A stretch of 22,914 nt of DNA. It comes from Clostridia bacterium (GTDB lineage: Bacteria; Bacillota; Clostridia; TANB77; CAG-465). This document shows, one piece after another, positions 1-22,914 of the stretch. Position numbers and translations under genes: made by a program. The notes below the pieces were generated by a model. That model had not been told where the DNA came from. It made no database searches and saw nothing but the letters and a program-made list of their open reading frames with translations. Location of the stretch: the NCBI GenBank assembly GCA_045536565.1, contig JAZSNU010000008.1:1-22914 (forward strand), read 5' to 3'. Within the stretch, counting starts at the first letter, position 1. Each line of letters starts with the position of its first letter.

Positions 1-74
1 TATTTATTTTTTCCTTTTTTTAGTATATAATGTAAAAAACATCAAATAATAAATATATATTTTAGGAGGTTGTT

Positions 75-1049
75 ATGGTTATTTCATTTTTTGAAGTTAC
101 TGATATAGAGAAAAAAGAATTTGATAAAGTTTTTAATAGACACAACAAAGCAAGATTTTTTGAAGAACCTATTCAAAATGTAGATTATGAAAAATACAAA
201 GATAGTGATGTTATATGTGTATTTGTTCATTCAAAATTATCAAAAGATGTTATTGATATGTGTCCTAACTTAAAAATGATTGCTACGCGTTCAACAGGAA
301 CAGATCATATAGATATGATGCATGCAAATGAACACGGAATCCGCGTAATGAATGTCCCTTTATATGGTGAAAATACAGTTGCTGAACATACCTTTGCATT
401 AATACTTTCATTATCCAGAAAAATTCACGAATCGTATGTTGCTACTACCAATGGAGATTTTTCAACTGATGGCCTTATGGGATTTGATTTAAGAGATAAA
501 ACAATCGGTATTATAGGTGGTGGACGAATTGGACTTCATGTAGCAAGAATGGCTAGAAGTTTTGGTATGCATGTTAGAGTTTATGATATAAAACAAGATG
601 AATTTTTAGCAGAAATAATAAATTTCAAATATGTATCTTTAAACGAACTATTAGAAGTTTCTGATATTGTATCTTTACATGTACCATCAAACAAATATAC
701 ACATCATATGATAAATAAAGAAACTCTTGACCATATGAAGCATGGCTCTATTTTAATAAATACAGCAAGAGGTGATTTAGTAGATACCAAGGCTCTTATA
801 TCTAGTTTAGAAAACGGAAAAATATATGGTGCAGGTCTTGATGTATTAGAGGGTGAAGAATTACTTATAGAAGAAAATATGTTTAATTCACCTATTAAAC
901 AGGCTTCAAAAGTTATAGAAAATAACAAAAAACTTACTGAACTACCAAATGTAGTTATAACTCCTCATAATGCTTTCAATAGTATCGAAGCAGTTCAAAG
1001 GATTATAGCAAAAACTATTGCAAATATTAATGAAATAGTTGTAGATTAA
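75..1049 (+). CDS. D-isomer-specific 2-hydroxyacid dehydrogenase (D-lactate dehydrogenase-like)
   Basis: RSTGTDHID, VAEH, Rossmann GxGxxG (GGGRIG), INTARG, GLDV and TPHNAF motifs; AGGAGG RBS upstream of the ATG. Confidence 0.9.
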   Translation: MVISFFEVTDIEKKEFDKVFNRHNKARFFEEPIQNVDYEKYKDSDVICVFVHSKLSKDVIDMCPNLKMIATRSTGTDHIDMMHANEHGIRVMNVPLYGENTVAEHTFALILSLSRKIHESYVATTNGDFSTDGLMGFDLRDKTIGIIGGGRIGLHVARMARSFGMHVRVYDIKQDEFLAEIINFKYVSLNELLEVSDIVSLHVPSNKYTHHMINKETLDHMKHGSILINTARGDLVDTKALISSLENGKIYGAGLDVLEGEELLIEENMFNSPIKQASKVIENNKKLTELPNVVITPHNAFNSIEAVQRIIAKTIANINEIVVD

Positions 1050-1060
1050 TAATAAAACAA

Positions 1061-1118
1061 AAAAGCAAACAACATTAGGTTATTTATTTTATATAAATAG
1101 CCTTTATTGTTTGCTTTT
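1061..1118. terminator. Bidirectional intrinsic terminator
   Basis: Inverted repeat aaaagcaaacaa...ttgtttgctttt with inner aggttattta/taaatagcct, between convergent genes. Confidence 0.75.
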
Positions 1119-1137
1119 ATATATTGCAATAATATTT

Positions 1138-1380
1138 TTATTTAAAAGTTACAGGTTGCATAAAGAATTCACCTAAGTCTTGCATATCTTTTAAGAATGC
1201 TTCTTTTTCTCTTTGCCAGAAAGAAGTTCCAACTGTTTCTGCTTTTTCCATTACCTCTTCACAAGTTGGTTTTAACATTAAATCTTTTTTACCAAATGTA
1301 ACTGGTTGTAAAAAGAATTCTCCTAATTCTTGCATATCCTGTAAAAATAATCTCCACTCTCTTTTCCAAAAACCTTCCAT
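1138..1380 (-). CDS. 80-aa hypothetical protein made of two 26-aa internal repeats
   Basis: GAGGAGG RBS upstream of the ATG at 1380 (preferred over the 1464 start); repeats FWKREWRLFLQDMQELGEFFLQPVTF / FWQREKEAFLKDMQDLGEFFMQPVTF. Confidence 0.75.
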   Translation of the reverse strand: MEGFWKREWRLFLQDMQELGEFFLQPVTFGKKDLMLKPTCEEVMEKAETVGTSFWQREKEAFLKDMQDLGEFFMQPVTFK

Positions 1381-1500
1381 AATATCCTCCTCATCTGTTA
1401 CTCTATGATAGAAGTATAACATTAATATTTTTATATAACAATACATGTTACATTTTTTTAACACAAATAATATATTTTTGATATAATTGTATAATAAAAA

Positions 1501-1525
1501 TATATTATATTATATTATATTATAC
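1501..1525. repeat. (TATAT)n pentanucleotide simple repeat
   Basis: tatat x4 + tatac between the radA stop and the small ORF. Confidence 0.6.
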
Positions 1526-1532
1526 AATTATA

Positions 1533-2903
1533 TTACTTACTACTTAAAAATTTCTCTACAATACTCTGAATATCATTTAATTTAACCATTTTTATATTGT
1601 ATTCATCTTTTAAATTTTCTAACTGCCTTTTTGGTGCATATATTTTCTTATACCCAATCTTTTCTAATTCTTTAAGCCTTTTTTCTATATTAATTACATT
1701 TCTAACTTGTCCATTTAATGCTATTTCTCCTAAAAACACACTATCTTTTGATATAGGTATCCCTTTATAACTTGAAATTATAGCAAAAGCAATGGCAATA
1801 TCTGCTGCTGTTTCTGATACCTTCATTCCGCCAATTACATTTACATATATATCTTGTGTACCTAGACTAATACCGCACATTTTTTCTATTACAGCAATTA
1901 TCATATTTAGCCTGTTAAAATCTACTCCATTAGCTACTCTTCTAGGTATATTGTAATATGAATGTGTAGTTAAAGCTTGTATTTCTATTGCAAGTGTTGA
2001 ATTTCCTTCAAGTATTGCAGTAGTTGCTGTTCCAGGGAGTGCTATTTCTTCTCTATTTAAGAATATTTCAGACATATTGGCAACTTCAACTAGTCCTTCT
2101 TCTTTCATCTCAAATATTCCTATTTCATTTGTAGATCCAAATCTATTCTTTACTCCTCTTAAAATTCTATGACTTAAAAATCTTTCGCCTTCAATATATA
2201 GCACAACATCTACCATATGTTCTAGTAATCTTGGACCTGCTATATTACCATCTTTTGTAACATGTCCTATTACTATCATACTAATATTTTTACTTTTAGC
2301 GATATTCATAAGTCTTGCTGTCACTTCTCTTACCTGAGAAACGCTTCCAGGCACCGATGATATTTCATCATCATACATAGTTTGAATAGAATCAATGATG
2401 CAAAACTTAGGCTTTTGTTTTTCTATTTGAGTTTCTATTTCATTTATATCAGTTTCTCCCAAAAATAGAATACTATCTCCATTTACTTTTAATCTATCGG
2501 CCCTCATTTTAATTTGAGAATCCGATTCTTCTCCCGACACATAAAGTAAATTTCCATACTTGGTTAAATTATTGCATATTTGTAAAACTAATGTTGATTT
2601 ACCTATTCCAGGCTCTCCTCCTAAAAGTATAAGTGAGCCATCTACTAAACCTCCACCTAATACCCTATTTAATTCTTCGTATCCAGTATCAATCCTTTTA
2701 TTTTCAATATTCTCTATATCATTTAATTTTTTAACAGTACTTTCCCCCACTTTATATTTGGTAGTTATTCCTTTACTATTTGTTTGTTTGATTTTCTCCT
2801 CTACAAAACTATTCCACTCATTACAAGCAGGACATTTTCCAAGCCATTTTGCACTTTCATATCCACATTCCTTACAAAAAAACACTATCTTTTCTTTTGC
2901 CAT
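1533..2903 (-). CDS. radA: DNA repair protein RadA/Sms
   Basis: N-terminal C4 zinc finger (CKEC..CPAC), Walker A GEPGIGKS, IIDSIQT, KNRFG motif, Lon-like C-terminal domain. Confidence 0.97.
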   Translation of the reverse strand: MAKEKIVFFCKECGYESAKWLGKCPACNEWNSFVEEKIKQTNSKGITTKYKVGESTVKKLNDIENIENKRIDTGYEELNRVLGGGLVDGSLILLGGEPGIGKSTLVLQICNNLTKYGNLLYVSGEESDSQIKMRADRLKVNGDSILFLGETDINEIETQIEKQKPKFCIIDSIQTMYDDEISSVPGSVSQVREVTARLMNIAKSKNISMIVIGHVTKDGNIAGPRLLEHMVDVVLYIEGERFLSHRILRGVKNRFGSTNEIGIFEMKEEGLVEVANMSEIFLNREEIALPGTATTAILEGNSTLAIEIQALTTHSYYNIPRRVANGVDFNRLNMIIAVIEKMCGISLGTQDIYVNVIGGMKVSETAADIAIAFAIISSYKGIPISKDSVFLGEIALNGQVRNVINIEKRLKELEKIGYKKIYAPKRQLENLKDEYNIKMVKLNDIQSIVEKFLSSK

Positions 2904-2922
2904 ATTTTGTTCTCCTTTTTTG

Positions 2923-3879
2923 CTATATTAAATCTTTTTTCTTTAAATATATCCATGTTAAAACAGTTGCTATTATACATACTCCCATTACAATCCAAAA
3001 ACCTATTACACCTGTTGCAAATGGAAACACTACATTCATTCCTAATATACTTGCTATAAGGGTTGGAATTGATATAAGAATTGTGATTGATGTTAAAAAT
3101 TTCATTACTAAATTAAGATTATTTGACACCATTGTTCCAAATACTTCTATCATACCATTTAATATTTCACCATAGGTTGTAACCATTTCCATTGCTTGTC
3201 TATTTTCTATTGCAGCATCTTCTAGTATATCTTCATCCTCCTCATATAATTTAATTATTTTTCCTCTTTTTAATCTTTCCATAACTGATTGGTTAGATTT
3301 TAAAGCGGCATCAAAATATATCATACTTTTTTGAAAATGTATTAATTTTACAAGTTCTTTATTTTGCATTGTTTGTTCAATTTGATCCTCAAATTTTTCT
3401 ATATCTCTATTTATTATATCTAGGAATTTTATATATTCTTCTGCTACTTTATACAAAACTTGAAATACAATTCTAGACTTTTTATATGTAGCAAATTCTC
3501 CAAGTATAATCCTAGAACTAGTTATATTTTTTAAAACATCCAATTTTTCAGATGATACTGTAATTATATAATCATCTCTTACTATTATCATACCAAGAGG
3601 TATTGTTGTATATCTTCTTACCTTTGTAGATTTTGCAGACCTTTCTCTTACAGGTACATTTATTGATACAAGTATTTGATCATCCTCGATGTCTATATGA
3701 GATCTTTCTTCAATATCTAATGAATTCTCTATAAATGTTCTATCTGCGCCTGTTGCTTCTATAACACGATTTATTTCTTGCGCAGTAGGTGCATACATAT
3801 TAACCCAAACACCCTTTTCCATTTTATCTACCTTTTCTATCTTTCTTAATTCATCATTAGTTTTAAATATTTCAATCAC
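2923..3879 (-). CDS. corA: CorA-family Mg2+/divalent cation transporter
   Basis: Large soluble N-domain, two C-terminal TM helices with the GMN signature (ILGMNV); GTG start abutting the upstream stop codon. Confidence 0.9.
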   Translation of the reverse strand: MIEIFKTNDELRKIEKVDKMEKGVWVNMYAPTAQEINRVIEATGADRTFIENSLDIEERSHIDIEDDQILVSINVPVRERSAKSTKVRRYTTIPLGMIIVRDDYIITVSSEKLDVLKNITSSRIILGEFATYKKSRIVFQVLYKVAEEYIKFLDIINRDIEKFEDQIEQTMQNKELVKLIHFQKSMIYFDAALKSNQSVMERLKRGKIIKLYEEDEDILEDAAIENRQAMEMVTTYGEILNGMIEVFGTMVSNNLNLVMKFLTSITILISIPTLIASILGMNVVFPFATGVIGFWIVMGVCIIATVLTWIYLKKKDLI

Positions 3880-4440
3880 TTAAATCACCTCTTTATTTTT
3901 ATTTACTTCTTTTCTCCATACTATGCCACGAAATATATTAAATATCATATATATTAAAATTGTAACAATAGTTATATAATCCTCAGAAATATAGCAAATA
4001 ATAATTGATGCTATATTAGCAACAACAAATATATATGCATGCTCAATAACTTTCTTACTAAGTAGTAAAACTGCTATAATAGAGCAAACAGCACCAAAGC
4101 TATCTATATATGGATGTGTCTCTCCCATTGTTTTAAATGTATAACCAATAGTTAGGGTAAACACAAAACAAGTTATTAAACTTAATATTATTTCTCTTTT
4201 ACTTATACTTCTAATATTAGGTGCTTTTTTACTCCCCCAATTAAAATATGAATATACATACATTATTGCATATACAAAATTTAATATTGCTTGTACATAT
4301 ACACCTGTCTTTACAAATACATATCCCATTATACCTGTTGAAACAATACCAAATATAAATCCGGATCGCTTGCAATATATAAGTAAATATGAATACATTA
4401 CTGTCGTTATTATCATTATTATTTCTAAAACATTTATCAT
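3880..4440 (-). CDS. PnuC-family (nicotinamide riboside/vitamin/nucleoside) transporter, divergent
   Basis: About 190 aa, multiple TM helices, Y..Y..W segment, PYIDS motif, KK.IE, terminal W followed by a basic tail. Confidence 0.7.
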   Translation of the reverse strand: MINVLEIIMIITTVMYSYLLIYCKRSGFIFGIVSTGIMGYVFVKTGVYVQAILNFVYAIMYVYSYFNWGSKKAPNIRSISKREIILSLITCFVFTLTIGYTFKTMGETHPYIDSFGAVCSIIAVLLLSKKVIEHAYIFVVANIASIIICYISEDYITIVTILIYMIFNIFRGIVWRKEVNKNKEVI

Positions 4441-4534
4441 TATTTATTAAACCTCTTACTTTTTAAATCATTATACATTATATTTTCGTCTAATGAAAGA
4501 CTTTATATATTATATCTTTAAATTTATATATAAT

Positions 4535-4560
4535 AAAGGAGGAATTTTGATTCCCCCTTT
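4535..4560 (-). terminator. Intrinsic terminator after the HD-family gene
   Basis: aaaggaggaa-ttttga-ttcccccttt hairpin. Confidence 0.65.
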
Positions 4561-4567
4561 ATATTTT

Positions 4568-5203
4568 TTACTCGAGCCCTATATTATTTCTTTTAGCAAA
4601 GTTAGATACAGCAGTAAAGTTTTCATCATAATTATATACTTCTTGTCCAAAACTTAGCCACATATCAGACCATGATTTTGAGCCTTTTAATAATCTCTGC
4701 ACTTTTTCATTATTAAAAGTTTTATTACCTTCTTGATTATTTAAATCTACACAATCTTCTTCATCATACAATTTACATTGTAAATCACATTCTAATTTAT
4801 CACAATGATAAGCAAAGATAGCTTCTTTTGTCTTCTTATCTTCAAACTCTTTAATATACTGTGCTATTTCTTCTTTATTAATTAGGTTTTCTAAAACTTT
4901 TGAAACTGCTTCTTGCCCTTTTATTTTCTTCTCTTCTTTCGAGATTTCAAATTGTGTTAAATCCCCAATATATATTTCTTCGAGTTCATGAACAGCCAAC
5001 ATAAATATAACTTTCATAATATCTATATCATAGTTATACTCTGATTTCATTGCAATAGCTAGCATTTGCACTCCATATATATGCTCTGCCACACTTTCTA
5101 GTCTTTCTCTCTTTACATTCCAATCTTTCCAACCTGTTCTTATAACATTTTTTAGTTTGTTACATAATACATAGTATCTTATAACATTATTTTCTTTTGT
5201 CAT
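4568..5203 (-). CDS. HD-family phosphohydrolase (HDDC2/YfbR-like 5'-deoxynucleotidase type)
   Basis: LK...RTGW, ESVAEH, HELEE..IGD and DKLE motifs; GAAAGGAG RBS supports a start at 5203. Confidence 0.85.
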   Translation of the reverse strand: MTKENNVIRYYVLCNKLKNVIRTGWKDWNVKRERLESVAEHIYGVQMLAIAMKSEYNYDIDIMKVIFMLAVHELEEIYIGDLTQFEISKEEKKIKGQEAVSKVLENLINKEEIAQYIKEFEDKKTKEAIFAYHCDKLECDLQCKLYDEEDCVDLNNQEGNKTFNNEKVQRLLKGSKSWSDMWLSFGQEVYNYDENFTAVSNFAKRNNIGLE

Positions 5204-5250
5204 AACACATGCTCCTTTCAAATTATTTAATAGATTTATATTTTTTATAT

Positions 5251-5278
5251 ATTATACACCGATTTTATTTGCTGTCAA
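5251..5278 (-). promoter_or_regulatory. Sigma-A promoter for the HD gene
   Basis: TTGACA-16 nt-TATAAT on the minus strand. Confidence 0.75.
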
Positions 5279-5288
5279 GTTAACACAT

Positions 5289-5365
5289 AAAAAAGTAGTC
5301 CATAAGCTTGAACTACTTACTATTGGTGCGATACTCGCACCTTATATGAACTGTCCCTCATTGAC
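5289..5365 (-). ncRNA. Candidate ~75-nt small RNA
   Basis: Extended -10 TGaTATACT (5372-5380), GC hairpin GGTGCGA-gta-TCGCACC, then terminator aagtagt...actactttttt; no RBS-led ORF. Confidence 0.35.
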
Positions 5366-5421
5366 ATTTTTAGTATATCACAAGGCTTTCGAAACACCTA
5401 TACCAAAATCGCTACTTGTTT

Positions 5422-5514
5422 AATTTCTGTTTCATTTCCGGTTGATTTCCGTTTCGTTTCCATCAACACTTTTTATCACTGCACTAATAAAAAAAGTATT
5501 TTCTGCACTATAAA
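5422..5514. repeat. 11-bp-phased TTTC(C) array plus 15-bp box, copy 1
   Basis: TTTC at 5424, 5435, 5446 and 5457; box tttctgcactataaa at 5500-5514. Confidence 0.55.
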
Positions 5515-5539
5515 CTATAATTTGTCATTCTATATTATT

Positions 5540-5995
5540 TTAATCATTCCTAGCATCTTCTATTTGCTTTGTACATTCCTTTTCTAAAATACCTGTAATT
5601 ATATTCAAATTATTTTTTGTTTTGCTTTGTATGTCAAAAATTGTAATATTAGGATTCATATTAGACTCGCTTTTAGCGCCAAAAATATATTTTTGAATTT
5701 TTGCTTTTATAGATGCTGACATACACATACTACAGCTCCATGCATTTGATATTAAAATATAATTTGATAAATCTTTAGTTTGTAATTCTTTACAAGCCTT
5801 TCTAATCAAATTTATTTCTGCATGAGCAGTTGGATCCATTTTCGAATTAACAGTATTATGTTCTTTAAATAAAATATTTCCATTATTGTCTAATAAAAAA
5901 GCTGAAAAAGGAGAATTTCCTTCTTTAATCGCTATATCTACTTCTTGCATAACTTGTTTCATTATTTCTTCCATTTTTGTTATAGTTATATTCAA
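5540..5995 (-). CDS. Zn-dependent nucleoside/nucleobase deaminase (TadA/GuaD-like CDA fold)
   Basis: PF, N...DPTAHAE and CxxC (SCSMC) motifs; TTG start with GAGGTG RBS. Confidence 0.85.
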   Translation of the reverse strand: MNITITKMEEIMKQVMQEVDIAIKEGNSPFSAFLLDNNGNILFKEHNTVNSKMDPTAHAEINLIRKACKELQTKDLSNYILISNAWSCSMCMSASIKAKIQKYIFGAKSESNMNPNITIFDIQSKTKNNLNIITGILEKECTKQIEDARND

Positions 5996-6060
5996 TTATA
6001 CCACCTCTATAAATTACTATTTTTCTATCTGATTATATTATATCATAGATTCTCAATTAT

Positions 6061-6154
6061 TTTTCGTTTTACTTCCAAATAATTTCCAATTGATTTCTGA
6101 TCGATTCCTAAATTTTTTCTAATTTATCTATATTAGACATTTCTGCTCTATAAA
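6061..6154. repeat. 11-bp-phased TTTC(C) array plus 15-bp box, copy 2
   Basis: ttttc/cttcc/tttcc/tttct at 6061, 6072, 6083 and 6094; box tttctgctctataaa at 6140-6154. Confidence 0.5.
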
Positions 6155-6192
6155 TATCACTCACTCTTTTCACTACAAAAATTAAAACAAAC

Positions 6193-6222
6193 AAAAAATC
6201 ACTCTTCTAAAACTGTGATTTT
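6193..6222 (-). terminator. Terminator downstream of ssrA
   Basis: Minus strand aaaatcac-agttttagaaga-gtgatttttt. Confidence 0.6.
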
Positions 6223-6265
6223 CCTTTATAAAACTTGACTTTTAACAGTTCAAGTGAAACTCTTA

Positions 6266-6623
6266 TGGTGGAGGTGATGAGACTTGAACTCATGTCCGAA
6301 AATTCTTCCGCATAGACTTCTCCGAGTGCAGTAAATGTTTAAGTGTTCCCACAAATTATCTAACATTTACAAAACTAATTTGTAGTATCTATTTAAATTA
6401 CCCTCTATTTTAATAGAAAAAATAGATTTGTTATGCCATATAAATCGACACTTCAAAATCCCCTATGGCAAAAGATTTATCAGCGTGGTGCTTAAAAACT
6501 AAGCAGCCATTGCATAACTATTGTTATCTGCGTTTATATTTAACTCTCGTTTTTATAGTGGCCAACGAGAATCCACTACTCGCTATCTATACTTCTAAAT
6601 ATCCGTCGAAACCTTACACCCCC
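6266..6623 (-). ncRNA. ssrA: tmRNA (transfer-messenger RNA)
   Basis: 5' GGGGGTG pairs with 3' CACCTCC-ACCA including the G3:U alanine determinant; T-arm GTTCAAGTC; tag ORF at 6499-6531 encodes ADNNSYAMAA* after ATAAAC. Confidence 0.96.
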
Positions 6624-6664
6624 AAGTATAATAATATTATACTATATTTTTATGTATTTTTCCA

Positions 6665-7369
6665 CTATTTATCAATAATTGTTCCTAGATTTTCACCATT
6701 TACCACTCTATATATTGAATCTTCCTCTAAAAGACCAAATACCAAAATTGGAATATTATTTTCCATGCAAAGTGTTATAGCAGTTGCATCCATTACTTTT
6801 AATTTATCATTTATAACTTTCATGTAGGTAATATCATCATATCTTTTAGCATCTTCATTTTTTCTAGGATCCTTATCATAAACTCCGTCAACATTTTTAG
6901 CAAGAAGTATTACCTCAGCCCTTGTTTCAACAGCCCTTAAAGCAGCAGCTGTATCCGTTGTAAAATATGGATTACCTGTACCACAAGCAAATATAACTAC
7001 TCTACCTTTTTCTAAATGTCTTATTGCTTTTCTTTCTATATATGGCTCTGCTACTTGTTTCATTTCAATTGCTGCTTGAACTCTTACTGGAATACCTTTA
7101 CTCTCAATTAAATCTTGAAGTGCTAACGCATTTATTGTTGTGGCCATCATACCCATATAGTCAGAAGTTGTTCTTAACATATATTCATAACCATATTTAC
7201 CACGCCAGAAGTTACCAGCACCCACAACAACTGAACATTCCACACCTTCATTTGCTATTTTTACTATTTGGTTTGCCACAAAATTAAGTTTTTCGTTGTT
7301 AATTCCTCTTCCGTCATCATTACCTAGTGCCTCTCCACTAATTTTAATTAATATTCTTTTATATTTCAT
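6665..7369 (-). CDS. pyrH: UMP kinase
   Basis: [46 protein letters not shown] and VMDATA motifs. Confidence 0.97.
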
Positions 7370-7381
7370 ACTTCCTCCTTA

Positions 7382-7885
7382 TTACATATGAATAATATAG
7401 TATTTAACACCATATTTATTATATACCTTTTCAATAGCATCTGGTTTTGTTACTATTGTTGCTGTATTGTCACTTGGATGAAAACCTATTTTTTGTGCTT
7501 TTAAGAACTCACTATCTATAATATATGTAACATCTTTATATTTTATATTATTTTTTTCAGCAGTTATAACATTAAGATATGATACAGACCCAGGTGTTAT
7601 ATTTAGATATTTTCTTAATTCATTCTCATTTGCAAAACTAAATCTCTTCTCATTCATTAACTTAGCAAGTTCTAAAAGATTTGCTCTTTTGGTAAGTGGA
7701 AGTGAAAACAGATAATATCTTGTTTTCTTATCATTTCTTAAAAACAAATTTTTACCTATTACTATATCTTTTTCAAATAAATCTTCTTCTGTATCATTTT
7801 CACTAAATATTGCCTTATGATTTATCCTTGTAAAATCTACATTCATTTCTTCTAATACATTACATATATATTCTATATTATCCAA
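7382..7885 (-). CDS. YbaK/ProX-superfamily aminoacyl-tRNA deacylase (ProXp-ala/PrdX-like)
   Basis: KNLFL, SFA...L...L...PGSVS and FHPSDNTAT motifs; TTG start. Confidence 0.85.
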   Translation of the reverse strand: MDNIEYICNVLEEMNVDFTRINHKAIFSENDTEEDLFEKDIVIGKNLFLRNDKKTRYYLFSLPLTKRANLLELAKLMNEKRFSFANENELRKYLNITPGSVSYLNVITAEKNNIKYKDVTYIIDSEFLKAQKIGFHPSDNTATIVTKPDAIEKVYNKYGVKYYIIHM

Positions 7886-7887
7886 TG

Positions 7888-8628
7888 CTATATTACGCTC
7901 CCTCCGTTTGGGCTTATAACTTGACCTGTTATATATCTTGCTTTTTCTGACGCTAAGAAAAATGCCAAATCTGCTACTTCTCTTGCTGTGCCAAATCTTC
8001 CCATAGGAATTTCGCTTCTTACAACATCTAAATCTTCTTCTGTATAATTGTCACTTAACATATCTGTACTTATAGCACCAGGTGCTATTGCATTTACAGT
8101 AATATTTGACATAGCAAGTTCTTTGGCTAATGCCTTTGTCATTCCTATAACTGCCGATTTTGATGTAGAATATGCAACTTCGCAAGATGCTCCAACCATA
8201 CCATCTATTGATGATATATTTATAATTGTGCCATTTTTACTTGATATCATATACTGTTTTAATACTTCTTGTATAACATTAAATGTACCGTTTACATTTA
8301 TATTCATTATCTCATTCCAACTATCTATTGATATATCTGTAAACAAATTAGTATTAGTTATTCCTGCATTATTTATAACAACATCAATTGTTTTAAATTC
8401 TTTTAAACAATATTCTACCATATCTGTTACTTCTTTTCTGTTTGAAACATCTGCTTTATATGATTTAACATTGTATCCTTTTTCTTGTAATTTTTTACAT
8501 GTAACATTTGCCATATTATTACTCTTGTTATAATTAATTAATACATTATAACCATTTTCTGCAAACACCTTTGCTATTTCTTTTCCTATTCCTCTTGATG
8601 CCCCTGTAACAATAACTGTTTTTGCCAT
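7888..8628 (-). CDS. ymfI: SDR oxidoreductase, YmfI-like (EF-P 5-aminopentanone reductase) / FabG-like
   Basis: TGASRGIG, NNAG, YxxxK; the GASCEVxYSxxK segment and ALAKELA..ITVNAIAPGAI match my recollection of B. subtilis YmfI. Confidence 0.7.
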   Translation of the reverse strand: MAKTVIVTGASRGIGKEIAKVFAENGYNVLINYNKSNNMANVTCKKLQEKGYNVKSYKADVSNRKEVTDMVEYCLKEFKTIDVVINNAGITNTNLFTDISIDSWNEIMNINVNGTFNVIQEVLKQYMISSKNGTIINISSIDGMVGASCEVAYSTSKSAVIGMTKALAKELAMSNITVNAIAPGAISTDMLSDNYTEEDLDVVRSEIPMGRFGTAREVADLAFFLASEKARYITGQVISPNGGSVI

Positions 8629-8694
8629 AATATGCCTCCTTTTTTCATTTAGTATAATTTAATTTATATTATATCAAATACAAATAATTGTCAA

Positions 8695-8729
8695 GAAAAA
8701 AAGAGGCATCCTAACATTTAAGATACCCC
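8695..8729 (-). terminator. Intrinsic terminator
   Basis: Minus strand ggggtatcttaa-atg-ttaggatgcctc followed by a T-tract. Confidence 0.7.
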
Positions 8730-8735
8730 ATAAAA

Positions 8736-9209
8736 TTAACTGTATGCTATCATACCTTTTAAAATAGCAAGTTTTTTAGTATTTGTTTTTGCTTTGTATA
8801 TTCTATCTATTTGATAGAGTATATATTGCATTGTTCTCTTTGAATCAGAAATAAAGTTAGTAATTTGAGCTCTATTATCATTAATAAAAATTTGTTCTCC
8901 TAAATTAAAGAAATCAACCCCCTGCATAAATTCTTTTGAAAATTCCTCATCTATTTTTTGAAGCGAAGTTATAATTGTTATTAAATATTCTGATTCTAAC
9001 TTTTCATCATAATTTACAAAATTCATTTTAGCAATGCTTATATCATCATATGATACTACGCACTCTCTTGCAAGTTCCAAACTATTACTCAATTGTAATA
9101 TTTCGTTTTTAATTTCTTCATAATATTTGCAAATATATTTACATATATCCATGAGTCTATTAGTTACATCATTACTAGCCTTTACTTTTAGTTCTATAAT
9201 ATTTTTCAC
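8736..9209 (-). CDS. Hypothetical, probably helical protein
   Basis: 157-aa ORF, GTG start with AAGGAGAGG RBS, own promoter and terminator; no motif recognised. Confidence 0.7.
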   Translation of the reverse strand: MKNIIELKVKASNDVTNRLMDICKYICKYYEEIKNEILQLSNSLELARECVVSYDDISIAKMNFVNYDEKLESEYLITIITSLQKIDEEFSKEFMQGVDFFNLGEQIFINDNRAQITNFISDSKRTMQYILYQIDRIYKAKTNTKKLAILKGMIAYS

Positions 9210-9264
9210 AAAACCTCTCCTTTACTTACTAATTTTAGTTTGTATATAACATAAATCTTTATAT

Positions 9265-9293
9265 AGTATACCATACATTTAAATTAAATTCAA
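9265..9293 (-). promoter_or_regulatory. Sigma-A promoter
   Basis: TTGAAT-17 nt-TATACT with extended TG. Confidence 0.65.
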
Positions 9294-9295
9294 GA

Positions 9296-9328
9296 AAAAC
9301 GATCATATATAACTCTATATGACCGTTT
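9296..9328 (-). terminator. Intrinsic terminator
   Basis: aaacgatcatata...tatatgaccgttt inverted repeat with A-tract. Confidence 0.65.
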
Positions 9329-9332
9329 AATT

Positions 9333-10373
9333 CTATATTTTTTTATCTAATCCTATTACAATTCTATCTTGAACTGTTTCCATATATACGCCTTCTAAAC
9401 CAGATATAATATTCTTTATCAAATATAGTTCACTAGAATCTAGTTTATCAATATTTTTGTTTTCTACTGACACATACCAGAAAGCCTCGTCCTCTTTAAG
9501 TACTAATTTTACATTATCACCTATTGCTGATGTTTCCATTATATTTTTTAATAATTCGCAAATTATAAATATAACATCACTTATATTACCATGTATAAAT
9601 GTATTAGGTTTTACTGTGATTTCCTTCTCATACACTACACCGCTTGTTTTTATTTCATTTGATAGAATTAAATCTATTCTCTCTATAATATCTTTATCTG
9701 TTAAATACTCATCCTGTTTTTTCTCTTCGGTTTGAAGAATTATAGCAGTTAAAATTTTATCAATTTTTTCTAAATAGTTTTTGTTATTCTCATAGAATTT
9801 CTTTAAATCTTTAATAGTATCTCTATCTATACCATCTTGTGAATCCTCTATAAGAGTATTAGAAGCTTCTATTCCTGCACTTATAGACATAAGTGGTGAT
9901 TTCATATCTTCTGCTATACCCTTTATTAATTTACCAATTGCATTTACTCTATATTTGCTAAGCATTATCTCATTTTGTTGATTAAATATTCTAACTGCTG
10001 ACATTACTTGAAGTAATAATTTATCTGCGCCATCAGATTTATCATGATAATTTTGTATATTTAATCTTTGCAGTGTTTCAGCAGGTGGTTGTTGCCCTGA
10101 GAAACCTGTTTGCAGGATTATTATTATTTCTTTATTAAACTCTCTTACTTTATTTATTACATCTTCTCCTGTAAGCCCTGGCATATAATAATCAAGTAAA
10201 ACTATATGAACATTTCCAGATTTTACTTTTTCAATTCCTTCTTCTCCACTTGTTGCTATATCTACATTATACCCTTTACTTTTCAAGAAAAATGCTGTAA
10301 CTTCTATATAATCTACATCATCATCTACTAAAAGAATATTTACATGTCTTTTTAAATCTTCGTATTTTTCCAT
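9333..10373 (-). CDS. Receiver-domain protein fused to degenerate HisKA/HATPase-like domains
   Basis: REC: LLVDDD, LLDYYMPGLTG, QTG, K; followed by H-box-like GIAEDMKSPL and N-box-like ELLKN. Confidence 0.8.
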   Translation of the reverse strand: MEKYEDLKRHVNILLVDDDVDYIEVTAFFLKSKGYNVDIATSGEEGIEKVKSGNVHIVLLDYYMPGLTGEDVINKVREFNKEIIIILQTGFSGQQPPAETLQRLNIQNYHDKSDGADKLLLQVMSAVRIFNQQNEIMLSKYRVNAIGKLIKGIAEDMKSPLMSISAGIEASNTLIEDSQDGIDRDTIKDLKKFYENNKNYLEKIDKILTAIILQTEEKKQDEYLTDKDIIERIDLILSNEIKTSGVVYEKEITVKPNTFIHGNISDVIFIICELLKNIMETSAIGDNVKLVLKEDEAFWYVSVENKNIDKLDSSELYLIKNIISGLEGVYMETVQDRIVIGLDKKI

Positions 10374-10464
10374 ATATATTCCTCCATCTATACACCGTTA
10401 TTATATTACATATATTAAAAAAAGAAAAGACTTTTGTTTATTTTTATTTGCTATTTTATTCAAT

Positions 10465-10493
10465 TTGACATTGTTTACATAATATGATATACT
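10465..10493 (+). promoter_or_regulatory. Strong sigma-A promoter
   Basis: TTGACA-17 nt-TATACT with extended TG. Confidence 0.75.
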
Positions 10494-10550
10494 ATTTATG
10501 TGATTTATTCACAATTCTAATTATTAATATATATTGGAGGATAAAATAAT

Positions 10551-11018
10551 ATGTTTAAACTTATTACAAATTACAGTAGAGCCAAAAGACTTTTGGAAGA
10601 AGACGACAAACGGTTAAAAAAAGAGCATGATAATGCAATTAAGGAAGCTGCTATATATGCGCAAATTTCTGTTCTACCATCTTCAACTATTTCATATCTG
10701 AGAAAACTAAGTCAAATAGATGTTAATTCAGAAAAAGTAAATCCTATTTCTCTTTATAGAGAGCTAAATAGAATTAAACTTTCTTTGTATTATCAAGATG
10801 CTCGTACTCTCTACTCCGAAGTTTTCGACTTAATCCCTAGACCTGTATACGACACAGTATTTTTATATGATTCTACTAATAAAATTCAGGAAAAATCATT
10901 GGAAGAACTCGAAACAAAGCTCCATCTTTTAAAAGATTCTAATATTCTTATCAGTAACAAACGAGATATTGAATCTTTGAAAAAACTTGTATCAATAATT
11001 GATAGCTACTCTGATTAA
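10551..11018 (+). CDS. Hypothetical protein
   Basis: 155-aa ORF with GGAGG RBS, consensus promoter and terminator. Confidence 0.75.
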   Translation: MFKLITNYSRAKRLLEEDDKRLKKEHDNAIKEAAIYAQISVLPSSTISYLRKLSQIDVNSEKVNPISLYRELNRIKLSLYYQDARTLYSEVFDLIPRPVYDTVFLYDSTNKIQEKSLEELETKLHLLKDSNILISNKRDIESLKKLVSIIDSYSD

Positions 11019-11034
11019 GAGTAGCTATCTTTTT
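11001..11034. terminator. Terminator hairpin overlapping the stop codon
   Basis: gatagctactct-gatta-agagtagctatc followed by a T-tract, between convergent genes. Confidence 0.75.
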
Positions 11035-11035
11035 A

Positions 11036-12394
11036 TTATATTAAATTCATAAATTCTTCTTTTATCTCATTCATTCTTTCTTCTGTAACGCCTTCAAATC
11101 TTGCTGTTAAATCTGGTCCTGTATTAGATGCTCTAACCAGTGCCCAGCCATCATCAAATTCAACTCTTACACCATCTATGGTGTTCATGCTATATCCTTT
11201 TGATTTAGCATATTCTTTTACTTTTTCAACCTTACCAAATTTCTCATCATCAGTAGATTTTATCTTTATTTCAGGTGTTGAATAGTATCTATTTATTCCA
11301 TCTAATAATTGAGAAAACTTTTTATCCGTATTTGAAAGTAATTCAACAAATCTTAAACAAGCATATATTCCATCATCAAATCCAGGGAATTTATCTCTAA
11401 AAAAGATATGTCCTGAATACTCTCCACCGAAATTAAAATCGCCTTCTATCATCATTGCTTTCATATATGAATTACCCGTTCTATAACAAACTTTTTCTAT
11501 TCCTAATTTATCTAATTCATCAGCTAGTGATTTAGAGCATTTAACATCATATAACGCTCTTTTGTTTCTTACTTTATTATACAATTCTCTCCATACTATA
11601 ATCATTAGATAATCAACTGGTATGAAGTTTCCTTTTTCATCAATTGCTCCTACTCTGTCTGCGTCTCCATCTACACTTAGACCTATATCCGCTTTGCTTT
11701 CTAATACTTTTTGTTTTAATTTTTCAAGATTTGATTCTACGCATGGATCAGGATGATGATTTGGAAAATCAGGATCACTATCACAAAATATATATTCTGC
11801 ATCTACATTCAAATCTTTAAATGCATCTTTTATTACAACTGAACCTGTTCCATTTCCTGCATCTAAAACGACTTTAACTTTTCTATCTCCTAATTCTATA
11901 CTACTACGGATAAATTTAAGATATTCTTCTTTTATATCAACTTTTCTTTCGTTACCATTTGCCTCTTTAAAAATACCTCTTTCGATATATTTTCTAAAAT
12001 CTTGAATCATCTCTCCACATGCATTTCCTCTTTCATCAAATGCTATTTTAAATCCGTTATATTCTTTTGGATTATGACTTGCTGTTATCATTGCTCCTGA
12101 AACTACTCCTAACTTTTCCCATGAGTAATAATACATAGGTGTTGTAACAAGCCCAATGTTATATACAGTTATACCTGTTTCTATTGCTCCCTGTATAAAT
12201 GCTTTTGAAAGTTCAGGCGATGATGCTCTATTATCATAACCTACTACTGCTACTGTTTTACCAAGTTCTTGTATATATGAACCAAATCCTTTTCCGATGG
12301 TATATGCAACATCTTCATTTAAATCTTGTCCGTATATTCCCCTTATATCATACCCTCTAAATATATGTTTATTTATATTTTTTTCTATTTTCAT
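11036..12394 (-). CDS. Phosphomannomutase/phosphoglucomutase (alpha-D-phosphohexomutase)
   Basis: FRGYDIRG, TASHNP, DGDADR, GEYSGH and RASNT motifs; AGGAGG RBS supports a start at 12394. Confidence 0.93.
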   Translation of the reverse strand: MKIEKNINKHIFRGYDIRGIYGQDLNEDVAYTIGKGFGSYIQELGKTVAVVGYDNRASSPELSKAFIQGAIETGITVYNIGLVTTPMYYYSWEKLGVVSGAMITASHNPKEYNGFKIAFDERGNACGEMIQDFRKYIERGIFKEANGNERKVDIKEEYLKFIRSSIELGDRKVKVVLDAGNGTGSVVIKDAFKDLNVDAEYIFCDSDPDFPNHHPDPCVESNLEKLKQKVLESKADIGLSVDGDADRVGAIDEKGNFIPVDYLMIIVWRELYNKVRNKRALYDVKCSKSLADELDKLGIEKVCYRTGNSYMKAMMIEGDFNFGGEYSGHIFFRDKFPGFDDGIYACLRFVELLSNTDKKFSQLLDGINRYYSTPEIKIKSTDDEKFGKVEKVKEYAKSKGYSMNTIDGVRVEFDDGWALVRASNTGPDLTARFEGVTEERMNEIKEEFMNLI

Positions 12395-12488
12395 ATATCC
12401 TCCTACAAACAATATGCTCAAAGCATAAATTTATATAGAACATTATATAATTAAAAAAATATTTTTTCAACATTATATATAAATTTGC

Positions 12489-12517
12489 TTTACTTAGACA
12501 ATTTTTTCTGTTATAAT
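12489..12517 (+). promoter_or_regulatory. tRNA promoter
   Basis: TTTACT-17 nt-TATAAT with extended TG. Confidence 0.55.
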
Positions 12518-12530
12518 ACACATATTAAAT

Positions 12531-12605
12531 GGCCCATTGGTCAAGCGGTTAAGACGCAGCCCTCTCAAGGCTGAATCATGGGTTCGATTCCCGTATGGGT
12601 CACCA
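12531..12605 (+). tRNA. tRNA-Glu (anticodon CTC)
   Basis: Cloverleaf GGCCCAT...ATGGGTC-ACCA; anticodon arm CAGCC-CTCTCAA-GGCTG; T-loop GGTTCGATTCC. Confidence 0.96.
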
Positions 12606-12611
12606 AATATT

Positions 12612-12642
12612 AGGTAGTAGATATTGTCTACTATCTTTTTTT
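12612..12642 (+). terminator. Terminator after the tRNA
   Basis: aggtagtaga-tattg-tctactatct followed by a T-tract. Confidence 0.75.
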
Positions 12643-12667
12643 GTTATATAATAACTGTGGTGATAAT

Positions 12668-13966
12668 ATGATTAAAGTTATAAAAAACGGAACTGTCGTT
12701 ACTATGGACGAAAAAAGAGAGAAAAAATTTGAAAAATTAGATATTGTTATATCTGATGATACAATAGTTGATATTACAGAAAACTATTCTGGAAAAGCAG
12801 ATAAAATAATAGATGCAAAAAATAAAATAGTTATGCCTGGTTTAATAAACTGTCATACGCATCTTGGTATGAGTATTTTTAGATGCACTAATGATGGATA
12901 TAATCTAAATGATTGGTTAAATATTAAAATTTGGCCAAGAGAAGATAAGTTATCTTGGAAAGACATTTACTACACTACTTTACTTTCATGCATCGAAACA
13001 ATTAAGTCAGGAACTACAACAAGCGCGGATCATTATTTTGGAACACTTGAAAGTATTAATGCTATAAAAGAATGTAAAATCAGGCAAATATTTACTAATT
13101 GTGTTTTAGATTCTGATGGAAATGGTAAAAACAGAATTGATATTTTTGAAAAACTATATAACGAAAATAAAGATATATCAGATTTAATAACATTTTCAGT
13201 AGCACCTCACTCTATGTACACATGTAGCAAAGATTATTTAGAAAAATTAAGAGATATAGCTATTAAATATAGTTTACCTATTCATATGCATATGTCAGAA
13301 AATTTAGATGAAGTAAAAACTATCACTGAAAAATATGGAATGAAACCTGCATTTGTATTAAAAGAACTTGGTCTTACCGATTGCAAACTAGTACTTGCAC
13401 ATTGTACATACCTAGATGATGATGAAATAAATCTACTAAAACAATATGATGTTAGTATTGTACATAACCCTATTAGCAATCTTAATTTAGGCTGTGGAAT
13501 TGCTAATATCAAAAAATATATTGATAATGGCTTAAATGTTTGTCTTGGAACAGACGGTCAAGGTTCTGCAATTAATCTAGATATGTTCTATCATATGGCA
13601 TTTGTTGATTTATTGCAAAAAGGTATTCACAAAGACCCTCTTGCATTAGATCCTTATGAAGTATTAAAACTTGCAACTGTAAATGGTGCAAAGGCTTTTG
13701 GATTAGATGATAAAATAGGTTCTATTGAAGTAAATAAAAAGGCAGATATTATAATCTTAGATTATGACGATGTAGCAGTTTATCCAACTGTAAACCTTAT
13801 TTCTCAAATAGTACATAATACTAGAAATTATCATGTTATAACTAGCATTGTAAATGGTGAAATAATAATGGAAAATAGAAAACTAAAAATAGATATAGAT
13901 GAAACTAAATTAAAAGAAAAAATAGATATAATTATAAGGAAGGTAGATTTAATAGAAAAAACATAA
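12668..13966 (+). CDS. Amidohydrolase, MtaD (MTA/SAH deaminase)/TRZ-ATZ family
   Basis: PGLINCHTH, APHS, HMHMSE, AHC, HNPISN, GTDG, ATVNGAKA and ADII motifs; ATG at 12668 preferred. Confidence 0.88.
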   Translation: MIKVIKNGTVVTMDEKREKKFEKLDIVISDDTIVDITENYSGKADKIIDAKNKIVMPGLINCHTHLGMSIFRCTNDGYNLNDWLNIKIWPREDKLSWKDIYYTTLLSCIETIKSGTTTSADHYFGTLESINAIKECKIRQIFTNCVLDSDGNGKNRIDIFEKLYNENKDISDLITFSVAPHSMYTCSKDYLEKLRDIAIKYSLPIHMHMSENLDEVKTITEKYGMKPAFVLKELGLTDCKLVLAHCTYLDDDEINLLKQYDVSIVHNPISNLNLGCGIANIKKYIDNGLNVCLGTDGQGSAINLDMFYHMAFVDLLQKGIHKDPLALDPYEVLKLATVNGAKAFGLDDKIGSIEVNKKADIIILDYDDVAVYPTVNLISQIVHNTRNYHVITSIVNGEIIMENRKLKIDIDETKLKEKIDIIIRKVDLIEKT

Positions 13967-13972
13967 TAAAAT

Positions 13973-13999
13973 GCTCCCTTGCATAACGCTTGGGAGCCT
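13973..13999. terminator. Bidirectional terminator
   Basis: gctccc...gggagc hairpin between convergent genes. Confidence 0.55.
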
Positions 14000-14006
14000 T
14001 ATTATT

Positions 14007-15305
14007 TTATTTAATATCTTTATGTTCATTGGTTAGTTTTTTAATCTTTTTATACTCTTTTCTTTCCTCGTTATTTTCATATTTTTTTAATTTTTCATAT
14101 AAATATACTACTTGCAAAAATTCAATCCATAAAAATGCATATAGCAATAATATAGGTGCATATTCCTTTAATATTTCCCCTATAACTGATAATGTGCTTA
14201 TATTATTTCTTTTATCAATATCTTTTTTATTGTTTTGCGTACCTTCACCTTTTAAACTATTTATCTCTTCTTTATTTACCTTTAATGTATATATGTTTTG
14301 TATTTTCTCATTTTCAGAAGTTACTACTATTTTTATAATATTTTCACCTATAACAAGTTTATCATTCCCTATAATCTCAACTTTTGATTTTTCATTTACT
14401 GGAAATGCCGATATTTCTAATGTTTCTACATCTTCTCCTACACTTCCTATATCGTATTCAAATACTTCTGATGAAAACTCTGGTGTTAATATTTTATCTG
14501 TTACTATAATATTTTGTAGATATGCATTTGATTTTATAGGGTCATCTGTTTTCGTAACTATTATTTTATATGTATTTACGGTCTTTTTATCTTGGGCCGT
14601 AACCTTTGCTAAAATGGTATTTTCTCCTTCTTTTAAATCTGTATTTCCAGTTATGCTTACTGTTGCCTTATTATTTTCTGGCACAGCAGTAACACTTAAT
14701 GTATTAATATTTTCATCCACAGTTATAGCATAATTATATATTGTTTTTGAAAAATTAGGAGTTATTCCTGGATAATCTAGTCTAAACTCTTTTAGGTATG
14801 CATTGCTACTTAATGTATTATTTGTGCTTTGACTTGCACCTGTATTTGTTGAAGGCTTTGGTGTTGTGGTATTTACAGATGGCGAGGTATTTGTCGTGTT
14901 ATTAGTGGTAGGTGGCGCGGAAACCACAGGTTTTGCATTTACAGTTACTGTAACACTTCTAGAAATATCCGATGTTACATCTGTTTCTCCATCTGAAATA
15001 TCACCTTTTAAATATATAGTATATGTACCAACTGTATTTGTATTTAAAGTATATGATTTATTTGTTACCTGATTTGCACCCTCTATATTAAATCCAGTTA
15101 CATTACCACCACTTATTCCATTACCACTTACATTAAGATTCCATGCAGCAGCATTTACACTTACATTAATAGTTACATTATCCCCCACATATGCTGATGT
15201 TTTACTCGCTGATATATTTGCAGTTGCTGCATATATGGTACTTGCAAATATTATATTAATTAAAAATATATTCATAATAACTAATCTTTTTAATGTGTTT
15301 TTCAT
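14007..15305 (-). CDS. Membrane-anchored surface protein: signal peptide, cohesin-like/Ig N-domain, P/T/N linker, two cadherin-like beta-sandwich domains, C-terminal TM (anchor 2)
   Basis: IYA/A cleavage site; SSNAYL..TPNF....NY...GNTDLKEGEN.I...VTAQD....TY pattern occurs twice; TM plus Lys-rich tail; AAGGAGGT RBS supports a start at 15305. Confidence 0.8.
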   Translation of the reverse strand: MKNTLKRLVIMNIFLINIIFASTIYAATANISASKTSAYVGDNVTINVSVNAAAWNLNVSGNGISGGNVTGFNIEGANQVTNKSYTLNTNTVGTYTIYLKGDISDGETDVTSDISRSVTVTVNAKPVVSAPPTTNNTTNTSPSVNTTTPKPSTNTGASQSTNNTLSSNAYLKEFRLDYPGITPNFSKTIYNYAITVDENINTLSVTAVPENNKATVSITGNTDLKEGENTILAKVTAQDKKTVNTYKIIVTKTDDPIKSNAYLQNIIVTDKILTPEFSSEVFEYDIGSVGEDVETLEISAFPVNEKSKVEIIGNDKLVIGENIIKIVVTSENEKIQNIYTLKVNKEEINSLKGEGTQNNKKDIDKRNNISTLSVIGEILKEYAPILLLYAFLWIEFLQVVYLYEKLKKYENNEERKEYKKIKKLTNEHKDIK

Positions 15306-15315
15306 TTCTACCTCC

Positions 15316-17553
15316 TTAATCATTTCCTAAATCAGATAAGCCATTTAAATATTTAACTATCTTTAACAAATCTCCTGAATTTATTTTTAAATCGTCTGTT
15401 ACATCCGCAGCTTTTAATACCGTTTCATCATGTATCACATTTGTATTATTTAAATGCTTAACTAATCTTAACAAATCACCCGAATTTATCTTTGAATCTG
15501 AATTTACATCACCAAATATTAGTACTATATACTCATATACTACTTCGTTATTTTCCCCGTTTATTATCTGCACCTTAGTTCCAGTACCTACTAAATCTTC
15601 ATCTGATAGTTCTTTATTATCTATACTTTTTATACTAATATCATAACCTGTTTGTATTTTTGATTTAATATCATATACCGTTGTTTCAGGAGATATTTTA
15701 GATAATATATTACCATCTACATTTATACTTTCATGTATAAAAATATCTTTATCTCCTAAATCTATGACTCTAACTATTGCCTCTTTCTTTATATCAGTTC
15801 CTAGTATATTAACGATTATTTTTGTTTCTCCTTGTTGTAACCCATGTATTTTCCCATCAATTACTTTTGCAATATTTTCATCTGATATCTTTGCTTCATA
15901 CTCATTTATATCTGAATCATCTACTCGCACATTAAACGATGTTTCTTTTCCTTTTATTACAATGTATTCTTCCTTATCTAGTAATATATTAGGTTCTTTT
16001 TTAACTACTTCAATAACACATGTGGCTGTTTTTTGCTGATCTTCTGATGTTGCTGTTATTACTACTGTCCCCTCCTTAACTCCTGTAACTATTCCATCAT
16101 TTGATACTGTTGCAATAGAAGTATCACTTGACTCCCAATATACCTCTTTATATTCAGCGTTACTTGGTAAAATGTTTGCTGTAAGTATTTCAGTATCACC
16201 TGGATTTATTTGCACTAATGATTTATTTAATGTAATACTATCCACCTTTATATATGAATATTCCTTTATATAACTTTGAAACACATACCCTTCTATTCCG
16301 CTATCTAGTCTTACCTTATCCCATCTTTCACCTGCTTGAACACCCCTTGCAATTCTTGTCATAACTGTGTTTTTAGGAATTGTTATTATTGTACTATTCC
16401 CTGTTCCTGCGCCCGACCTTATATTTAAATTAACTGTTGTATATACTTTTGTATTATCCATTACAAACTCTTCTGGATTTTGCATATATATATCAACCGG
16501 TGAATCAGGCATATTATTATATACAGGTATAACAAAGTTAAAAGGTATGTCTAAAAGTCCCATATTTAAATATGCGTTATGTGTTGATATTGCTTCATTG
16601 GCAGGCGCTAAAATATTTTGCATATATTGATGTGTATATAGAGCGGATGATGCATCATCGTTTACATTAAACTTTTGCAGATATGTTGTATATTGACCAA
16701 CACTTATATACTTTTCTGATATAAACTTGGCTCCACCATTTATTGCTTTTTCAGGATCTGTCCACCCCATACTTCTAGCATAGGCAAGCCCTGTTACTGC
16801 CGGGTCACTTCCTCCTGTTGCTCCTATGTTATAGTAATTATATAGTCCAACATAACCTGCAACTGTTCCTTTAATAGATGTATTGTTTTGTATATCACAA
16901 CCTGTTTCTTGTTTTATTCTAGATGCTAAGTGATAAGGACTTACACCATATTTTGACGCTGCTTCCATAACCACCTTGCTATATGTTTTATTAATTGTCT
17001 GAGAATTTCCCTTTGTGTCTACATATGATATATTATTTTTATACATCAAAGTCCCATAAAATATTTTCTCAACACCATCTTGGTTTTGAGTAGTAGAATC
17101 ATAGTTTAATGTTTCAAATTGAAACATTTGCATTTCGTTTAGATACCTTCTTGGGTCCATACTGTATGAAATAGCAAGTTCAGAAGCTGTAACCCATCCT
17201 TCCTCTATTACATTATACTTACCGCTGCTATTTTTCCATTTCCATACTTCTGAAAAAGATAACGGTACTGCACTCCTTATTAAATTTACTCTGGGTCCTT
17301 CATTAAGAACTGCATCATACCAGTTTATACCAGTATTTAACGCGGTAAATGTCCAATTAGGATGCTTTCTATTTAACTCTTTTAAGTATACTTGATAACT
17401 TTCTGGAAATGCTGATATTCCTGTTTCTTTCGTTGCTGCAAAAACATTACCACTTCTATATGTAAATATAATACAAATAACTAGAACTGGTATTTTATAT
17501 ATTTTTAACATTTTATTATTTATTTTTTTTAAACATTTCTTATACGCAAACAA
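15316..17553 (-). CDS. Secreted GH73-like glucosaminidase/autolysin with SH3b, Ig-like (Big_2) domains, X-like module and C-terminal dockerin (hydrolase 2)
   Basis: QET, YNYYNIGA, GW..PEKAINGGA.FI, GQ.T.Y.QKF, HQYMQN; SH3b LNIRSGAGT...W.KV....EGYV; Big_2 WESSD..IATV..DG.VTG...G; duplicated DVNSDSKINSGD/DVTDDLKINSGD; TTG at 17553 has a GGGGAG RBS. Confidence 0.82.
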   Translation of the reverse strand: MFAYKKCLKKINNKMLKIYKIPVLVICIIFTYRSGNVFAATKETGISAFPESYQVYLKELNRKHPNWTFTALNTGINWYDAVLNEGPRVNLIRSAVPLSFSEVWKWKNSSGKYNVIEEGWVTASELAISYSMDPRRYLNEMQMFQFETLNYDSTTQNQDGVEKIFYGTLMYKNNISYVDTKGNSQTINKTYSKVVMEAASKYGVSPYHLASRIKQETGCDIQNNTSIKGTVAGYVGLYNYYNIGATGGSDPAVTGLAYARSMGWTDPEKAINGGAKFISEKYISVGQYTTYLQKFNVNDDASSALYTHQYMQNILAPANEAISTHNAYLNMGLLDIPFNFVIPVYNNMPDSPVDIYMQNPEEFVMDNTKVYTTVNLNIRSGAGTGNSTIITIPKNTVMTRIARGVQAGERWDKVRLDSGIEGYVFQSYIKEYSYIKVDSITLNKSLVQINPGDTEILTANILPSNAEYKEVYWESSDTSIATVSNDGIVTGVKEGTVVITATSEDQQKTATCVIEVVKKEPNILLDKEEYIVIKGKETSFNVRVDDSDINEYEAKISDENIAKVIDGKIHGLQQGETKIIVNILGTDIKKEAIVRVIDLGDKDIFIHESINVDGNILSKISPETTVYDIKSKIQTGYDISIKSIDNKELSDEDLVGTGTKVQIINGENNEVVYEYIVLIFGDVNSDSKINSGDLLRLVKHLNNTNVIHDETVLKAADVTDDLKINSGDLLKIVKYLNGLSDLGND

Positions 17554-17652
17554 TATTTTCACTCCCCAGAAAAGAAAAAATAGCAAACAATAACATGTTT
17601 ATACATATTATTATTTACTATTTTTTTGCATTAATGCATTAATTTACATTAA

Positions 17653-19011
17653 TTATTTTTTATCTTCTTCCTCTGGAAAAATTGGATTTTCTTTAACTCT
17701 TCTTGGCTTTTCAATTTTTTCTTTTTTTACTTTTTCAGGTTTAATCCTTTTTCCAACAGTTATTTTATCAATATCTTCATGTTTTTTTAATCTTTCATAT
17801 AAATATACTATTTGAATAAACTCAATCCATACAAATATATATAGGAAAATAACTGTCATGTTTTCTTTTAATGTATTGTTATAGAAATCTTTAATACCAT
17901 CTACAAAAGATTTTTTATTATTTCTTGAAGAAGTATTTGAATACTGACCATATACATCCACTAATTTATTTTCTTCTTCCGAATATAGTTTATTAAATGA
18001 TACAACATAATCTTTTGTTACTTTACCATTTTCAGAAGTTACTCTTATAGTAACTTTTCCTTCTCCTATTTCTAGATTTTCATTTCCTATAATTTCTATT
18101 TTTGCGGTTTCACTATTTGTATATGCATAAATATTAAGTTTATCAGCCTTAACAGTTATATCACCTGCATTATACTCAGTTATATTAGGATCAAATGTTT
18201 GACCTAAATCAACATCTTCAATTATTAATGAAGATAATGTAGCATCTGATTTTTCAGGATTATCTGATTTTAAAACATTTATAGTATATGTTTTAACCGT
18301 TCCATCCTCTGCTGTTACTCTTACTTTAACTACATTTTCTCCCTCTTTTAAATTAGTATTCCCAGATACTGAATATACTGCTCTACTGTGCTCTACTGAT
18401 GCATTTATTTTTATTTCATTTACATTTTCGCCAACATTTAAAGAATATGCTGTTATATTTTTGCTAAATGCAGGTGTTAATCCTTCAACACTCACAATCA
18501 TATTTTTAAGATTAGCATTTGATGATTTTGCAGTTGCATTATTTGTATTAGTAGTTGGCTTATTTGTTGTGGTGTTATTGTTTGTTGTTTGATTATTATT
18601 TGTATTTGGTTGTGGCGTTGGTGTTACTGGTTGTGTTTGAGGTGGTGGCGCTGGTTGTTTTATTGATATTGATTTACTTGTTGCTGCCACTGTTATTTTG
18701 TTTCCAGCTAAATCTGTTGTTCCCTCAACAGGAGTTGCAGTTATAACTGTTGTTCCACTAGCACCTAATGTTACAGTTACAGATTGAGAATTATTTTCTA
18801 TCCACACTTTATTTGCACTAAGTGTTCCATTACTTGCTGTTAAATTAACTCTTCCTGTAAAATCTCCACCTACTGTAATAGTTACTGCTGTATTTGGATC
18901 TGAACTAGAACTACCAGATAATGTAACTGATGCTGCATATATTTTTGTAGCTAAAAAGCAGCACAAGCACAATGCTAATACACTAATAAACTTTAATTTC
19001 TTTGCTTTCAT
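17653..19011 (-). CDS. Membrane-anchored surface protein, paralog of 14007..15305 (anchor 1)
   Basis: Signal peptide, ~90-aa beta-rich N-domain, P/Q/T/N linker, two cadherin-like domains (GNTNLKEGEN...VTAEDG..KTY), TM WIEFIQIVYLYE, basic tail. Confidence 0.8.
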   Translation of the reverse strand: MKAKKLKFISVLALCLCCFLATKIYAASVTLSGSSSSDPNTAVTITVGGDFTGRVNLTASNGTLSANKVWIENNSQSVTVTLGASGTTVITATPVEGTTDLAGNKITVAATSKSISIKQPAPPPQTQPVTPTPQPNTNNNQTTNNNTTTNKPTTNTNNATAKSSNANLKNMIVSVEGLTPAFSKNITAYSLNVGENVNEIKINASVEHSRAVYSVSGNTNLKEGENVVKVRVTAEDGTVKTYTINVLKSDNPEKSDATLSSLIIEDVDLGQTFDPNITEYNAGDITVKADKLNIYAYTNSETAKIEIIGNENLEIGEGKVTIRVTSENGKVTKDYVVSFNKLYSEEENKLVDVYGQYSNTSSRNNKKSFVDGIKDFYNNTLKENMTVIFLYIFVWIEFIQIVYLYERLKKHEDIDKITVGKRIKPEKVKKEKIEKPRRVKENPIFPEEEDKK

Positions 19012-19027
19012 TTATATCTTCCTTTCA

Positions 19028-21247
19028 TTATTGAGTAATAACATCTTGATTATCACTCATTATATGATTTTTAATTCTTTGATAATCTACTGCAAATATA
19101 TTATCATCACGATCCACATCTGCTGCCATTTTACTAGCACCATCTAATGTTCCTTCATCACTCATTATATGATTTTTTATTTTTTGATAATCTACTGCAT
19201 AAATATATCCATCTCCATCAACATCGCCATATATTACTACGGTATATGATGATATTACTTTTTGATTTGAATCTTTAATGTTAATAGTAGTACCAGTTCC
19301 AACTAAATCATTTTCATTTAATTCTTTACCAGATATATTTTTTAACTCTATATCATATGTAGTTGATATTTTTCCTAACAAGTCTTTTACCTTAGTTTCT
19401 GGATTTATTTTTGTGATTATATCTTCATTAACATTTAGACTTTCATCTATAACTATATCCCCATCTTTAAGTTCTATAACTTTAATAGTTGCTTCCGTTT
19501 TTATATTTGTTCCTTTTAATGTAACAATAAGTTTTGTTTCACCAACTGATACACCAACTATTTTTCCTTCTTCTATCTTAGCAACATTTTCATTTAAAGT
19601 TGCCACTTCATATTCAGTTATATCTGTATCTGTAATAGTCAAATTAAACGAAACTCTTTTATCTTTAATTACACTATATTCTTGTTTATCTAATGTAATG
19701 CTTGGTTCTTTGTTTGTAACTGTAACAACACATTCTGCTGCTTTTGCTTGATCCTTAGTTTTTACAGTTACTATGGCTGATCCTGCTCCTACTCCCCTAA
19801 TATTTCCGTTTCCATCTACTGTAACTATATTGCTATTTGATGTACTCCATGTTACATCTTTAAATCTAGCATCTGTTGGATTTATATTTGCAACAAGTGA
19901 ATATGTGTCTCCAACTTTTACTGTTTTAGTAGTATTATTTAAACTTACTCCTGCCACTTTATTATATGAATATTCATATACATAAGCATTCCATACATAG
20001 CCTTCTATTATCTTTCCATCTTTTTCAAATTGAACATAATCCCAACCTGTATCTATACCTTTTTTAAGTCTTAGCATTACAGTCTTTTTATTTACATCAC
20101 TTGGTTCATTTAATATACATAGCACATTACTTTCATTAGATGAATCTGCCGATGAACGAACTTTAATTCTATCAGATAAATTATCACTAGGATCATCTAA
20201 ATATACCATTGTACTATCATTTTCATAATATCCAATTGTTGGTACAGGTGCTGCCATAGCCGGCATATTATCATAAACTGGTATATAGAAAGTATATACA
20301 TTATCTAGTGTACCTGCTCTTGATATTCCAGTATATGCATGCTTTGCTTCTCCCATTGGTGCAGATATATTAGTCATATATTGCCAAGAAAGCATCATAG
20401 TTGCATTACCATATGGATTTGCAACATCAAACTTTTGGAAATATACTGTATTTTGACCATATTTAACATATTTACTATTTAACCAATCCATACCACCTGC
20501 TATTGCAAGTTTAGGTGTATTCCATCCCATCGAATATGCTAAGTTTATACCTGCTTGTACAGCACCATTTCCATCTACCGCACCTATATTAAAGAAGTTG
20601 TAATAACCCGGGTATTTTGAATTTTTACCATTTATTGACCCATTGTTTATAATATCACAAGAAGTTTCTTGCCTTGTTCTAGATATTATAAAAGTAGGGG
20701 CTATCTTCTTTTCTGTTCCAACATTTTTTATTATACTAGCATATGTCTCATTTTCAAAACTAGCATTATACATAGGTGTATTATATGCTACCTCATTTAC
20801 AGCCGCTTCTGTATCTGATTCTATATTCATATCAATTACTCTAAATTGGAATATACCTTGGTCATTTAAGAAGTTTCTTGGATCCAGTACATATGCAACT
20901 GCTGCTCTTGATGCAAGAACAAAACCTGCTGCATCATATGAGCTACTTCCCGCTTCTTCTAATCTTTTCCAAGCATCTCCATAAGCAGAATTTTGAACTC
21001 TTGAATATGTTCCAGAAGCCTCTGAATTTAAAACTGTATTCCAATCTAAATGTGTATGAAATGCTTTAAGCACCCAGTTTGGATGTTCTTTTTTTATTTT
21101 ATCTATATAACTTTGATAACTTGCTGGAAATGTATCGTTAATTGTTGATGTAGCAAAACCATAACAACAATTTTTTCCAAACACAAGCATCATAACAAAC
21201 AAAAATAGTAAATATATATATTTCTTCTTTAAAACCCTTTTTAACAT
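19028..21247 (-). CDS. Secreted GH73-like glucosaminidase with SH3-like, Ig-like domains, X-like module and dockerin (hydrolase 1)
   Basis: FPASYQ.Y...HPNW, LDPRNFL, QET, YNFFNIGA, GW.TP..AI.GG, GQNT.YFQKF, QYMTN; duplicated DVDGDGYIYAVD/DVDRDDNIFAVD; colinear with hydrolase 2. Confidence 0.82.
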   Translation of the reverse strand: MLKRVLKKKYIYLLFLFVMMLVFGKNCCYGFATSTINDTFPASYQSYIDKIKKEHPNWVLKAFHTHLDWNTVLNSEASGTYSRVQNSAYGDAWKRLEEAGSSSYDAAGFVLASRAAVAYVLDPRNFLNDQGIFQFRVIDMNIESDTEAAVNEVAYNTPMYNASFENETYASIIKNVGTEKKIAPTFIISRTRQETSCDIINNGSINGKNSKYPGYYNFFNIGAVDGNGAVQAGINLAYSMGWNTPKLAIAGGMDWLNSKYVKYGQNTVYFQKFDVANPYGNATMMLSWQYMTNISAPMGEAKHAYTGISRAGTLDNVYTFYIPVYDNMPAMAAPVPTIGYYENDSTMVYLDDPSDNLSDRIKVRSSADSSNESNVLCILNEPSDVNKKTVMLRLKKGIDTGWDYVQFEKDGKIIEGYVWNAYVYEYSYNKVAGVSLNNTTKTVKVGDTYSLVANINPTDARFKDVTWSTSNSNIVTVDGNGNIRGVGAGSAIVTVKTKDQAKAAECVVTVTNKEPSITLDKQEYSVIKDKRVSFNLTITDTDITEYEVATLNENVAKIEEGKIVGVSVGETKLIVTLKGTNIKTEATIKVIELKDGDIVIDESLNVNEDIITKINPETKVKDLLGKISTTYDIELKNISGKELNENDLVGTGTTINIKDSNQKVISSYTVVIYGDVDGDGYIYAVDYQKIKNHIMSDEGTLDGASKMAADVDRDDNIFAVDYQRIKNHIMSDNQDVITQ

Positions 21248-21363
21248 CGATACAACACTCCATTATATATTCTCATGTAATTATATCAGAAAAAGAAAAT
21301 AATGTATACTTTTTTGTAAAATAATCACAAAAAATATACATTATTGTTATATTTCATACATAC

Positions 21364-21389
21364 AAAAAGTGATGCCTAAACATCACTTT
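21364..21389 (-). terminator. Intrinsic terminator after the pilin-LRR gene
   Basis: aaagtgatg-cctaaa-catcacttt hairpin with A-tract. Confidence 0.75.
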
Positions 21390-21449
21390 ATAAAATATGT
21401 TATTTTGCTATAAGAGTCCATTTACCCGCTGAATTTTTAACTTTTATTA

Positions 21450-22811
21450 TTATGAATTACAATGGATTGTTGCTGTTGAAAAACACGCATTACCCTCATC
21501 AGTATTATCAATTGTTATTTCTTCCCATTGTGCTTGTGTACCTTTATAATATACATCTGTTATAGGAGTACCACCAAACGCTGCATATTTAATATTAGTT
21601 ACACTACTTGGAATTGTTATACTTGTTAGATTCATACATCCTATAAACGCACCACTATCTATGCTAGTTACACCGTCCGGAATAGTTACACTTGTTAAAC
21701 TACTACACATTTCAAATGTTCCCTCGCCGATGCTTGTTGTTCCTTCTTCAATCGTTACAGTTGTTAAATTTTGACAATCACTAAATACACTACGACCAAT
21801 ACTTGTTATACTATTTGGTATTGTTATGTCTATTAGTCCAGTACTTGAAAATGCATAATCACCTATACTTGTTACACTATCTGGGATTGTTATGCTTGTT
21901 AAATTATAGCAACCAGAAAACATATTATCAGATATTCTTGTTGTACCTTCTTCGAATGTTACATTTGTTAGATGAGATCCTTTAAACACATATCCACCCA
22001 TATTTTCTATGGTATTTGGAATTGTTATGCTTGTTAGACCAGAATCAACAAACGCATTACTACCTATACTAGTTACACTGTCCGGGATTGTTATAGTTCC
22101 TAGGTTAGAGCAACACCCAAACGCACCCTCACCTATACTTGTTACACTATTTGGGATTGTTATAGTTTCTAGTGCATGGCAAATATAAAATGCATATCCA
22201 CCTATACTTGTTACGCTACTTGGGATTGTTATACTTGTTAAATTTCTATAATCCTGAAACGCATTATCAGCTATCTTTGTTACGCCTTTTGGTATAACAA
22301 TTTCTGTAATTTCTTGTGTGTGTTCTTCATCCGCATATACATGAAAACCTGTATAGTATTCCACATCATATCCCTTGTATTGCTCTTTTATACCCTTAAA
22401 CTCGCCATTTTCTACTACACATAAGTACGCATAACTATTATCCCAAAGCTCTTCTATACCTATTTCGTCAAGATATGCTCTTTCATCAGCAGTTACTTTT
22501 TCTCCAATATACATTAGTTTTTGATTTGATATTACAAATTTTTCAGGATATTTTTGTGCACTATCTAATACTGTTTCTGCTGCTACCCCTTCTAATGTAT
22601 GTGCCTCATTTTTTAGTATTGCATCTGCTAGTTTAATAGATAATTCTTCTTGTATTGATTTTACATCTGTCTTAAATGCTGCTTCACTTGCCTTACCGAT
22701 TATTCCACTATTTGATAATGATAGAATAATTGCTGCTGCTAGGATTATCATTACTATTATTGTTATTACTAACACAATCAATGATATTCCTCTTTTGTTT
22801 GTTTTTTTCAT
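21450..22811 (-). CDS. Type IV pilin-like N-terminus fused to BspA/TpLRR (LRR_5) repeats
   Basis: Class III signal MKKTNKRG|ISLIVLVITIIVMIILA; about 10 repeats of LTSITIPxSVTSIGxxAFxxC; C-terminal cap VYYKGT..QW..I....GN....ATIH. Confidence 0.88.
   Translation of the reverse strand: MKKTNKRGISLIVLVITIIVMIILAAAIILSLSNSGIIGKASEAAFKTDVKSIQEELSIKLADAILKNEAHTLEGVAAETVLDSAQKYPEKFVISNQKLMYIGEKVTADERAYLDEIGIEELWDNSYAYLCVVENGEFKGIKEQYKGYDVEYYTGFHVYADEEHTQEITEIVIPKGVTKIADNAFQDYRNLTSITIPSSVTSIGGYAFYICHALETITIPNSVTSIGEGAFGCCSNLGTITIPDSVTSIGSNAFVDSGLTSITIPNTIENMGGYVFKGSHLTNVTFEEGTTRISDNMFSGCYNLTSITIPDSVTSIGDYAFSSTGLIDITIPNSITSIGRSVFSDCQNLTTVTIEEGTTSIGEGTFEMCSSLTSVTIPDGVTSIDSGAFIGCMNLTSITIPSSVTNIKYAAFGGTPITDVYYKGTQAQWEEITIDNTDEGNACFSTATIHCNS
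21570..22290 (-). repeat. Coding tandem repeats (66-69 bp LRR units)
   Basis: Recurrent cctatacttgttacact..tgggattgttat units. Confidence 0.8.
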
Positions 22812-22914
22812 AATCTTTCCTCTCCTTCTTCTATGAATTTAATACAAATATATTATTTCATATAATATAACTTTTTGCAACTGTTTTTAGGCGAATTTTG
22901 TATTTTTATTTTTC

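Follow-up and report, generated by a model that had tools for sequence, protein, structure and literature searches.

Joint exchange of dockerin and stalk-tip domains in hydrolase-anchor gene pairs of small-genome gut Clostridia

What might a dockerin do on a cell wall hydrolase whose gene is followed at once by a gene for a membrane-anchored stalk protein? The question is raised by a 22,914-nt stretch of DNA from a Clostridia bacterium (the window), in which a sequence-only reading had seen a hydrolase-dockerin/anchor module repeated in tandem and had proposed that each anchor is the dedicated receptor of the hydrolase encoded before it.

Two tandem gene pairs and their domains

Four ORFs were confirmed on the minus strand at positions 14007-21247, forming two tandem pairs. 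ORF calling, Pfam, and PDB matches identify Hyd1 (19028..21247; 739 aa) as a secreted GH73-like glucosaminidase, and ORF calling and Pfam identify its neighbor Anc1 (17653..19011; 452 aa) as a membrane-anchored stalk protein. Hyd2 (15316..17511; 731 aa) is a GH73-like paralogue of Hyd1, and Anc2 (14007..15305) is a second membrane-anchored stalk protein with the architecture of Anc1. For these two genes we infer ATG starts at 17511 and 15305; as listed, the Hyd2 ORF spans 15316-17586, reaching a TTG at 17586, and the Anc2 ORF spans 14007-15323. Given these starts, the gaps within the pairs are 16 nt (pair 1) and 10 nt (pair 2), in agreement with the twofold module originally described. Hyd1 and Hyd2 are 38% identical, and Anc1 and Anc2 are 35% identical. 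Consensus matching found no terminator-like sites inside the four-gene block. A terminator-like hairpin belonging to the upstream LRR gene (21366-21389) and, ahead of Hyd1, two sites resembling promoters (21308-21280 and 21289-21262), all on the minus strand, are consensus matches only, and promoter-like sites are not enriched (45 found versus 54.8 expected in shuffles). The surrounding genes are housekeeping genes (RadA-like, CorA, PnuC, phosphoglucomutase, and amidohydrolase), and a scan of the other 14 window ORFs found no cellulases or other plant-fiber glycoside hydrolases, as had been claimed.

Hyd1 consists of a signal peptide, a catalytic domain, an SH3-like stretch, a Big_2 domain, a second Ig-like domain, an X module, and a dockerin; in Hyd2, SH3_3, Big_2, a second Ig-like domain, the X module, and the dockerin were found, and the signal peptides of both proteins are visible in the translations. 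The catalytic region of Hyd1 (about aa 30-335; 20243..21160, minus strand) matches PDB entries in phmmer searches (6fxo, E 2.7e-11; 6fxp, 7.7e-11; 6u0o, 1e-10; 4pi7, 1.8e-7), the solved GH73 glucosaminidases matched being Staphylococcus aureus Atl (6fxo), SagB (6fxp/6u0o), and AtlE. The Glu of the SagB motif LLETG aligns with the Glu of RQETS in Hyd1, so that the catalytic Glu is aligned, and Q193-E194-T195 of Hyd1 is near-invariant in an alignment. Pfam Glucosaminidase matches neither hydrolase and the NCBIfam SagB match in Hyd1 is weak; the GH73 resemblance comes from the sequence matches to PDB entries. The SH3 and Ig modules attributed to both hydrolases were recovered unevenly: Pfam detects Big_2 in both (57.7 bits in Hyd1, PF02368, aa 431-508, 19724..19957, minus strand; 77.1 bits in Hyd2), the second Ig-like match (HL_N-beta) is subthreshold in both, and SH3_3 exceeds its threshold in Hyd2 only (30.8 bits), the aligned Hyd1 stretch not being called.

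The X module of Hyd1 (aa 596-672; 19232..19462, minus strand) is, as first described, a real interdomain stretch; it lies directly before the dockerin, belongs to no known family, and has no Pfam match, and PDB sequence matches of aa 596-739 fall on the dockerin part only. Dockerin_1 scores well above its cutoff of 22.9 bits in both Hyd1 (41.9 bits; 19031..19231, six-frame match 19061-19231) and Hyd2 (42.3 bits; 15343..15513, six-frame match 47.4 bits), both on the minus strand. The Hyd1 dockerin has two repeats of a Ca loop plus helix, with helices reading A-V-D-Y-Q-x-I-K-N-H-I-M, and the Hyd2 helices read I-N-S-G-D-L-L-x-x-V-K-x-L. A six-frame search showed that these are the only two dockerins in the genome (1.13 Mb, 100% complete), whose other wall hydrolases comprise one Amidase_3, one SpoIID, and one subthreshold Glucosaminidase match; NLPC_P60 is absent from the genome.

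The make-up proposed for the anchors was likewise found. Anc1 has a signal peptide, a beta-rich N-domain, a P/T/N linker, two cadherin-like domains, a transmembrane (TM) helix, and a K/E-rich cytoplasmic tail, and the signal peptides, linkers, and C-terminal TM helices of both anchors are visible in the translations. The N-domain, or tip, of Anc1 is of type A (aa 27-122; 18646..18933, minus strand) and that of Anc2 is a 100-aa beta-sandwich of type B ("AAAWNL"; 14928..15227, minus strand). Pfam finds two Cadherin-like stretches per anchor (55.5 bits in Anc1 and 66.8 bits in Anc2). Individual PF12733 matches lie at 17992..18486 in Anc1 (18271-18486 and 17992-18222; 46.5 and 31.3 bits in a six-frame search) and at 14271..14771 in Anc2 (14550-14771 and 14271-14486; 41.9 and 37.7 bits), all on the minus strand, and these four are the only cadherin-like matches in the genome. 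The TM helices carry the motifs W-I-E-F-I-Q-I-V-Y-L-Y (Anc1, from alignment; 17797..17859, minus strand) and W-I-E-F-L-Q-V-V-Y-L-Y (Anc2, from translation and alignment; 14097..14159, minus strand). F398, Y403, L404, and Y405 of Anc1 are invariant in 27 sequences, the Anc1 motif having doubled as a search pattern.

Dockerin and tip domain are replaced together across relatives

A survey of 78 related loci comprised 62 paired loci, 8 lacking a Hyd-like ORF, and 8 that were not callable; that is, a Hyd-like ORF ends no more than 300 nt upstream of an Anc-like ORF at 62 of 70 callable loci, far above chance, so that the pairing seen in the window is conserved. Among 66 upstream Hyd-like ORFs, whose middle modules vary, 65 contain Dockerin_1 at E≤1e-3 (64 above the cutoff), and all 65 Anc-like ORFs contain cadherin-like domains. 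Of 104 genomes sampled from two families of small-genome gut Clostridia, 99 have the anchor family (51/52 and 48/52), as against none of 46 sampled from three other families of the same order; dockerins have an identical distribution in the two families (51/52 and 48/52).

Across 59 pairs, dockerin divergence tracks that of the anchor N-domain (Mantel r 0.75) and is related far less to that of the cadherin region (r 0.29) or the catalytic domain (r 0.18). The partial correlation between dockerin and N-domain is 0.72 to 0.74, values reached in 0 of 5000 permutations, and restricting the analysis to the Big_2-like class (n=33) gives r 0.64. Dockerin similarity ranges over 0.18-0.47 in the 37 locus pairs whose backbones are close but whose N-domains are unrelated, although by our reading these locus pairs represent about a dozen independent events and the statistics overstate independence; where close backbones come with N-domains of the same type (29 locus pairs), mean dockerin similarity is 0.85, with a minimum of 0.66. 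Loci with 90-95% similar stalks bear unrelated dockerins, and the same dockerin-tip code was seen by eye in five further genomes. The two window pairs themselves differ in both dockerin type and N-domain type, which fits the proposal of one dedicated receptor per hydrolase.

At the DNA level this co-variation appears as a mosaic. Window pair 1 and the related locus L009 are 75-89% identical until the dockerin starts, about 45-57% identical across the dockerin, signal peptide, N-domain, and linker, and again 83-87% identical from the first cadherin-like domain onward. Loci L011 and L030 show the same pattern, except that their swapped tract takes in the X module, which lies outside it in the comparison of the window with L009. 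The swapped tract is contiguous; the signal peptide in between lies within it, as in some cases does the linker or X module. About 100 nt separate the dockerin, at the 3' end of the hydrolase gene, from the tip domain, at the 5' end of the anchor gene. Across relatives, a single DNA cassette comprising dockerin and tip domain is thus exchanged, and the catalytic domain and stalk are retained. At L084, dockerin and E1-type tip are read through in one frame, with neither stop codon nor signal peptide in between, a natural fusion of the two.

Candidate sockets and the case for linkage without binding

The locus had been taken for a cohesin-dockerin system. The dockerin half of that description stands; the receptors are not recognizable cohesins. 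Pfam Cohesin has no match in the whole genome at E≤10 or in any of the 65 anchors at E≤0.01, hhalign gives the window N-domains 16.8% and 17.7% to cohesin, and fold searches with the tip domains returned generic Ig-like matches only. The window tips are 96-100 aa long with 8 predicted strands. That of Anc1, proposed to receive the Hyd1 dockerin, is an Ig beta-sandwich resembling Big_2 (hhalign, 98.6% to a Big_2-like type versus 17.7% to cohesin), and we found no precedent in the literature for a dockerin binding a Big_2-like domain. That of Anc2, the proposed receptor of the Hyd2 dockerin, is probably a shortened cohesin relative, the tie being transitive, through intermediates. Elsewhere in the family the relationship is closer: tips of type E1 align with 17 true cohesins at 95.8% (hhalign; E 6.7e-9, 97 columns) and those of types F/G at 89.5%, and these tips accompany classical "DLLxLQRHIL" dockerins.

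Complex prediction had been suggested as a check. A complex predicted from the Hyd1 X-dockerin, the Anc1 tip, and 2 Ca reached a score of 0.43 (runs 0.48, 0.39, and 0.43), against 0.00 for the best of 3 controls; by the calibration of the method, predictions in this range are wrong in most cases, except where the guess was already a likely one. Of 157 solved complexes in that calibration, 116 reached the mark, as did 2 of 215 mismatched pairs; scores of 0.60 or under accounted for only 18 of the 157, plus both mismatches that passed. Contacts agreed 100% between runs, and pLDDT was at least 93 for the partner (93-94 for the X-dockerin chain). The prediction lends weak support to binding of the Hyd1 dockerin by the Anc1 tip.

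The co-variation might instead reflect linkage. The exposed tip (or the dockerin) would face diversifying selection, by phages or host antibodies for instance, recombination would replace it and carry its neighbor along, and the dockerin would bind something else, such as a polymer of the wall or a receptor encoded at another locus, or would do no more than stabilize the enzyme. Because dockerin and tip lie about 100 nt apart, replacement of a contiguous tract would yield co-variation without binding. The inclusion of the signal peptide, and sometimes of the linker or X module, in the tract is in line with this explanation, as are the lack of recognizable cohesins in the window and the lack of any match between unlinked genes (in five relatives, the dockerins encoded at other places in the genome are of another type than the Hyd dockerin). 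Yet the left edge of the tract distinguishing the window from L009 is the dockerin start, whereas a tip-only tract could end in the intergenic gap, and the correspondence holds in both directions: all 37 close-backbone pairs with different tips differ in dockerin, and all 29 same-tip pairs share it. The pairing of cohesin-related tips with classical dockerins in some family members, the L084 fusion, the contrast between predicted complex and controls, and the lack of any other candidate receptor among Pfam cohesins in the genome also argue against linkage alone, which we regard as unlikely.

A probable glucosaminidase tether and its known counterparts

We consider it reasonably likely that each pair forms a two-part unit tethering a peptidoglycan N-acetylglucosaminidase to the cell surface, with the dockerin plugged into the tip of its own anchor. 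The hydrolase would be exported by its signal peptide, and its C-terminal Ca-binding dockerin would plug, presumably in a Ca-dependent manner, into the N-terminal beta-sandwich tip of the next gene's product. The anchor would be a single-pass membrane protein with its N terminus outside, its P/T/N linker and two cadherin-like domains forming a stalk over the conserved TM helix. The enzyme would thereby stay attached to the cell that makes it, either inside that cell's wall or at the wall's outer face, perhaps at the set distance from the membrane first proposed.

A real tether could also aim the enzyme outward, with a reduced-genome gut bacterium lysing or grazing its neighbors. A genome of merely 1.13 Mb fits dependence on other cells, and the stalk plus four noncatalytic hydrolase modules would give a long reach. 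Dockerin-bearing lysozyme-type enzymes of rumen and ruminococcal cellulosome systems are read as tools of attack or defense in the pertinent part of Bensoussan et al. (2017, PMC6487960), and the "lyticome" idea appears in that of Vermassen et al. (2019, PMC6403190). However, a pair that is near-universal in two families and accompanied by very few other wall hydrolases is a better fit to a housekeeping autolysin. The closest solved relatives, Atl, SagB, and AtlE, moreover act on the wall of the producing cell, and we think an outward role quite improbable. That the dockerin binds the conserved cadherin-like domains, or that the pair is a prophage or endolysin-type module, is very improbable: these domains are what all 65 anchors have in common and GH73 domains occur in phage lysins too, but the dockerin follows the cadherin region weakly (r 0.29, against a partial correlation of 0.72 with the tip) and differs on closely similar stalks, both hydrolases have signal peptides, the neighboring genes are housekeeping genes, and the family is near-universal in two bacterial families.

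Several known systems resemble the proposed tether in part. Single-cohesin anchoring proteins include OlpA, OlpC, and SdbA of Clostridium thermocellum and ScaE of Ruminococcus flavefaciens. Such cellulosome and amylosome anchors similarly offer one socket on a surface-anchored protein to a dockerin-bearing partner; their sockets, however, are nine-stranded jelly-roll cohesins of roughly 140 aa, larger than the tips described here, and their cargo is plant-fiber or starch enzymes or scaffoldins, whereas here it is a peptidoglycan hydrolase, with partner genes adjacent one to one. In S. aureus, the membrane protein SpdC positions SagB (6u0o), likewise a GH73 glucosaminidase with a membrane partner, but SagB brings a TM helix of its own and its partner is a polytopic protein, there is no dockerin, stalk, or Ig-like socket, and the partners are nonhomologous. 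Noncellulosomal cohesin-dockerin modules of Clostridium perfringens enzymes (GH84, GH33; PDB 2w1n, 2vo8, 2jh2) join secreted glycosidases or toxins to one another with no membrane anchor; they lack sequence similarity, and structurally they match no better than generic Ig-like domains do. As an analogy for the evolutionary pattern only, polymorphic toxin-immunity cassettes such as CdiA-CT/CdiI also exchange the 3' end of a gene jointly with the matching start of its downstream neighbor, the rest of the locus being conserved; what is exchanged here is a dockerin plus a beta-sandwich tip domain, and no toxin or immunity function is implied. Dockerin-bearing lysozymes and the "lyticome" reportedly also feature in work by Moraïs et al. 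from 2016. Cellulosomal dockerin lysozymes share the combination of peptidoglycan-cleaving module and dockerin but, in the accounts cited above, join multienzyme scaffoldins of fiber degraders and are read as weapons, whereas the dockerins here are the only ones in their genome, each with its own adjacent membrane anchor. TM-anchored single-cohesin proteins are documented in ruminococci, as are divergent cohesins missed by HMMs, in the relevant part of PMC13463774.

The nearest precedent is already in print: in Ruminococcus bicirculans, a GH73 enzyme goes together with the only dockerin and the only cohesin of the genome (Wegmann et al. 2014, as cited in Ze et al. 2015, PMC4611034). That organism is also a noncellulolytic gut Firmicute whose sole dockerin system sits on a GH73 wall hydrolase. 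As cited there, however, the case is a genome annotation with a recognizable cohesin and does not include cassette swapping, a cadherin-like stalk, or a TM anchor; here there are two tandem pairs with differing plug and socket types, and the sockets, one of them Big_2-like, fail every cohesin sequence test.

On the tethering reading, the "DY..IKNHIM" dockerin of Hyd1 would fit a Big_2-like tip and the "NSGDLL..VK.L" dockerin of Hyd2 a shortened cohesin-like tip; given these different plug and socket types, each paralogous enzyme would therefore be held by its own anchor. The tethered enzymes would most likely serve wall turnover or daughter-cell separation. Since the tip of the stalk changes in step with the dockerin across related gut bacteria, retention of the enzyme at the cell surface is the most likely role of the stalk.

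The tandem hydrolase and anchor genes

Hyd1 (19028-21247, minus strand) and Hyd2 (listed as 15316-17586, likely ATG at 17511, minus strand) encode GH73-like hydrolases ending in a dockerin, and each is followed by a gene for a membrane-anchored stalk protein, Anc1 (17653-19011, minus strand) and Anc2 (listed as 14007-15323, likely ATG at 15305, minus strand), respectively. The tandem pairs described in the sequence-only reading are present as stated and are not an artefact, and, measured from the likely ATG starts, Hyd and Anc are separated by 16 and 10 nt, in agreement with the 10 to 16 nt it gave. Housekeeping genes surround the pairs in the ORF scan of the window, which is an entire 22.9-kb contig of a 1.13-Mb genome (100% complete, roughly 28% G+C). 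In the listed Hyd2 ORF the start is a TTG, which precedes the likely ATG by 75 nt. The Anc1 stop and the Hyd2 ATG are 141 nt apart, and weak promoter-like matches between the two genes (17714-17686 and 17679-17652) suggest that the pairs may be transcribed separately; in the promoter and terminator scan, promoter-like sites were no commoner than in shuffled sequence. Upstream of the hydrolase block, beyond a terminator-like hairpin, lies another surface protein gene (21450-22811, minus strand), whose product is a BspA-type leucine-rich-repeat protein of 453 aa (LRR_5, 334 bits) with an N-terminal hydrophobic segment after 'KRG' that resembles a pilin-type or simple N-terminal anchor.

The two hydrolases are 38% identical. 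Both have a C-terminal Dockerin_1 domain (PF00404) above the Pfam cut-off of 22.9 bits (Hyd1, 41.9; Hyd2, 42.3), and a six-frame Pfam search, with matches of 45.7 and 47.4 bits, showed these to be the only two dockerins in the genome. Each dockerin consists of two tandem calcium-binding loop and helix (F-hand) repeats, DVDGDGYIYAVDYQKIKNHI and DVDRDDNIFAVDYQRIKNHI in Hyd1 and DVNSDSKINSGDLLRLVKHL and DVTDDLKINSGDLLKIVKYL in Hyd2. Both proteins also contain a Big_2 domain and a sub-threshold second Ig-like match, and SH3_3 exceeds its cut-off in Hyd2 only. The Pfam Glucosaminidase model (PF01832) gave no match to Hyd1 or Hyd2 at E<=0.1, which is why we call them GH73-like, and its only match in a six-frame search of the genome was to another ORF, on contig 12 (27.4 bits, below cut-off). 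The catalytic region matches the solved GH73 structures 6fxo (S. aureus Atl; E = 2.7e-11), 6fxp (7.7e-11), 6u0o (1e-10), 4pi7 (1.8e-7) and 5wqw (8e-5), with SagB and AtlE among the relatives, and the NCBIfam SagB model matches at 6.2e-12 and 1e-14, with scores far below its cut-off. When Hyd1 'SRTRQETSC' is aligned to SagB 'SHALLETGA', the Glu of 'RQETS' stands opposite the Glu of 'LLETG'; in 16 sequences, conservation of Q193, E194 and T195 is 90% or higher, and the Hyd2 equivalent of this ET(G/S) motif is 'SRIKQETGC'. We take the glutamate of the motif to be the catalytic glutamate of GH73. A PDB sequence search with the X-dockerin region (the dockerin plus the X module just N-terminal of it) returned dockerins only, the top match being 8x39, a serine-protease tandem dockerin, and the X module is therefore without a solved sequence relative.

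Anc1 and Anc2 are 35% identical, and each has two stretches matching Cadherin-like (PF12733; 55.5 bits in Anc1 and 66.8 in Anc2, cut-off 24.2), the only four such matches in a six-frame search of the genome. The N-terminal ~100 residues of both match nothing in Pfam. The domain scan thus bore out Dockerin_1, Big_2 and Cadherin-like among the domains proposed earlier, SH3_3 for Hyd2 alone, and neither Glucosaminidase nor Cohesin. The stalk and transmembrane helix are conserved, with F398, Y403, L404 and Y405 invariant in 27 sequences. The helices (17797-17859 and 14097-14159) carry polar residues within a conserved motif, (I/V)-E-F-(I/L)-Q-(I/V)-V-Y-L-Y, and in one anchor subgroup of the same alignment, A1 (e.g., P0038 and P0047), the E and Q are swapped, giving V-Q-F-I-E-I-V-Y-L-Y. 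Such an exchange suggests pairing, either between the two residues or with a membrane partner, and the role of the anchor may go beyond passive tethering.

In a pattern scan that covered each species by one genome, 78 related loci were found, all in metagenome-assembled genomes (MAGs) of uncultured gut Clostridia. In line with the proposed conservation of the gene pair, 62 of the 78 loci (64 pairs) have a Hyd-like ORF upstream of an Anc-like ORF in the same orientation, with its end no more than 300 nt away; eight were uncallable, with the anchor at a contig start, and eight had other neighbours, these being more distant cadherin-like proteins, of which five adjoin ORFs of 1094-1877 aa. Of 71 Hyd-like ORFs, five were N-terminal or cut pieces and were omitted; among the remaining 66, 65 match Dockerin_1 at E<=1e-3 and 64 exceed the cut-off, the exceptions being one ORF without a dockerin (L067) and one at 22.4 bits (L033). 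The middle modules of the hydrolases differ, comprising Big_2 and Ig domains, two to three SH3_3 domains, or none, and Cadherin-like domains occur in all 65 Anc-like ORFs. Sampling of 151 genomes from the order showed the anchor family to be present in 51/52 genomes of the window's own family, in 48/52 of a second family and in 0/46 of three further families; dockerins, too, are found in the same 51/52 and 48/52, with 17/46 genomes for the three further families.

Several variations were seen among these relatives. Eight genomes of the window's family (G387, G393, G396, G402, G416, G440, G444 and G450; 1.3-1.7 Mb) have 11-19 dockerin matches, compared with 1-6 in most relatives, which may reflect expansion of a larger dockerin-based surface system in one genus. 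Many anchors of the second family have SH3_3 between the tip and the cadherin-like stalk (L039, L044, L045, L053, L063, L069, L071-L073, L076 and others), and their hydrolases carry one to three SH3_3 in place of Big_2, so that wall-binding modules lie on both partners. More distant loci (L051, L054, L057, L060 and L083, and also L074 and L079) have a different arrangement, in which a large ORF (1094-1877 aa, truncated by the start of the locus) precedes one or two membrane proteins that contain cadherin-like domains and are ~410-900 aa long; the MAGs concerned are labelled Ruminococcus, Bacillota, 'Mycoplasma' or Tenericutes. The upstream protein of L078 has four cadherin-like domains and a dockerin. 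A representative search with Anc2, used in passing only, was swamped by giant proteins of many cadherin-like repeats.

Co-variation of dockerins and anchor tips

The N-terminal domain of the anchors (the tip, which is the proposed dockerin receptor) comes in many unrelated-looking types, unlike the conserved stalk and transmembrane helix, and side-by-side comparison showed that each tip type is accompanied by its own dockerin helix motif. Big_2-like tips, including that of Anc1, occur with the dockerin motif 'x-DY-xx-(I/V)KN-x-I', 'AAAWN' tips, including that of Anc2, with 'NS(G/A)DL(L/F)', 'VNTVDLTATVSGAG' tips with 'DSMDMYN.IQ.IL', and cohesin-looking tips with 'DLLxLQRHIL'. We quantified this association in 59 pairs, two from the window and 57 from related loci, leaving out L023, L026, L063, L065, L067, L070, L072 and L084, which were cut, split, ambiguous or without a dockerin. 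The Mantel correlation of dockerin with tip was 0.75, compared with 0.29 for dockerin with cadherin region and 0.18 for dockerin with catalytic domain; the latter two regions, here called the backbone, correlated with each other at 0.66, reflecting shared descent. Controlling for either backbone left a partial correlation between dockerin and tip of 0.72-0.74, the correlation was 0.64 within the Big_2-like class alone (n = 33) and 0.83 in the rest (n = 26), and the dockerin-tip values were reached by none of 2000 permutations in a first extraction and none of 5000 in a second. Dockerin and tip clusters agreed with an adjusted Rand index of 0.53-0.96 over four threshold settings (permutation maxima 0.31-0.37), and five further genomes, judged by eye, were consistent with the code.

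Comparisons of individual loci gave the same picture. Where backbones were close and tips unrelated (37 locus pairs), dockerin similarity was 0.18-0.47, and where backbones were close and the tip was the same (29 locus pairs), it averaged 0.85 with a minimum of 0.66; in 24 locus pairs with distant backbones and related tips, the dockerins were related too (0.35-0.75). By our reading, the swapped locus pairs represent roughly a dozen independent events. The boundaries of the exchanged segment are visible in the DNA. Between window pair 1 and L009, its closest relative with a different tip, identity is 75-89% in the catalytic, SH3/Ig and X regions. It drops to about 45-57% where the dockerin begins, stays there across the signal peptide, tip and linker, and is back at 83-87% from the first cadherin-like domain onward. 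Similarly, L011 and L030 are 85-96% identical outside the cassette and 41-62% inside it, the replaced tract here includes the X module, and high identity resumes precisely where the tip domain ends.

Dockerin and tip are encoded only ~100 nt apart, and replacement of one contiguous tract would give such co-variation even without any binding between the two modules. Dockerins encoded away from the anchors were found 18 times in five relatives; the 15 compared were all of another type than the Hyd dockerin, and no match was seen between unlinked genes, so they provide neither independent support for dockerin-tip matching nor refutation of it. The matched 1:1 tether, with putative binding of each dockerin to the tip encoded beside it, is well supported by these sequence comparisons.

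At one locus (L084:5200-6000, plus strand), a single reading frame runs from a complete dockerin directly into a cohesin-like tip and then cadherin-like domains, with no stop codon and no signal peptide, a natural fusion of both partners; another ORF, overlapping this one, holds the catalytic part, and since the source is a MAG, a frameshift or assembly error is possible.

Nature of the tip domains and predicted binding

The sequence-only reading described a candidate system of cohesin and dockerin, and the second half of that label was confirmed. At a threshold as loose as E<=10, the Pfam Cohesin model (PF00963) matched neither Anc1 nor Anc2, scanned in full length or as isolated domains, and nothing across the genome; in 65 related anchors it found nothing at E<=0.01; with isolated tips, sub-threshold matches appeared in 7 of 15 from outside the window (best 20.7 bits, cut-off 24.1) and in neither of the two window tips. 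AlphaFold2 models of the tips (Anc1, aa 27-122, 96 aa, pLDDT 95.0; Anc2, aa 33-132, 100 aa, pLDDT 96.4) have eight strands each, compared with the nine-stranded jelly-roll of about 140 residues in the cohesin fold. Foldseek searches of the PDB with both models gave no match at E<=1e-3, the list comprising generic Ig-like domains, among which cohesins came only 10th, 28th and 40th, and the Z scores (VIA) against C. perfringens cohesins (8.2-9.1 over 93-98 residues) were equal to or at most 1.5 below those for generic Ig-like domains.

Profiles were also compared with one another by hhalign, the cohesin profile being built from 17 true cohesins that came from 24 of the 301 genomes sampled across the phylum. 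Tips of type E1 matched the cohesin profile at 95.8% (E = 6.7e-9, 97 columns), E2 at 91.8% (38 columns) and F/G at 89.5% (97 columns). The Anc2 tip (type B) matched F/G at 93.9% (E = 1.5e-7, 97 columns) and E2 at 94.0%; its direct match to the 17 true cohesins reached only 16.8%. The Anc1 tip (type A) matched that profile at only 17.7%, and matched the Big_2-like type C at 98.6% (E = 1.4e-15), type C itself giving 14% against cohesin. Pfam Big_2 (PF02368) had no match on the N-domain of Anc1 itself; among type C tips it exceeds its cut-off of 22.8 bits in four anchors (26.6, 23.7, 23.4 and 31.5). A first comparison of types A and B had indicated homology (95.2%), which proved to be an artefact of signal-peptide columns: once these were trimmed the value fell to 26%, with the alignment out of register. 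A PDB profile search with the E1 alignment gave nothing relevant. From these alignments there seem to be two receptor lineages, one cohesin-derived, which would include Anc2 via intermediates only, and one Big_2-like, which would include Anc1. The sequence-only reading stands in part: comparative evidence supports the matched 1:1 pairing well, and cohesin identity fails for Anc1 and is plausible for Anc2 only transitively, through F/G and E2.

Complex modelling of an X-dockerin with an anchor tip, suggested earlier as a check, was carried out for Hyd1 (aa 596-739, 16-row alignment) and Anc1 (tip, 9-row alignment) with two calcium ions. The runs scored 0.48, 0.39 and 0.43 (median 0.43; best of three controls, 0.00), with 100% contact agreement and partner pLDDT of at least 93, and this was rated weak support. 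In calibration, 116/157 solved complexes and 2/215 mismatched pairs reached the mark; scores of 0.60 or below came from just 18 of those 157 complexes and from the two mismatches that passed. The prediction is weak alone and adds a little beside the co-variation.

A putative tether for wall hydrolases

The signal peptides, housekeeping context and near-universal presence of the pairs led us to reject an origin from phage or endolysin genes. A cellulosome can likewise be rejected: the genome's only two dockerins are on wall hydrolases, Pfam cohesins are absent, and no fibre-degrading enzyme was found among the window ORFs, in keeping with the absence of cellulases stated from sequence. The Hyd-Anc pair would work like an anchoring scaffoldin and is not a cellulosome. 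Other wall hydrolases in the genome amount to one Amidase_3, one SpoIID and one sub-threshold Glucosaminidase match, with no NLPC_P60 found. Because other wall hydrolases are few, the pair is near-universal in two families and its neighbours are housekeeping genes, we read Hyd1 and Hyd2 as the putative main vegetative glucosaminidases, each presumably kept on a leash by its own membrane stalk and acting in wall turnover or cell separation.

A related system, a GH73 enzyme associated with the single dockerin and single cohesin of the Ruminococcus bicirculans genome, is mentioned by Ze et al. (PMC4611034), who cite Wegmann et al. 2014. A non-cellulosomal dockerin tether of a GH73 enzyme is thus a known kind, of which the window pairs are a new variant. 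Passages elsewhere describe dockerin-bearing lysozyme-type modules in rumen systems (PMC6487960), a 'lyticome' idea (PMC6403190) and, in ruminococci, cohesins invisible to HMMs together with single cohesins anchored by a transmembrane helix (PMC13463774). Among main texts we found no paper on GH73-dockerin/transmembrane-anchor pairs, on cassette swapping, co-variation or tandem orthogonal pairs, or on a non-cohesin (e.g., Big_2-like) dockerin receptor; dockerin-bearing lysozymes may be listed in supplementary tables, for example S4 and S5 of PMC6487960.

Taken jointly, the data admit a reading that we consider possible, if on balance somewhat doubtful. Besides cohesins, dockerins would bind another class of receptor, namely small Big_2-like Ig domains such as those of Anc1 and of 32 other anchors among the 59 pairs; plug and socket would form an exchangeable matched cassette at the two-gene junction, swapped between strains and distant lineages like toxin/immunity modules; and the tether would be a core, lineage-defining control of the main autolysins in two gut families with reduced genomes. 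A possible cause of the swapping is that the socket, as the most exposed tip at the cell surface, is under phage or antibody pressure.

The cassette pattern makes dockerin-tip specificity testable. With plug and socket in a dozen or more matched types and sockets of 96-125 aa, the family would offer a natural set of small orthogonal connectors, useful for surface display. A Big_2-like dockerin receptor, if true, would widen what counts as a cohesin and help to explain the many orphan dockerins in genomes without recognisable cohesins. To our knowledge, how potentially lethal wall hydrolases are positioned in Gram-positive bacteria is an open question for most lineages, and we know of nothing on the subject for the uncultured small-genome gut Clostridia. 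If the tether is real, a connector of the cellulosome would have been reused in these organisms as a private leash for housekeeping autolysins, in 99/104 sampled genomes of two families.
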